The notes: generated by a model from the letters alone, not told the origin. Shown: positions 1 to 64,000, counted from the stretch's first letter. The stretch is 64,000 nucleotides of DNA from an uncultured Bacilli bacterium (GCA_944336335.1 CALVLC010000001.1:1508-65507); one strand, 5' to 3'. Translations and numbers: made by a program.

Positions 1-696
1 ATCTTTTTTTGCAATTTCTTTTCGATTTTCTTCGCCAATTATTTCTCCATCACTTAAATAAATAATCTTATCGCTATATTTTTCAGCCAATTCTTTATTA
101 TGAGTAACTAAAATTACGAGATGATTCTCGCTAAGTTTTTTTAAAACTTCCATTACTTCAATACTTGTCTTACTATCAAGAGCACCAGTTGGTTCATCAG
201 CTAAAATAATTTTAGGATTATTAACAAGAGCTCTAGCGATAGCAATTCTTTGCATTTGTCCACCACTTAAATCAGAGCTTTTCTTGTCCTTTAATTCAAG
301 TAGATCGACCTTTTTTAATAGTTCCAATACTCTTTCTTCGGTTTTCTTTTTATCAGTTTCACCACCCAAAACTAAAGGTAACTCAATATTTTCATAAGCA
401 TTTAAATTTTTAATAAGGTGATAAGATTGAAAGACAAAACCAATAACTTTATTACGAAATTCATCTTTCTTTTCACTAGATAAACTATTTGTTGAAATTC
501 CATCTATTATAATATCTCCACTTGTAGGTTTATCTAAAAGACCAATTAAATTTAAAAAAGTAGATTTGCCACAACCTGATGGTCCAAGAATTGAATAAAA
601 ACCAGTATCAGAAAATTTTACATTAATGTTTTTAAGTGCATTAGTAACAATATTTCCACTTCTATAGTCTTTATTTAAGTTTTTAATTTCAATCAT
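1..696 (-). CDS. ABC transporter ATP-binding protein (C-terminal end runs off window start)
   Basis: Not in the ORF track because it touches the edge. My translation from ATG at 696 reads MIEIKNLNKDYRSG...GPSGCGKST (Walker A)...LSGGQMQRIAIARAL (signature)...ILADEPTGALD (Walker B). The layout is MacB/LolD-like. Confidence 0.85.
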   Translation of the reverse strand, partial: MIEIKNLNKDYRSGNIVTNALKNINVKFSDTGFYSILGPSGCGKSTFLNLIGLLDKPTSGDIIIDGISTNSLSSEKKDEFRNKVIGFVFQSYHLIKNLNAYENIELPLVLGGETDKKKTEERVLELLKKVDLLELKDKKSSDLSGGQMQRIAIARALVNNPKIILADEPTGALDSKTSIEVMEVLKKLSENHLVILVTHNKELAEKYSDKIIYLSDGEIIGEENRKEIAKKD

Positions 697-802
697 CTAA
701 ATCACCAGTTAACAAGATAAATTTTAACATTAATCAAAAAATTTACTTATATAAATTTAAAAAGATTTAAATTACAAAACTGAAAGTTATAAAATAAGCC
801 GT

Positions 803-1762
803 ATGCAATTTGAAAAGAAACAAGTTATTAGTTTTTTCTTATTAATCTTTGCTTCCTTTTTATGGGGCATTTCTTTTGTCTTTCAATCTATGGCTTCTAA
901 TCATTTAGGAACCTTTGCAATTAATACTTTCCGTTCTTTAATTGCTGCTATATTTTTAGTGCCTTTTATGATTTATTCTATCCATAAAAATAAGAAGAAT
1001 AATATTTCTCAAAACTTGAATTTTTCAATATTTAGTGGACTTTTTGCAGGGTTTTTTCTTGCTTTAGCAAATATTTTTCAACAATTAGGAGTCTCAACAA
1101 CAAGCACTTCTAAAAGTGGATTCATCACAGCTTTTTATATAATTTTAGTTCCTGTTGTTTCAATATTTTTCAAAAAGAAATGTTCAAAAAACGTCTATAT
1201 TGCAATCCTTATTGCTTTAGTAGGACTTGGCTTATTGACGCTAGATTCTTCTTTTAAAATAGAGTTAGGAGACATATATCTATTTATTGGATCAATCTTT
1301 TTTACATTTCAAATATTAACAATAGATTATGCTTCTAAAAAGAGTGACATTTTTCTTTTGATGTGTATTCAGATGACAACTAGTGGTTTAATCACTATGC
1401 CTTTTATAGCGCTTGAAGAGATTTCTTTTTCTTTAATGTATGAAGCATTATTTCCTTTATTATTTTTAGGTATTGCTTCAAATGGACTTGCTTATACAAT
1501 TCAAGTTTTTACTCAAAAACATCTTAATCCAACGCTAGCAAGTTTATTAATGTCTTTAGAAAGTGTATTTGCTTCTTTAACAGGAGTTATTATTTATACT
1601 TTTTACCAATTTAGTGATGTACCTCAATATCTTAATTTACAGCAAACTTTTGGTTGTGTTGTGATGTTTATCGCGGTAATTATCTCAATCTTACCTGGAA
1701 AACGGTTCACAGTTTCTTACTATAAAGAGCGCAAAAAGAACAAAGAAAACACATTACAATAA
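803..1762 (+). CDS. EamA/DMT-family transporter
   Basis: 319-aa polytopic membrane protein with about 10 hydrophobic segments in two halves, typical of drug/metabolite transporter (EamA) proteins. Confidence 0.65.
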   Translation: MQFEKKQVISFFLLIFASFLWGISFVFQSMASNHLGTFAINTFRSLIAAIFLVPFMIYSIHKNKKNNISQNLNFSIFSGLFAGFFLALANIFQQLGVSTTSTSKSGFITAFYIILVPVVSIFFKKKCSKNVYIAILIALVGLGLLTLDSSFKIELGDIYLFIGSIFFTFQILTIDYASKKSDIFLLMCIQMTTSGLITMPFIALEEISFSLMYEALFPLLFLGIASNGLAYTIQVFTQKHLNPTLASLLMSLESVFASLTGVIIYTFYQFSDVPQYLNLQQTFGCVVMFIAVIISILPGKRFTVSYYKERKKNKENTLQ

Positions 1763-1839
1763 ATTTACAATTATATGTTTGATTCTTCTTTACTATCAAA
1801 TTTGGTTTGCTAGAATATTTGAGTTGCAGAAAAGAATTA

Positions 1840-3045
1840 ATGTTTATGAGTACATTACTTTTGTTAATTATCTATCTTATATTTATATCATTAGGCCTTC
1901 CTGATTCACTTATTGCATCATCTTGGCCAGCTATGTCTCAATCTTTAGAGATCTCTCCTGCATTTCAAGGAATTCTTACTTTTATAATTTCTTTATGTAC
2001 GATCATTTCATCATTTTTAACAGTTAAATTAGTTAAGCTATTAAAAACCAAAGGTGTTATTCTAGTTTCAATCTTATTGACTTGTATAGGACTTATTTGT
2101 ATTTCTTATTCACCTAACTTTATTTTAATTGTTTTAAGCGCTATCCCTCTTGGTTTAGGAGCTGGTGCAATTGATTCAGCTTTAAATAATTATGTGGCTT
2201 TAAATTATAAAGCCATTCACTTAAACTGGCTCCATGCTTTTTGGGGAGTAGGTGCTTCTATTTCACCTTTTATTTGCGGAGCTTTTTTAACTGATTTAAA
2301 TGGCTGGAGAAATGGTGCTTTATGTCTTGCTATTATTCAATCTTGTATTTGGTTAATTTGTGTAATTTCCATTAAAGTTTGGAACAAAGCTGAACTTCAA
2401 TTTGAAAAAAGAGATGAAGAAAATGGTAACAAAACAAAAGAAATCAACACTTCTTTTATTGAGACTTTTAAATTAAGAGGTGTTTTTCCTGCTTTAATTG
2501 GTTTTTTCTGTTATATCGCAATTGAACAAACAACTGCTAACTGGTTCTCTTCGATGGTTGTTTTTGAAATGGGAGTAGCTGAAAATACAGCCGCTAACTG
2601 GGCATCATTATTTTACATTGGAATTATGGTTGGAAGACTTATAGCTGGTGTTGTTTCATTAAAAGTTAATGATAAAAATCTAATTAGAATAGGTGAAGGA
2701 ATTATTCTTATTGGATTAATCTTCATGTGCATGCAATTTAATGTCTATTTAATGCCAGCTGGATTAGTTTTAATCGGACTTGGATGTGCTCCAGTATATC
2801 CAGCAATTATTCACTCTACTCCTACTAGATTTGGGGCTGAGCATTCTCAAGCCGTTATGTCGATTCAAATGGGTTTTGCTTATATTGCAAATGTCTCATT
2901 TGCTCCTTTATTTGGAGTAGTTGGTAGATTTACATCTTTTTTAATCTTACCTTATGTTATCTTAGTTGTACTTGTTCTATTGGTTGTCTGTAATGAACTT
3001 GTAAATAAATTAACTAGTAAGCCAATTGAAAAAGCGACCAATTAA
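1840..3045 (+). CDS. MFS transporter
   Basis: About 400 aa with 12 predicted TM segments and a central hydrophilic loop (KAELQFEKRDEENGNK). The start was moved from the TTG at 1807 to the first ATG at 1840 (MFMSTLLL...). Confidence 0.6.
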   Translation: MFMSTLLLLIIYLIFISLGLPDSLIASSWPAMSQSLEISPAFQGILTFIISLCTIISSFLTVKLVKLLKTKGVILVSILLTCIGLICISYSPNFILIVLSAIPLGLGAGAIDSALNNYVALNYKAIHLNWLHAFWGVGASISPFICGAFLTDLNGWRNGALCLAIIQSCIWLICVISIKVWNKAELQFEKRDEENGNKTKEINTSFIETFKLRGVFPALIGFFCYIAIEQTTANWFSSMVVFEMGVAENTAANWASLFYIGIMVGRLIAGVVSLKVNDKNLIRIGEGIILIGLIFMCMQFNVYLMPAGLVLIGLGCAPVYPAIIHSTPTRFGAEHSQAVMSIQMGFAYIANVSFAPLFGVVGRFTSFLILPYVILVVLVLLVVCNELVNKLTSKPIEKATN

Positions 3046-3065
3046 TGCGGTCGCTTTTTCTTTTA
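3031..3065 (+). terminator. rho-independent terminator after the MFS gene
   Basis: Stem aaagcgacc/ggtcgcttt followed by a T-run; the stop codon lies in the loop. Confidence 0.7.
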
Positions 3066-3164
3066 CTTTAAAATAAAGGCCTAATAATAATATTTTTAAT
3101 AGCGTTTTAATCTTCCTTGATTCTAAATAGAGTTATAATTATTACATCGGAGGAAATATTGAAA

Positions 3165-3923
3165 ATGTTTGATTATACAAACAGAGTTGTAGTCATAACC
3201 GGTGCAAGTAGCGGTTTAGGCTCGCAAATGGCAAAAGGATTTGCTGCACAACACGCAAATCTTGTTTTACTTGCTCGTAGAGTTGAAAGACTTGAAGAAC
3301 TTGCTAAAGATCTTCGTAAATTAGGTGTTAAAGTTTTACCACTTAAATGTGATGTTACTAATACTGAAAACGTTAATGAATGTGCTGAAAAGGTTGAAAA
3401 AGAATTTGGCAAAGTTGATGTTTTAGTAAATTGTGCCGGTGCTAGTAAAAATGCTGGTGTTTTAAACCTGACTGCTGAAGAATGGGATTTCACAATGGAC
3501 ATTGACTTAAAGAGCGTCTTCTTAGTTACAAGAGCTTTTGCTAACATCATGAAAAAACATAATTATGGAAGAATTATTAATATCGCTTCAATGTATGGTT
3601 TAGTTGGTAATCCTGCAATGGATACTGTCGCATATCATACTTCAAAAGGTGGCGTTGTTAACTTTACTCGTGCTGTTGCTGCTGAACTTGCTAAATATAA
3701 AATTACATGCAATGCAATCTGCCCAGGTTATTTTGAAACAGAACTTACTCACGACACTTTAGTTACACCTGAATTTACTGCTTATATGAAAGCTACAGTT
3801 CCACTAGGAAGATATGGTAATGAAGGCGAACTTAATGCTGGTGCTATTTTCTTAGGTAGCGAAGAAGCAAGTTATGTAACTGGTGTTATTTTACCAATCG
3901 ATGGTGGATATACCTGTATCTAA
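3165..3923 (+). CDS. SDR-family oxidoreductase (substrate unknown)
   Basis: Carries TGASSGLG (TGxxxGxG cofactor motif), YHTSKGG (YxxxK catalytic) and NAICPG. The ATG at 3165 is preceded by GGAGG; the ORF-track start at 3117 is an upstream TTG. Confidence 0.85.
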   Translation: MFDYTNRVVVITGASSGLGSQMAKGFAAQHANLVLLARRVERLEELAKDLRKLGVKVLPLKCDVTNTENVNECAEKVEKEFGKVDVLVNCAGASKNAGVLNLTAEEWDFTMDIDLKSVFLVTRAFANIMKKHNYGRIINIASMYGLVGNPAMDTVAYHTSKGGVVNFTRAVAAELAKYKITCNAICPGYFETELTHDTLVTPEFTAYMKATVPLGRYGNEGELNAGAIFLGSEEASYVTGVILPIDGGYTCI

Positions 3924-3950
3924 AATCAAAATTAAACAAAATAATAAGTT

Positions 3951-3980
3951 TAAATCTTGGCAATTTTGCCAAGATTTTTT
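3951..3980 (+). terminator. rho-independent terminator after the SDR gene
   Basis: aaatcttggca-attt-tgccaagattt followed by tttt. Confidence 0.75.
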
Positions 3981-4060
3981 AGTGCTTAAAATAAAAAGTT
4001 TCAAACTACTTTTCTTTTATGTAAGCTAGTTAGAAACAAAAAATAATTGAGTTTTGCAGG

Positions 4061-4711
4061 TTATTTTTCAAATTCAGCAATATTGTTGGTATTTCCAACT
4101 ACAACTATTGCATCGTTTTCTTTAAAGATATGAGATGGGGAAATGTTGATATCAATGTTGTCATCTCTTTCAATTGCAACAATGTTTAAATTGTATTTTT
4201 TTCTGATATCACTATCGGCAAGTTTTACACCAATATATCTTTTAGGGATTGCGATTTCAACAATTTCAATGTTTTCGTTAAGTGAAATGAAATCAAGAAT
4301 GTTGTGGGAAAGAATTTTTTTAGAAAGACGGTCAGCGCTATCTTTATCAGGATAAACAACTTCAGCACCAAGTCTTTCTAAAACTTTACCTTGATCTTCG
4401 TTACCAGCTTTAGCGATAACTTTATTTACTCCAAGTGAGATAGCATTAAGTGTTGTTAAAATTGAAATATCACTTTTTTCACCAATACAAACAACGATTG
4501 TATCGCATTCTTTAAAACCAAGTTCTTCTAAAGTTTCTTTTGATAAATCTTCACTAACGTAAGCATAGTCAGTATAGTTTAAAACTTCTTTAACTTTCTT
4601 TTCATCTTTGTCGAGACAAATGACATCTTTCCCTTTTGAAGAAAGTTCAATTGCAAGTGACATACCAAATCTGCCTAAACCAATAATACCAATTGTTCCT
4701 TTTTTATCCAT
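4061..4711 (-). CDS. trkA: TrkA/KtrA-type K+ uptake regulatory subunit (RCK domains)
   Basis: 216 aa with an N-terminal Rossmann motif GIIGLGRFG and the RCK-N plus RCK-C size. It sits directly downstream of a TrkH-family gene and has an AAGGAG RBS. Confidence 0.8.
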   Translation of the reverse strand: MDKKGTIGIIGLGRFGMSLAIELSSKGKDVICLDKDEKKVKEVLNYTDYAYVSEDLSKETLEELGFKECDTIVVCIGEKSDISILTTLNAISLGVNKVIAKAGNEDQGKVLERLGAEVVYPDKDSADRLSKKILSHNILDFISLNENIEIVEIAIPKRYIGVKLADSDIRKKYNLNIVAIERDDNIDINISPSHIFKENDAIVVVGNTNNIAEFEK

Positions 4712-4723
4712 GACTTCTTCTCC

Positions 4724-6112
4724 TTAACCTATAGGTAATGAATCATCAGCATAATTCCAAGTGCTCTTAGCTCTTCTCTTAAATAAAGATAATGAAATTG
4801 ACATTGGTCCAATACGTCCAATATACATAAGTGAGATTAAACATATTTTACTACCAACTGAGAAAAATGGAGTAACTCCAGTTGATAAACCAACAGTAGC
4901 AAATGCACTAAATGCATCAAAAACGTAATCTAAAGAATCATATGTATTGCCATTTCCTTCAATACTTTCACCTTCAAATGCAAACATCAATATGATAAAG
5001 AATAATAAGAATAAAATTGATAAAAAGAATAAAATAAATGATTTTTGCGTGGTATCTTTTGAAATTGAGCGTCTAAATGCATGTGGATGCTTGCCATCAA
5101 TTTCGCTTCTAATACGGGTAAATAGGGCAAAAATTGTTGTTGTTTTAACACCACCACCAGTACCACCAGGGGAAGCACCAATAAACATCAAAACATTCAT
5201 TAAAAGAATTGAACAAATTTGAGCATCATATAAATTGAAAGTAGTAAATCCAGCAGTTCTTGTTGAAACACTTAAAAAGAAAGATTCAAGAAAATCCATT
5301 CCAGCTGGAACGTTTTGATCAATAAAATGAGGAACGTTTTCACTTAAATAAATAGTGATTGTGCCTAAAACAATTAAAAGCAAAGTCATGAAAATAACAA
5401 CTTTACTATGAAGTGTCATTTTCTTAAATTTGAATTTTTTAAAAATGATATCAATGATTACTAGATAACCTAAACCACCAAAAATAATAAGTAATGAAAT
5501 AACTAAATTTAAAAAGACATCATTAGAAAAAGCAATTAATGAAGTATTTCCAAATATGTCAAATCCAGCATTATTAAAAGCACTAACTGATAAGAAAAAA
5601 GCATGTCCAAAAGCAGCATCTACTGTTTTAACTACATCATTATGGAAGAAATACAGATCAAAAAATAAAAGGATTGCTCCTACAAATTCAGCTATAAAAG
5701 TAATAAGTAAGTTTAAATAGAAAATTCTCTTTAAACCTTTAAATGAGGATATGTTCCAGCTTTCTTTAACTAAAACTTGTTGATGAAAGCTTAGTTTAGA
5801 AGAAACAATCAAAATAAAAGTCATAGCTAAAGTTGCAGCACCTAAGCCACCAATTTGAATAAGTATAGCTACGACAAATCGACCAAATATATTATAAGTT
5901 TCAGCTACTGAACCATTAGGTAATGAAACAAGACCAGTGACACAAGTTGCAGATGTTGATGTAAATAAAGCATCAATATATGACACTGTTTGTCCTTCAT
6001 TTAAAGAAAATGGAGCCCAAAGCAATAAGGAACCCACTAATATTACTAGAATAAAAGCTAAACAAATAAAGGCAATTGGTCTAATTTCGAATTTCTTCTT
6101 ACCTAGCGACAT
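4724..6112 (-). CDS. trkH: TrkH/KtrB-family K+ transporter membrane subunit
   Basis: 462-aa polytopic protein with repeated pore-loop-like GxG segments (CVTGLV, GGLGAAT, NAGFD, GGTGGG). It is paired with trkA. Confidence 0.8.
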   Translation of the reverse strand: MSLGKKKFEIRPIAFICLAFILVILVGSLLLWAPFSLNEGQTVSYIDALFTSTSATCVTGLVSLPNGSVAETYNIFGRFVVAILIQIGGLGAATLAMTFILIVSSKLSFHQQVLVKESWNISSFKGLKRIFYLNLLITFIAEFVGAILLFFDLYFFHNDVVKTVDAAFGHAFFLSVSAFNNAGFDIFGNTSLIAFSNDVFLNLVISLLIIFGGLGYLVIIDIIFKKFKFKKMTLHSKVVIFMTLLLIVLGTITIYLSENVPHFIDQNVPAGMDFLESFFLSVSTRTAGFTTFNLYDAQICSILLMNVLMFIGASPGGTGGGVKTTTIFALFTRIRSEIDGKHPHAFRRSISKDTTQKSFILFFLSILFLLFFIILMFAFEGESIEGNGNTYDSLDYVFDAFSAFATVGLSTGVTPFFSVGSKICLISLMYIGRIGPMSISLSLFKRRAKSTWNYADDSLPIG

Positions 6113-6213
6113 AACAACTAATATTATACATACTTTAAAAATTTATGCAGGTGGAAGTTTGAGTTTTTCGATTTAAATTTTCGAATCAATTCTAAAGTTA
6201 AAGTCCTTCAGAT

Positions 6214-6253
6214 TAAAAAATAGTGAAGCTCCAGTGTAGTAAAACTTCACTAT
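6214..6253 (-). terminator. rho-independent terminator of the DUF3990/DUF3791 operon
   Basis: On the minus strand: atagtgaag - 16 nt loop - cttcactat followed by tttttt. Confidence 0.7.
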
Positions 6254-6313
6254 CACTTCACTATTTACTTCACTCAACTGTGAAGTTAATAAAGTTGACA
6301 TTCATTCCTTCAC

Positions 6314-6526
6314 TTAAGAGTTAGTTCTTCGTGAATTAATATAAATATCAATATCTTCGATTAAATAATCTCTTCCGGTTGTGTGCAAAACATCATAAAA
6401 ACTTTCTAGATAATCAAATACATTGTATTTTTTAAATAAATCCATTGCTTGCCATCCTTTTAATTTATGATGAGCTTTATAAGCCTCGAAACAAAATACT
6501 TTAAAATCTAAAATTTTAGTTGTCAT
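6314..6526 (-). CDS. DUF3791-like small protein
   Basis: 70 aa from the ATG at 6526, which is preceded by GGAGGT. The motif FYDVLHTTGRDYLIEDIDIYI matches my recollection of the DUF3791 family. There is an ATGA overlap with the upstream gene. Confidence 0.6.
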   Translation of the reverse strand: MTTKILDFKVFCFEAYKAHHKLKGWQAMDLFKKYNVFDYLESFYDVLHTTGRDYLIEDIDIYINSRRTNS

Positions 6527-6759
6527 ATAACCTCCGGCCAAACTAAATTTCCGCTTCTTTCATCATTAAACAGTTCTGCAAGCATGGTTGTGCTTAAGTG
6601 CCACACTTTAGTTTCTTCAATTTCCAGTTTTGAATAAACTTTAGAAATTACGAACCTTTCTAAAGCATAGTTTTCACTCCAACCAGTTTGCTTGATTATT
6701 AAATTAACAGTATTAGCAGTAATTATATAAAGTAAGTCTTCAAATTCTTTTTCGTTCAT
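6523..6759 (-). CDS. small protein, DUF3791-like (second copy, divergent)
   Basis: 78 aa, with ATGA overlaps at both ends. Its size and position match the usual DUF3990-DUF3791 arrangement. Confidence 0.45.
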
Positions 6760-7241
6760 ATCGCTTCCTCCCGCATCTCAAAATGGAGATATTTTAAGGC
6801 TTTTTCATTTCGAAAAACTATTTGATCAACCAGCGATTCACTTTTTAATCTTTTTAAAGCTTCTTCCAACTCATATTCGCCATTTTCGTATCTAACAACA
6901 ACGCTGTAGACTCTATCATCAGCGACTGGGCCAATTATCAAATCAAAATCACTGTTTAATTTTTCACCACGTCTATGTGCACAAACAAATTCTAGCCATT
7001 CCATATTTGCTAAATCAAATTTTAGTATAGATAGATCTTTTTCAGCATTTTCCAAGTCGAATTCGTAACAATTAATATAAGCTTTTTTTGAATTATTTCG
7101 CACACAGACACGTTTCGCCCATCTAGAAGCTTGTTCAAAACTTGTCGTTAGATAAAAGCCTGTCCCAAAATCTAATGGTCTTTCGCTTTTGATTATTTCT
7201 GGTTGATCAACTATCACATCGCTTCCATGATATAACTTCAT
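6756..7241 (-). CDS. DUF3990-like protein with PARP/ART-like motifs
   Basis: 161 aa. The N-terminus is [16 protein letters not shown] lies at residues 25-32, and DQIVF is near the C-terminus. LYHGS is the hallmark I recall for DUF3990. Confidence 0.6.
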
Positions 7242-7555
7242 TTAATTCTCTCCATTTTCAACATACGTTCATACTCTTTTTTCAAAGTATACAATAAACT
7301 TTCAAAGTGTTTACGTAACATGATTTCAGATTTCAACTTTTGTTCGAGATCAAAAGTTCCTGCATATTTAGTTATAGTTTTACCATTTTCTTTATATTTT
7401 AAATAACAATATTTTTTCCCTTTATTCAAAGTACGTACATAAAGCTGACCTCGAGGAAATTGCTTTATTTTTTCTTCATATGCTTTTTGCATATGAAGAT
7501 TTCTGCTTTTTTCTTGGCAAATAATTCGATCGATTAAAAATTTATTTTTTTCCAT
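7238..7555 (-). CDS. hypothetical protein (first gene of the operon, possibly leaderless)
   Basis: The ORF-track start is a GTG at 7573. The ATG at 7555 lies 6 nt after a TATAAT. The protein is lysine-rich and has no motif I recognise. Confidence 0.5.
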
Positions 7556-7561
7556 ATTTTT

Positions 7562-7591
7562 ATTATACACCACTTTTTTTAAAAATCACAA
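7562..7591 (-). promoter_or_regulatory. sigma-70-type promoter of the four-gene operon
   Basis: On the minus strand: TTGTGA (7591-7586), an 18-nt spacer ending in TG, then TATAAT (7567-7562). The ATG at 7555 follows after 6 nt, which implies a leaderless mRNA. Confidence 0.5.
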
Positions 7592-7802
7592 ATTTAGTTG
7601 TGTATAAAATTTACGTAAAATTTAAATTCAGTACTTATTTTTTAATTTGATCATTAATGAGTTAACTATTTCTGAATTTAGACTTGTAAACATTTTTCGA
7701 TTTCCGTATATTTTAAGAATCAAACATTTTTCAGTTTCCGTTAATTTTTGACGTATAACATTTCTTATTTTCAGTATGATATAATCAAAGAAAAGGATTT
7801 AA

Positions 7803-9146
7803 AATGATATTAAAAGAAAAATTTATGATAAATTATTAAAATGGAAAAGCGAATCCAACGGAAAATGCGGCTTGTTAATTGAAGGCGCAAAAGGAGTTGA
7901 CAAAACTACAATTGTTACTGAATTTGCTAAAAAAGAATATGACTCATATATTTTGATTGATTTTGATAAAGAAGATAAAAAAGCACATGAATTTTTTAGA
8001 AGTGGTTTTGGAGATTCGGATAGCCTTTTTAGATCATTAAGCGTTTACTACAACACACCACTCATAGAAAGAAAATCTTTAATAATCTTTGATGAAATTC
8101 AAAAATTTCCTCGAATTCACGAAGGTATGAAATATCTTATTGAAGATGGACGTTATGATTTTATTGAGATCGGTTCTTCTATTACCTTAAAAATGTTAGG
8201 AATGAATATAACTCTTCCTAGCGAAGTTATTTTAATTAAAATGTATCCAATGGATTTTGAAGAATTTCTACGGACAAATAATGACGAAGTTACTATTCCT
8301 TTTTTGAAAACTAAATTTGCTAAAAAAGAGCCAGTCGGTCAAGCCTTACATAATAGAATTATGAGTCGCTCTAGAACTTATCTAAGCGTAGGTGGTATGC
8401 CGCAAGTTGTTGAACAATTTTTGTTAGATAAAGTAAACTTATTCAAAATTGATAAAATTAAAAGAGAAATTATTAACTTATATGAAACAGATTTAGCAAA
8501 GTATGATAATCAATTTAATACTTACAGAGAAAAAATGTTTTCTTTAATCCCTTCAACTTTGAACAGCAAAAATAAAACTATTAAATATTCAAAAATTAAA
8601 AAAGATGGAAGATTTGCAGCTTTTTATAGCACAATAGATGAAATTAAAAAATCCATGGTAGACAATGTCTCTTATAACGTCACTGATCCTTCTATAACTA
8701 TAACAGCCACTAAAGATCCAAAAAGCATAAAAATTTTTCTTCTGATACAGGCTTATTAATAACGCAAATGTTAGATTCTGGCTTAAACACTACTTCAAAT
8801 ATCTATAAAAGTTTAATTTTCGATAAACTCTCCTTCAACAATGGTATGTTCTTTGAAAATGCTGTAAGCCAAGCTTAACTGCGAACAAACATAAACTTTT
8901 CTATCACACTTTTAAAGTTAAAGGACCTGAAAATTACTACGAAATAGATTTTTATTAGTAAATGGAAAGATACTAACTCCTATTGAAGTTAAATCTTCTT
9001 CCTATGAAAACCATAAATCTTTAGATATGTTTATGCAGAAATATAAAGATAGACAAATTGATAATGCGTATGTAATTTATGGCAAAGATCTAAAGCAAGA
9101 AGGTAAAATTACATATCTACCAATCTATATGACTTGTTTGTTATAA
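7803..9146 (+). pseudogene. AAA-ATPase / DUF4143 (COG1373-type) gene, multiply frameshifted
   Basis: The homologous reading runs through four or more frames. The pieces are NDIKRKIYDKLLKWK...GAKGVDKTT (7803-8759), then SDTGLLITQML...ENAVSQA*, then LTANKHKLFYHTFKVKGPENYYEIDF, then FLLVNGKILTPIEVKSSSYENHKSLD...IYMTCLL* ending at 9146. The N-terminal ATG at 7804 is out of frame. Walker A reads GVDKT instead of GVGKT. Confidence 0.8.
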
Positions 9147-9150
9147 CTTA

Positions 9151-9234
9151 TAATTTAAAAAGATTCGAACTCTCGAACCTTCATTAGAAAATCACAAATG
9201 AGTATATTTTTCTACGCTTGTGCCACTTTAAACC
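9151..9234 (-). other. tRNA-like relic (degenerate, probably non-functional)
   Basis: The minus strand reads GGTTTAAAGTGGCAC...TCATT-11nt-AATGA..GAGAGTTCGAATCTTTTTAAATTA. The T-loop TTCGAAT is intact, but the T-stem and acceptor pair only through G-U pairs, the anticodon loop is 11 nt, and there is no proper D-arm. Confidence 0.35.
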
Positions 9235-9248
9235 AAAAAACGATTTCA

Positions 9249-10988
9249 TTATTGACATAATTTAAAAATTTTTTTGCGATCTTTTGTACATAAAATTAAT
9301 AATAAATCTTCAATACTAAAGCATTTGATGTCAAGGTTATATTCTTTAAGAGTACTTTTCATAGCATTGTTAACTCTTACATGCATAATGGGCGCGGAAT
9401 AAATTCCATGAACATGTTTGGCAGTGGTGTCAGCAAAAAGTCTTATATGATCTGGCACAGATGCCCCTTCACCTTTAAATTGGGCATCTTTAGATTTAAT
9501 TGTAGTTACTTCTAAAACAAAGTATTCTCCATCAATTTCAAATACGATATCTGGTATGCCCATCTTCCCTCCAGGTGCAGCTTTTGGAAGGTTATATTTA
9601 CCAATTGAGCCATTCCATATTACATCATCAATGACTCCATCATTTTTTAAAATTTCTAAAATCCTAAAGAAATTATATTCCAGATAGGCTCCTCTCATCA
9701 TTGCATTGTCAAAGTCTTCGCCTGTCATTGCTTTAATGACACTTAATTTTAAAGAAAAATTTTTTGGAAATCTTCCAGTGTTTATATGCTCTTTTGTGAG
9801 AGCAACAAGATCTAAAAGGCTTGGTTCTGAAACAGGCGTTTCTTTGACTTTTTTAATTCGATAATAGTCTCCTACTGAAGAAGGAGAAAAATCATAATAA
9901 CCAAGGCTGCGACCACTAATTAAACTGTATAATTCAATGTAATATTTTTTTCCAACAAATACTGGGATTGAAACGATGCCATCTTTATTTAGTACATCCA
10001 TAAAAATTACTTTAGATTCACATTTAACGATACAAAAAATATCAGTTCCACTTTTATTTTCAATATCAGCATCATAAGGTGTGGAGATGAGATTCGGATC
10101 TCCGAAATATTCAACCCATAAAAGTACATCATCTCTAAAGTTGTATGGCTTAACATCATCAAACTTTGGAAGGATCGTATCTTTAACATAACTTTTTTGT
10201 CCGTCCTTAATTTTTAATGCAATCAATTCATTCGATAGATTTCTAGGTGAAATATAATAGCGCTCAACCAAACCGCTTATCTCGCATAAAGAAATAAAAT
10301 ACCTAGCAGATGGTGCTTGTACCAATGTAATATTGCCAAAATGAGTATTTTTATACGCTTCAATAAGATTTACTCTATCGTTTTCGCTTAAGTTTCTAAA
10401 ATTTTGAATTTCAGTAACTTTGAGATCAAAATCACCTTCATCTTTTGTTTGAAAAAGAAAATAAGCAATTTCTTCAATATCAATATAATTGATTTCTAAT
10501 AGTAATTTAAGCAGAAATCTAAACGGAAAAATATAAATATTTTCGCAATCTTTCGAAACAATCGGATTAGTTAATTGCAATTTTAATAGTTGCTTTGTTG
10601 CGATATTCGAAGTAGATATTTGCAATTCAGGATGCAAATCTAATTTGCCAATATTAACAATAGACGATTTATGAAAGTCAACTAATTCATGACCTACTTT
10701 AGTGACTCTAATAACGTTTGTAGGACCAGTATTATCAATAAAAACAAAACCTAGATATTGGGGCAAAGAAGCCAATAACGTTCGTATAGCTTGCGAAGAA
10801 ATATTTTTCCCTGTTCTTGTTGCTCCTTTATTTTTCAAATTGACCCCTAAATTATTTTGTTTAGTTTCATTCCGAGATTGGCCATCATAATTTCTATCTA
10901 AAATCGCTTCAACAAAAACAATTGACTGATGAAGGTTAACCCTTTTTGGAATAAGCCATAATTCTTTCGAACGATTTTTGTGTGCCAT
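9249..10988 (-). CDS. type IIS restriction endonuclease, AlwI/MlyI/N.BstNBI-like
   Basis: 579 aa, the last gene of the M-M-R operon. The C-terminal nuclease-like motif GIPDIVFEIDGEYFVLEVTTIKSKDAQFK resembles the PD...EVTTxK...QFK region I recall from N.BstNBI/MlyI-family enzymes. The N-terminal GFVFID...IRVTKVGHEL resembles their YGFVFVD...LRITEAG segment. The size matches that family. Confidence 0.65.
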   Translation of the reverse strand: MAHKNRSKELWLIPKRVNLHQSIVFVEAILDRNYDGQSRNETKQNNLGVNLKNKGATRTGKNISSQAIRTLLASLPQYLGFVFIDNTGPTNVIRVTKVGHELVDFHKSSIVNIGKLDLHPELQISTSNIATKQLLKLQLTNPIVSKDCENIYIFPFRFLLKLLLEINYIDIEEIAYFLFQTKDEGDFDLKVTEIQNFRNLSENDRVNLIEAYKNTHFGNITLVQAPSARYFISLCEISGLVERYYISPRNLSNELIALKIKDGQKSYVKDTILPKFDDVKPYNFRDDVLLWVEYFGDPNLISTPYDADIENKSGTDIFCIVKCESKVIFMDVLNKDGIVSIPVFVGKKYYIELYSLISGRSLGYYDFSPSSVGDYYRIKKVKETPVSEPSLLDLVALTKEHINTGRFPKNFSLKLSVIKAMTGEDFDNAMMRGAYLEYNFFRILEILKNDGVIDDVIWNGSIGKYNLPKAAPGGKMGIPDIVFEIDGEYFVLEVTTIKSKDAQFKGEGASVPDHIRLFADTTAKHVHGIYSAPIMHVRVNNAMKSTLKEYNLDIKCFSIEDLLLILCTKDRKKIFKLCQ

Positions 10989-10990
10989 TT

Positions 10991-12256
10991 CTAGTCTCTC
11001 CTTAAAACAAGAACATTATCATATTTGATTAAGCCGCCATTATTGCTTCTAGGAATTCGAATATATGGATTTTTAATAATGTAACTAAACATGAATTCTC
11101 TAGAAAATCCTATTTTTGTAGCGATATCACATAAAATATTTGCACTTGGAATAGTAATATTTCTAATAGCGCTATCCCCAATTACTATTCCGTAAATTCC
11201 TTTTTTGTGTAAGTGATTGTAAACGTCCAACAAATTGCTTTTCATATCTGTGAAAAATTTCAAGACAACAACTGCTCTTTTCTTATCGATTTTTTCTAGT
11301 GTGTCTACTATTTTTTTTAAATTTTCCGACAACAAACAAATATCATATAAAGATTCAAAATAACTATCTTTAACAATTTCGGTTCCGATATAATCTTTTT
11401 TTAATTTCCTTATATCTTCTTCAGTTTCGAAACCAAGCCATAAATTTTCCAGTCTGAGCGTCCTACCATAATCAAAAGCATTAATATAAGGCGGAGAAGT
11501 GAAAGCTAAGTCACATTTGAAATTTGATAAACACCCTAAGGCATTACCTTTAGTAAATTTTGTTTTTCCAAAAACTTTCACTTTGGAAAGTTCACTTATT
11601 TTATAAAAATAACTATAATAAATATCCGTAAAAGCATCCAAAACATTTGAAGGTATTTTTTTAATACGATTAGAGACATAAGGTTTTGGCGAAATATCGT
11701 CACAAAAGGACACTTTTTTAATGATAGAGGCGACGCAAACTTGAAAAAAATCTCTAACATCAATATCTGAGATTCTATTTATAGCAAAAACCAGTCTGCC
11801 CAATTCATTAATGGTTTTATTCGAGAACCGATGACTTAAATTTTTCATGTTTGGAGTAAAAGCTTCTGCATGTTCATCGCTAATAACTGAAATTAAAAAT
11901 TCAAAAAAATTAGGTATAAGATCTATTTGTTCCTTGTTAAGTTTTTTTGTTTTAACCTTTGTTAACAATTTTGCAAAAGGATCGATCTCAGAGGCCCGCC
12001 CATCCACATTATTTAGATTAGCTTCAAGCAAGGTTGTCCCACTTCCGCAAAAAGGATCATAAACTACAGAATGTTTTTCTTTATTTATATATTTTTTAAT
12101 GGCCCATCCCGGTATCTCAGGAATAAATTTACAAGGATATTTAAAAAATGAATGTGTTAAATAGTTTGGATTGGATTGAACAATTTCAAAACTGTCTCCA
12201 TCTATTATTTCAAAAGGAAGCTTTTGAACACGGATTAATTCTATCTCTTTAGGCAT
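10991..12256 (-). CDS. DNA amino-methyltransferase (N4-C or N6-A), alpha-type motif order
   Basis: 421 aa with motif I VYDPFCGSGTT near residue 67 and motif IV TSPPYINAFDY near residue 253. It is a paralogue of the upstream MTase and lies 2 nt from the ENase gene. Confidence 0.8.
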   Translation of the reverse strand: MPKEIELIRVQKLPFEIIDGDSFEIVQSNPNYLTHSFFKYPCKFIPEIPGWAIKKYINKEKHSVVYDPFCGSGTTLLEANLNNVDGRASEIDPFAKLLTKVKTKKLNKEQIDLIPNFFEFLISVISDEHAEAFTPNMKNLSHRFSNKTINELGRLVFAINRISDIDVRDFFQVCVASIIKKVSFCDDISPKPYVSNRIKKIPSNVLDAFTDIYYSYFYKISELSKVKVFGKTKFTKGNALGCLSNFKCDLAFTSPPYINAFDYGRTLRLENLWLGFETEEDIRKLKKDYIGTEIVKDSYFESLYDICLLSENLKKIVDTLEKIDKKRAVVVLKFFTDMKSNLLDVYNHLHKKGIYGIVIGDSAIRNITIPSANILCDIATKIGFSREFMFSYIIKNPYIRIPRSNNGGLIKYDNVLVLRRD

Positions 12257-13521
12257 ACAACGCTTTCCCTAATAAATTTAGATAAATTTTTGGTTTTATT
12301 ATATTGCTGGGAGCTAGGGATAACAAAACGATCAACTGAAATTTTGTCAACTTTAAATCCAATCGACTGAGCATATTGAGCAAGAATTAAATCAGTCGGT
12401 ACTACAACTCCGCCATATGTTGAGTTGCCTACAACAATACAACAAAAACCTTTATCTTTAATAACATTAAATAAATTATCCAATACAGTAAACATATCAT
12501 CAAAATATCCACGTAGCATTCTTGGTATTCTTTTATCCCAAAGTGATTCGTCCATTTCATTGATAAATATATCAATCAATTTTGTCGAATGAGAATATTT
12601 GATTTCACAAGAATTAAGATTTGAGCGTAAAGCGATTTTGTGTAATTGTTTCAAATCTTCTTTATTTTTTATAAATCCTCCAAACCGAAGTTCAAGTTTG
12701 TAAATCTCAGTGTAATCAAAGCAATTTGCATAAGGTGGTGAAAAAATAGCGCCATCAACAGATTTACATGATAAGTATTTCATCATTTTTGTCGCTGAAT
12801 CATTTACAATTATATTATTGTAACTTTTATACTCAAGAGATTTTAATAGATCTTCTTGGATGTTTTTATATTTATTTAAAAGAAGATTATGCACATTAAT
12901 TTCTTTCTTTTTTTTTGACTTTCTTATTTTCAAGCCATTTCCAGCTTTTCTATAATTAGAAATTTCTTCTAGAATCGAAATCCACCCCAACAATAAATAT
13001 GATTTAGAAGGTTCGCTAAAATTGTCAATAAGATTTCTATATTTCATAAAACTACAGCGAATATCTTCATTGAAAATTTTATTTGCAAAACTTAAAGGCG
13101 GGAGAGGATATTCAGGAACTTTAGATAAATCTTTCTTGAAAATAGACTCATAGTTAGCGGTAAAAGACATAATATCTTCTTTTTTAATTTTATTAGTTTT
13201 TAGGTTAGCTAAAAAGACAGTAAAAGGATTGACTTCGAAACCGCAACCGGTTTTTCCAAATTTGTTTGCTCCAATGATCGTTGTTCCGCTTCCTAAAAAC
13301 GGATCAAGTATCACTCCCTCTGTGTTCTTTTGAGAGTATTCATTTAAAATGCTATCTATCAAACCAAGAGAAAAACCTTCTTTATATCTATACCATCTTT
13401 GTTTAGTAAGACTTAGATCATCGGAAAAATTAAGAGCTGAAGTATAAGTTGCACTACTTTTATTAGGGTAATTGACCCTAAATTTATTTTCAATTTCTAA
13501 ATAAAAACTTGCGTCTAACAT
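12241..13521 (-). CDS. DNA amino-methyltransferase (N4-C or N6-A), alpha-type motif order
   Basis: 426 aa with motif I ILDPFLGSGTT near residue 72 and motif IV FSPPYANCFDY near residue 260. It overlaps the next MTase by 16 nt. Confidence 0.8.
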   Translation of the reverse strand: MLDASFYLEIENKFRVNYPNKSSATYTSALNFSDDLSLTKQRWYRYKEGFSLGLIDSILNEYSQKNTEGVILDPFLGSGTTIIGANKFGKTGCGFEVNPFTVFLANLKTNKIKKEDIMSFTANYESIFKKDLSKVPEYPLPPLSFANKIFNEDIRCSFMKYRNLIDNFSEPSKSYLLLGWISILEEISNYRKAGNGLKIRKSKKKKEINVHNLLLNKYKNIQEDLLKSLEYKSYNNIIVNDSATKMMKYLSCKSVDGAIFSPPYANCFDYTEIYKLELRFGGFIKNKEDLKQLHKIALRSNLNSCEIKYSHSTKLIDIFINEMDESLWDKRIPRMLRGYFDDMFTVLDNLFNVIKDKGFCCIVVGNSTYGGVVVPTDLILAQYAQSIGFKVDKISVDRFVIPSSQQYNKTKNLSKFIRESVVCLKR

Positions 13522-13634
13522 AATTATGAAAAACTATCACTTACCGACAATCCTACTCCACAATAAACGTTACTTAAAACATAAAAAAATAAAAATGCTA
13601 CAACAAAAGGTGTATCACAATTAAACTTATTAAA

Positions 13635-13708
13635 TGGAGCACCATACGAGAATCGAACTCGCGTATTCAGCTTGGGAAGCTGACGTTCTACCATTGAACT
13701 AATGATGC
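13635..13708 (-). tRNA. tRNA-Gly (anticodon CCC)
   Basis: Cloverleaf drawn by hand: GCATCAT/ATGGTGC acceptor, GTTC/GAAC D-stem, TCAGC-TTCCCAA-GCTGA anticodon arm, GCGAG-TTCGATT-CTCGT T-arm, and an encoded CCA. Confidence 0.9.
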
Positions 13709-13753
13709 GTGAATAAATAATAGCACAAGAGCTATTATTTAAGAAGAAAGAAA

Positions 13754-14095
13754 CTAGAAATTTGAACCTGCAAAGCCCCAATTTGGAGTTTCAAAATAAC
13801 TTACATAAATTCTTGTTGAAGGAATATTTAAGGTTTTACTGATAAGATTTGTAAGTTCATAAGTTAATTTATCATAAGCATCGCTTGGTGCTTTACCATA
13901 AATCTTAACTTCAATCATTGCACATTTTTCATCGCTTCCTTTAAAATACATTTTCTTATCATCGCTTAATTGGACCATTAACCAATTTTCACTTTTTCCA
14001 GGGATAATCTTGATAAGTTCACCTAATTTTTCTTTAATTATTTTTTCATCATTTACAGTGATTTTTGCATTAGTTTTTACTTGAATAAAAGGCAT
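13754..14095 (-). CDS. MIF/tautomerase-superfamily protein
   Basis: 113 aa starting MPFIQVKTN, so Pro1 follows Met. The C-terminus is NWGFAGSNF, as in MIF-type tautomerases. Confidence 0.6.
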   Translation of the reverse strand: MPFIQVKTNAKITVNDEKIIKEKLGELIKIIPGKSENWLMVQLSDDKKMYFKGSDEKCAMIEVKIYGKAPSDAYDKLTYELTNLISKTLNIPSTRIYVSYFETPNWGFAGSNF

Positions 14096-14097
14096 AT

Positions 14098-14808
14098 TTA
14101 ATTAACTCCTCTCCTTTTTAAATCTTGTCTAGCATATTTAATGATAGAATTTTGCTTTACTTTTCTAACAATATTAAAAGCAATTACACAGAATAAAATA
14201 ATAAACATTACACAGAAAATAAGTAAACCACAATTTAAGAAAAATTCTTCTGGCAAAGCATTTATTATTGGATCGGTATTTGGGTTAAAAACCCAATTAT
14301 CTTTTCCTGGGAATAGTACTGCATGAAAGAAAGCGTAAGCACTATTGACATCAATTACAGCATAAACTCCTAAAGCTCCTAATAAAATAATAGGAACAAA
14401 AGAAGCAAAAAATAAGCTTGAAAATCCTCTTATTCGATAAACTTTAATAAAGTTAAACTTAATTAAAATAGAATAGACAAAGAAAATTATAAAACTAATT
14501 GGCAAAGCTAATAAATCAATTGTGAAAAGAATTCTACAATCTAGAAAATGATTCATACCACTTTCTGAATAATCAAATACTCCTTCACTAAATGGTTTAT
14601 AAAAAATTAACGAATCCATAAGTTCATTAAAAGACATTATCAATTCATCTTTTGTCTTTCCTGTAGCTCCAGTAATATCGAATAAATCGATATGTAAATA
14701 ATAAAAACCTCTCCATAAAAGTGGAATGGCAATTGAAAAAGAAACTACAAGAACAATAAAGCTAGCTGCGTAAATTAATGTATTAAAAAAACTGCCAATT
14801 TTTCTCAT
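14098..14808 (-). CDS. TIGR01906/DUF1461-like integral membrane protein (Lit-like)
   Basis: 236 aa with an N-terminal TM, an extracytoplasmic segment containing SESGMNHFLDCRILF, and then 3-4 TMs. This resembles the DUF1461 family from memory. Confidence 0.45.
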   Translation of the reverse strand: MRKIGSFFNTLIYAASFIVLVVSFSIAIPLLWRGFYYLHIDLFDITGATGKTKDELIMSFNELMDSLIFYKPFSEGVFDYSESGMNHFLDCRILFTIDLLALPISFIIFFVYSILIKFNFIKVYRIRGFSSLFFASFVPIILLGALGVYAVIDVNSAYAFFHAVLFPGKDNWVFNPNTDPIINALPEEFFLNCGLLIFCVMFIILFCVIAFNIVRKVKQNSIIKYARQDLKRRGVN

Positions 14809-14864
14809 ACATAAATGATAATAAGTTGACAGGTAAGTTTAAACTAAAAATTTAAATTCAATGC

Positions 14865-15761
14865 TTATTTTTCTAAAAAATGGATTGCTGTTGCAGCATC
14901 TCCTACTGCTGTTGCAATTTGTCGGACTTCTTTATCAATGCAATCTCCGATTGCAAAAAGTCCTTTAACGGAAGTTTCAAAATGTTTATCAACATTTATG
15001 AAACCACGTTCATTTAAGATTCCAAGATTTGATAAAAATCCAGTTTGAGGCATTTGCCCAATATAAACAAATATTCCATCTACATCAAGTTTTAATTCTT
15101 CTTTTGTGTTGGTGTCAAAAAGCACTACAGCTTTTAATCTTCGATCTTCACTAATAAGTTCTTTTACTTGTTTAAATTCGATGACTTCAACATTCTTTTT
15201 AGCTTTAAGTTCATCAATTTCTTTTGGAGTTCCTTTAAGTTCGTGACGAGTTATTACATAAACTTTACTTGCAATATTTGTAAGATACATAGCTTCAGTT
15301 AAAGCGCTATTTCCTCCACCTACAACTAAAACAGTTTTATCTTTATAAAAAGCACCATCGCAAGTTGCACAGAATGAAACACCTCTTCCAAGTAAGCTAT
15401 CTTCATTATCAAGATTTAATTTACGTGCTTTTGTTCCTAAAGCTAAAAGCACTTTTTTAGCTTCATAAGTTACATCATCTGTTGTAGTAATCTTAAAATG
15501 ATTATCTACTTTTTCAACTTTATGAATTTCTTCATAATTAACCTCAATTCCCAAGGCATCAAGTTCATTTAAAAAATTAATTGATAAATCTGCACCAACA
15601 ATTTTTCCAACTCCTGGGTAATTTTCAATTTCAAAAGCATTGACGACATTGCCACCAACACAGTTTTTTTCAAAAATTAATAAATCTAAATTACTTCTTT
15701 TAGCATAAATTGCAGCAGTTACTCCCCCTGGACCTGCACCAATAATAATCAAATCTTTCAT
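14865..15761 (-). CDS. trxB: thioredoxin-disulfide reductase
   Basis: GAGPGG FAD motif, redox-active CATCDG, and GGGNSA NADPH motif; 298 aa. Confidence 0.9.
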   Translation of the reverse strand: MKDLIIIGAGPGGVTAAIYAKRSNLDLLIFEKNCVGGNVVNAFEIENYPGVGKIVGADLSINFLNELDALGIEVNYEEIHKVEKVDNHFKITTTDDVTYEAKKVLLALGTKARKLNLDNEDSLLGRGVSFCATCDGAFYKDKTVLVVGGGNSALTEAMYLTNIASKVYVITRHELKGTPKEIDELKAKKNVEVIEFKQVKELISEDRRLKAVVLFDTNTKEELKLDVDGIFVYIGQMPQTGFLSNLGILNERGFINVDKHFETSVKGLFAIGDCIDKEVRQIATAVGDAATAIHFLEK

Positions 15762-15817
15762 ATTAAAAACCTCGTTTAAAGATTAAATTAAACTTATGAA
15801 AAAAGCAAAATAATTGC

Positions 15818-16330
15818 TTAATTAATTTTTTGACCTAAATGATTAACAATAAATTTTTCGATTTCAGAACAAGGAATATTAAGTCCAACAGAAAATTCGT
15901 TATAAATATTTGTTTTAATTTCTCTTAAAAAACTTTCATCAGTAAAAGATAAAAATTTGTTTTCTTTTTCAAGTTCTTTTTTCTTTTTTTCGAATGATTT
16001 AATCAATCTAAAAATTTCTATCGGATCGCCCGTATCATATAATTCTTTAAATTTTGTTTTTCTAATTTTTGGATTAGTAATCCAAATTTCTTTAATTTCA
16101 GGAAGTGCGTCTATGAGTTTGATAATTTCTTCCTTAGTTAATGCACTTCTAATAATTCCTTCTTTGTCAGCAGGAATATAGTATTTAATAGAATCATTCT
16201 TTTCGTTAAAATATGGAATCAAAACGTAATAAGTATTTTTCCCCAAACCAACATCAAAATTATCAAGTATATCAATAATTCTACAAACTTGACCTTTCTT
16301 GTTAACAACAATTTCTTCTTTTTTAAACAT
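15818..16330 (-). CDS. CarD/CdnL-family transcription factor-like protein
   Basis: 170 aa. The N-terminal beta-rich segment (VVNKKGQVCRIIDI...YYVLIPYF...YYIPADKEGIIRSALTKEEI) resembles the CarD_CdnL_TRCF domain. Confidence 0.55.
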   Translation of the reverse strand: MFKKEEIVVNKKGQVCRIIDILDNFDVGLGKNTYYVLIPYFNEKNDSIKYYIPADKEGIIRSALTKEEIIKLIDALPEIKEIWITNPKIRKTKFKELYDTGDPIEIFRLIKSFEKKKKELEKENKFLSFTDESFLREIKTNIYNEFSVGLNIPCSEIEKFIVNHLGQKIN

Positions 16331-16581
16331 TCATCACCTAACTTCCAAATAATTATAGCATTTTAAAAATCTTAAAACTAGCGAAGAAACGATAATAATC
16401 GTATTTTTTGAACACTGAAATTAGTCAATTACAAATTTTTAATTCAAAAAATTATCTTATTTACATTTTTAAAAACGACAAAACATAATTTTTTTCGAAA
16501 ATTTTTCATTTTTCCTCTTGCACTAATCTTTTTTCGTGTGTTATAGTATTTGAGCGCGTTTGAAACGTGCAAAAAAAATAA

Positions 16582-16659
16582 GCGGACCAGTGGTGTAGCG
16601 GTTAACATGCCACTCTGTCACAGTGGAGATCGCGAGTTCGATTCTCGTCTGGTCCGCCA
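16582..16659 (+). tRNA. tRNA-Asp (anticodon GUC)
   Basis: GCGGACC/GGTCCGC acceptor, CCACT-CTGTCAC-AGTGG anticodon arm, GCGAG-TTCGATT-CTCGT T-arm, and an encoded CCA. An upstream TTGCAC...TGtTATAGT promoter lies at about 16518-16548. Confidence 0.9.
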
Positions 16660-16678
16660 TTTATTTTATTAAATATTT

Positions 16679-16754
<76 letters not shown>

Positions 16755-16882
16755 CTCCGAATTAATCCGAACTATAGTACTTATCAGAATTTGATGGTAT
16801 TTACCGACAATATTCATGATTTCTTAGTTCGTAACAATTATAAAAGTTTGAAAGATTTACTAGAAAAGTAAATCTTTTTTTG
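16755..16882 (+). repeat. tRNA-abutting 127-bp module, copy A (includes a terminator at 16852-16882)
   Basis: Starts at the first base after the CCA of tRNA-Phe. By hand alignment it is about 90% identical to 56687-56813 (13 mismatches, no indels). It ends in the hairpin aagatttac-N7-gtaaatctt plus a T-run. Confidence 0.85.
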
Positions 16883-17119
16883 TTTTTTCTTGAAATAATT
16901 ACTTCGACGGTTCGATTTTTTTTATAGAGTTTTTTGACTTCACAACTTATTGCCTTATTCAAAAACTATAAAAAACATCTTTAAAAACGCAATTTAGTTA
17001 ATCGGGTTGAATTCCAGTGATTAGCGGATTTTCACGAGCTTTGTAAACTTTTCAACTTTCTTTTAAAACATTAAATTTTTGTTTTAACAAAAGCCAAAAA
17101 TTAATTTACAATTAAACGC

Positions 17120-18175
17120 ATGAAAAAAGTAATTGATTTTATCAGTAAAACTAGTAGCGGCATGGCAATGGGCTTGTTCGCTACGCTAATCATTGGCTCA
17201 ATATTTAAACAATTATTCAGTTTTGGAGATGGATGGCAAGTTGGAATTGATCTAGCGACTATTCTAATGAATTTAATCGGAGTAGGAATCGCTCTTGGTG
17301 TTGCTATTTCAATGAATAAGAATCTGACTATTCTTGAGATTGCTTCCGTTATGGCAATTGGTGCCATTGCTGCAAGTTTAAATTTAGCAAGTTATGATAA
17401 CCCAATTCCTACTGTATCAATAAATGGTGGTAGCAAAAATCCACTACTAATATATATTGCTGTCATTGGTAGCATATATTTAGCTAAATTAATTCTTAGG
17501 AAGAAAACTCCTATAGACATCTTACTTATTCCAATTGTTTATATTGTTATAGGTGCAATATTAAGTTTTGGATTTTTATATCCTTGTTATTACATCATAT
17601 TCGGTATTCAAAAATTAATTGAAGTTTCAATGCCGCTCATCCCTGAATTAATGTCGATTATTATCTCTGTTATTATGGGTATGGTACTCACAATGCCAAT
17701 TAGTAGCGTTGCTGTTTGTATTGCAATCGACATTGGAAGTTATCCCCTTGCAGCTGGCGCTGCCTTAATTGGTTGCACTGCCCAAATGATTGGATTTGCT
17801 GCAATGTCATTTAGAGCAAAAAATAGTATTGGTAAATCAATAGGTGTAGGAATAGGCACAAGCATGCTTTACTGGCCAAACATTATCAAAAAACCGATTA
17901 TTTGGCTCCCTACAATACTTGCAAGCTTTATCTTGGGTCCAATTGGTGTATGTTTATTAAATACTATGGGAACAAGTGCTGGTGCTGGAATGGGATCTTG
18001 CGGACTTGTTGGTCAAATATCTTCAATGGAAGTTATGGGATATACAAATTATGAAACTTATATTTCAATCTTTGTTATCCAAATTTTAGGAAGTATTGTA
18101 TTGACTCTTCTATTTGATTACATCTTAAAAGATGTATTAAAACTTTATACAAACGAAGATTTAAAATTAGCTTAA
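17120..18175 (+). CDS. PTS EIIC-domain membrane protein (PfoR-like)
   Basis: 351-aa polytopic protein. The N-terminus MKKVIDFISKTSSGMAMGLFATLIIGSIFKQL resembles PfoR/EIIC-like proteins from memory. There are no EIIA/EIIB partners nearby. Confidence 0.5.
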   Translation: MKKVIDFISKTSSGMAMGLFATLIIGSIFKQLFSFGDGWQVGIDLATILMNLIGVGIALGVAISMNKNLTILEIASVMAIGAIAASLNLASYDNPIPTVSINGGSKNPLLIYIAVIGSIYLAKLILRKKTPIDILLIPIVYIVIGAILSFGFLYPCYYIIFGIQKLIEVSMPLIPELMSIIISVIMGMVLTMPISSVAVCIAIDIGSYPLAAGAALIGCTAQMIGFAAMSFRAKNSIGKSIGVGIGTSMLYWPNIIKKPIIWLPTILASFILGPIGVCLLNTMGTSAGAGMGSCGLVGQISSMEVMGYTNYETYISIFVIQILGSIVLTLLFDYILKDVLKLYTNEDLKLA

Positions 18176-18415
18176 AGACTAAAAATTAATGCAAAAAAAC
18201 AAGCTTTGCTTTAGTACTAACTTTAGTCTTTTTACTAAAGAATTTTAGCAAAAACCTTGCAAAAACCACATATTTTATTTTGTTTATATATTTTTGATTT
18301 GAATCATTTCTTATAATCTTCAAGTCAAATACATCTTTTAAAACTTCTTTTGGGTGTATCAAAATATCTCCACTACCTCAAACTGACAACTCACCAAGTA
18401 AGTTTAATCATAATA

Positions 18416-18446
18416 AAAGCAGAGACGTGTGTAACATCTCTGCTTA
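18416..18446 (-). terminator. rho-independent terminator after nadE
   Basis: On the minus strand: gcagaga-11 nt-tctctgc followed by ttttatta. Confidence 0.65.
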
Positions 18447-18488
18447 GTACAATATTTTTAAATCACTAACCGAATCAAATTATAATTT

Positions 18489-20378
18489 CTATTTTTTGTT
18501 AATAGAATTAATGTAATTCAAATCACTGGAAAGTCTTAAATCACCACGTGGCGAAAGAGAAACTGATCCAACTTTTGGTCCATCAGGTATGCAACTTCTT
18601 TTGAATTGCTGAGTAAAAAATCTCTTCATAAAAGTATCAAGTGTGGTACTGATGTAGCTTTCATCAACATCCGGAAAAGCAATTTTAGCCAGTTCAAAAA
18701 TCTTTTCCTTAGTAAATGAATTTCTTATGAAATTATATAAAAAGAAATCATGTAAATCATATTTACCAAGAATTTGTTCAGTTTTTTGGCCAATAGTTTT
18801 ATCACTTGTTGGGACAAGTTCAGGAGAAATTGGTGTATCAATGATATCTTGCAAAACTTTTTTAAACTCTGGATAAGTTTTTCCATAATCAGAAAGTAAA
18901 ACTTTAATTAAGGTTTTAGGAACGCTTACATTAACTCCATACATTGACATATGATCACCATTATAAGTTGCAAAACCTAAAGCTACTTCGCTCAAATCTC
19001 CAGTTCCTACGACTAATCCGTTGACCATATTCGCATAGTCCATTAAATATAAAGTTCTAATTCTAGCTTGTGTATTTTCATAAGCTACATCATATTCATC
19101 AAGAGAATGGTTTAAATCTTTTAGATGAGTTGTAGCTAGTTTCTTAATATTTATAGTTTTGTAGCTTAAGTTAAAAGCTTTTAAAAGATTTTTGACATTA
19201 CTCGAAGTCCTCAAAGAAGTTGCAAACCCAGGTAGAGTTAAAATATGAATGCCACTTGTATCTAAATTTAGCATTTTATAAGCTTCGTAAATAACAACTA
19301 GAGCTAAAGTTGAATCTAAGCCACCACTTATTCCAATTACGACATCTTTAAAACCACTATTTAATAAACGAGTTGCTAAACCTTTGGATTGTAGCGAAAT
19401 AATTTCAAGAGATCTTGCGATTCTTTCTTTCTCGTCATTAAGAATAAATGGATAAGGGTCAACTTTATTAGGCAATAATTCAATTTCGCTATCATCATCA
19501 AGATAAATATAACGATAATTATCATCATTTTTTGCATCAAAGGCTGTTTTATATTTAATTCGATCATTTGAAACTTTGTTAATATCAACTATCGCGCAAG
19601 TTAAACCTTTTTTATCAAGTGTTTCTGCAACTATAGTTCCATTATTTGCAATCAATTGATGACCTGAAAATATTAAATCCTGTGTTGATTCGCCAAAACC
19701 AGAGGAAGAATAAACGTAAATACAATAATTCTTAGCCGATTGTACTTTTACTAAATCTTTTCTAAATTCTCTTTTACCAATTATTTCATTGGAAGCTGAT
19801 AAGTTAACAATAACATTAGCTCCGCTTAAACATAAATTATTAGATGGAGGATTTATAGCCCATAAATCTTCACATATTTCAGCACCAAGTTTCATTTCAC
19901 CTAAATCAAAGATAAGATCAACACCAAAAGGAATATGTTCTTTTTCAATTATAATTTCTTGATTTTTAACGGAAATCCCTGCAGAAAACCATCTTTTTTC
20001 ATAAAACTCATTATAATTTGGTATATATGATTTAGGTACAATACCTAATATTTTATCTTTAGAAAGTGCGAAAGCAACGTTATAAAGTCTATCTAAATGA
20101 TTAATTATTCCACCAACAAAAACTATCATTTGTTGTGGTATAAGTTTAATTATTTCCTTTAAAGACGATAACTCATCATCAATTAATTCTTTATGAAATA
20201 ATAAATCTTGAGATGTATATCCCACTAAAGCAAGCTCAGGAAAAACCAAAACATTTACTTTTTCATCTTCTGCTTTTTTGATTAATTTAATAATTTCATC
20301 TGTATTCTTTTTAACGTCACCTACATGAGTTAAAAAATTTCCAGTTCCAACTTTATAAAATCCAAATTTCGATCTCAT
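18489..20378 (-). CDS. nadE: glutamine-dependent NAD+ synthetase
   Basis: 629 aa with an N-terminal CN-hydrolase-like domain (FPELALVGY) and a C-terminal PP-loop ISGGLDS. Confidence 0.85.
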   Translation of the reverse strand: MRSKFGFYKVGTGNFLTHVGDVKKNTDEIIKLIKKAEDEKVNVLVFPELALVGYTSQDLLFHKELIDDELSSLKEIIKLIPQQMIVFVGGIINHLDRLYNVAFALSKDKILGIVPKSYIPNYNEFYEKRWFSAGISVKNQEIIIEKEHIPFGVDLIFDLGEMKLGAEICEDLWAINPPSNNLCLSGANVIVNLSASNEIIGKREFRKDLVKVQSAKNYCIYVYSSSGFGESTQDLIFSGHQLIANNGTIVAETLDKKGLTCAIVDINKVSNDRIKYKTAFDAKNDDNYRYIYLDDDSEIELLPNKVDPYPFILNDEKERIARSLEIISLQSKGLATRLLNSGFKDVVIGISGGLDSTLALVVIYEAYKMLNLDTSGIHILTLPGFATSLRTSSNVKNLLKAFNLSYKTINIKKLATTHLKDLNHSLDEYDVAYENTQARIRTLYLMDYANMVNGLVVGTGDLSEVALGFATYNGDHMSMYGVNVSVPKTLIKVLLSDYGKTYPEFKKVLQDIIDTPISPELVPTSDKTIGQKTEQILGKYDLHDFFLYNFIRNSFTKEKIFELAKIAFPDVDESYISTTLDTFMKRFFTQQFKRSCIPDGPKVGSVSLSPRGDLRLSSDLNYINSINKK

Positions 20379-21001
20379 AGGTAGCCCTCTTTTTCAAGTA
20401 AATTTATAACATAAGTATAAGTCAATTTTTTGAGACTTTCTTTATCTTTTCTTTTTATAGCTTCTCTTATTTTTGTTGAAGAAATATCTTGAAGCGAATC
20501 TTTAGAGTCAACAAGAATATAACTATCTTTAAAATTCTTAAATATGTCTTTTTCATTAAACAACTGATCTAAGTTATCAAAGTTTCTTCGAATAAGAACA
20601 ATCTTAAACTCTTTTAATATATCTTCAATACGATACCATCTATCTAGCTCATCAGCTTTTTCACTTCCAAAAGCAAACAAAATTTTGTAGCCAGGATACT
20701 TTTCTTTTAAATAAGTTAAAGAATCATATGTTTTGTAAGTTTTACCCTCTACTTCAATTAGTTCAATATCAATATTTTTATTTCTCTTTTTATATTCATT
20801 TAAAATTTCTAAACGAATTGAGAGTGGCATAATTTCTTTTTCTTGAAAATTTTTCCAAGAATGAAAGAAAACATTGCCGGTTGGTAATAAAATTCCTTTT
20901 TCACATTTTAAATGCTTAACAAGATAGCGAATTAAATCACCATGTGCTCTAGAGAGAGGGTTAAACGTTCCGCCAAAAACAACAATCCTTTTATTTTCCA
21001 T
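20375..21001 (-). CDS. nadD: nicotinate-nucleotide adenylyltransferase-like
   Basis: GGTFNPLSRAHG, a variant of the GxFxPxHxGH motif, plus C-terminal ISSTKIR. It is sandwiched between pncB and nadE with overlaps. Confidence 0.7.
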   Translation of the reverse strand: MENKRIVVFGGTFNPLSRAHGDLIRYLVKHLKCEKGILLPTGNVFFHSWKNFQEKEIMPLSIRLEILNEYKKRNKNIDIELIEVEGKTYKTYDSLTYLKEKYPGYKILFAFGSEKADELDRWYRIEDILKEFKIVLIRRNFDNLDQLFNEKDIFKNFKDSYILVDSKDSLQDISSTKIREAIKRKDKESLKKLTYTYVINLLEKEGYL

Positions 21002-22436
21002 ATCGATTATCTTGAATCAATTTAATTTTTAAATTGTATAAATTTTCAGAAAAATCTAAATAATGAATGTGAGGCATAACAAAACGCTTCTCTTCATCCC
21101 ATAAAGTATTATTAATTTGATGTCTTACAAAGTTTCTTCTTTCTTCGATTGTAGGAACTTTATAAACTAATTGCCCTTTACGATAAATTTCTTTTCTTAA
21201 ATTTTTGATTTCAAAATCTTCGAAAACTAGTTCTTTCCATGGCTTGTTTGGATCAATAACTTTTAAAGGTTGTTGAAGTTCTTCTCCATGTAGAGTTAAT
21301 AAGTCAGCTATTGCTCGGCCTTCTTTATTGTATACTCTATATGCGTCTTTAAATGATGGATTAGTTATCTTTTCAAGTGTTTCACTGATTTTGATTTTTG
21401 GTTCCAATTCACCCTTATTGTTGTATATCCCAACTAATTTATAAACACCGCCAAAAACTGGAGCTGATTTAGAAGTGATAAGGTTTTCACCAACACCAAA
21501 AGAATCTAGTTTTGCTCCTTGATCAATTAAAGAACCAATCTTATATTCATCTAATGAATTAGAAGCAACAATAATTGCATCCTTTAAACCAGCTTCATCT
21601 AATATTTTTCGACATTTTTTTGAAAGATAAGCTAAATCACCTGAATCAATACGTACTCCTTTTAATCGATAGCCATTTGGAATTAAGTAGTCTTTAGCTA
21701 CTTTAATTGCATTTTTAATACCAGAATGTAAAACATCATATGTATCAATTAATAAAATTGAGTTGGTTGGATAAAGCTTGGCATAACTTAAAAAAGCATC
21801 ATACTCATTTTCAAAAGCCATTACCCAAGAATGAGCCATTGTACCACTAACTGGAATATTAAAAAGTTCACCAGCAAGTGTAGTTGCAGTTGAATTTACT
21901 CCACCAATATAACTTGCTTTTGCTCCATATAAAGCACTATCGATATTGTGAGCTCTTCTAGCACCAAAATCAGAAACAGCTCTACCTTTTGAAGCAAGTA
22001 CAATTCGATTTGCCTTTGTTGCAATAAGTGTTTCGTGATTTACAATTGCTAAAAATGCTGTTTCTAAAAGTTGGCAATCAATTAAAGGACCAACAACAGT
22101 AATCAAAGGTTCATTTGGATAAATGATTGACCCTTCTTCAAATGAATAAATATCACCTCTAAATTTAAAATTGCTTAAATATTCTAAAAATTTTTCGTCA
22201 AAGATTTTTAACGAACGTAAATAGTCGATATCGTCCTTATCAAAGTGTAAATTTTCAACATAATTTATGATATCCTCAAGTCCGCAAAAGATTGAATAAG
22301 CCGCATCATCTGGGTTATTTCTATAAAACAAATCGAACACTGCGATTTTATCATTCATTTCATTTACAAAATATCCATTAGACATGGTTAATTCGTAAAA
22401 ATCCATTAATAAGGACACATTTCTTTTGAATTCCAT
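20991..22436 (-). CDS. pncB: nicotinate phosphoribosyltransferase
   Basis: 481 aa. The N-terminus LLMDFYELTMSNGY and GTMAHSWV are typical of NAPRTase. It sits in an operon with nadD and nadE. Confidence 0.8.
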   Translation of the reverse strand: MEFKRNVSLLMDFYELTMSNGYFVNEMNDKIAVFDLFYRNNPDDAAYSIFCGLEDIINYVENLHFDKDDIDYLRSLKIFDEKFLEYLSNFKFRGDIYSFEEGSIIYPNEPLITVVGPLIDCQLLETAFLAIVNHETLIATKANRIVLASKGRAVSDFGARRAHNIDSALYGAKASYIGGVNSTATTLAGELFNIPVSGTMAHSWVMAFENEYDAFLSYAKLYPTNSILLIDTYDVLHSGIKNAIKVAKDYLIPNGYRLKGVRIDSGDLAYLSKKCRKILDEAGLKDAIIVASNSLDEYKIGSLIDQGAKLDSFGVGENLITSKSAPVFGGVYKLVGIYNNKGELEPKIKISETLEKITNPSFKDAYRVYNKEGRAIADLLTLHGEELQQPLKVIDPNKPWKELVFEDFEIKNLRKEIYRKGQLVYKVPTIEERRNFVRHQINNTLWDEEKRFVMPHIHYLDFSENLYNLKIKLIQDNRYGK

Positions 22437-22574
22437 ATTCTACCTCTTTTACATGAAAATTATATTTATTTCTCTATAAATAATCAATTTATTAAGTCTA
22501 GTTTATTTTATCAAAAATAGCTTTAAATAGTTAAAATTTTATATCTAAGTTTATACTAGTCTACTTTATCAAAA

Positions 22575-22630
22575 GAACAAAAAGGACTGAAACACTTAGT
22601 CTTTAGAAAAAGAAGATTCAGTCCTTTTTA
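22575..22630 (-). terminator. hairpin terminator after the LemA operon
   Basis: aaaggactgaa / ttcagtccttt 11-bp stem with a long 25-nt loop and a T-rich tail on the minus strand. Confidence 0.5.
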
Positions 22631-22690
22631 AAGAGTTTAATAAAATAAAATAGATTGAATAATAATTTAAAAAACCTTGTAAATCTTAAC

Positions 22691-23629
22691 TTATTTTAGA
22701 TTTTGGTCTAAAAATTTGTTTTTATCAACGTCGAAATCATCAATGAGTTTTAACGGGATTGAAAGCTCCAAAAGATAATTTCGAACGATTTTTTCATCTA
22801 TCTTTTTAAAGACACTAACTTTCGCTTTTGTAGAATAACTATTCATGAAAACATATAGTTTATTTTGATCAACAACGAAAACAATTTTACTGTCGACAAG
22901 TTCATCAAATTCAAGTAAAGATAATTGAACTTGAGGCGTCATCAAATAAAAAGCAAATGTATCATCACTAGAATAAGAATTAAACTTCTTATTGAAATCA
23001 ACTGATTCAAACTCTACTTCAGTTTTTCTTGATGGGGATTTATAAAATTCGGTTTTAGAGTCTTTTTCAAAGCAACAAAAATAATTGTTGAATTGTCTTG
23101 GGAAAGTAAAAACATAAGCTTTTCCAGGATAAGAATAGGTTACTCTTCTAGTGTTTCCTTTAGCGTCTGTTGTTGTATGAATAAATTCGGCTACATAGTC
23201 GCTTCCTTCTATGCCTATTCCTTTATAGGTACTTACGAATAAGTTCTTAGAAGTATAGCGATCAGGATTTCTTAATACATCACTCTGCATCAAATAACTA
23301 AGACTGAGACCTTGCTTAGGAAATGTCTTATAATCTTCGCCATAAAGTTCTTTAAGATAGTCTCCACTAAAAGCATTCTTAAAGGCGTTTATTAACTTTA
23401 TATTAATTCTATTTACCCCAAGTAGCGTTCCAACAACCCCAATAATTATAAGAATGAAACCTATATAAAATAGGGTAAATGGCAAATCATCGTTAAGAAA
23501 GTTGATTAATGAAAGAACTATTCCTACAACAGTGATTATTATAAAAATAACTAAAACAATGATTGCTTTTTTCTTTAGATTTTGTCGTAAAGACTCAAGT
23601 TCTGCAATCTTTTTTTCTTCAATGATCAT
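22691..23629 (-). CDS. two-TM membrane protein, LemA-associated (DUF3137-like)
   Basis: 312 aa with two adjacent TM helices after a coiled N-terminus. It lies immediately downstream of lemA. The family assignment is from memory only. Confidence 0.45.
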   Translation of the reverse strand: MIIEEKKIAELESLRQNLKKKAIIVLVIFIIITVVGIVLSLINFLNDDLPFTLFYIGFILIIIGVVGTLLGVNRINIKLINAFKNAFSGDYLKELYGEDYKTFPKQGLSLSYLMQSDVLRNPDRYTSKNLFVSTYKGIGIEGSDYVAEFIHTTTDAKGNTRRVTYSYPGKAYVFTFPRQFNNYFCCFEKDSKTEFYKSPSRKTEVEFESVDFNKKFNSYSSDDTFAFYLMTPQVQLSLLEFDELVDSKIVFVVDQNKLYVFMNSYSTKAKVSVFKKIDEKIVRNYLLELSIPLKLIDDFDVDKNKFLDQNLK

Positions 23630-23639
23630 TTTTTAAATA

Positions 23640-24242
23640 TTAGAATTCGAATTTAACGTCTTGGCGTTTTTCTTCGTCAGCTTTAAAGAATTCTAAATCT
23701 TTTGTAAAGCCAATTCGTTTAGCAACGATTGAATCAGGGAATGTAACTCTCTTTTGATTGAAGATAGAGACGTTAGAATTATAAACTCTACGAGCGGCTT
23801 GAAGTTGTTCTTCACAATCAGCTGCTTGATTTTGAAGCAAAGTAAATTGAGTATCAGCTTTAAGTTGTGGATATTGTTCAACAACAACATTAATACCTCT
23901 TTGAAGTTCACTTAATTCTGCATTGAGTTTACTTTTTTCATCTAAAGATAATTCTTTAATGTTTCCAGTTCTCATGCCGATAACTTTACTTAATGTTTCT
24001 GCTTCGTGTTTTGCATATCCTTTAACAGCAGCTAAGGCTTTAGTTAAAAGATCATAACGTTTAGTTAAAGCAACATCAATTCCACTATTAGCTTCTTCAA
24101 CTTTAACTTTGGTTTGTCTAAACCAGTTCATTGTAGTAATGTACCATGCAACAATAGCAATGATTGCAATGACAACAACTGCAACAACGACAATAGCAAC
24201 AATAGCGCCTGTGCTTAATAATAAATTTGGAATTATTAACAT
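23640..24242 (-). CDS. lemA: LemA-family protein
   Basis: 200 aa with an N-terminal TM followed by WYITTMNWFRQTKVKVEEANSGIDVALTKRYDLL, the classic LemA region. Confidence 0.8.
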   Translation of the reverse strand: MLIIPNLLLSTGAIVAIVVVAVVVIAIIAIVAWYITTMNWFRQTKVKVEEANSGIDVALTKRYDLLTKALAAVKGYAKHEAETLSKVIGMRTGNIKELSLDEKSKLNAELSELQRGINVVVEQYPQLKADTQFTLLQNQAADCEEQLQAARRVYNSNVSIFNQKRVTFPDSIVAKRIGFTKDLEFFKADEEKRQDVKFEF

Positions 24243-24404
24243 TTTTAACGCCCTCCTTTTAAAATTATACTATAGAAATAGAAAAAATAATAAATAGAGT
24301 TTTAGAAAATTTTCTCTTTAAAAGTAAATTTTTTTGGAATTTTTTAAATTTTCAGATACAAACTCCTTTATATTAGTGAAGAGATATCTTTTTTAGAAAG
24401 GAGG

Positions 24405-24437
24405 ACAACAAAAAAGTGATGCCTTTAAGCACCACTT
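24405..24437 (-). terminator. rho-independent terminator after glgP
   Basis: On the minus strand: aagtggtgc-ttaaag-gcatcactt followed by ttttgttg. Confidence 0.6.
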
Positions 24438-24464
24438 CAAGATATTTACTTCAATTTAAAGATA

Positions 24465-26882
24465 CTAGTCTTTAAGTTCGATTTTCTTTAAATGCCAGAT
24501 ATCTTTATTGTATTGTTCAATTGTTCTATCGCTTGAGAAATATCCACTCTTAGCGATATTGACTAAACAGCTCTTTGTCCAAGTTTGTCTATTTTTGTAA
24601 TAGTCTTGAATCTTTTTGGATTCATTAATGTAAGCAGCAAAATCCATTAAAATGAAATATTCATCGTTGTGATTCATTATTTCATCAAATATACCTCTGA
24701 AACGATCATGGATTTTCTCGCACCATGGGCCATTAAATAAGCTATCTAAAATTCTTCTGATATTTGGGTCGCTATTGTATAAATCCCAAGGATTGTACAT
24801 GCCACTCTTTTTAATGGATTCAATATCATTGACTTTTAATCCAAAGATAAAGCTATTTTCATCACCAACTCTTTCGTTAATTTCAACGTTAGCTCCATCA
24901 AGTGTTCCAAGTGTTAAAGCCCCATTCATCATGAACTTCATGTTACTTGTACCACTTGCTTCTTTACCAGCAGTCGAAATTTGTTCAGAAATATCAGTTG
25001 CAGGGATGATAAGTTCAGCAAGAGAAACACCATAGTTTTCCATAAATACAACTTTCATGTATTTAGAAACATCTGGATCATTATTGACAACATTAGCAAC
25101 AGCGTTAATTAATGTAATAATTTCTTTTGCAAAGACATAGCTTGGTGCAGCTTTAGCTCCAAAAATAAAGGTATGTGGGAGCATATTGAAATCAGGATTT
25201 GTTTTGATTTCAAAGTAATAATGCATAATTCTAAAAACATTTAAAAGTTGTCTCTTATAGGCATGTAATCTTTTAATTTGGGTATCAATAATTGAGTGAG
25301 TATCAATTTTGATTCCAAAATGTTTTTCTACGTAATTAGCAAGTTTGATTTTGTTAAGGTGTTTAACTTTTCTTAATTCTTCAAGAGTTTCACGATCATC
25401 TTGGAACTTTAAGAGTTTTTCTAAATCATCTGGGTTTTTAATCCATGAATCACCGATTTTTGAAGTGATTAATTTAGAAAGCTCTGGATTTGAGTACATT
25501 AACCATCTTCTATGTGTAACACCGTTTGTTTTGTTATTGAATTTTTCTGGGAAATACTTATAGAAATCTTTGAAAGTTTCTTTCTTTAAGATATCTGTAT
25601 GTAATGCAGCAACACCATTAACACTGAAACAAGTAAAGATAGCAAGGTTAGTCATTCTGACCATACCATCTTTAATGATTTGCATATTGTTCATTTCGCC
25701 TTCGCTAACACCATTTTGATTCATCCAAATTGTTGTACGACGATTAATTTCTTCAATAATCATGTAGCAACGTGGGATTAAATTTTGGATGTATTGGATT
25801 GGCCATTTTTCTAAAGCTTCAGGCATAACTGTGTGGTTAGTATATGCAATACATTTTGTAACTTGTTCCCAAGCTTCATCCCATCCAAATCCATGTTCAT
25901 CCATTAATAATCTCATAAGTTCTGGGATAGCTAAAATTGGATGTGTGTCGTTGAGTTGGAAAACATAACTTTCATAGAATTTATGTAAATCACCACCTAA
26001 ACGAATAAATCCTCTAATTGCGCTTTGTAGACCAGCGCTTACGAAGAAATATTGTTGTCTTAATCTAAGGAGTTTACCATGTTCTGTTGTATCATCTGGA
26101 TATAAGCCATGGCATAATTCATTAATTTGATTTAAGTATTCATCAAATGAAATGTTATATGGGAAATTTTGTTCACTTGGTTGTGCTTTCCAAAGTCTTA
26201 AATTGTTAGCAACACCATTACGATAACCAACAACGGAAACATCATATGGGCAAGCGGTAATTTTTGTTGAATTAACTGTTCTAATTCCGTAATCGCCGTT
26301 TGGTTTTAAATATGTTTCAGCATTTCCATAGAAGCTAACTTCAACTGAATGTTTTGGTTTTCTAACTTCCCAAACATAACCGTTTTGTAACCACTGATCT
26401 GGAAGTTCAATTTGATTTTCGTTTACGATTTTTTGTTTGAAGAAACCATATTCATAACGGATACAGTTTCCATTTCCTGGATAACCTAAAGAAGCAATCG
26501 AATCTAAGAAACAAGCAGCAAGTCTACCAAGACCACCATTTCCAAGACCAGCATCGGCTTCCATATCTTCAAGTTCACCAAGGTCAATTCCGAGTTCACT
26601 TAACCCATCTTTACAAATATCATAAATTCCAAGGTTCATCATGTTATTTGTAAGTAAACGACCAATTAAGAACTCCATTGAGAAATAGATTAATTGTTTA
26701 GAACGATTGTGGTTTAAATATTCATGAGTTTGACGCCAGTTATAACCAGCGTAATCTCTAACCATTTCGCCTAAAATATCATATTTTTCTAAAACGTGAG
26801 CATCAGCTGGAGAACGTCCATATTTTGCTGACATTCTAGATTTAAATTCTTTTGCGAATTCACTTTTATTTGAAAAAATCAT
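24465..26882 (-). CDS. glgP: glycogen/maltodextrin phosphorylase
   Basis: 805 aa with the PLP-site motif EASGTSNMKF and GLGNGGLGRLAACFLDS. Confidence 0.9.
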   Translation of the reverse strand: MIFSNKSEFAKEFKSRMSAKYGRSPADAHVLEKYDILGEMVRDYAGYNWRQTHEYLNHNRSKQLIYFSMEFLIGRLLTNNMMNLGIYDICKDGLSELGIDLGELEDMEADAGLGNGGLGRLAACFLDSIASLGYPGNGNCIRYEYGFFKQKIVNENQIELPDQWLQNGYVWEVRKPKHSVEVSFYGNAETYLKPNGDYGIRTVNSTKITACPYDVSVVGYRNGVANNLRLWKAQPSEQNFPYNISFDEYLNQINELCHGLYPDDTTEHGKLLRLRQQYFFVSAGLQSAIRGFIRLGGDLHKFYESYVFQLNDTHPILAIPELMRLLMDEHGFGWDEAWEQVTKCIAYTNHTVMPEALEKWPIQYIQNLIPRCYMIIEEINRRTTIWMNQNGVSEGEMNNMQIIKDGMVRMTNLAIFTCFSVNGVAALHTDILKKETFKDFYKYFPEKFNNKTNGVTHRRWLMYSNPELSKLITSKIGDSWIKNPDDLEKLLKFQDDRETLEELRKVKHLNKIKLANYVEKHFGIKIDTHSIIDTQIKRLHAYKRQLLNVFRIMHYYFEIKTNPDFNMLPHTFIFGAKAAPSYVFAKEIITLINAVANVVNNDPDVSKYMKVVFMENYGVSLAELIIPATDISEQISTAGKEASGTSNMKFMMNGALTLGTLDGANVEINERVGDENSFIFGLKVNDIESIKKSGMYNPWDLYNSDPNIRRILDSLFNGPWCEKIHDRFRGIFDEIMNHNDEYFILMDFAAYINESKKIQDYYKNRQTWTKSCLVNIAKSGYFSSDRTIEQYNKDIWHLKKIELKD

Positions 26883-26886
26883 CTAA

Positions 26887-28824
26887 CTATTTACCTTCCT
26901 TTTCTTCGGTTGCTTCTTCGCCATTTTTATGAGCATATTTAAAGATCATAGCTGCAAATGGTGCGATTTTAACAGTAATTTTGTGTGGCTTATTTTCAGG
27001 ACCCCAATAATAAGACATCACATCTAAACCGTTATAAGCGTTGCTCCCACCATAAACATCTTTATCACTGTTAAATATCTCTGTGTATGTACCTTCACGT
27101 GTGATACCGATATCATATTGCTCGTAATAATTTGGTGTCATGTTGAAGATGAAGACTAAGTGTGAATCACCTACTCTTCTTTCAAAAGCGAAGACACTAT
27201 CATTTTTGTTGTCGACCATAAGCCAGTTAAAATGGACTGGATTATATTCTTCATAATGCATAGCACTTTCTTTTCTATATATAAGATTCAAATCTCTAAC
27301 AAGTCTTGAAATACTATCATGTTTTGGGAAACGCTTTAATTCCCATGGTAGAGATTTTGTTTCGTTCCACTCATCCCAACTTGCAAGTTCATTACCCATG
27401 AAATTAAGTTTTTTACCTGGATGAGCAAATTGATATGTATATAAGTTTCTTACAAGTGCGAATTTTTGATCATAGTCGCCCCACATCTTGTTAAGAATTG
27501 TTCCTTTTCCGTGAACAACTTCATCATGAGATAAAGGCAACATAAAGTTTTCACTGAAGAAATATGCCATTGAGAATGTTAACTTGTTGTGATCATATTT
27601 CTTATAAATTGGATCAAGAGCGTAATATTTTAATGTGTCGTTCATCCAACCTAAGTCCCACTTATAGTCAAATCCAAGTCCACCATATTCAAGTGGTTTA
27701 GTGACGCCAGGGAAATCTGTAGAATCTTCAGCAATCATCATAACGGATGGGTCTGCATAATGCATTTTACCGTTAAGTCTTCTGATAAATTCAGTAGCAC
27801 CATGGTTTTCACCATTATTTTTGTTGCCGTCCCAATAAACAATGTTACTAACTGCATCGACTCTAATTCCGTCAAAATGGAAATAATCAACAAAGTATCT
27901 CATTGCACTCATTAAGAAGCTTCTTACTGGGTCTTTTCCTAAGTCGAATTGGCAACTACCCCAAGGAGAATACATATGTTCGTTTCCGTATTCATACATT
28001 GGAGTTCCATCGAAATCTTTTAATGCCCATGAATCAGTAGCAAAATGAACTGGAGCAAAATCAAGAATAACACCAATTCCAGCTTGGTGGAGTCTATCAA
28101 CAAAACTCATAAGTTGCATTGGGTTCCCATAACGTGAATCAACGCTGAAGAAACCTGTTGCTTGATAACCCCAACTTCCATCAAATGGATATTGAGTAAT
28201 TGGCATAATTTCAATATGAGTAAAGCCAGTTTCTTTTAAATATGGAATTAAATAATCTGCGATTTCTTCGTAAGATAAATTTCTTCCATCAACTTTACCT
28301 TTCCAGCTTCCAAGATGCATTTCATAAATACTCATTGGAGCATCGAAATTTCTTGAACGTTGTTTTAAATAAGGAGCATCATGCCAAATAAATCCATTTA
28401 TATTGAATAAACGTGAACATGAGCCAGGCCTATATTCACTTAAGAATGCAAATGGATCTGCCTTATCAACGTATTCTCCTCTTGCATTTCTAAAGTGATA
28501 TTTATAGAAAGAATAATTGTGTAAACCTTCAATAAATATCTCATAGACACCAGAATCATCAACTTTATTCATTTTATGAACAGTTGGATCCCAATTATTC
28601 CAATCGCCAATGACACTCACATCACTAGCTGCAGGAGCATAAAGTCTAAAAACTACTCCTTCAATTAATTTTTTACGAGAACTCTTTTTAGTTCTACTTG
28701 GATCTTTTTTGAGAGGTATATTAATTATCTCTTTTACCTCTCTAGTTTCAAAATGCGCACCAAAATATTTATAAGCTTCAATACATTGACCAGTTAAATA
28801 GTCAAACAGCAAGCCATAAGCCAT
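26887..28824 (-). CDS. glgB: 1,4-alpha-glucan branching enzyme
   Basis: 645 aa with GH13 motifs DFAPVHF, GIRVDAV and LPLSHDEVVHGK, plus an N-terminal CBM48-like region. Confidence 0.9.
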   Translation of the reverse strand: MAYGLLFDYLTGQCIEAYKYFGAHFETREVKEIINIPLKKDPSRTKKSSRKKLIEGVVFRLYAPAASDVSVIGDWNNWDPTVHKMNKVDDSGVYEIFIEGLHNYSFYKYHFRNARGEYVDKADPFAFLSEYRPGSCSRLFNINGFIWHDAPYLKQRSRNFDAPMSIYEMHLGSWKGKVDGRNLSYEEIADYLIPYLKETGFTHIEIMPITQYPFDGSWGYQATGFFSVDSRYGNPMQLMSFVDRLHQAGIGVILDFAPVHFATDSWALKDFDGTPMYEYGNEHMYSPWGSCQFDLGKDPVRSFLMSAMRYFVDYFHFDGIRVDAVSNIVYWDGNKNNGENHGATEFIRRLNGKMHYADPSVMMIAEDSTDFPGVTKPLEYGGLGFDYKWDLGWMNDTLKYYALDPIYKKYDHNKLTFSMAYFFSENFMLPLSHDEVVHGKGTILNKMWGDYDQKFALVRNLYTYQFAHPGKKLNFMGNELASWDEWNETKSLPWELKRFPKHDSISRLVRDLNLIYRKESAMHYEEYNPVHFNWLMVDNKNDSVFAFERRVGDSHLVFIFNMTPNYYEQYDIGITREGTYTEIFNSDKDVYGGSNAYNGLDVMSYYWGPENKPHKITVKIAPFAAMIFKYAHKNGEEATEEKEGK

Positions 28825-29156
28825 AAATTACCTCCGCGATGTTATACTTTGATTATAATTATTATCAATAATTATTAAAAGAAAAAATATTGAAACTTTT
28901 TAAATTGATATTTTTTTTCATAAGTTTTCTGAAAAGTTTTCAGAAAAAAATTATTTCTTTTTCATCAATAATACAAAAAAGGAAAAATTACTCTAAAAAG
29001 TGCAATAAACATTGTTAGATATTAACTCTATTAAATCTTCATATAAATTTTGACTTTTAAAAGAATGGCTTCCATAAAGAAAAATATGAAATTAAATTTA
29101 TTAAATTTTATATCTAAAATAGATATAATAAATAAGATTATTTAAGGAGATTTGCT

Positions 29157-30353
29157 ATGGCAAAAGTTATGTCTGTTAACTGCGGTTCAAGCAGTGTTAA
29201 ATTCAAATTATATGAAATGCCTGAAGAAAAAGTTCTCTGCTCAGGTATTGTAGAAAGAATTGGTCACGATGATGGTATATTCACAATTAAATTTAATGGC
29301 GAAAAAGAAACAAAAGTTATTCCTGTTCCAGATCATGGATTTGCTGTCGATATCATAATTAAAGGGATGCTTGAGAAAAAGATTATTTCCCATTTAGACG
29401 AAATCAAAGCTGTTGGACATCGTGTTGTTCAAGGTGGAAGCTACTTCTCTCACTCAGTTTTATGGAGTGAAGATACAGTTAAAAAAGTTGAAAGTTTAAT
29501 TCCACTTGCACCACTTCATAATAAAGCTCACTTAACTGGATATGAGGCTTTCAAAAAAGCATTACCAAACGTTAAACAAGTAGCCATCTTCGATACTGCT
29601 TTCCATCAAACAATGGAAGAAGAAGATTACACATATCCAATTCCATTTGAATATACTGAAAAATATTCAATTAGAAGATATGGTGCTCACGGAACTTCCC
29701 ACAAATACTTAAGTGAAGTTGGCGAAAAATATATTCCAGAATGCCCAGAAAAACGTATGATTATTTGTCACCTTGGAAGTGGTGCTTCAATCACTGCTAC
29801 TAAAAATGGTAAATGTGTTTCTACATCAATGGGGCTCACTCCACTTGGTGGAATCATGATGAATTCAAGAACTGGTGATATGGATCCAAGCGTCTATTAT
29901 CAAATAGTTGCAATGAGCGGCAAAGATAATGAAACAGTTTTCCAAGAATTAAACAAAAAGAGTGGTTTATTAGGTGTTAGTGGTATTTCTAACGATTCAA
30001 GAGATGTCGAAGATGCTGCTAAAAAAGGCGATAAACATGCTATTCTTGCAATGAAACTTTGGGCTAGAAGAGTTGCTGACTTTATTGGCCAATACTATGT
30101 TAGACTTGGTGGATGTGACTTAATTATCTTCTCTGCCGGAATTGGTGAAAACGCACCTGATTATAGAGAAATTGCCTTAAATAACATTACTGAAGCACTC
30201 GGAGTTAGATACAGCAAAGAATTAGATGCTCAAATGGTTGGTGGCAAAGAAGGATTAATTTCAACACCTGATAGTAAAATTAAAGTTGCAGTTATCCCAA
30301 CCGATGAAGAAGTTATGATTGCACGTGATGCATATAACATTTGCTTAAAATAA
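29157..30353 (+). CDS. ackA: acetate kinase
   Basis: MSVNCGSSSVKFKLY N-terminus, RRYGAHGTSH, and an AAGGAG RBS. Confidence 0.95.
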   Translation: MAKVMSVNCGSSSVKFKLYEMPEEKVLCSGIVERIGHDDGIFTIKFNGEKETKVIPVPDHGFAVDIIIKGMLEKKIISHLDEIKAVGHRVVQGGSYFSHSVLWSEDTVKKVESLIPLAPLHNKAHLTGYEAFKKALPNVKQVAIFDTAFHQTMEEEDYTYPIPFEYTEKYSIRRYGAHGTSHKYLSEVGEKYIPECPEKRMIICHLGSGASITATKNGKCVSTSMGLTPLGGIMMNSRTGDMDPSVYYQIVAMSGKDNETVFQELNKKSGLLGVSGISNDSRDVEDAAKKGDKHAILAMKLWARRVADFIGQYYVRLGGCDLIIFSAGIGENAPDYREIALNNITEALGVRYSKELDAQMVGGKEGLISTPDSKIKVAVIPTDEEVMIARDAYNICLK

Positions 30354-30368
30354 TAGATAGGATACACA

Positions 30369-31370
30369 ATGGAGAAAAAAATAGATTATATAAAAATTGA
30401 AAACGACAAATTTAAAAAAGAATTTTCTTTAGTTTTAAGACAAATTAAAAGATACAACAAAATAGCAATTTTCCGCCATATTATGCCTGATTTTGATGCA
30501 TTAGGTACTCAATTTGGTCTTGCAACTTGGATTAAAGAAAATTTTCCAGATAAAGATGTAAAAATTTTAGGAGATAACCACGTTACTTTTACTCCACGTG
30601 GTCTTTTTCCTGAAACTGATAAAGTAAATGATAGTTGGTTTGAAGATTTTTTAGCTATTATTGTTGACGTTGGCGATAAAAAACGTATTGCTGACCCACG
30701 ATTTGAAAAAGCTAAATATACAATTAAAATCGACCACCACCCAGAAACAGACAAAATTTTTGATTTAGCAATTACTGATACAACAAAAGCCGCTGCAAGT
30801 GAACTCGTTGCTAATATGCTCATATCTTTTAAAGATTATAAATTAAGCGAAATTGCTGCTAAATATCTTTATATTGCTCTTGTTGGCGATAGCGGAAGAT
30901 TTATGTATTCTTCAACCACTCCTCATACTTTTAAGGTTGCTTCTTATTTACTTAAGACAGGCATTAAAATCACTTCAATTTATGCGTTAATGTATGAAAA
31001 GAATGTTGCTGATTTAGAAGTTACTAAATTCATCTTAAATAACTATAAAGTCTCTCCACACGGAGTTGCTTATTATGTTTTAACAAATGATGACTTGATT
31101 AAACTTGACTTAACAAGTGAAAGAGGAAAAGAAAACGTTAATCTTTTCTCTAATATCAAAGGTATAAATATTTGGTGCTCAATTACCGAAGACATCACTG
31201 AACCTTGTTTTAGAATTTCAATTAGAACAAGAGATTATGTAATTAATGGTGTTGCTAGTGAATTTAAAGGTGGCGGACATGCACAAGCAAGCGGCTGCCA
31301 AATTAAAGACCTCACCGAACTTGATACATTTATAAATCGTTTAGACGAATTAATTGTTACAGGTAAATAA
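30369..31370 (+). CDS. nrnA: DHH/DHHA1 phosphoesterase (NrnA-type nanoRNase/pAp phosphatase)
   Basis: HIMPDFDALG, IDHHPE (DHH motif) and GGGHAQASG (DHHA1 motif). Confidence 0.75.
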   Translation: MEKKIDYIKIENDKFKKEFSLVLRQIKRYNKIAIFRHIMPDFDALGTQFGLATWIKENFPDKDVKILGDNHVTFTPRGLFPETDKVNDSWFEDFLAIIVDVGDKKRIADPRFEKAKYTIKIDHHPETDKIFDLAITDTTKAAASELVANMLISFKDYKLSEIAAKYLYIALVGDSGRFMYSSTTPHTFKVASYLLKTGIKITSIYALMYEKNVADLEVTKFILNNYKVSPHGVAYYVLTNDDLIKLDLTSERGKENVNLFSNIKGINIWCSITEDITEPCFRISIRTRDYVINGVASEFKGGGHAQASGCQIKDLTELDTFINRLDELIVTGK

Positions 31371-34300
31371 TGTCTTTTATTCCACTTCATATTCGCAGTA
31401 GTTATTCATTCTTAAAAAGTGGAATTCTTTTTAAGAATCTTTTCAAAATGGCTAAAGAATGCGGATATGAGGAATTAGGACTAACAGATTTAAGTGTAAT
31501 GTATGGCTTACCTGAATTTGTAGCTTATGCAAAAGAAAATAACATTACTCCAATTTTAGGAATGGATGTTAAATGTGATAACTACTTCTTTTCTTTATTC
31601 ATTCAAAATGAAACTGGTTATTCAAATCTTTGTCATATCACATCTTTAGTCTCAAAAGCTCATTTAGACGGAAAAGAGCTAACTTTTGCAGAGATTTTGC
31701 CTTATGTAGATGGTTTAATTTGTGTATTGCCTATTGGCTATAACCCAATTTTTAAAGAAGTCAATTCCAATTTAAAAGATGAACTTTTGAAGATTTCAAA
31801 AGTTTTTAAGCATATCTTTATCGGAATTGAAATCTACCATAAAGAAGAAATCCCTCATGTCAATTTAATAAGAGAATTTGCATTAAAATATGCTTATGAA
31901 ACAATTGCTTTCCCTTATATTCGTTATCTTAAAAAAGAAGATGCAATTGTTATAAATATGCTTGATGCAATCCGATTGAACACAACGATTGAGCAAAGTT
32001 TAGTGCCTACTGACTCTGACTTTTTCTTCAAAACAAAAGAAGAAATCGTTAAATTTTATACTCCTCTAGAGCTTAAAGATTGTGAGAAAATCAAAAACTT
32101 AATAAATTTTGATTTTAATAGGAAACGTGGCGAATTAATACATTATCTTGATAAAAATGATGAAGAAACTCGACTTTACTTTATTGATTTAATTAAAGCA
32201 GGTGCTAAAAAACATGGTTTAGATTTAGATAACAAAATTTATAAGCACCGCTTGAATTATGAATATCAAACCATTAAAAATTTAGGGTACATTAACTATT
32301 TTTTGGTTGTTCAAGATTATGTAAATTATGCTAAAAATAACGATATCCCTGTTGGACCAGGAAGAGGTTCAGCTGCTGGTAGTTTAATTTCATATTGTCT
32401 AGGAATCACCGATGTTGATCCAATTAAATATAATTTGCTTTTTGAAAGATTTTTAAACGCCAAAAGAAATTCATTACCTGATATTGATATTGATATTTCT
32501 GACGTTCGTAGAGAAGAAATCATATCCTATTTAATGAATAAATATGGAAATTTAAAAGTTGCTAGAGTAGCTGCTTTCCAAACAATTGCTGCCAAGCAAG
32601 CCATAAGAGATACAGCCAGAGTTTATGGATTCCCTGCTTCTTTTGTAAGTGAACTTTCCAAAACTATTCCAAATAATTTTAAAGATGAAAACGCTAAAAA
32701 CTTCTCTTTAGACTATGCTTACGAACATATTCCAGCATTTAAAAATGCAGTAGATAGTGATGTTGATTATAAATTTATCTTTAAACAAGCTCATTACATT
32801 GAAGGTTTGCCTCGTCAAAGAGGACTACATGCTGCTGGTGTAATTTTGAACCAAGAAGATCTTACAAGTCATATTCCAGTAAATTATGAAAATGAGAATG
32901 AACTTGTTACACAATATGAAAAAAACTATCTTGAAAAGCAAGGTTTTCTCAAAATGGATATTCTTGGCTTATCTAATTTAACAGTAATCGATAATTGCCT
33001 TAAAAAAATCAAAAAAACCCGCAAAATTGACTTAAAAATGGAAGATATTCCTTTTGATACACCTGAAATTTTTAAACTAATTAGTGAATTTAAAACAATG
33101 GGTATTTTTCAGCTTGATACCAGTGCTGCTTATAATGCAATTGTTAACATTAAACCGAATTCTTTTTTAGATGTTGTTGCAACTATTTCATTAGATCGTC
33201 CTGGTCCAATGCAATTTATTCCAACATTCTCACGTAGAAAACATGGGCAAGAAAGGATTAACTATCTTTCTAGAACACTTGCTCCAATTTTAAAAGAAAC
33301 ATATGGAATTATTGTTTACCAAGAACAAATTATGCAAATTGCTCAAGCTTATGCTTCTTTCTCCTTTGCTGATGCTGATATATTTAGAAAAGCCATCAGT
33401 AAAAAAGATCGCCATGAACTTTTAGAAATGAAACAAAAATTTATTAAAGGTAGCGTTGCTAATGGCCATAATGGAGTTGAAGCTAATACTTTATTTGAAC
33501 AAATTTTGAAATTTGCTAACTATGGTTTTAATAAATCTCATGCTGTAGCTTATGCCATGATTGCTTGTAAAGAAGCTTATTTAAAAGCTAATTACCCTGT
33601 TGAATTTTATTGTTCGATTCTAGATCAACAATATGGAAGTAACGACACCAAATTCTCTCGCTATTTAGGTGAAATCAGAAGTTCCAAGATAAAAATTTAT
33701 TTACCAAACATTAACGAATCAACATTAAAATTTGAAATGTATAATGATGGCTTGCTAATGCCACTTCTTGGAATCAGCAATCTTCCTTCAAGAGTTGTAA
33801 CTTCAATTGTATGGGAAAGGTCACAATATGGGCCATACGAATCATTTATTAATTTTGTAGTTAGAATGACCTATTTTGATGAAAAAATATCAGATTCAAT
33901 ATTATCAAAATTAATTGATGCTGGTGCTTTTGATACACTTTACTCAAATCGTAAAGCTTTAAAGATGTCAATTCCAAACGCAATTCAATATGGAAGCATG
34001 GTAAAAAGTTCAGAAGGAAAATTAATTAACGATTTCGGAATGGAATATCACATTCCAGATGTAATCGATGATCCAATAGAAAGACTCGATAATGAATGCG
34101 AAGCACTTGGAGTTATGATAAGTGATTCTCCATTAAATCACTTACCAGAAGAACTTCAAAATTTGAAGCATACTCTTATCGGTGATTTAAAAGTTGGCCA
34201 AACAACTACTATTGTCGGAATTGTTCGTTCGATTAAAAATATTGTTGTTAAAAATGGAAAAGATAAAGGTAAACCAATGGCATTTGTTACTGTTTTTGAT

Positions 34301-34453
34301 GAAAGTGGCGAAGTTGATACAACTTTCTTCTCTTCAATCTGGGCAACTGCTGTTAGTGATATTGAAATAAATAAGATTGTTGTTCTTTCAGGACGATATG
34401 AAATGAGAAATAACTTAGGAAATTTCTTAGTTGGAACTATAAAGGTGGTATAA
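31370..34453 (+). CDS. dnaE: DNA polymerase III alpha subunit (DnaE-type)
   Basis: 1027 aa with the N-terminal PHP domain FIPLHIRSSYSFL, VGPGRGSAAGSL, PDIDIDI and FNKSHAVAYA. Confidence 0.9.
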   Translation: MSFIPLHIRSSYSFLKSGILFKNLFKMAKECGYEELGLTDLSVMYGLPEFVAYAKENNITPILGMDVKCDNYFFSLFIQNETGYSNLCHITSLVSKAHLDGKELTFAEILPYVDGLICVLPIGYNPIFKEVNSNLKDELLKISKVFKHIFIGIEIYHKEEIPHVNLIREFALKYAYETIAFPYIRYLKKEDAIVINMLDAIRLNTTIEQSLVPTDSDFFFKTKEEIVKFYTPLELKDCEKIKNLINFDFNRKRGELIHYLDKNDEETRLYFIDLIKAGAKKHGLDLDNKIYKHRLNYEYQTIKNLGYINYFLVVQDYVNYAKNNDIPVGPGRGSAAGSLISYCLGITDVDPIKYNLLFERFLNAKRNSLPDIDIDISDVRREEIISYLMNKYGNLKVARVAAFQTIAAKQAIRDTARVYGFPASFVSELSKTIPNNFKDENAKNFSLDYAYEHIPAFKNAVDSDVDYKFIFKQAHYIEGLPRQRGLHAAGVILNQEDLTSHIPVNYENENELVTQYEKNYLEKQGFLKMDILGLSNLTVIDNCLKKIKKTRKIDLKMEDIPFDTPEIFKLISEFKTMGIFQLDTSAAYNAIVNIKPNSFLDVVATISLDRPGPMQFIPTFSRRKHGQERINYLSRTLAPILKETYGIIVYQEQIMQIAQAYASFSFADADIFRKAISKKDRHELLEMKQKFIKGSVANGHNGVEANTLFEQILKFANYGFNKSHAVAYAMIACKEAYLKANYPVEFYCSILDQQYGSNDTKFSRYLGEIRSSKIKIYLPNINESTLKFEMYNDGLLMPLLGISNLPSRVVTSIVWERSQYGPYESFINFVVRMTYFDEKISDSILSKLIDAGAFDTLYSNRKALKMSIPNAIQYGSMVKSSEGKLINDFGMEYHIPDVIDDPIERLDNECEALGVMISDSPLNHLPEELQNLKHTLIGDLKVGQTTTIVGIVRSIKNIVVKNGKDKGKPMAFVTVFDESGEVDTTFFSSIWATAVSDIEINKIVVLSGRYEMRNNLGNFLVGTIKVV

Positions 34454-34455
34454 AT

Positions 34456-37050
34456 ATGTCAAAGATTATTGTAATTGATGGAAATAGTTTATTGTTTAGA
34501 GCTTTCTATGCAACATATTTTGACCCTTCCAATATCATGAGAACAAAAAGTGGGCAAGCTACTAATGCTATTTTCGCTTTTTCAAATATGATTACTTCAC
34601 TTTTGTCTAATCTTAAAAAAGGTGATGGTATTTTTGTTGCATTTGATGCGGGTAAACATACGTTTCGTCATCAAGAATATAAAGAATATAAAGCAAATCG
34701 TCCTCCACTACCTGAAGATTTAATTTCTCAATTCCCTATCGCCAGAGAATTTCTTGATAAATTAAATATTACTCACTATGAATGTGATAACCTTGAAGCT
34801 GATGACATTTGTGGAATTATTGCTGATAAAGCTCAAAAAGAAGGCTACAAAGTTTATATCTATACAAGTGATAAAGATTATTTGCAATTAATCGATGAAA
34901 ACATCACAATCGAACTCATCAAAAAAGGTTTAAAAGACATTAAAGAAATGACTCCAGAAACTTTTAAAGAAGAATGGGGTTTTAAACCTATTCAAATTAC
35001 TGACTATAAAGGATTAAGAGGAGACGATTCTGATAACCTTAAAGGCATACCTGGAGTCGGTGATAAAACTGCAAAACAATTAATACAAAAGTTTGGTGAT
35101 TTAGAAAACATCATTTTAAATGCTGACACCAAAACTAAAGTCGGTCGAAACATTATTGACTTCCAAGAAAACGGAAGAATGTGCAAACATCTTGCTATCA
35201 TTGCAAAAGATCAAGAGCTTCCAATCACAGTAAATAACACTATTTATGATGGATATAAATTTAACTCTGTAACAGAATTTGCAAATAAATACGAATTTAA
35301 ACACTTAGTTTCAAAAATGCCAAAATCTTTTAAAATTGAAGAGAAACTAAATGAAAAAGTTGAGTTTTGCGAAGTTTTTGATTCATACGAATTGAATTTT
35401 GAAGATAGAATTGGCATTGATGTTGATATAGAAAATGTCAATTACCATGACGCTATGTTTAATGGCTTAGCCTTTTCCGTAAACGATAAAACTTACTACA
35501 TCAGTAAAACCAATCTATTAAAAGATGAGAAACTTCTCTCGATTTTAAAAGATGAAAATATCAAAAAATTCGCATTTGATTTTAAAAAAATTCGCTACAT
35601 TTTAGTAAAAAATAATATTGAAGTTAATGGACTATTTTTTGATTTAGGCCTTGCTAGTTATCTTCTTGATTCATCAATTAAAAATGATATTGAAAGTGTA
35701 TTGAATTATTATTCTATCGATATTAGTTATGCCACTACTAAAGATTTACTTTTTGATGATTCTTCAAGACAAATCGCAATAGCTAGTGCTTACTACTCCT
35801 TATATCTTTATGAAAACATTAAGAAGAAATTGATGGATAGAAATCAATATGATCTTCTTATCGATATCGAGCAACCTTTAACTATTGTTCTTTGCGACAT
35901 GGAACTTGAAGGCTTCCCGCTAGATAAAGATACACTTCTTTCTTTTAAAGAAATTTATCAGGAAAAACTTAACATTTTAACAAAAGAAATTCATGAACTT
36001 GCCGGAGAAGAATTTAATATAAATTCTCCAAAACAAGTTTCGCATATTTTATTTGAAAAGCTTAACTTAAAAGGAAACAAAAAAGGTTCTACTAGTGTTG
36101 AAGTTTTAGAGTCTTTAAAAGATGCTCATCCAATCATTCCGAAGATTTTAGAATATCGTAAATACGCAAAAATTATTTCAACTTATGTTGATGGACTTAT
36201 TCCTTTTATTCATGAAGATGGAAAAGTTCATTCAACATTTAATCAAGCTCTTACAACTACAGGCCGTTTATCATCAAGCGAACCAAATCTTCAAAACATT
36301 TCCACACGTGATGAAGAAGGTAAACAAATTAGAAAAGCTTTTTTCTACAAAGAAAAAAATTTATCAATTTTATCTTTAGATTATTCTCAAATTGAACTTC
36401 GAATTTTAGCACATCTATCAGGAGCAACCAGTATGATTAATTTCTTCAATAATGATGAAGACGTTCATGCTTCTACTGCAATTAAAATCTTTAACCTAGA
36501 TAGAGAGCCAACTAGTGCTGAAAGACGACAAGCCAAAACCGTCAACTTTGGTATTGTCTACGGAATCAGTGATTATGGTTTAAGTGAACAGCTTGATTGC
36601 TCCATTTTCGAAGCAAAAGAAATCATTAAAAACTTCTATCAAGCTTTCCCAGAAATTAAAAGATTTTTAAATCACCTAATTGATGAAGCTACTGAAAAAG
36701 GCTATGCCGAAACGATGTTCCATAGAAGAAGATATCTTCCTGAACTTCAATCAACTCAATATCAAGTTAGAGAATTTGCTAAACGTGCGGCTATGAATGC
36801 TCCAATTCAAGGTAGTGCTGCTGATTTAATGAAAGTTTCGATGATAAAAGTTTATAACGCTATAAAAGAAAAAGGATTTAAATCAAAAATTGTTTCCCAA
36901 ATTCATGACGAATTAATTTTCAAAGTTTACGAAGATGAAAAAGATGAATTTTACAGAACTGTAAAAGACGTTATGGAAAGTGCAGTTAAGTTACAAGTCA
37001 AATTAAAAGTAGATGGAGGTTATGCTAGAGACTGGTTCTCTGCTAAGTAA
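34456..37050 (+). CDS. polA: DNA polymerase I
   Basis: 864 aa with a 5'-nuclease domain (LIVIDGNSLLFRAFYA, GIPGVGDKTA) and polymerase motifs DYSQIELRILAHLS, RRQAKTVNFGIVYG and QIHDELIF. Confidence 0.95.
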   Translation: MSKIIVIDGNSLLFRAFYATYFDPSNIMRTKSGQATNAIFAFSNMITSLLSNLKKGDGIFVAFDAGKHTFRHQEYKEYKANRPPLPEDLISQFPIAREFLDKLNITHYECDNLEADDICGIIADKAQKEGYKVYIYTSDKDYLQLIDENITIELIKKGLKDIKEMTPETFKEEWGFKPIQITDYKGLRGDDSDNLKGIPGVGDKTAKQLIQKFGDLENIILNADTKTKVGRNIIDFQENGRMCKHLAIIAKDQELPITVNNTIYDGYKFNSVTEFANKYEFKHLVSKMPKSFKIEEKLNEKVEFCEVFDSYELNFEDRIGIDVDIENVNYHDAMFNGLAFSVNDKTYYISKTNLLKDEKLLSILKDENIKKFAFDFKKIRYILVKNNIEVNGLFFDLGLASYLLDSSIKNDIESVLNYYSIDISYATTKDLLFDDSSRQIAIASAYYSLYLYENIKKKLMDRNQYDLLIDIEQPLTIVLCDMELEGFPLDKDTLLSFKEIYQEKLNILTKEIHELAGEEFNINSPKQVSHILFEKLNLKGNKKGSTSVEVLESLKDAHPIIPKILEYRKYAKIISTYVDGLIPFIHEDGKVHSTFNQALTTTGRLSSSEPNLQNISTRDEEGKQIRKAFFYKEKNLSILSLDYSQIELRILAHLSGATSMINFFNNDEDVHASTAIKIFNLDREPTSAERRQAKTVNFGIVYGISDYGLSEQLDCSIFEAKEIIKNFYQAFPEIKRFLNHLIDEATEKGYAETMFHRRRYLPELQSTQYQVREFAKRAAMNAPIQGSAADLMKVSMIKVYNAIKEKGFKSKIVSQIHDELIFKVYEDEKDEFYRTVKDVMESAVKLQVKLKVDGGYARDWFSAK

Positions 37051-37052
37051 AT

Positions 37053-38435
37053 ATGCCTGAATTACCTGAAGTTGAAACTGTAAAAAATATACTTGAACCT
37101 TTAATTGCTAATAAAACAATTGACCACGTCGAAGTATTTTATGATCGACTTGTTCAATCTGATTTAAATGAATTCAAAGAAAAATTAAAAGGTAAAAAAT
37201 TTTTAAGTTTATCTCGATATGGAAAATTTCTATTCTTTCATTTAAGTGATGATTTAGTCATTATTTCTCATTTAAGAATGGAAGGAAAATATCGTTATAC
37301 AAAAGAAGCTAACCCTCGTATAAAAGCAACTTCTGCTCTTTTTTATCTAACTGATGGTACCTATTTAGCCTATGATGACACAAGAAAATTTGGTTTAATG
37401 TATCTCACTGATGAAAAGAATTACAAAAAAGTGCCAATGATTCAAAAGCTAGGTGTCGAAGCAAACAAAATTCAAGACTCAGACTTAGAAACTTTATATA
37501 AAAAATTTAATCGCAAAAAACCAATGAAGGATTTGCTCCTTGATCAAACTATTTTGTGTGGTATCGGAAATATTTATGCAGATGAAATTTTATATCAATG
37601 CAATATAAATCCTTTAACTAAAGGTTCGGATTTAACTCACGAAGATATTGATAACATCGCAAAATATGCAAAAATCACACTTGATCGTGCTATAAAACTT
37701 GGCGGTTCAACAATCCATAGTTTTCATCCTAGCGAAGGTGTTGACGGACGTTTCCAAGAAAAGCTTTTAGCTTATGGCCGAAATGGTGAAACTTGCCCAA
37801 ATTGTGGAACAAGATTTCATAAAATTTTTGTAAGCGGACGCGGAACAACTTTTTGTCCAAACTGTCAAATTAACCATGAACTTGAAAAAGCCATCGGAAT
37901 TACTGGCCCAATAGGAAGTGGAAAATCCACTATTTTAAATTACTTAAAAACTAAAAACTACAGTACCATATCTTGTGATGAACTAGTTCATGAATTGTAC
38001 AGAGATCCACTGCACAAAATAAAAGTCAGTAAAATTTTACGTCATCCATTTGACATCGATAATCCAGCTTTAGTTCATCAAACTAGAGAAATAATGATTC
38101 AAAATCCTTATATCAAAAAGGCTGTTGAAGACTATATTTACCCAATTTTAGAAGAAAAACTCCTGCAAATCCTTGATAAAAATGAAAAAGTCGCTATTGA
38201 AGCACCAACTCTTTTTAAAGCACATCTTGAATATTTATTTAAAACAATTTTAGTTATTGAAATCTCAGAAGAACAACAAATTAAAAATTTAAAAAATAGA
38301 AACGACAATGTCACTTCTTCTAAATCATTAAACAAAGATTATTTTTTTGTAAAGTCAAATAAAATCAAAATTATTAAAGCAAATGGAAATTTTGAAGATT
38401 TATATAAGCAAGTAGATAAAGCGCTTGAAAATTAA
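37053..38435 (+). CDS. mutM-coaE: fused formamidopyrimidine-DNA glycosylase / dephospho-CoA kinase
   Basis: Residues 1 to about 275 are Fpg (MPELPEVETV, zinc finger CPNCGTRF...FCPNCQ). After an 8-aa linker comes CoaE (IGITGPIGSGKST). It is a single uninterrupted 460-codon ORF. Confidence 0.85.
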   Translation: MPELPEVETVKNILEPLIANKTIDHVEVFYDRLVQSDLNEFKEKLKGKKFLSLSRYGKFLFFHLSDDLVIISHLRMEGKYRYTKEANPRIKATSALFYLTDGTYLAYDDTRKFGLMYLTDEKNYKKVPMIQKLGVEANKIQDSDLETLYKKFNRKKPMKDLLLDQTILCGIGNIYADEILYQCNINPLTKGSDLTHEDIDNIAKYAKITLDRAIKLGGSTIHSFHPSEGVDGRFQEKLLAYGRNGETCPNCGTRFHKIFVSGRGTTFCPNCQINHELEKAIGITGPIGSGKSTILNYLKTKNYSTISCDELVHELYRDPLHKIKVSKILRHPFDIDNPALVHQTREIMIQNPYIKKAVEDYIYPILEEKLLQILDKNEKVAIEAPTLFKAHLEYLFKTILVIEISEEQQIKNLKNRNDNVTSSKSLNKDYFFVKSNKIKIIKANGNFEDLYKQVDKALEN

Positions 38436-39316
38436 TAAAGTGCTAAACTTCCAGCATCAACAAGTCCATTACATTTTGTTCTAATTAAATCAAATATTTT
38501 TTTGCTAATAATATCTTTACCATATTTTTTAAATGTATATAATTCTTCAACTTCATCAAAATTAAAATCACTAGTGAAAATTGTTAATTTATTTTTAGCA
38601 TTTCTCTCTTGGATAATCGGAAGTAAGATTGTATCTCTAATTAATTCGTTTTTATATTCGCTTCCAAAGTTATCAATTACTAAAAAGTCAACGTTTGAAT
38701 ATTGATTTAAGAGTTCATTAAAGTAAGATTTATCTGTAAAGTAGAGTTCATTAAGTTGTTTAAATCTTAAAATAGAATCAGCAAAGCCATATGAATAATT
38801 TTTATATTTTTTCATCGAGTATAGTTTGCGTAATAAAGCAAAAGATGCATAACTACGGCCGCTTCTAGGTGCTCCGTAAAGATAAATCCAACGCCCATTT
38901 TTTAACTTATTGTTGATATCTTTAGTCAAACTTTTAATACATTTTTCTAAGTTTGCATCTGTTGGTAAACTAGTAAAATCATATACAAAGAAATGATTTA
39001 AAAAGTCAGTGTAATCTTTAAAAGGTTTAAGTGTTTCAAAATTTCTTTCAATTAATGTACCATTTCTAACCAAAACTAAACGTTGAGTCATATTTTTTTT
39101 AATACAATCTTCATAAGTTTTAATTTCTTTAGCTTTATGCATATCGTCTAAATATTCTTTAAACTTAGTGACATTCTTTTTTATCTCGAGATTGTTCCAA
39201 CCTTCTTCAACAAGCGTAGGATAAAATTCATCATTTAGTATCTCGTTATAAAGCTGATCAGAGTAAGCGTCTAAATCTTTAACTGATATTTTGATTGGAG
39301 ATTTAATTTTTTCCAT
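38432..39316 (-). CDS. dnaI: DnaI-like helicase-loader AAA+ protein (atypical Walker A)
   Basis: 294 aa. Walker A-like YLYGAPRSGRSYAS, Walker B LVIDNFGSE, and TIFTSDFNFDEVEELY resemble DnaI/DnaC. It sits downstream of the DnaB/DnaD-like gene, as in the Bacillus dnaB-dnaI operon. Confidence 0.6.
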   Translation of the reverse strand: MEKIKSPIKISVKDLDAYSDQLYNEILNDEFYPTLVEEGWNNLEIKKNVTKFKEYLDDMHKAKEIKTYEDCIKKNMTQRLVLVRNGTLIERNFETLKPFKDYTDFLNHFFVYDFTSLPTDANLEKCIKSLTKDINNKLKNGRWIYLYGAPRSGRSYASFALLRKLYSMKKYKNYSYGFADSILRFKQLNELYFTDKSYFNELLNQYSNVDFLVIDNFGSEYKNELIRDTILLPIIQERNAKNKLTIFTSDFNFDEVEELYTFKKYGKDIISKKIFDLIRTKCNGLVDAGSLALY

Positions 39317-39319
39317 ATT

Positions 39320-40561
39320 TCATCCCTCGTCATCTTCATCAAAGAAACTTGTGCCATCGTCAATATCTTCTTCATATTGGCCATTTGGTTTTAGGTTCTC
39401 TTTGGCTGGCTTATCGTAATTTTTATACTTATCTTCTTTAGTAACCTTTTGATCTCTTCTATTAAAGTCTTCTAAACAATCGAGTGTATTTTTGCAGCCT
39501 TTTCTAACCAAAGTAGTTGCTATTTTAAGAACATAGTTCCTATTAAGTTCGCCGTTTTGAATTCTTAAAACACGATCAATTAAGGCATTAATCATACCAT
39601 TAGACAATCCAACATTGGCACTCAATTCTTCTATTAAATTTAAGTCTGCTTCGCTTAAATCAACACCGTTTTGCTTTGACTTAAGGAATTTAACAGGTGA
39701 GGTGCTTTCATAGAATCTAACAAGATTAGCTACATCACTTGTTGAATTAATTTTTGTAATTTTTTCAGTTTTATTGGCTGAAACACGATAACTTTTAACA
39801 TATGTTCTTGCTAAATTTTTAAGTTTATTTTTATCTACTTTGTTGCCTTTAAACTCTTCAACTAAGAAACATTCGGTTAAAAGTCCTCCTATATCTTTTT
39901 CTTTAAGTCCATATAAAGTTGCAATGTGTCTAATATATTCGATTTCTTCATCGGTTAAAGAACTAACTTTTATTTGAGTATTATTTTTCAAGTAATTAAT
40001 AAATTTGATCTCGCTGAAATCATCACGAAGTTCATTTTTATTATATCCTTCAAGAGTCATCCCCTTGTTTAAATCTAAAACGCTAGGATTAAAATCAATC
40101 ATAAATGATTCATCAACTTTTGCGGATATGTTTTCATAATCTTTATAGTTTCGCTTAATTTCATACTTTTTAAGGATCTTTTCAGCTTCATCATTTCCCA
40201 CTCTTTGACAAAATAACCCTTTCAAAGTCAAGTTATTAAAGAAATTTTTAGGTGTTAAAACATCAGTAACAATTAAAATATATTTTTCTTCTTTTTTATT
40301 TTTCAAAAAGGAAATTAAACCAATACTTTCAAGCGTTTTTTTAGCAAGTAAGAAATTTTGAAGGTTAAGTTGGGAATCTTTAACCAAAGTTTCCAAAGAA
40401 GTAATCTTGTCTTCATTCTTTACTTCATTTGCTAAAAATAAATATAAAAAAGTTGCATCGCTTCCGATTAAAGGCAGATACAAATCAAAAAGGAATTTTG
40501 AACCTTCAAAATTTAAAAGTCCATTCTTAACAAGTTTAATTTCACTACTTAAATCAATCAT
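39320..40561 (-). CDS. DnaB/DnaD-domain replication initiation (membrane attachment) protein
   Basis: 413 aa with an acidic C-terminal tail. Its position directly upstream of the dnaI-like gene and the internal repeats of DnaD-like helices (LYGL...IG.LL, NGMINALIDRVL) support the call. This is not the replicative helicase. Confidence 0.5.
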   Translation of the reverse strand: MIDLSSEIKLVKNGLLNFEGSKFLFDLYLPLIGSDATFLYLFLANEVKNEDKITSLETLVKDSQLNLQNFLLAKKTLESIGLISFLKNKKEEKYILIVTDVLTPKNFFNNLTLKGLFCQRVGNDEAEKILKKYEIKRNYKDYENISAKVDESFMIDFNPSVLDLNKGMTLEGYNKNELRDDFSEIKFINYLKNNTQIKVSSLTDEEIEYIRHIATLYGLKEKDIGGLLTECFLVEEFKGNKVDKNKLKNLARTYVKSYRVSANKTEKITKINSTSDVANLVRFYESTSPVKFLKSKQNGVDLSEADLNLIEELSANVGLSNGMINALIDRVLRIQNGELNRNYVLKIATTLVRKGCKNTLDCLEDFNRRDQKVTKEDKYKNYDKPAKENLKPNGQYEEDIDDGTSFFDEDDEG

Positions 40562-40713
40562 CTTTAAAATTATACATTAAAAACCAAGAATTATTAGATG
40601 AATTTTTTTCAACTTTCATCCGAGAAGATTCCACTATATTTAACTAGTTTAAATATAGAAATTAACATTAATATTCACTATAATTATTTTAAGTGTTTAG
40701 GAGGTTAAACCTA

Positions 40714-41673
40714 ATGGTTAAAAAAATAGGTATTCTTACAAGTGGCGGCGATGCCCCAGGAATGAACGCAGCACTTGTTGGTGCAATAAGAACAGGATAT
40801 AAACTCGGAAAAGAAATGTATGTTGTTTATGATGGTTACAAGGGTTTATTAGATAATAATTTCGTTAAAGTTAAACCAGACTTTGCTGAAGATAAAATGT
40901 CTTCCGGTGGAACTGTTATTAAAACAAAACGTCTCCCAGAATTTAAAGAAGAAAGCGTTAGAAAAGAAGCTGTCAAAAATCTTCAAAAAGAAGGAATTGA
41001 AGCTTTAATCGTTATTGGTGGCGATGGAAGCTATATGGGAGCTAAAAAATTAACCGAAATGGGAATCAATTGTGTTGGTCTTCCAGGAACAATTGATAAT
41101 GATATAGCAAGTAGCGATGTTACAATTGGTTTTGACACCGCTTTAAATAATATTGTTTCAGCTGTTGATAAGATTGGCGAAACAATGTCATCACACAATA
41201 GATGCTGTGTTGTTGAAATCATGGGGAATAACTGTCCAGATTTAACTTTATATGCTGCTATTGCTTGCAATGCTGACTACATGATTACAATTGATCGTCC
41301 ATATGATGAAAAAGACTTAATGGAAACTTTAAAAGCTAAAAAAGCTGCCGGTCAAGATCACGTCCTTGTTTTTGTTGCTGAAAAATTACTTGATGTTAAT
41401 GCTTTAGCTAAAAAAATTATGGCAGAAACTGGATGGGATACTAGAGCTGATGTTTTAGGTTATATTCAAAGAGGTGGAACTCCTTCTGCTATGGAAAGAT
41501 TTAATGCAGTTAGAATGGGTTCTTATGCTGTCGAACTTTTAGACCAAGGAATTGGTGGAGTTTGCGTTGGTCTTGTTGACAATAAATTAAAATATTATGA
41601 CATTATCGAATCCTTTGATTTGGAAAGAAACAAACATGAGGATTTATATAAAACATTTGATTTAATCAAGTAA
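40714..41673 (+). CDS. pfkA: ATP-dependent 6-phosphofructokinase
   Basis: MVKKIGILTSGGDAPGMNA, GGDGSY, PGTIDND and GYIQRGG. AGGAGG lies 9 nt before the ATG at 40714; the ORF-track start is an upstream GTG. Confidence 0.9.
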   Translation: MVKKIGILTSGGDAPGMNAALVGAIRTGYKLGKEMYVVYDGYKGLLDNNFVKVKPDFAEDKMSSGGTVIKTKRLPEFKEESVRKEAVKNLQKEGIEALIVIGGDGSYMGAKKLTEMGINCVGLPGTIDNDIASSDVTIGFDTALNNIVSAVDKIGETMSSHNRCCVVEIMGNNCPDLTLYAAIACNADYMITIDRPYDEKDLMETLKAKKAAGQDHVLVFVAEKLLDVNALAKKIMAETGWDTRADVLGYIQRGGTPSAMERFNAVRMGSYAVELLDQGIGGVCVGLVDNKLKYYDIIESFDLERNKHEDLYKTFDLIK

Positions 41674-41683
41674 GGAATTAAAT

Positions 41684-43147
41684 ATGGAAAACGTAAATTT
41701 AACCAAGAAAACTAAAATCGTTTGTACTATTGGTCCAGCAAGTGACAACATGGAAATGTTAAGAAAACTTATTGCCAATGGTATGAACATAATGAGAATG
41801 AATTTCTCTCATGGCGATTACAATGAGCAACTTAAAAAACTTCAACTTGCAAGAGAGCTTGAAAAAGAAGGAATCTATATTGCTACAATGCTCGACACCA
41901 AAGGTCCTGAAATTAGATGTCATGATATGAAAGATGATAAAATCTTAATTCAAAAAGACCAAATTACTAGAATTTCAATGAAAAAAGTTTTAGGTACTCC
42001 AGAAAAAATTTCTGTTACCTTCGATAAACTTTATGACGATGTTGAAATTGGTGCTCATATTAAGATTGACGATGGTAAACTCGACCTTGAAGTCATTGAT
42101 AAAGATCCTGAAAACCATGAAATTATTACAAAAGCTTTAAATACACATGCTATCAGCTCTAAAAAAGGTGTTAACTGTGCTGGTGCAAAATTAAACTCAC
42201 TTCAATTTATTTCTAAAAAAGATGAACAAGATTTAATTTGGGGCTGTGAAAATGGAGTTGATTTTATCAGTGCTTCATTTGTCCGCTGCGCGAAAGATGT
42301 TCAAGATATTAGAGATATTTTAATTGCTCACGGCCATCCAGAAATTAAAATTATTTCTAAAATTGAAAACTATCAAGCTATGGATTGCCTTGAAGAAATC
42401 GTCAATGAAAGCGATGGAATCATGGTTGCAAGAGGTGATTTAGGACTTGAAATTCCTGAAGAGGAAGTTCCAATTGTTCAAAAGAAACTTATCGATATGT
42501 GTAGAAGAAAAGGAAAACCAGTCATTACTGCTACTCAAATGCTTGATTCAATGATGAAATCTCCAATTCCTACTCGTGCTGAAGTCAGCGATGTTGCTAC
42601 TGCTATTACTGAATCTACAGATTGTGTTATGCTTTCTGGCGAATCAGCAAGTGGTGATTATCCAGCTGAAAGTGTTATGATGCAAACCAAGATTGCTCGC
42701 ACTATGGAAAAAACTTTAGATTATGAAGCTTTTGCAAAAGAAGCTTATGATACTTCTAATAAAGACAATAATGATGCTATTGCAAACGCAATTTGTAATA
42801 CTGCTAAATTAATTGGTGCTAAACTTATTGTTTCTTATACAGATTCAGGAAGATCATCAAGAAGAATTTCAAAAGCTCGTCCATGTTGTCCAATTCTTTC
42901 AATTTCTAACAAACTTACAACAGTTAGACAAAATGCAATTTATTGGGGCGTTAACTCAGTTTTATTAAAAACAAAGAGAATGCCTGAATTTATTGAAGAC
43001 ATGGAAGTTGTTGCAATTGTTCATGCAAAGAGATTTGGCTGTAAACCTGGCGATCAAATCTTAATTTCTGGCGGAACTCCTACTGGAAGTGGCCGTACAA
43101 ACTTCATGAGAATCGTCACTATTCCTCAAGAAAGAGATTTATTATAG
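41684..43147 (+). CDS. pyk: pyruvate kinase
   Basis: KTKIVCTIGPAS, NFSHGD, MVARGDLGLEIP and TQMLDSM. Confidence 0.9.
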   Translation: MENVNLTKKTKIVCTIGPASDNMEMLRKLIANGMNIMRMNFSHGDYNEQLKKLQLARELEKEGIYIATMLDTKGPEIRCHDMKDDKILIQKDQITRISMKKVLGTPEKISVTFDKLYDDVEIGAHIKIDDGKLDLEVIDKDPENHEIITKALNTHAISSKKGVNCAGAKLNSLQFISKKDEQDLIWGCENGVDFISASFVRCAKDVQDIRDILIAHGHPEIKIISKIENYQAMDCLEEIVNESDGIMVARGDLGLEIPEEEVPIVQKKLIDMCRRKGKPVITATQMLDSMMKSPIPTRAEVSDVATAITESTDCVMLSGESASGDYPAESVMMQTKIARTMEKTLDYEAFAKEAYDTSNKDNNDAIANAICNTAKLIGAKLIVSYTDSGRSSRRISKARPCCPILSISNKLTTVRQNAIYWGVNSVLLKTKRMPEFIEDMEVVAIVHAKRFGCKPGDQILISGGTPTGSGRTNFMRIVTIPQERDLL

Positions 43148-43182
43148 TTTACAAAAAAATTAATTAGTTATATTATTTTCTT

Positions 43183-43410
43183 GCGTTGAAAAAGACATGT
43201 TGTTATCCCTCTCTTTTTTAGAGAATGAAGCAATTTGGTGAAAGCTTCTAAAAGATGAATAACAAAACTACTTTGGAGCAATTAAGGAAACTTAACGTTA
43301 ACTTACGAAACAAGTTAAAAATGAGTGATGAAAGAAAAACAAATTCTTTCATAAATAAGGTGGTACCACGTAACTTACGTCCTTAGTCGATTTGACTAAG
43401 GACGTTTTTT
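43183..43410 (+). promoter_or_regulatory. T-box leader (Thr specifier) with terminator, controlling thrS
   Basis: The promoter is TTTACA-17-TATTAT at 43148-43176. Stem I carries AGAGA and GGTGAAAG elements, and ACU sits in the candidate specifier region (aaaACUacu). The conserved T-box AAGGTGGTACCACG is at 43357-43370. The terminator cgtccttagtc-gattt-gactaaggacg plus T6 is at 43378-43410. Confidence 0.85.
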
Positions 43411-43428
43411 ATTAAAGGGAGTTAAATT

Positions 43429-45363
43429 ATGGAACTTATATTAAAAGATGGTAAAAAAATTAATGTTGAAGAAGGTAAAAACGGACATGATGTTGCTTTA
43501 ACTATTACTGAAAGTTTAGCTAAAGCTTCTCTTGCTTATAAATTAAATGATAAATTATATGATTTATATCGCCCAATTAAAGAAAGCGGTAATTTTGAAC
43601 TTATCACAAAAGATAGTCCAGAAGCTTTTCATATTTTAAATCACTCTGCTGCTCACCTCATGGCAGAAGCTATTTCTCTTCTTTTTAAAGGAGCAAAATT
43701 TGGTGTTGGACCTGCTATTGAAGATGGTTTCTATTATGATGTTGATTTAAATGACTACGTCTTAAAAGAAGAAGATTTAAGAAAAATCGAAGCAAAAATG
43801 AAAGATCTTTCTAAGAAAAATGAATATATTATTAGAGAAGACGTTTCAAAAGAAAAAGCCCTTGAACTTTTTAAAGACGATGAATACAAAGAAGAATTAA
43901 TTAATGAACTTGACGAAAACGATGAAATAAGTGTCTATAGACAAGGCAGTTATTTAGATTTATGCCTTGGACCTCACGTTCCTTCAACTGGCTTTATTAA
44001 GCACTTCAAACTTGATAGCATTGCTGGAGCTTATTGGAGAGGAAATAGTGAAAATAAGCAATTAAGCAGAATTTATGGTATTGCTTGTTTTTCAAAAGAA
44101 GAACTTGCTGAAAAAGAAAGATTAAAAGAAGAAGCTAAAAAAAGAGATCACCGTAAAATTGGTAAAGACCTTGGCTTATTTATGCTTACTGAATATGGTC
44201 CAGGCTTCCCATTCTTCTTACCAAATGGATTAATGCTTAGAAGACAAATTGAATCTTGGTGGTATAAAATTCACGATGAATACGGCTATAAATTAATTAA
44301 AACTCCTATCATTCTTTCAAAAAAATTATGGTTAACTAGCGGTCACTGGGATCACTACAAAGACAACATGTATACCACAAAAATCGACGAAAAAGATTAC
44401 GCTATTAAACCAATGAATTGTCCTGGAGCTATTCTTGTTTATAATAGTGAACTCCACTCCTATAAAGATTTACCACTCAGACTTGGCGAACTTGGTATTG
44501 TTCATAGACATGAAGCAAGTGGCGCATTAAATGGTTTATTTAGGGTTAGAAACTTTACTCAAGATGATGCTCATATTTTCTGTACAAGAGATCAACTTAA
44601 GAGTGAGATTGAAACACTACTTGGCTTATATGACAAGATTTATTCTGTCTTCGGATTAGATTATTCAATCGTTTTATCTACAAAACCAGAAAAAGATTAT
44701 ATTGGCGATGATGAAATCTGGGCTCAAAGCGAAGAAATTTTAGCTGATGCTTGTAAAGCAAGTGGCCATGAATTCAAGATCAACCCAGGTGATGGCGCTT
44801 TCTATGGACCAAAACTTGACTTCAAATTAAAAGATTGTATGGGGAGAATTTGGCAATGTGGAACAATTCAACTCGATATGAACCTTCCAGAAAGATTTGA
44901 TTGTACTTATGTCAATGCTAAAGGCGAAAAAGAAAGACCAATCATGCTTCATAGAGCAATTCTTGGCTCATTTGAAAGATTTATTGGTATTATCACTGAA
45001 CATTTTGCAGGTGCTTTCCCAACATGGTGTGCTCCACTTCAAGTTAAAGTTTTACCAGTTAACCCAAAAATCCATAGTGAATATGCTGAAAAACTTGTTA
45101 GTGGCTTAAGAGCGCATGATTTAAGAGCTGAAATCGATGAAAGTGATGAAAAACTTGGCTATAGATTAAGAAATGCTGTTATCAAGAAAATCCCATATAC
45201 TCTTGTCATTGGTGATAAAGAAATGGAAAATGGAACAGTCACATATCGTAAATATGGAACTGAAAAACAAGTTACTGTTTCTCTTGAAGAATTTGTAAAT
45301 ATGGTTCAAGAAGAAATTAAAACTAAAGCACTTCTTGTTGATCCTAAAAACTTAAAACTTTAA
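43429..45363 (+). CDS. thrS: threonyl-tRNA synthetase
   Basis: 644 aa with a TGS domain at the N-terminus, class II motifs (FRVRNFTQDDAHIF, GTIQLD) and HRAILGSFERF. Confidence 0.95.
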   Translation: MELILKDGKKINVEEGKNGHDVALTITESLAKASLAYKLNDKLYDLYRPIKESGNFELITKDSPEAFHILNHSAAHLMAEAISLLFKGAKFGVGPAIEDGFYYDVDLNDYVLKEEDLRKIEAKMKDLSKKNEYIIREDVSKEKALELFKDDEYKEELINELDENDEISVYRQGSYLDLCLGPHVPSTGFIKHFKLDSIAGAYWRGNSENKQLSRIYGIACFSKEELAEKERLKEEAKKRDHRKIGKDLGLFMLTEYGPGFPFFLPNGLMLRRQIESWWYKIHDEYGYKLIKTPIILSKKLWLTSGHWDHYKDNMYTTKIDEKDYAIKPMNCPGAILVYNSELHSYKDLPLRLGELGIVHRHEASGALNGLFRVRNFTQDDAHIFCTRDQLKSEIETLLGLYDKIYSVFGLDYSIVLSTKPEKDYIGDDEIWAQSEEILADACKASGHEFKINPGDGAFYGPKLDFKLKDCMGRIWQCGTIQLDMNLPERFDCTYVNAKGEKERPIMLHRAILGSFERFIGIITEHFAGAFPTWCAPLQVKVLPVNPKIHSEYAEKLVSGLRAHDLRAEIDESDEKLGYRLRNAVIKKIPYTLVIGDKEMENGTVTYRKYGTEKQVTVSLEEFVNMVQEEIKTKALLVDPKNLKL

Positions 45364-45827
45364 TGAAAACAAATGCAATGCGTATTCTAGATTCTCATAA
45401 AATCAAGTATGAAATCTTTGAATACGCAAGTGATCAAAGTTTAACTGGTGAAGATATTGCTTCAATTTTAAAAGAAGATCCTTCTAAGTGTTTTAAAACA
45501 TTAATTACTGAAGGAAAACCTCATGAATATTATGCTTTTCTTGTTCCAGTAAATAAGGAATTAGATTTAAAGAAAGCAGCTTCTTCTATTAATGAAAAAA
45601 GCGTTTCAATGATTCCTTTTAAAGATTTATTAAAAGTAACTGGCTATATTCATGGAGGTTGTTCACCTCTTGGAATGAAGAAAAACTATCCGGTCACCAT
45701 TGATGAATCGGCTAAAAATTATGAAGAAATTTATCTAAGCGGCGGCAAGGTTGGACTTCAAATAAAGCTGAAATTATCAGATTTAATTTCAATTATTTCT
45801 CCTAATTTTACATCGATTACTAGATAA
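45363..45827 (+). CDS. ybaK: YbaK/EbsC-type Cys-tRNA(Pro) deacylase
   Basis: 154 aa. MKTNAMRILD..., CFKTL and GGCSPLG are typical of YbaK. There is a TAATG overlap with thrS. Confidence 0.7.
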   Translation: MKTNAMRILDSHKIKYEIFEYASDQSLTGEDIASILKEDPSKCFKTLITEGKPHEYYAFLVPVNKELDLKKAASSINEKSVSMIPFKDLLKVTGYIHGGCSPLGMKKNYPVTIDESAKNYEEIYLSGGKVGLQIKLKLSDLISIISPNFTSITR

Positions 45828-45861
45828 AAACCTTGCAAATCTGCAATTAAATTATCTTTTT

Positions 45862-45898
45862 AAAGAAGTTGCCTTAAAATTGGTAACTTCTTTTTTTA
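45862..45898 (+). terminator. rho-independent terminator after ybaK
   Basis: aagaagttgcc-ttaaaatt-ggtaacttctt followed by tttttt. Confidence 0.75.
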
Positions 45899-45956
45899 TA
45901 AAAAAAGACCACCTCCTAAGAGACGGCCTTTACAATTTTAAGTTTTAAATTTTAAC

Positions 45957-46499
45957 TTAGAATGGGAATGTTGCTCCAATTGTTCCTAAATTGAAGTTCA
46001 TGATAGCTCCAGTTAATGAGCCAATACTATCAACAGCAAGTTTAGCATCTTGAATTACCCATGAAGCAATATCTGGAGATACACAGCTTAAACCATATAA
46101 TACCCAAACATAAATATCTGCTAACACAAATCCAATTGCTACACCAGCGGCTAAACCAAGAACTTTATCTAAGAATCTGCCAACAAATCCAGTACCATTT
46201 AATATTCCACCAATAAGTTTCATTACTATGAAAAGAATTAAATAAGTTACTAGGAAGGTTACAACGTAACAGCCAACTAAGACAAGGCCAGAAGCCCACT
46301 CATTAGATGCGAGCCAATTAACAATTGGTTCAACATTGTTGACAAGATAATCAGAAATAGTTCCGCCAAGATAGAAACAGACAAGTCCCGAGCCTGCTAA
46401 GCAGACAAGTTTACTAGATTTTTTAACAAATCCTGAAACAACACCCGATATTGTACTTAAAACTACTAATGCAATAATAACAATATCGCTAATTGACAT
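45957..46499 (-). CDS. CvpA-family membrane protein
   Basis: 180 aa with 4 TMs. The N-terminus MSISDIVIIALVVLSTISGVVSGFVKK is CvpA-like. Confidence 0.5.
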   Translation of the reverse strand: MSISDIVIIALVVLSTISGVVSGFVKKSSKLVCLAGSGLVCFYLGGTISDYLVNNVEPIVNWLASNEWASGLVLVGCYVVTFLVTYLILFIVMKLIGGILNGTGFVGRFLDKVLGLAAGVAIGFVLADIYVWVLYGLSCVSPDIASWVIQDAKLAVDSIGSLTGAIMNFNLGTIGATFPF

Positions 46500-46510
46500 A
46501 AAGTTTTAAA

Positions 46511-47266
46511 TTATTTTGCTTTTCCTTGATTTGCAACAGCATTCATTGCAGCAGCAACTTTTTCTTGGTCGCCAAGATATCTTTTGCTTAAAACGTTGAA
46601 ATGTTCATCGAATTCATAAACTAGTGGGACACCTGTAGGAATGTTAACACCAACGATATCATCATCACTAATCTTGTCAAGATATTTAACAAGAGCTCTT
46701 AAGCTGTTACCATGAGCTGCAATGATAACTCTTTTACCACTGACGATAGCTGGTTTAATTTCGCAATCCCAATATGGTAAAACTCTAGCAACTGTATCTT
46801 TTAAACATTCTGTTAATGGTAAATCATCAACACTAACGTTTCTATATGTTTCTTGATTTGCTGGGTTTCTTGGATCATCAACTTTTAATGCTGGAGGTTG
46901 AACATCATAACTTCTTCTCCAAATTTTAACTTGATCTTCACCATATTTCTCAGCTGTTTCTGATTTATTTAAGCCTTGTAAAGCACCATAATGTCTTTCA
47001 TTTAATCTCCAAGTTTTATGGACTGGGATAAATTCTTCACCCATTTCACCTAAAACAAAGTTTAATGTGTGAATGGCTCTTTTTAAGTATGATGTGTAAG
47101 CAACATCAAAGTGGAAACCTTCTTCTTTTAATAATTTACCGCCAAGTTTAGCTTCTTCAACGCCTTTTTCACTTAATTCAACATCTGTCCAACCTGTGAA
47201 TAAATTTAATTTATTCCATTCAGATTCACCATGTCTAATAAGGACTAATTCATATTTTTTTGACAT
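46511..47266 (-). CDS. gpmA: 2,3-bisphosphoglycerate-dependent phosphoglycerate mutase
   Basis: [10 protein letters not shown] catalytic His motif, RSYDVQPP and [10 protein letters not shown]. Confidence 0.9.
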
Positions 47267-47372
47267 AAAAATCTCCTTTTTTTACAACACATATTCTAAT
47301 ATTTTTGCTAGAATATTTCCATATATAAAAGCAATATTGACTATTGAAAGAAAGAGATTAAAATTTAGGACT

Positions 47373-49136
47373 ATGATTAGGAAATTTGCAAGGTTCATGA
47401 AACCTTATCGCGTTCAATTTATCTTGGGTGTTGTGTGCACTATACTAGAAGCAAGTTGTGAAGTATTCCTTCCTTTTTTAATGAATGTTCTCATAAAAAA
47501 TGGAATTCACACAAACGATAATATCACATATACAATGGATACGGCCTATGTTTTGATGATAGGCGGCGTAATGATTGGTGTTTCACTTTTAGCATTCTTT
47601 TTAGGATTAGGAAGCGCTCGTTTTTCAGCCATTGCTTGTCGTGGATTTGGCTATGAAATAAGAAAAGAACAATACAAGAAAATTCAAGATTATTCATTTA
47701 AAAATTTAGATGAATTTAGAGCTTCTTCTTTAATTACTAGACTTACTAATGATGTTCAAATTTTAAGTGATACTTTATGCGTTTCAATGCGACCTGCTTT
47801 AAGATCGCCATTTATGTTAATTTTCTCTTTAACTTTTGCTTTAATAATTTCTCCAACTTTATCAGTGGTCTTTTTTGTAGCTCTTGTTTTCTTAGGTGCA
47901 ATGATTTTTTCAATAGTTCATATCGTTAAACCTAAATTCTTAATGATTCAAAAGCTACTCGATAACATTAATAGAGTTACTCAAGAATCAATCATTGCTA
48001 TTAAAACAATCAAAGCTTACTATAAAAAAGACTTTGAAATCGAAAAATTCAATAAAGCTAATCAAGAATTAACTGGAACGGCTAGAAAAACTCTTTCAAT
48101 TAATGCTATTGCACTGCCTGCTGGTCAACTTGCAAATTATGGAACAATGATAGCCATTATTTATTTTGGTGGTGTTTTATATATGCAACCAGGTCATGCT
48201 ATTGCTCTTGAAGACATTCAAACTTTCTTAACTTATGTTATGCAACTTTTAGCTACGATTATGATGTTCTCAAACGTCTTAATGGCTATAAATAGATCGA
48301 CCGCTTCATTTTATAGAATCAATCAAGTCCTTGATGCTAATAGTGAAATCATTGATAAAAAAGATTCTAAACTCGAACTTGAAAACGGTGATGTTGAGTT
48401 CAAAAATGTTTTCTTTAAATACAAAGAAGACGCTAAAGAATACGTTTTAAAAGATATCAATTTTTCAATAAAAAATGGGGAATTTGTAGGGATTATTGGT
48501 CAAACAGGCTCTTCTAAATCTACACTTATTTCTTTAATTGACCGTTTTTATGACGCCACGGAAGGCGAAATTTTAATCGGAGATAAAAACATAAAAGATT
48601 ATTCTTTATATGAATTAAGAGAAGGAATTTCTATTTCTTTCCAATCACCACTTCTTTTTAAAGGAACAGTTTTAGATAACTTAAAATGGGGTAATAAAAA
48701 CGCCACTATGGATGAAGTTATTAAAGCTTGTAAAATTGCTGAATGTTATGATTTCATCACAAAACAATTAAGTGATGGATTTAATACTATGATTTCACAA
48801 GGCGGAACTTCAGTTTCAGGCGGTCAAAGACAAAGACTTTGTATCGCTCGTGCAATCCTTAAAAATCCAAAAATTTTAATCCTAGATGATTCTTTCTCAG
48901 CTTTAGATAAAATCACTGAAGCTAAAGTAAAAGAAAATCTAAGAAAAGATTTACCAAATCTAACTAAAATTGTTATCTCTCAAAAAATTAGTGCCATTAA
49001 AGATGCAGATAAAATTATTGTTTTAGATAATGGTGCAATTACAAATATCGGAAAACACGAAGAACTTTTAGAAAAAGATGAAATCTATAAAGATATAGAT
49101 AACTTACAAAAGATTGGAGGTAGTGAAAATGCCTAG
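47373..49136 (+). CDS. ABC exporter permease/ATPase, subunit with degenerate nucleotide-binding motifs
   Basis: Six-TM domain plus an NBD. Walker A is GQTGSSKST, the signature is VSGGQRQR, and Walker B is ILILDDSFSALD (catalytic E replaced by D). The start was set to the ATG at 47373 because the ORF-track N-terminus overlaps gpmA. Confidence 0.85.
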   Translation: MIRKFARFMKPYRVQFILGVVCTILEASCEVFLPFLMNVLIKNGIHTNDNITYTMDTAYVLMIGGVMIGVSLLAFFLGLGSARFSAIACRGFGYEIRKEQYKKIQDYSFKNLDEFRASSLITRLTNDVQILSDTLCVSMRPALRSPFMLIFSLTFALIISPTLSVVFFVALVFLGAMIFSIVHIVKPKFLMIQKLLDNINRVTQESIIAIKTIKAYYKKDFEIEKFNKANQELTGTARKTLSINAIALPAGQLANYGTMIAIIYFGGVLYMQPGHAIALEDIQTFLTYVMQLLATIMMFSNVLMAINRSTASFYRINQVLDANSEIIDKKDSKLELENGDVEFKNVFFKYKEDAKEYVLKDINFSIKNGEFVGIIGQTGSSKSTLISLIDRFYDATEGEILIGDKNIKDYSLYELREGISISFQSPLLFKGTVLDNLKWGNKNATMDEVIKACKIAECYDFITKQLSDGFNTMISQGGTSVSGGQRQRLCIARAILKNPKILILDDSFSALDKITEAKVKENLRKDLPNLTKIVISQKISAIKDADKIIVLDNGAITNIGKHEELLEKDEIYKDIDNLQKIGGSENA

Positions 49137-50988
49137 AATTAATAGCTCACCTCAAAAATATTCTCGTCCAACAAATATTTTAAAAACTCTATTTAGATTA
49201 TTTACTTATTTTGGAAAGAAAAAATATCTTTTAATCCTTGTTGTTATTTTAGTTATCTACACTTCTTTTGCTAATATTTTTGGCTCTTACATGTTAGGAA
49301 GAGTTATTGATACTGCAATTAAAAATGAAGACAGCCAAGCCCTATTAACTTCTACTTTAACTTTAATTGGAATTTATGTAGCTGGAGTAATTTGTGATTT
49401 ATCTTACACTCAAATCATGGTTAGACTTTCGCAAAGTGTCCTTTATAATTTACGTAAAGAATTATCAATTCATAACCAAAATTTACCATTATCTTATTTT
49501 GATGAACATAATCATGGCGAAATAATGAGTTATTTTACAAATGATGTTGATACTCTAGTAAATGCTTTAAATGATAGTTTTGCTAACATTATTCTTTCTT
49601 TCTGTAATATAGTTGGCACCGTTGTTGTTTTACTTTTTATCAATGTTTATCTTGCCTTAATAATTTATGTCTTTATGATTGGTATTGCTTTATTTATTTT
49701 CTTCAATACCAAAAAATGTCGTAAATATTTCACCATGCAACAAAGTGAAATTGCCAATATTAACTCTAAAGTTGAAGAAGATATTAATGGAGTTAGAGTT
49801 GTAAAAGCTTTTAATCATGAGGATGATAGTTTTGAAAGTTTTGATAAAGTAAATAAAGCTTGGCTCAATGCTTCAACTAAATCTTTCTTTCATACTCAAC
49901 TTAATATTCCAGTTATTGTTTCTTTATCATTTATTCAATTTGCTGTAGCTTGTGTTGTAGGTAGTGTTTTCTTAGTAAATGGCTGGATAGTTGGAATTGG
50001 TGCTTTGACCACTTACTTAGTTAATGTTAGACAAAGCGCTCAACCATTTAATTTCTTCACTCAACACATTAATAATATTCTTACTGCCCTTGCAGGTAGT
50101 GAAAGAATCTTCCGTTTCCTTGATGAAAAAGAGGAAGAAGATAATGGCAAAGTTGAACTTGTTAAACTTGGCGATGCTAATACACTTCACGACTATAAAT
50201 CTCGTTATGCTTGGAGCGTCCCTCAAGAAGATGGCACTACTAAACTTGTTCCATTAAAAGGTGAAATTGTTTTTAAAAACGTAACTTTTGGTTATGTTCC
50301 TGATAAACCAGTCTTAAAAGATATTAGTTTTTATGCTAAAGATGGCCAAAAAATCGCTTTTGTTGGCTCAACTGGAGCTGGAAAAACTACAATCATTTCT
50401 TTAATTACTAGATTCTACAACATTCAAAAAGGTGAAATTATTTATGATGGAATTAATGTTAAAGACATGAAACTTGAAGGACTTAGAAGATCTATTTCAA
50501 TGGTTACTCAAGATACTCACTTATTTACAGGAACCATAAAAGAAAATATTAAATATTCTAGAATGCACTCCACTGATGAAGAAGTTATTAATGCAGCTAA
50601 AATTGCAAACTGTGATTCCTTCATTAGAATGCTTCCAAATGGATATGATACGATGCTTTATGATGATGGACATAATTTATCAGAAGGTCAAAGACAACTT
50701 TTAGCTTTAGCTCGTGCTGCTTTAAGTATGCCACCAATTTTAATTCTTGATGAAGCTACAAGTAACATTGATACTCGTAGTGAAAAACTTGTTCAAAAAT
50801 CGATGGATGTTCTTATGCAAAATAGAACAGTTCTTGTTATTGCGCATCGTTTATCAACTGTTAAAAATAGTGATGCTATTTTATATCTCGAAAACGGAAA
50901 AATTGTTGAACGTGGCTCTAATGACGAATTACTTAAAATGAAGGGTAAATATTACGCCCTTTATGAAGGTAAAGCAGAACTTGAATAA
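49129..50988 (+). CDS. ABC exporter permease/ATPase, canonical-ATPase subunit
   Basis: Walker A is GSTGAGKTT and Walker B is ILILDEATSNID, but the signature is LSEGQRQL (degenerate). There is a GGAGG RBS and an 8-nt overlap with the upstream partner. Confidence 0.85.
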   Translation: MPRINSSPQKYSRPTNILKTLFRLFTYFGKKKYLLILVVILVIYTSFANIFGSYMLGRVIDTAIKNEDSQALLTSTLTLIGIYVAGVICDLSYTQIMVRLSQSVLYNLRKELSIHNQNLPLSYFDEHNHGEIMSYFTNDVDTLVNALNDSFANIILSFCNIVGTVVVLLFINVYLALIIYVFMIGIALFIFFNTKKCRKYFTMQQSEIANINSKVEEDINGVRVVKAFNHEDDSFESFDKVNKAWLNASTKSFFHTQLNIPVIVSLSFIQFAVACVVGSVFLVNGWIVGIGALTTYLVNVRQSAQPFNFFTQHINNILTALAGSERIFRFLDEKEEEDNGKVELVKLGDANTLHDYKSRYAWSVPQEDGTTKLVPLKGEIVFKNVTFGYVPDKPVLKDISFYAKDGQKIAFVGSTGAGKTTIISLITRFYNIQKGEIIYDGINVKDMKLEGLRRSISMVTQDTHLFTGTIKENIKYSRMHSTDEEVINAAKIANCDSFIRMLPNGYDTMLYDDGHNLSEGQRQLLALARAALSMPPILILDEATSNIDTRSEKLVQKSMDVLMQNRTVLVIAHRLSTVKNSDAILYLENGKIVERGSNDELLKMKGKYYALYEGKAELE

Positions 50989-51019
50989 AGTAAACTTCTA
51001 AATTTTCAATTTCTAAATT

Positions 51020-51048
51020 AAAAGCTCGTCAAAAACGAGCTTTTAATT
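51020..51048. terminator. bidirectional rho-independent terminator
   Basis: aaaagctcg-tcaaaaa-cgagctttt with A/T runs on both sides, placed between convergent genes. Confidence 0.75.
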
Positions 51049-51067
51049 ATATCAATTTTCTTTTTTA

Positions 51068-53383
51068 TTAAAGTGGCAACATTGAATAATCAACAACAAA
51101 CATATCATTATATCCACCTAGTGAGATTATAACTTCATATGTCACTTCATTAATTGCCATCTCTTTAACGAATTCATATTCGTCTATATTTTCTAAATTG
51201 TATTCAAACCCTGCTTCACCTAGTGCTTTTGAAAATAACACCAAAAGATCATCATATTGTAAGTCAACGTTGTCGCCATAAGAATCTAAAGCCATTGCAA
51301 TTTGCGCTGTATTAGGTGTTGTTTGTTCATAAACATATTTCAATGTTTTTGCTTCGGGATCAAATGTCATTTCAAGAGTAAAATCTTCGCCAACTCCATG
51401 TAAGGTATTTCCTTCTGCTGTATAAGTGAAGCTTTCACCAAACCAACCTCCACCATAACTTCCCGTTCCATCTTCATAAAGTTCAATTGCATCATAATCT
51501 TCATTTGACCAAGAACCAATATAAGCAGGTAATGTTTCTCCATCAGCTGGTTCTTCCTCTTCAAAAACATCAAGAGTTCCTTCTTCGACTATATGTTCAC
51601 TTTTAGCAACACCTGCAGTAGTAACATTTGCAATTGGAGCAACGCTATCTACCGAAGTAACTGGTGTTGGCAAAATATTGATAACTTCAGTTGGAATAAC
51701 TTCGTTTAATGCTTGAGCTTGTTCGTCAGTTTTTAAATAATCTTCCCATTTTGTAAGTTTATCAGTATTTGTATTAACTGTTTGTTCCGGAATTGTAGTT
51801 GTACCAACATTTGTATATTTAACAATCTCTTTTGAACCCCATGGACCACTAGTTTCAAATGTAACATCACCATTATCACCTAAAGTAATTTTGAGTGTAT
51901 CAATGGTGGTTGATGAGAATGGAGAATAGGTACTTGAAGTATCGGCAACAAAATAATATGGAATGTCCTCAGATTTTAAAGTGTAAGTATTTCCTTCTTT
52001 ATCGAAGAAAGCCGAACTTATCTCAAAACCAGCAACCATTTGTGGAACAATTTGTACATTCTCTCTATCACTGCTGAATGTAAAAAATTCATCTCTAATC
52101 TTTACAGATTGACGTACTGAATATTGATAAAGTTCTAAGAAATCATCAAATTCACTAAGTTGTTCATAATAATATGTTTCAACGGGTGCAGCATTCGTAA
52201 TATCAGATACTTCTCCAAATATATCTTGAAGGAAATGTTCGCCTCCATCACTATAACCTCTTGTGACTTCGCCATCAGCAGTAACTTCAACAGTATAATT
52301 ATGTTTTTTCAATCTATCTAAAGCAGTTTTTAATGTTTCGTCTTCAGTAACATCAACTTTTTTAGGAGTGTCAAGGGAATCAACACCAAAATGAGTAAAT
52401 GTACCAGTAAATGAAACACTTGATTCATACCATTCAAAGTCTGGAATTGCAAAATGGCCTTCGTAACTTGCTAAATGTCCATCTTTTACCGTAATTACAA
52501 ATTCCTCAACATGATAAGCAAGTTGAATATCACCAAAAATAATTTGAGCAATTCCAGTAATAGTATCTGAAAGTTTTGGATCTTCTACATTTAAATGAAA
52601 TTTATTTGTATCTGTTGGATCGACTGTAAAATCACTTGCTGTAAGATAATTAAATGGATTTCCAAAAGTTCTATACCACTCTAAATTAGCATCGGTTGCA
52701 GCATCCAAAACATCTGAATAAACAAGTTCATTGCTTATTCCTAAATAAGTAGTTGCTAAATATCCATTTTCTGGATTTTTCGCAAACAAATAAATTGTTT
52801 CAGCATTAGTATCAGATACATCAATTGGTGTGTCAAAATCACCACTATAATCATATTTAGAAGCGTAACGAGTAATTCGATTGTAATCGCCACTCATTTC
52901 ACTAGTGATACGACGAGCATATCTTGATGGACTTCCAGATGGAGTTCCATCGTTTTTGTAATATTGCTGTCTTTCTTCATAGATGGTGTCTAATGCTAAT
53001 CCATCACGAGCTTCACTAAGTGCAGTAGTTAAAATTAAATCTGGCGTCTCAACCGCTACATCTTCCATTGTAACAACAATATTTACATTATTAGTTGGCA
53101 TTGTGAATGTGTAGATATTTCCACCTTCATCATTAAGGACTAATTGACCAGCGCTTACTTCATCTACCACTTTCTCTTCATTTTGAGAAACAACGCCAAA
53201 TACTACTTTTTCTCCTGGTAAATAACCATTTGCATCAACACCAACAAGTTTATAATCAGCACTTTGATCTGTTGTTAAATTATATCGAGTTTCTGCTTCC
53301 GGCATTACATTTTCACCACAACCGGTAGCAAATGTTAATGTTAAAATAACACCAAAACTCAACGGAATTAGTCTTTTCCTCAT
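51068..53383 (-). CDS. large acidic surface lipoprotein, unknown function
   Basis: The ATG at 53383 is preceded by GAAGGAGA. The signal peptide MRKRLIPLSFGVILTLTFATGC carries the lipobox FATGC. The protein is 771 aa, rich in D/E/T/Y, with no motif I recognise. Confidence 0.7.
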   Translation of the reverse strand: MRKRLIPLSFGVILTLTFATGCGENVMPEAETRYNLTTDQSADYKLVGVDANGYLPGEKVVFGVVSQNEEKVVDEVSAGQLVLNDEGGNIYTFTMPTNNVNIVVTMEDVAVETPDLILTTALSEARDGLALDTIYEERQQYYKNDGTPSGSPSRYARRITSEMSGDYNRITRYASKYDYSGDFDTPIDVSDTNAETIYLFAKNPENGYLATTYLGISNELVYSDVLDAATDANLEWYRTFGNPFNYLTASDFTVDPTDTNKFHLNVEDPKLSDTITGIAQIIFGDIQLAYHVEEFVITVKDGHLASYEGHFAIPDFEWYESSVSFTGTFTHFGVDSLDTPKKVDVTEDETLKTALDRLKKHNYTVEVTADGEVTRGYSDGGEHFLQDIFGEVSDITNAAPVETYYYEQLSEFDDFLELYQYSVRQSVKIRDEFFTFSSDRENVQIVPQMVAGFEISSAFFDKEGNTYTLKSEDIPYYFVADTSSTYSPFSSTTIDTLKITLGDNGDVTFETSGPWGSKEIVKYTNVGTTTIPEQTVNTNTDKLTKWEDYLKTDEQAQALNEVIPTEVINILPTPVTSVDSVAPIANVTTAGVAKSEHIVEEGTLDVFEEEEPADGETLPAYIGSWSNEDYDAIELYEDGTGSYGGGWFGESFTYTAEGNTLHGVGEDFTLEMTFDPEAKTLKYVYEQTTPNTAQIAMALDSYGDNVDLQYDDLLVLFSKALGEAGFEYNLENIDEYEFVKEMAINEVTYEVIISLGGYNDMFVVDYSMLPL

Positions 53384-53717
53384 ATTAAATTTTCTCCTTC
53401 GCAATTATTATGGATCTTTAATAATATGGTTATATTAAATTAATTTAATAAAATACGAATTTTTAAACTCTTAATTCTTAATGTTATTTTAATACGAGAA
53501 TTGGTCGCAATAGCTATAAAGTAATCGATTATTAGCAATACAAAAATTTTAAATCGGCATTTTAAGAATGAAAAGATTGTCTTAACTTAGGTGCAAAAAA
53601 TGAAATGCTAACTTTCGTATCAAAATATACGTAATAAATAAGTAATCAATTAAATTAGTTATGACTTATAATTTAAGAATTTTTGAAAAGAGAATAAATT
53701 GCTAAATACAACCAAAT

Positions 53718-53750
53718 ATAAAAAATCTCTTCAAATTTAAGAGATTTTTT
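53718..53750 (-). terminator. rho-independent terminator after upp
   Basis: aaaaatctctt-caaattt-aagagattttt. Confidence 0.7.
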
Positions 53751-53765
53751 AAGTTTTGGCTTATA

Positions 53766-54395
53766 TTATAATGTTCCGAAGATTCTATCTCCAGCATCTC
53801 CAAGACCTGGAAGAATATAACCTTTTTCATTTAATTTTTCATCGAGAGAAGCGATATAAATATCAACATCTGGGTGTTCTTCTTCAACTTTCTTTACACC
53901 TTCTGGAGCACCAACAAGATTTAATAATCTAATATTTTTATATCCTCTTTTTTTAATCATGGTAATTGCATCACATGCACTTCCACCAGTTGCAAGCATT
54001 GGATCACAAATTAAGACAAGTGGATCTTGAACATGAGGAAGTTTACAGAAATATTCAACAGGTTTTAATGTTTTTTCATCACGGTACATACCAATATGAC
54101 CAATTCGTGCAGTTGGTAACATATTAATAACGCCATTACTCATACCAATTCCAGCTCTTAAGATTGGGACAACAATAATATTATAATTAAGTTTTAATTT
54201 ATCAATTTCAATTCCAGTTGGAGTCTTAATTTTATCTCCTGTAGGAACAACTTTTAAATCCTTAAAAACTTCTAGAGTCATTAAAGATGAAATTTCATCA
54301 AGTAAAGTTCTAAAATCTTTAGAATTAGTTCTTTCATCTCTCATGTAGTTAAGTTTAACTGTAATTAATGGGTTATCAACAATATGTAGCATCAT
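53766..54395 (-). CDS. upp: uracil phosphoribosyltransferase
   Basis: 209 aa with the PRPP motif LVLICDPMLATGGS and the C-terminal YILPGLGDAGDRIFGT. Confidence 0.9.
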   Translation of the reverse strand: MMLHIVDNPLITVKLNYMRDERTNSKDFRTLLDEISSLMTLEVFKDLKVVPTGDKIKTPTGIEIDKLKLNYNIIVVPILRAGIGMSNGVINMLPTARIGHIGMYRDEKTLKPVEYFCKLPHVQDPLVLICDPMLATGGSACDAITMIKKRGYKNIRLLNLVGAPEGVKKVEEEHPDVDIYIASLDEKLNEKGYILPGLGDAGDRIFGTL

Positions 54396-54429
54396 TTTTC
54401 CTCCTATATAAAAAAATAAAAAGTTAAAA

Positions 54430-55350
54430 CTAACTTTTTATTTCATCATCCTTATTAATATTTCTTTCTTTTGTTCTAGGTGTTTCATCATTTTCGCCAC
54501 CTGCTTTCTTTGGAATCTCATTTCCGATATATAAGTGCTTTTTAAATTCATGACCAAATTCAGAAATTTTATCAGTAATAGGTTGAGCACTCTTTTTGAT
54601 GTTTTCAACCATCGATGTTAAACGATCGCTCTTCACGTCTTTAACTTGTAAAATCTTAAATTTTTCGAAGTCAACTGTCAAGTTAAGACTTTTAGCTTTG
54701 CCACTAAGTTTAATAGATAAAATTAAAGAATTAATAAAATCTAAACAGAAAATAGAGAAATATCCTCCAAGAAGAAAAGTCATTCCCCAAAGTCTTTCAA
54801 TTAAAAATTCAATCGCTTGACTTAATGCAGGAGAAACACCAAATAAATAAATGGTCCCTGCTGCTAACCATATAAAGCTGAATAAAGGACAAATAATTCC
54901 TTGAATATTCCCTTTTAAATTAGAGTAGTCCCATAATTTAATATGAAGTCCTTTAACAAAAATAAGACCAGCAATATATTCAATAAGAGTCATTCCAATT
55001 CCGATTAAAGCAATTGAAATTAAACAAACTGCCCAAAATGATAAAGGCCCATTACCAATCGCTAAAGATGAATAATAAGCTGGCACTGTTTTTGGATCAC
55101 ATAAATATTGAAATGTGTATACACAAATAAAATGGAGCGTTCCAAGTCCAAAGCCATATAAAGGTAAACATGGTCCACGTAAAAAACCTGGATTAATCCA
55201 TCTTTTCATGGAAACAAATCTTCTAAATAAAACTTCAGCAAGATATCCTAGAAAACTTCCAATTATAAAAACATATAAAAATTCTAAAAAATTACCAAAT
55301 GGTCCATCAGGATTAATAACGATTGTATCGGCAAAATTTAGAAAATTCAT
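54430..55350 (-). CDS. polytopic membrane protein, DUF1113/CmpB-like
   Basis: 306 aa. FIIGSFLGYLAEVLFRR...INPGFLRGPCLPLYGFG resembles the putative ABC-transporter type IV family, from memory. It has a charged C-terminal tail. Confidence 0.45.
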   Translation of the reverse strand: MNFLNFADTIVINPDGPFGNFLEFLYVFIIGSFLGYLAEVLFRRFVSMKRWINPGFLRGPCLPLYGFGLGTLHFICVYTFQYLCDPKTVPAYYSSLAIGNGPLSFWAVCLISIALIGIGMTLIEYIAGLIFVKGLHIKLWDYSNLKGNIQGIICPLFSFIWLAAGTIYLFGVSPALSQAIEFLIERLWGMTFLLGGYFSIFCLDFINSLILSIKLSGKAKSLNLTVDFEKFKILQVKDVKSDRLTSMVENIKKSAQPITDKISEFGHEFKKHLYIGNEIPKKAGGENDETPRTKERNINKDDEIKS

Positions 55351-55392
55351 TACCTAAATAATATAACTTTAAAATTAAATAACAAGACTATA

Positions 55393-56403
55393 TTATTTCT
55401 TTGTTAATCCATGATAAGTTAAGAAATCAAGTAAGATTTCATATTCTGAATACATATAAGCTTTATATAAGCCAAGGAAGATTAAATATTCATCATCATA
55501 ATGTGGTTTTTTAAGTTTATAGTTTATGTGCTCAATACAAATTAAATTTACATCTAAAAAAGAAGCTTCACTATCGGATTTTTCTTTTAAATCTCTTTCC
55601 TGAGAGACTGCTAATCTATCACAAACTTTATTAAGGTAAGCTCTTCTACTTTCATAGTATGTCGAGATAAACATTGAGACATAATATAAAAGATCTTTCA
55701 TTCCTTTTTCAGTTAGTTTTATAGAATTTAACTTGAGTTTTGCAGAGATTTCTTTCATAAATAAAACTATTTTCTCAATTAAACGATAGTTTTGTTTACT
55801 TAAATCAACAATAGTTTCATCGACATATTTTTCGTATTCACCAAACTTTTCATTAAGAACATTTGTATCAAATAGTTCAGCTTTATAAATACGATCAAAG
55901 ATTTTTTCTTTATAAGTATTAAATAAATAAAGTTCACTTGTTCCAAAATCAAGCAAGTTAGAAACAACGATTACTTTGCAACCTGTTGCAATTAAATTAG
56001 TTAGATAACTTAAAAAAGCATCATAATCACTTGAAGCATATCTTTCTAAGTCATCAAGAATAACTACTTTATTTGGTTTAAGTTTATTAATCTTTAATAG
56101 GTAAGCTAAAGTTTTTTCAGTTGTAACTTCTTCTTCAAAAGGATTAATAACATTAGGAACAATATCATTAATATTTTTAGCATCTGGATGAACCTTCATG
56201 AATAAATTTGTATTGATTTCATCGATATTTTTCATACCATGTAGTGAAACATAATAAAAACGAACACCTTTATTTTCATTAGCCTTAACGTATTCATTTA
56301 AAAGATAGGTTTTACCACTTCCCCAAGGACCATCAAGAAGAATAATATTGTAATCACTATCAATAAAGTTATTTAAATCATCTAATATGTTTCTTTTATT
56401 CAT
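55393..56403 (-). CDS. KAP-type P-loop NTPase (short form, no TM insert)
   Basis: Walker A is ILLDGPWGSGKTYLLNEY (the GxWGxGKT form typical of KAP NTPases). Walker B is KVVILDDLERY (the IDDLDR-like KAP signature). There is a GGAGG RBS. Confidence 0.65.
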   Translation of the reverse strand: MNKRNILDDLNNFIDSDYNIILLDGPWGSGKTYLLNEYVKANENKGVRFYYVSLHGMKNIDEINTNLFMKVHPDAKNINDIVPNVINPFEEEVTTEKTLAYLLKINKLKPNKVVILDDLERYASSDYDAFLSYLTNLIATGCKVIVVSNLLDFGTSELYLFNTYKEKIFDRIYKAELFDTNVLNEKFGEYEKYVDETIVDLSKQNYRLIEKIVLFMKEISAKLKLNSIKLTEKGMKDLLYYVSMFISTYYESRRAYLNKVCDRLAVSQERDLKEKSDSEASFLDVNLICIEHINYKLKKPHYDDEYLIFLGLYKAYMYSEYEILLDFLTYHGLTKK

Positions 56404-56610
56404 AAAAAGCCTCCAGAGAGATAAGTTTACTTAATTTATCTAATTATTTATTTAGATAAGATAAGGTAAATTTCTCTACCAAAATTATTGTATACTTTTC
56501 AGCAAAAACTTAAATAAAATTGATAAAAGATGTTGTAGTTTTTCATCCACTAGCTACTTAAAAATCACTTGCCACTATTAACTTCTTTATGATAAAATTA
56601 CAAGGCTGAT

Positions 56611-56686
56611 GGGTCATTAGCGCAGTTGGGAGAGCGTTACAATGGCATTGTAAAGGTCACCGGTTCGAGCCCGGTATGATCCACCA
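56611..56686 (+). tRNA. tRNA-Ala (anticodon GGC)
   Basis: GGGTCAT/ATGATCC acceptor with the G3:U70 alanine identity pair, TTACA-ATGGCAT-TGTAA anticodon arm, CCGGT-TCGAGCC-CGG T-arm, and CCA. The upstream promoter is TTGCCA...TGaTAAAAT. Confidence 0.85.
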
Positions 56687-56813
56687 TTCCGGAACTATCC
56701 GAACTATAGCACATATCAGGATTTGATGGTAATTACCGACAATATTCATGATTTCTTAGTTCGTAACAATTATAAAAGTTTAGAAGATTTACTGAAAAAG
56801 TAAATCTTTTTTT
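56687..56813 (+). repeat. tRNA-abutting 127-bp module, copy B (includes a terminator at 56784-56813)
   Basis: Starts at the first base after the CCA of tRNA-Ala and is about 90% identical to 16755-16882. It ends in aagatttac-N7-gtaaatctt plus a T-run. Confidence 0.85.
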
Positions 56814-56814
56814 C

Positions 56815-56846
56815 TATAAAAAATAGGCTTTTTACAGCCTATTTTG
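56815..56846 (-). terminator. rho-independent terminator closing the element operon
   Basis: On the minus strand: aaataggct-gtaaaa-agcctattt followed by tttat. Confidence 0.7.
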
Positions 56847-56855
56847 AGTTCGAAC

Positions 56856-57011
56856 TTAACGACCATCCATTTTATCAAAAGTATCTCTAAACCATCTATC
56901 AGCTAACATTGCTTCGTATTTAGCAATTATAATTTTTGCTATTTCCGGAGCTATTTCTTTTATAATCGCTTTATCAAAATCACTTAGAGATTGTTTCTTT
57001 CTTTGCGTCAT
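56856..57011 (-). CDS. small hypothetical protein (51 aa)
   Basis: Below the ORF-track cutoff. GGAGGTAAAAATG marks the start, and the product is MTQRKKQSLSDFDKAIIKEIAPEIAKIIIAKYEAMLADRWFRDTFDKMDGR. It overlaps the 66-aa ORF by 32 nt in another frame. Confidence 0.4.
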   Translation of the reverse strand: MTQRKKQSLSDFDKAIIKEIAPEIAKIIIAKYEAMLADRWFRDTFDKMDGR

Positions 57012-57180
57012 TTTTACCTCCATTTTTCTTTTTATTTAACCGATATTTAAAACGTCGATTGTAATTCTTATCCTTATATAACTCTACAATCTTTGCAGCT
57101 ATTATAGGGATTATAGGATCAAGTTGTTCATCAGAAATTTCGACTTTAGTATGAGGTTCTTTTACCGAATTTTTCTCCAT
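56980..57180 (-). CDS. small basic hypothetical protein (66 aa)
   Basis: An ORF-track ORF with AGAGGT 5 nt upstream of the ATG. It overlaps the rep 3' end by 35 nt and has a Lys/Arg-rich C-terminus. Confidence 0.4.
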   Translation of the reverse strand: MEKNSVKEPHTKVEISDEQLDPIIPIIAAKIVELYKDKNYNRRFKYRLNKKKNGGKNDAKKETISK

Positions 57181-58492
57181 AAAATACCTCTAACGCTGTT
57201 TCACTTATTGGTTTATCTAAGTCTATAAAACTATTTACATACTCTTTTAGATCAGTGAGATTTAGAAATTCATTTACTCTATAAATACGTCTACTTTCAT
57301 TAATCAACAATAAATCTTTATCATTTAATCTATTCAATGCTTCTTTTAAAGAGATGTTAATTAATTCATCCTTAGTTACTGGTTTACCGGCTAAAACTCT
57401 AGCAATAGATTTGCAAACTGTTTTAATCAACCATACAGCATTAGTATCAACTGAGACAGCAGTAGCATATTTAGCAAAAGGTTTTTCTTTTTCTACGCCT
57501 TGTAAAAAGTTTTTCCATTTATTCCGTGTCTCAGCTTTATATTTATTTGAATTTCTGTAATTATTTGATTCTTTAAATTCGATATTTGCTGCTAAGCATC
57601 CTGCAATATGCTTTGATTCTTTTCCTTCTTTTAATGCCGTTAATAACCTCTCAATTTCTTCCTCAGCATTTTGATGATAATATCTAGTTTCATACCTAAT
57701 CCAATTCTCTACTGAAAGTTGAAATCCTTTAACCTTTTGTTCAGCTTTTTTATCATAGATACAAAGTTGCGTACTTTTTCTTCCGCCGAAAATAGCACAA
57801 TATCCTGATAATTTGGAATCTATAACTGTAGGGATACCGATTAATGAGCCTTTGATTTCATCTTCGATTTGCTCATTCTTAATTTCATCTTCACCTGAAT
57901 CAGTTATTTCTAGATGCCTCATCCTAGTTATATATTCTCTATTTTTAATCTTTTCTTTTATTTCATTAATAGTTATATTTCCACTAAAATCATCAACAGG
58001 TATATCAATACGAGTACATATCCCACCGATTTCTAAACAATATTCAATTAGATCAATCCACGCTTTACGATTCATTTCTTCTCTATCGCTAATTTCACCA
58101 TTAATATAAACTGTATTAATCAAAACTCTTTCTTCAAAATCTCTACAAGCCGAGCCTTTCATTTCTAATAATATTGTGTTTAAACCTTCTTTTGTTTTAG
58201 TAATTTTTCCACCATACATGATTGACAAACCAACACCATATTCTTTCCTGTTTGTGTAACCATTAAATCCTTGACCTTCAATTCCTTCATTGTCTTTTAT
58301 AAATAATTTTTCTTTTAAACCATTTATTTCTTCCGAACTTTCTATGAATGTTAAATTAAACCTAAACTTTAAATAATCAACACAAGTATTGAATTGGTAT
58401 GAGGTAGGAGGGGTGTTACTATACCCCTCCTTCTGAGTTACTTTGTCTTCGTCAACATTTAACTCAGAAATAACTTTGTCATTTCTTTCTAT
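57146..58492 (-). CDS. Rep_trans-family rolling-circle initiator / MOBT-type relaxase (start codon uncertain)
   Basis: LCIYDKKAEQK...ENWIRYETRY parallels pT181 RepC IRIYNKKQERK...HLWRVEIEL. The conserved N-terminal CVDYLKFRFNLTF is encoded upstream of the ORF-track TTG at 58228, in the same open frame. The proposed ATA start at 58492 lies 8 nt after AGGAGG. Confidence 0.8.
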   Translation of the reverse strand: MERNDKVISELNVDEDKVTQKEGYSNTPPTSYQFNTCVDYLKFRFNLTFIESSEEINGLKEKLFIKDNEGIEGQGFNGYTNRKEYGVGLSIMYGGKITKTKEGLNTILLEMKGSACRDFEERVLINTVYINGEISDREEMNRKAWIDLIEYCLEIGGICTRIDIPVDDFSGNITINEIKEKIKNREYITRMRHLEITDSGEDEIKNEQIEDEIKGSLIGIPTVIDSKLSGYCAIFGGRKSTQLCIYDKKAEQKVKGFQLSVENWIRYETRYYHQNAEEEIERLLTALKEGKESKHIAGCLAANIEFKESNNYRNSNKYKAETRNKWKNFLQGVEKEKPFAKYATAVSVDTNAVWLIKTVCKSIARVLAGKPVTKDELINISLKEALNRLNDKDLLLINESRRIYRVNEFLNLTDLKEYVNSFIDLDKPISETALEVFYGEKFGKRTSY

Positions 58493-60734
58493 TTTGAATT
58501 CCTCCTGTAATGCTGGTTTCAGAACGGTCCGCAGCCTTCGCTTGCCTGGAGCCGTTCTTACACCTAGCTTTTACTTTAGGATTAAACTTCAAAAGCGGGT
58601 TCTCAAGATCCTTAACAATGTAGCTTCCTTGAGATTCCCATTCTTCCTTAGTCGGCATCATCGATTTATATTCTGGTATATCGAAGAATCCTGTATCTGC
58701 CTTTAACTTATTTGAATTTAAGAAATCTTTCATACAAGCTGATTCGAATCTTAATGAATAATCAATATAATAAATTATGTAAAATTTTTGTTTGTCACCT
58801 TCAATTAAATTACCTGTTGCATCCGCTCTACACGATGGAAGTTCAACTTCTTTATAACCAAATCTATTGTAAATATAAGATTCAATATAATAAGCAATTG
58901 AACCTATCCAATTTATAATATGAAAAAGCAAAGTATTATCTTCTCTAACAAAACGGTATTTTGAATAAAACCAATTTCTTAAGTTAATAAACGCATCTAA
59001 TATAGCAGGTTCAATATAAAACAATTTTAATGCACTTTTCTCTTTTTGATTTTTAGGATCAGCAGTGTAAATACTTTGCGCAACACTTACAAGATTAGTA
59101 GAAATAGATCCAGATCGTTGTTCGTCAGCAATAAATTTAAAGAAATTTGTATGCCAAACATTCGCTAAATGCCCGCCCAATTTTAATGAATAGTCTAATA
59201 AATCATTCTTTGGATTAGCAGTTTCATCCATAGCTGAATAGCTCGCATTTGTTAACATATTTCCATTTTCTTTACCAAATTCTGTAGCTACAGCAATCAT
59301 TGGACCGTTTGAATCCTTAAACTTATTTAAAGGATTAACCTTTCTTCCAAGTCTCAACATATCAAACACTAATATCCTTGATTTTTTAGAAAAAGACCGC
59401 AAATCTCTATTATTTCTTCTAAAAGAGTTATAATCCCATAAAACAAGATGTCCATTATCAAGCCTAATATCATCTGTTCTAATTGGATAATTACTAGCTA
59501 TTAGATTACCTTTTTGAAAATATATCCAATAAGATTCAACATATATAATAAGTGCATCTTTTAAAGATAAATTTACGCATCCATCATAATTTACACTTTT
59601 TTGTTCATTAATATTGTATCCATAAAGAACAAATGGTTTAGTTAAAGATATATCATAAATTTTACTAACAAAACGGGCACATTGTTGCATATTCACCAAT
59701 CTTTTTCTTTCAGCTAATCTAATAATATCTTTTTCTAATGCTATAAATGGAAAATCAGGAAACATTAATGATATTCGAGTCATATTTTCAAAAGCATTCT
59801 TGTGGTATATAGTGTTAGAAATGCGAGCTATTGAAGTAGCCAATGTAGTTTTCCCGCCCCTCATTTTACCGAGTATCAATGTGAAAACTCCTGTATCTGA
59901 ATTAACCATTTTTTCATTCCTAACCATTAATTTGCCTTCAATTAGTCTATATGCTCTTCTTATTGTTAAATATCTAATTAAACCAAAAAGTAAAAGCAAC
60001 TTTATAATTGATGGAAGGAAATTCAAACTACCTAATATGGTTAAAATTTCTACAAAAATAAAATCTATTAATCCATATATATTAAAACTTGAAAAGAAAT
60101 ATAAATATTCACCTATAATGTCTAAAACAATGCTAGGTATATTAAAACCAATAATCAAAATAGAGCATAAAATATATAAATATATTGAATCTTTAAACCA
60201 CAAAATATAATTTTTAATTACTTGAAACATCGGAATTAAAACTTTTTTCTTTATTTGAAAATAGGTCTTTAAAGGTTTGCTAGTCTCATTCCATGTTTTC
60301 TCGTTAGAACTTAAATAAATTGCAAAAATAATTATGATTACAACAAACAATAACGTAATAACGAGTGTTGATTTAGATATATTTAACATTGTATTTGAGA
60401 AATTAAGCATTTGCAGTTTTATAAAGTCAATATTTACCAATAGTGCAAATGATATTTTGATTTTTTCCCAAATTTTACCTAAATCAATTTCTAAAAGTTC
60501 TTGTGCAAAATAACCCAACGATAAATACTTATCTGTTAAAAATGAAACTTCAGATGTTTTATTGAATAAAAAGTTAAAATAATAAAGACCTTTTTCACTT
60601 AGAGAATTTAAAGAAATTATCAATCTAGGCACAAACGACCATTCTACGAAATAAATAAATATAAGAATTAAAAATATAATCGTTAAAGATATCAAATTTT
60701 TAATAAATAAATTAGCTATTTTTTTGTTCATCAT
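58479..60734 (-). CDS. polytopic membrane protein fused to a P-loop NTPase (Zot/pI-like or coupling-protein-like)
   Basis: 751 aa. The first ~280 aa contain about 8 hydrophobic helices. Walker A LILGKMRGGKTTLATS follows near residue 290, and a Walker-B-like FKFIADEQRSG lies near residue 555. It sits immediately upstream of rep. Confidence 0.6.
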   Translation of the reverse strand: MMNKKIANLFIKNLISLTIIFLILIFIYFVEWSFVPRLIISLNSLSEKGLYYFNFLFNKTSEVSFLTDKYLSLGYFAQELLEIDLGKIWEKIKISFALLVNIDFIKLQMLNFSNTMLNISKSTLVITLLFVVIIIIFAIYLSSNEKTWNETSKPLKTYFQIKKKVLIPMFQVIKNYILWFKDSIYLYILCSILIIGFNIPSIVLDIIGEYLYFFSSFNIYGLIDFIFVEILTILGSLNFLPSIIKLLLLFGLIRYLTIRRAYRLIEGKLMVRNEKMVNSDTGVFTLILGKMRGGKTTLATSIARISNTIYHKNAFENMTRISLMFPDFPFIALEKDIIRLAERKRLVNMQQCARFVSKIYDISLTKPFVLYGYNINEQKSVNYDGCVNLSLKDALIIYVESYWIYFQKGNLIASNYPIRTDDIRLDNGHLVLWDYNSFRRNNRDLRSFSKKSRILVFDMLRLGRKVNPLNKFKDSNGPMIAVATEFGKENGNMLTNASYSAMDETANPKNDLLDYSLKLGGHLANVWHTNFFKFIADEQRSGSISTNLVSVAQSIYTADPKNQKEKSALKLFYIEPAILDAFINLRNWFYSKYRFVREDNTLLFHIINWIGSIAYYIESYIYNRFGYKEVELPSCRADATGNLIEGDKQKFYIIYYIDYSLRFESACMKDFLNSNKLKADTGFFDIPEYKSMMPTKEEWESQGSYIVKDLENPLLKFNPKVKARCKNGSRQAKAADRSETSITGGIQNRKK

Positions 60735-61086
60735 TTTCTACCTTAAACATATATTCGTTATTAAATTTATTTATTAAATTTCCAGATCCTAATACTATCA
60801 TTTCCCAACAATCATCGTTTTCTATTGAAGAGCAGGAGAATGTTCCTGCTTCGTATGTGTACTTAAAATCTGTACCATAATTTTCAAGAATCATTCTCCC
60901 ATAGGAATTTTCGATAATTAAATAACTTTGTTTACTACTTTTATATTCACCAATTAATTCAATATTTGAAATTGTTGTTCCTCTAACTATTTCAATAAAA
61001 GGAGAAACAATAAATGAACCAATTAATAAAATTAATAATGTTAAAGCCATCTTTATCTTTCTTTTCCTTTTAAATAAATTAAACAT
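60712..61086 (-). CDS. small single-pass membrane protein
   Basis: 124 aa with a basic N-terminus and then the TM ALTLLILLIGSFIVSPFI. It overlaps both neighbours. Confidence 0.55.
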   Translation of the reverse strand: MFNLFKRKRKIKMALTLLILLIGSFIVSPFIEIVRGTTISNIELIGEYKSSKQSYLIIENSYGRMILENYGTDFKYTYEAGTFSCSSIENDDCWEMIVLGSGNLINKFNNEYMFKVENDEQKNS

Positions 61087-62666
61087 TATTTCTTAGTTTT
61101 GCGGGTTTTTTTACTAGAATTGTAATGATTTGGATAATGAATGGAAATGTTAGTATTATTCGATGATTTCTTTTTCTTATTATTTTTTACAATTAAATAA
61201 ATTATTCCTCCTACAAGTACTACAGCAGCAATTGCTCCTATAATGATTATTAAGTTTTTACCGATTGTTGATACATCAGTTCCAAACAAAGACATTGTTG
61301 TATATGTGTTTGGAGATGTTGTTATAGCAAAGTCACTATCAACGGGATTCATTAAAGCATTTAATTCAGCAATACCATCTTGATTTTGAAAAGCAAGTTT
61401 AACTATGGCTATATCAGTTGCTTCATGACATTTTGATTCAACTTTTCTTGTATTGACAATTGCGTCCCATAAATTGCTATTATCAGACGATGTTGCTATA
61501 CGATTTCTATATGATTCTCTAAAATCAATTGCGTATTTATATGATCCTCGATTAGCTTCGATGAAACTTTTAAAATTTTCATCTTTAATTTTATCAATAG
61601 ATTCATCGTCTAAAGCTTGGATAGTGTTATAGGAATAATCAATAGATTTAGTTATGTTCCAAAAGAAGAACAAAGTAACACTTGAAGTATTAGTTTTTAT
61701 TCTTTTAGAAGATGGCTTTACCGTTGATTCTTCTCTTACACTTTCTAAATTATAAAATTTCGCTTCTCTTGAATTATGACCATAAGTTTTAAAGAATTCA
61801 TCAGGATTTTCATACAAACCACCATAAACATTTTCATAAATTGCACCATCAACTCGATAACTAACATCATAGGTTAAGAATTCATAAGATACTGTTGCTT
61901 CAACAAGATTTCCTAAGGAATAATTCGTTCCCAAAGATGTATAGTCATAATCAAAGAACAACCAAAAAACTTCTTTATATTGAATTGCATCAGTTTGTGC
62001 GACTGCTTCAAATTTTGTGGGAATAAATTGAAGAACTGCAGAGTTATTATTCAAAATAATATAGTTATTATGATAATAAGTATAAATTTGATCAACGCCT
62101 TCTCTTTGATCTTCCCACGAATATTCTGAATCATTACATTCTCTAATCATCGTACTAGAATTATTTAATTCGCCGATAATCTTAAATGCTTTTACTCTAT
62201 GTTTTGAACCTACTTCATATTCGTAAAAATCGTCGCAAACAACTTTATAGAATCTCTTGTTAGTACCATTGACGTCATGAATTCTACAATTAAAAGCATC
62301 TTGACCTGTTTGATAATCTTCAATTATTTCAGTATTGTCTTCGTTCAAAGTTGTAGAGGTGCTATATTCAAATTTCACTGATGTAAATTCATATGGCAAA
62401 TCAACATAGAAATACAAATATAAATCGCCCTGATTTGCATACATTGTTAATAATTTAAAATCATCATATTGATCGCCATTTTCTTTATGTGGTACTAAAT
62501 AAGAAAGTGTGTTTTTAGGATATTGATCTTTATAAAAACAATATAAATCTTGTTGTACAGTAGAAGTTTCAATTGAAAATGTTGAATTAGAAGAGTTTGC
62601 GAATTTAATAGATGCAGGAGCTAATCCTATTGAAACAACAGCAACTAAAGAATTGAGTAATTTCAT
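61086..62666 (-). CDS. type I membrane-anchored surface protein
   Basis: 526 aa with the signal peptide MKLLNSLVAVVSIGLAPASI, an ectodomain of about 460 aa rich in Y/N/D, the C-terminal TM LIIIIGAIAAVVLVGGIIYLIV, and the polybasic tail KNNKKKKSS...KKTRKTKK. Confidence 0.65.
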   Translation of the reverse strand: MKLLNSLVAVVSIGLAPASIKFANSSNSTFSIETSTVQQDLYCFYKDQYPKNTLSYLVPHKENGDQYDDFKLLTMYANQGDLYLYFYVDLPYEFTSVKFEYSTSTTLNEDNTEIIEDYQTGQDAFNCRIHDVNGTNKRFYKVVCDDFYEYEVGSKHRVKAFKIIGELNNSSTMIRECNDSEYSWEDQREGVDQIYTYYHNNYIILNNNSAVLQFIPTKFEAVAQTDAIQYKEVFWLFFDYDYTSLGTNYSLGNLVEATVSYEFLTYDVSYRVDGAIYENVYGGLYENPDEFFKTYGHNSREAKFYNLESVREESTVKPSSKRIKTNTSSVTLFFFWNITKSIDYSYNTIQALDDESIDKIKDENFKSFIEANRGSYKYAIDFRESYRNRIATSSDNSNLWDAIVNTRKVESKCHEATDIAIVKLAFQNQDGIAELNALMNPVDSDFAITTSPNTYTTMSLFGTDVSTIGKNLIIIIGAIAAVVLVGGIIYLIVKNNKKKKSSNNTNISIHYPNHYNSSKKTRKTKK

Positions 62667-63166
62667 ATAATTCCCTCATAACAATAAGAATGGCTCACTT
62701 CAGGTTTAGCTCCATCTTCCTTTGCTACATTAATAAGCCGTATTCCAGGTTTATCTATTTGAATTGAAGCACTTTCTATTAAATCTAAAGCCACACTTTT
62801 AACTTGGATTACATTTTCATCATCTAATAACCAATCTCCAATAGTTAAAGAATTTGTATCTACTAGCGGTTCTGAACTGTAATCATAAAAGACTAATTTG
62901 TCTGATTGTCCGTCTAATTCATATAGTTCATCAGAATTAAATACTTTTCTATTTACACCATTTTTTGAAGAAACATCGATTATAAGTTCAACATTTCTAT
63001 TTTCTTGTTGTTTAGGAATACCTATATAAAGTTTTGAGTTATCAATATCTTTATTATTCATCGTTGTAAACATATAAGTTAAACCTAGAGTTCCCAATAT
63101 AATAGAAACTGCTGGCAAAGCTACAATAGCAATTTTCTTTGTTTTATTACTCATATTGTCCTCCAA
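62663..63166 (-). CDS. N-terminally anchored membrane protein
   Basis: 167 aa with the TM IAIVALPAVSIILGTLGLTYMF after a short basic N-terminus. There is an ATGA overlap with the downstream gene. Confidence 0.55.
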   Translation of the reverse strand: MEDNMSNKTKKIAIVALPAVSIILGTLGLTYMFTTMNNKDIDNSKLYIGIPKQQENRNVELIIDVSSKNGVNRKVFNSDELYELDGQSDKLVFYDYSSEPLVDTNSLTIGDWLLDDENVIQVKSVALDLIESASIQIDKPGIRLINVAKEDGAKPEVSHSYCYEGII

Positions 63167-63204
63167 AGGGCAAGATTTAAATCCTGCCCAAATTATTAAG
63201 CTGT

Positions 63205-64000
63205 TTATACATATTTACTCAATGTAAACACATAATAATGACCATCAATATCGAGAGCTATGTCACCATCTTGATAGTTATCTAGCATTCCGATATTAAT
63301 ATTAAATTCCCAATAGTTATATATGGATTCCAAGTTGCAGGATACATTAGTAATTGTAAAATTCTCAGCGGTTGTTCCTTTTTTTGACACGAAACTATTT
63401 GGATTTGAAACATTAGCTATTTCACCATACCAAGTTGGCAAAGCATCAGCCACATAAGTATGAATGTGCATCTCAATTCTTAAAGTCAAATCATCAGACA
63501 TTGTTGCATTTACAGCGTTCGATCTTTCGCTCGCTGTTTCTGGATCACCCGCTAATTCTGCAAGACCAGTCGATGTTTGAAACGCATCTGAATGAAAATA
63601 TTTACCATTTTGATCATAAGTATATTCTGAAGTAGCAGATGTGCTTCCATCATACATATCGTATTCTTTAATAAACGAAGAGCCAGTTGGTGTTGATACT
63701 GGTCCCAAGGAATAAATAGTCGCCTTTTTAACATGATTAAATGTTGTAATCAAAATTTCTTTTTTGATTTCAGGATCATCGGCGCTATAAACTCTTAGTA
63801 CTTTAGTAGTGTTAAAAGTTCCAACGCAAGAAACATTAACTGCTTCGCCAGGTTTACTTATTGCTTTATTAACTCTAACTTTACTTTCGTCGTTGCTTTC
63901 CCATACTAATAGTGCATCTTTTGGAAAATCACCAGTAAAATTTGCAGTTACAGCTACAGAAGGCAATACACTAGATTTAATATGAAATACAATTTTATCC
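63205..64000 (-). CDS. surface protein with Ig-like (Big_2-like) segment, 5' end outside window
   Basis: The frame stays open from 63966 to the window edge (..DKIVFHIKSSVLPSVAVTANF..). The segment VTANFTGD..LLVWESNDESKVRVNKAISKPGEAVNVSCVG resembles bacterial Ig-like group 2 repeats. Confidence 0.55.
   Translation of the reverse strand, partial: DKIVFHIKSSVLPSVAVTANFTGDFPKDALLVWESNDESKVRVNKAISKPGEAVNVSCVGTFNTTKVLRVYSADDPEIKKEILITTFNHVKKATIYSLGPVSTPTGSSFIKEYDMYDGSTSATSEYTYDQNGKYFHSDAFQTSTGLAELAGDPETASERSNAVNATMSDDLTLRIEMHIHTYVADALPTWYGEIANVSNPNSFVSKKGTTAENFTITNVSCNLESIYNYWEFNINIGMLDNYQDGDIALDIDGHYYVFTLSKYV

Follow-up and report, generated by a model that had tools for sequence, protein, structure and literature searches.

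A tRNA-integrated mobile element of gut Bacilli as a possible provirus of a capsid-less, membrane-enveloped virus group

What kind of element adjoins the tRNA-Ala gene near the end of the window (the whole 64,000-nucleotide stretch from an uncultured Bacilli bacterium analysed here)? A sequence-only reading had described it as an integrated element of unclear class and had hesitated between a conjugative element and a non-lytic prophage resembling inoviruses, plectroviruses or plasmaviruses. We lean, tentatively, towards the view that the window carries part of a provirus from an undescribed group of temperate, capsid-less, membrane-enveloped viruses (plasmavirus- or pleolipovirus-like) of small-genome gut Bacilli.

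The boundary of the element is precise. The tRNA-Ala(GGC) gene lies on the plus strand at 56611-56686 (ARAGORN; Rfam, 54 bits), and the base that follows its CCA 3' end is already the first base of the element, the junction reading ...CCACCA and then TTCCGGAAC; therefore the tRNA-Ala gene is the integration target. Related elements adjoin other tRNA genes in the same way (Phe, Ala-cgc, Glu, Lys and Pro). The element opens with a 127-bp non-coding end module (56687-56813, no strand assigned), which is kept in the related elements L002, L005 and L006 and consists of CGAACTA repeats that fold into a long, imperfect hairpin, with a further hairpin and a T-run behind them (DNA fold z = -2.8). This module probably serves as the att and/or origin region; it also acts as the terminator of the tRNA. 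That such a module exists, as the sequence-only reading had it, is clear from a second, solo copy at 16755-16881 on the plus strand: the two copies agree at 116 of 127 positions (E 9e-46), and both directly follow a tRNA CCA. The solo copy adjoins tRNA-Phe(GAA) at 16679-16754, the site that holds a full element in L005, and it may mark where a former copy lay or may be a pre-formed attachment site. Housekeeping genes (PTS EIIC, NAD synthase) lie 3' of it. L010, L011 and L034 have motifs related to the end module where they meet the tRNA.

The comparison of copies supports integration at tRNA genes. Over 7345 nt, the window and L005 share 94.9% identity; L005 and L006 share 97.5% over 10471 nt. 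The element has moved recently, because these near-identical copies (94-97%) occupy three different tRNA genes, namely tRNA-Ala in the window, tRNA-Phe in L005 and another tRNA-Ala in L006, and their flanks are unrelated. The conserved core measures about 10.5 kb, of which the 7.3 kb nearest to the tRNA lie in the window; the gene chain runs past the window end, as had been proposed, and in L002, L005 and L006 it goes on with g4, g3, g2 and g1.

According to the ORF listing of the window, all credible ORFs between 56856 and 64000 are on the minus strand, which agrees with the earlier description of the region downstream of tRNA-Ala. The chain comprises two small basic proteins, the Rep_trans initiator, the polytopic P-loop ATPase (751 aa) and four proteins anchored in the membrane. 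Nearest to the tRNA are g12 (56856-57023, minus; 55 aa, pI 9.1), kept in L002, L005 and L006, and g11 (56980-57180, minus; 66 aa, pI 9.7, with a lysine-rich tail), neither of which has a family match in Pfam or PHROG. On the other side of the initiator and the ATPase lie, all on the minus strand, g8 (60712-61086), which has 124 aa and a single membrane helix at its N-terminus and is syntenic throughout the clade-A relatives; g7 (61086-62666), a 526-aa type-I membrane protein; g6 (62663-63166), a 167-aa acidic, N-terminally anchored protein; and g5 (63205-64000, cut by the window end), an N-terminally anchored ectodomain protein with a full length of 336-340 aa in L006 and L002. The topology of g7 (a signal-like segment at the N-terminus, then a large ectodomain, a membrane helix spanning residues 472-490 and a basic tail) makes it a candidate spike or fusion/receptor-binding protein; it has no Pfam or PHROG match, and none of its 25 homologues (41-99% identity) is annotated. 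With g3 and g4, which lie outside the window, the element has seven consecutive membrane proteins, g3-g9. The overlaps reported earlier at 62663-62666, 61086, 60712-60734 and 57146-57180 are exact, and g11 and g12 share a further one at 56980-57023. The overlap at 58479-58492 holds only if the initiator starts at the non-canonical codon ATA 58492. The part of the element within the window has no integrase domain in Pfam, as the sequence-only reading had noted, and no capsid, portal, terminase or tail protein is matched among the element proteins in Pfam or PHROG.

The initiator (57146-58534, minus) was correctly assigned to Rep_trans: it matches PF02486 with E 1.2e-26 and 94 bits against a cut-off of 29.6, with a weak Rol_Rep_N match N-terminal to this region, and it matches the replication initiation proteins of phrog_453 (7e-12). 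It shares 22-26% identity with plasmid Rep, NicK and MobT proteins. The listed ORF covers 57146-58228, and the frame is open to 58534, being stop-free and homologous over 462 codons (84% identity over 462 aa to the L002 protein). From the upstream stop to 58228 this frame has no ATG, GTG or TTG. The start is probably ATA 58492, with an AGGAGG 8 nt before it; CTG 58534 occupies the place of a TTG in L002. Since the window initiator has no canonical start and that of L005 is frameshifted, individual copies may be decaying.

The hallmark protein of the element family is g9 (58479-60734, minus; 751 aa), which belongs to a large unannotated family: a profile search gave 832 clusters at 50% identity, nearly all full length. 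The description of a polytopic P-loop NTPase is accurate, as residues 1-280 form about seven long membrane helices and are followed by a cytoplasmic P-loop domain with the Walker A motif GKMRGGKT (residues 289-296) and conserved D458, E485 and D537-Q-R. The protein has no sequence match in Pfam, PHROG, PADLOC or PDB, and its family is nearly absent from IMG/VR (one distant match), which counts against a viral reading. Its AF2 model is confident (pLDDT 90.5). The only Foldseek matches with probability 1.0 are viral, namely A0A894JLK1 (E 1.7e-5) and ORF3 of Acholeplasma phage L2 (E 2.6e-3), with modest TM-scores of 0.44-0.53 normalised to the target, 0.44 being that of ORF3. The latter likewise has N-terminal membrane helices followed by the P-loop.

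A position of the ATPase gene directly before a Rep_trans gene is also known from Tn916 and ICEBs1, where the ATPase is of the coupling type, and Rep_trans proteins also act as MOBT relaxases. One could thus presume an integrative mobilisable or conjugative element, in which Rep_trans would be a MOBT relaxase working on an oriT within the end module, g9 would be a new kind of membrane DNA translocase or coupling protein, and the anchored surface proteins would serve as a minimal mating apparatus or as adhesins for thin-walled or wall-less hosts. The NicK- and MobT-annotated proteins among the best database relatives of the initiator, the lack of capsid genes in Pfam and PHROG, and the tRNA 3' end integration, integrases and accessory defence cargo typical of ICEs, including those of the Tn916/ICEBs1 type, and of IMEs, among them the streptococcal ones, agree with this. 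We nevertheless consider it unlikely. To our knowledge, a VirB4-like ATPase is universal in T4SS, whereas no element protein matches the VirB4 family in Pfam, and the confident g9 model finds no FtsK, TcpA, VirD4 or VirB4 fold in PDB, the best related match being HerA with a probability of 0.18; nor does any of 45 diverse g9 relatives match Pfam. VirB6 and the hydrolase of the Tn916/ICEBs1-type elements are lacking as well (Pfam), in agreement with the earlier statement that the ATPase is not FtsK-like in its motifs and that no VirB4-, VirB6- or hydrolase-like genes are seen, and the coupling-protein/MOBT-relaxase pair that it considered is not supported. In distant relatives, moreover, the Rep_trans slot after the ATPase is taken by initiators of other families (HUH Rep_OBD with S3 helicase, or a phrog_942 initiator), which are replication proteins rather than relaxases. 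A filamentous prophage, like an inovirus or plectrovirus, is an idea that we rate as quite unlikely, although Rep_trans initiators are used by plectroviruses and by the inoviruses of Gram-positive bacteria. Here Rep_trans would correspond to gpII, g7 to a gpIII-like adsorption protein, g8 to gpVI, and g9 to a very divergent gpI/Zot-type assembly ATPase. The order of a protein with a signal and a C-terminal anchor, a small membrane protein and a membrane ATPase does mimic gIII-gVI-gI, the small size fits a filamentous phage, a rolling-circle initiator of the kind expected in Inoviridae and Plectroviridae (Tubulavirales) is present, and a chronic non-lytic lifestyle, inferred for our element, would be shared. 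The name "Zot-like" given earlier to the ATPase, however, is not supported: neither g9 nor the 45 relatives match Zot in Pfam (PF05707) or PHROG, the fold matches are weak (2r2a in PDB with a probability of 0.41, Inoviridae Zot with 0.12), and the domain order is opposite to that of pI/Zot, in which an N-terminal P-loop precedes one membrane helix. Neither the element nor the g1-g2 spacer contains an ORF of 25-90 aa with a membrane helix that could encode a major coat protein (the smallest membrane protein is g8, 120-124 aa); no ssDNA-binding protein was found in the element, and nothing in filamentous phages corresponds to the four large, acidic ectodomain proteins with an N-terminal anchor.

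The possible signs of decay allow a further explanation, namely an integrative rolling-circle replicon that is not transmissible, or else a remnant in decay, mainly a carrier of defence genes, whose membrane proteins would work at the host cell surface, in exclusion or adhesion for instance. Defence cargo does lie beside nearly every copy, and the two initiator genes mentioned above, one frameshifted and one without a canonical start, fit as well, as does the solo relic at tRNA-Phe. We find this very unlikely in view of the recent horizontal movement, evident from elements that are nearly identical yet occupy three tRNA sites of different genomes, the nine genes (g2-g10) that keep their order and reading frames in elements with ATPases only 51-56% identical, that is, down to about 50%, and the 832 ATPase clusters, nearly all full length. 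PADLOC defence models match none of the nine core proteins g2-g10 (g2-g5 taken from L006; g1, g11 and g12 were left out). The PADLOC match was limited to a neighbouring host-side NTPase (PDC-S49).

Returning to the provirus that we favour, of the three virus types proposed from the sequence the plasmavirus-like one gains moderate support from the Foldseek match to L2 ORF3, the L2-type architecture and a host family predicted to lack peptidoglycan. Homology at the sequence level is not part of this support: hhalign gives probabilities of 0.05-19% against L2 ORF1, ORF2, ORF3, ORF12, ORF13 and ORF14, with only the P-loop or membrane helices aligned, and L2 was not found in a tblastn search of g9 against a phage collection. 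What ties the element to L2 is a single Foldseek result, whose TM-scores are modest. L2 and our element are alike in size (about 10-12 kb), in having every gene on the same strand and in their start-stop overlaps (for which translational coupling has been proposed in L2), and neither has capsid genes. The L2-type order of large envelope proteins, a small membrane protein, the membrane ATPase, one gene, a tyrosine integrase and att, with att at a tRNA, recurs in the sister elements L016, L019, L028 and L033 when compared with L2 and L021-L023; the window has no integrase. L2-type proviruses are known to integrate into tRNA genes (PMC12662186). The differences are also considerable: g9 has 751 aa, about seven membrane helices and large insertions against the 312 aa of L2 ORF3; our element encodes a Rep_trans rolling-circle initiator, whereas L2 relies on DnaA-box origins and the host replisome and has no Rep; and the core of the window lineage lacks the tyrosine integrase. 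The Pleolipoviridae (alphapleolipoviruses with a rolling-circle Rep) are similar by design only, with a small circular genome, integrated proviruses, no capsid, a type-I spike of about 500 aa, small membrane proteins and a conserved P-loop NTPase; this comparison draws on PMC7547991 and on general knowledge. Their hosts, however, are archaea and their Rep is of the HUH type and not Rep_trans.

The exchange of modules among relatives is also relevant. The same membrane/ATPase module is paired with three unrelated replication initiators (Rep_trans, phrog_942-type and HUH Rep_OBD with S3 helicase) and with tyrosine or DDE integrases, a pattern that virus families with a conserved morphogenetic module show. 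The circular contig L049 (14.5 kb), a distant relative, differs in its Rep and its integrase; its circularity fits a plasmid equally well.

The cycle that we propose starts from the directly supported mobility, tRNA targeting, gene set, membrane topology, Rep family, size of the ATPase family, exchange of the modules for replication and integration, and circular form of one relative. Beside the tRNA CCA end, the element would be kept silent by a divergent XRE repressor, as seen in relatives, and the excised circle would be copied by rolling-circle replication started by Rep_trans. One long operon would then place seven proteins in the cell membrane (the N-anchored ectodomain proteins g3-g6, the type-I spike-like g7, the small one-helix g8 and the polytopic ATPase g9), and its start-stop overlaps suggest translational coupling. 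From this gene set we infer that virions form and what each membrane protein does: g9, with its P-loop domain in the cytoplasm, may load or condense DNA at a membrane patch, g1, g2, g11 and g12, all small and basic, are candidates for DNA binding, and the particle would leave without lysis, by budding or extrusion. Re-integration would require a recombinase, and the integration enzyme is likewise proposed from the relatives. In sister lineages it could be the tyrosine integrase, which directly follows Rep in at least ten relatives; the core of the window lineage has no integrase, and its enzyme is probably of the large serine recombinase type, encoded at the distal end beyond the window. On the far side of a restriction-modification insert, L006 has an XRE repressor gene that adjoins such a recombinase.

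One host is Ca. Enteromonas, placed in RFN20/CAG-826 (PMC8035907), a family predicted to lack peptidoglycan (PMC10868615). Some members of the element family are annotated as belonging to Clostridia MAGs; a cell wall is to be expected in such hosts and would make budding difficult. At the other end of the element, the XRE repressor genes are homologous among relatives and divergently transcribed. At the tRNA end, some relatives show the order of Rep, tyrosine integrase, defence cargo and tRNA, and L016 and L028 end at tRNA-Ala(cgc).

From the base after tRNA-Ala(GGC) (56611-56686, plus strand, from the tRNA search) to the end of the window, all credible ORFs lie on the minus strand and are chained by overlaps. 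The sequence-only reading had described such a chain, and the overlap coordinates quoted there proved exact. With the element genes numbered from the distal end, ORF calling places g12, the gene nearest the tRNA, at 56856-57023, g11 at 56980-57180, the Rep_trans initiator (g10, hereafter Rep) from 57146 onward, the membrane ATPase g9 at 58479-60734, g8 at 60712-61086, g7 at 61086-62666, g6 at 62663-63166 and g5 from 63205 to past 64000, all on the minus strand. The G+C content of the window is 30%, and its genetic code is the standard one.

Element-bearing contigs were reached through homologues of the ATPase. The copy in L002 shares 80% DNA identity with the window, and both its tRNA-Ala and its host flank are those of the window. 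That in L005 (94.9% identity to the window) adjoins tRNA-Phe(GAA), beside tRNA-Asp and a tyrosyl-tRNA synthetase gene; L006, which is 93.7% identical to the window and 97.5% to L005, adjoins a different tRNA-Ala. Every copy begins at the base after CCA (...CCACCA/TTCCGGAACTATCCGAAC), and the homology between copies breaks off some 10.5 kb further on, immediately short of a conserved non-coding stretch that lies upstream of g1. Judged by these alignments, we are dealing with a mobile element whose core measures about 10.5 kb. The full order in the core is g1 (99-101 aa, basic), g2 (174 aa), g3-g6 (each with one N-terminal membrane helix and an acidic ectodomain), g7 (a signal-like segment and a C-terminal anchor), g8 (one membrane helix), g9, Rep, g11 and g12.

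The non-coding element end next to the tRNA, the 127-bp module at 56687-56813, is conserved in L002, L005 and L006; it folds into a long imperfect hairpin (CGAACTA...TAGTTCG) and, beyond it, a second hairpin that carries a T-run, and the tRNA junctions of other integrase-less lineages bear related motifs. The sequence-only reading proposed locating the far boundary by a repeat of this module or of the tRNA 3' end. The module does recur, but as a solo copy at 16755-16881, directly 3' of tRNA-Phe(GAA), which is the site filled by the full element in L005; a distal copy of the tRNA 3' end was not found within the roughly 3.5 kb by which the nearest contigs extend past g1. The solo module matches 56687-56813 at 116 of 127 positions (E 9e-46), its mismatches cluster in the 11 nt nearest the tRNA, and housekeeping genes come next. 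It should not be expected as the leftover of a clean site-specific excision. Three explanations are considered: a remnant of a lost copy, a long att repeat flanking the whole element, or a Rep-dependent origin/terminus unit.

No terminal direct or inverted repeats of at least 11 bp were found at the element edges, and the 8-bp ACCATTCC is the sole sequence present at both the tRNA junction and the edge of the conserved core. This presents an integration puzzle: near-identical copies are joined, to the base, to the CCA of different tRNA genes, and their conserved core has no integrase. On the g1 side of L006 there is a large serine recombinase with Resolvase and Recombinase domains (2-685, minus strand) and an XRE repressor (682-1044, minus strand); the pair lies 2.9 kb beyond g1, behind a methylase/endonuclease (restriction-modification) pair. 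Homologous, divergently transcribed XRE repressor genes are found on the g1 side in L006, L015, L031 and L034. The recombinase is our candidate for the integrase of the window lineage, and, given its position and that of the repressors, the distal end and the integrase of this lineage most likely lie beyond the cargo.

The gene order g2-g10 is kept in elements whose ATPase is only 51-56% identical to that of the window. In these, Rep_trans always follows the ATPase, and many have a tyrosine integrase directly after Rep; the integrase is then followed by the tRNA (L028) or by defence cargo and the tRNA (L016, L017 and L033). The tRNA targets of the family are Ala-ggc, Ala-cgc, Phe, Glu, Lys and Pro, in a single orientation throughout, and a metagenome scan added 79 further loci. 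In a second clade, whose ATPase is 26-32% identical to g9 of the window, the ATPase is still accompanied by the N-anchored proteins, a g7-like protein and a small membrane protein. The replication protein of this clade is a phrog_942-type initiator after the ATPase or an HUH Rep_OBD+S3-helicase protein elsewhere in the element, and an rve (DDE) integrase is often present. One distant relative, the 14,576-bp contig L049, has a 55-bp terminal overlap and is therefore a circle; besides a g9-like ATPase and a g7-like protein it encodes small basic proteins, a Rep of the HUH Rep_OBD+S3-helicase kind and an rve integrase, and no tRNA-like attP was found in it. Another contig, L096, is a circular permutation of the order in the integrated copies. 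Such a pairing of a conserved membrane/ATPase module with swappable modules for replication and integration marks a self-transmitting element whose identity resides in that module.

An Rfam search of the element and its relatives returned tRNAs only. An exact 36-nt motif, CCGGCATTCAAGTACCTATGGGCCGTAATAGATAGC, occurs downstream of Rep on the minus strand of three divergent elements (L008, 12065-12100; L018, 13846-13881; L031, 13832-13867); the window lacks it, Rfam gives no match for it, and it may serve as an origin or encode a small RNA.

Rep scores 94 bits against PF02486, well over the threshold. The ORF tool starts it at TTG 58228; the frame is open further upstream and, free of stops, is 84% identical to the complete 462-aa Rep of a relative. 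Between 58228 and the upstream stop the frame has no ATG, GTG or TTG start, and the TTG that starts Rep in L002 is CTG in the window (at 58534), L005 and L006. The sole start-like signal in the window is AGGAGG, 8 nt and then ATA at 58492, the very position implied by the ATPase/Rep overlap in the sequence-only reading. Since the CTG variant occurs at three different insertion sites, the lineage has moved while carrying it; being common to the window, L005 and L006, the CTG/ATA variant is older than the last moves of the element. Rep is probably still made. In L005, a 95%-identical copy, the Rep_trans gene has a frameshift at about 12900, which reflects either a decaying copy or an assembly error.

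The 751-aa ATPase g9 has no match in Pfam, PHROG, PADLOC (anti-phage defence models) or PDB sequences: Pfam gave generic AAA noise only for 45 family members, the sequence-profile search of the PDB gave P-loop noise only, and PADLOC returned nothing for the core proteins tested. A profile search of 1.84 billion representatives collected 832 clusters (50% identity) at E <= 1e-3, of which 487 reach E <= 1e-30. Among the best 150 of the 832, nearly all are full length (700-760 aa), and the few named relatives are "hypothetical" proteins from Bacilli and Clostridia MAGs. The AlphaFold model built with 83 sequences (pLDDT 90.5, pTM 0.84) predicts about seven long helices up to residue 280, then a P-loop domain in which a long helical insertion follows Walker A. 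Foldseek against the PDB returned nothing at E <= 1e-3, and no VirB4, VirD4 or FtsK; the weak fold matches were HerA, the STIV2 B204 packaging NTPase, the Zot N-domain (probability 0.41) and AAA+ proteins. Among predicted viral structures, two matched at probability 1.0. One is A0A894JLK1, a viral protein of 269 aa without a name (E 1.7e-5), and the other is P42538 (E 2.6e-3), which is ORF3 (37.2 kDa) of Acholeplasma phage L2. L2 ORF3 likewise has N-terminal membrane helices followed by Walker A (GGGKS) and Walker B (LILDEF). In the profile-profile comparison the P-loop alone aligns (probability 8-19%), so the relationship suggested by the model is structural and architectural and is not demonstrable by sequence.

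It is tempting to compare the element with plasmaviruses. L2 and the L2-type proviruses run from large envelope proteins through a membrane protein of 72-81 aa to the ORF3 ATPase; a single further gene then precedes the tyrosine integrase, after which come att and a repressor. The integrase-bearing relatives of our element are ordered as g6, g7, g8, g9, Rep, a tyrosine integrase and att at a tRNA. Both are 10-12 kb long, consist of one-strand operons with overlapping genes, and have no capsid genes. L2-type proviruses, too, integrate into tRNA genes (PMC12662186, ICTV profile). Sequence and profile searches found no homology of element proteins to L2 ORF1, ORF2, ORF3, ORF12, ORF13 or ORF14. 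Membership of Plasmaviridae is ruled out, because g6, g7 and g8 have no sequence similarity to any L2 protein and the element replicates by its own Rep_trans, whereas L2 uses DnaA-box origins.

We believe that a plasmavirus-like nature is the best supported reading, at somewhat less than an even chance; what speaks for it is the architecture, a single fold match and the biology of the host, rather than homology or particles. As to the hosts, one carrier is Candidatus Enteromonas, which belongs to GTDB order RFN20, family CAG-826 (PMC8035907), and this family is predicted to have no peptidoglycan (PMC10868615). The hosts of the members from Clostridia MAGs are expected to be walled, which argues for caution on budding. 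A new type of conjugative or mobilisable element (ICE) is improbable, as two defining components are lacking, VirB4 and a coupling protein of the FtsK/VirD4 type. Somewhat less probable still is a filamentous phage: the Zot signature is absent, the topology of the ATPase does not fit, and a search for small ORFs encoding a coat protein found none. The lowest probability goes to a non-transmissible carrier or remnant.

To our knowledge, L2 is the only plasmavirus ever classified, and capsid-less enveloped bacterial viruses are close to unknown. The plasmavirus-like reading can be extended, as a doubtful proposal, to g9 being the hallmark of a widespread, unrecognised lineage of such viruses that inhabits Bacilli and Clostridia of the gut. 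It would stand as a distant sister to Plasmaviridae, a family with a single species, would freely swap rolling-circle replication and integration modules, would use the 3' CCA of many tRNA genes and would be a main carrier of restriction and BREX-type defence cargo. If the elements form particles, they would be a new part of the gut virome and a bacterial counterpart to archaeal pleolipoviruses, and would account for the spread of defence islands among gut Bacilli with reduced genomes. Even if they are not viruses, g9 defines a new type of DNA-handling membrane ATPase. The g9 family is nearly absent from IMG/VR and has no Pfam, PHROG or PADLOC annotation, and thus appears to escape the annotation resources checked. 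The literature search found no description of the element family, which, together with its ATPase, is undescribed in the sequence libraries and literature searched.

Two further observations concern the surroundings of the elements. On the host side of tRNA-Ala, 55393-56403 (minus strand) encodes a KAP/AAA_22-type P-loop NTPase with matches to the PADLOC candidate defence family PDC-S49 (1.6e-21) and to phrog_4740 (5e-24); L002 carries an NTPase of this type in the same position. Genes for Y-family polymerases (IMS/UmuC-like) recur near the elements or in their flanks (L001, 2958-4223; L010, 17636-18877; L016, 20082-21637), and the one in L016 is accompanied by YolD.
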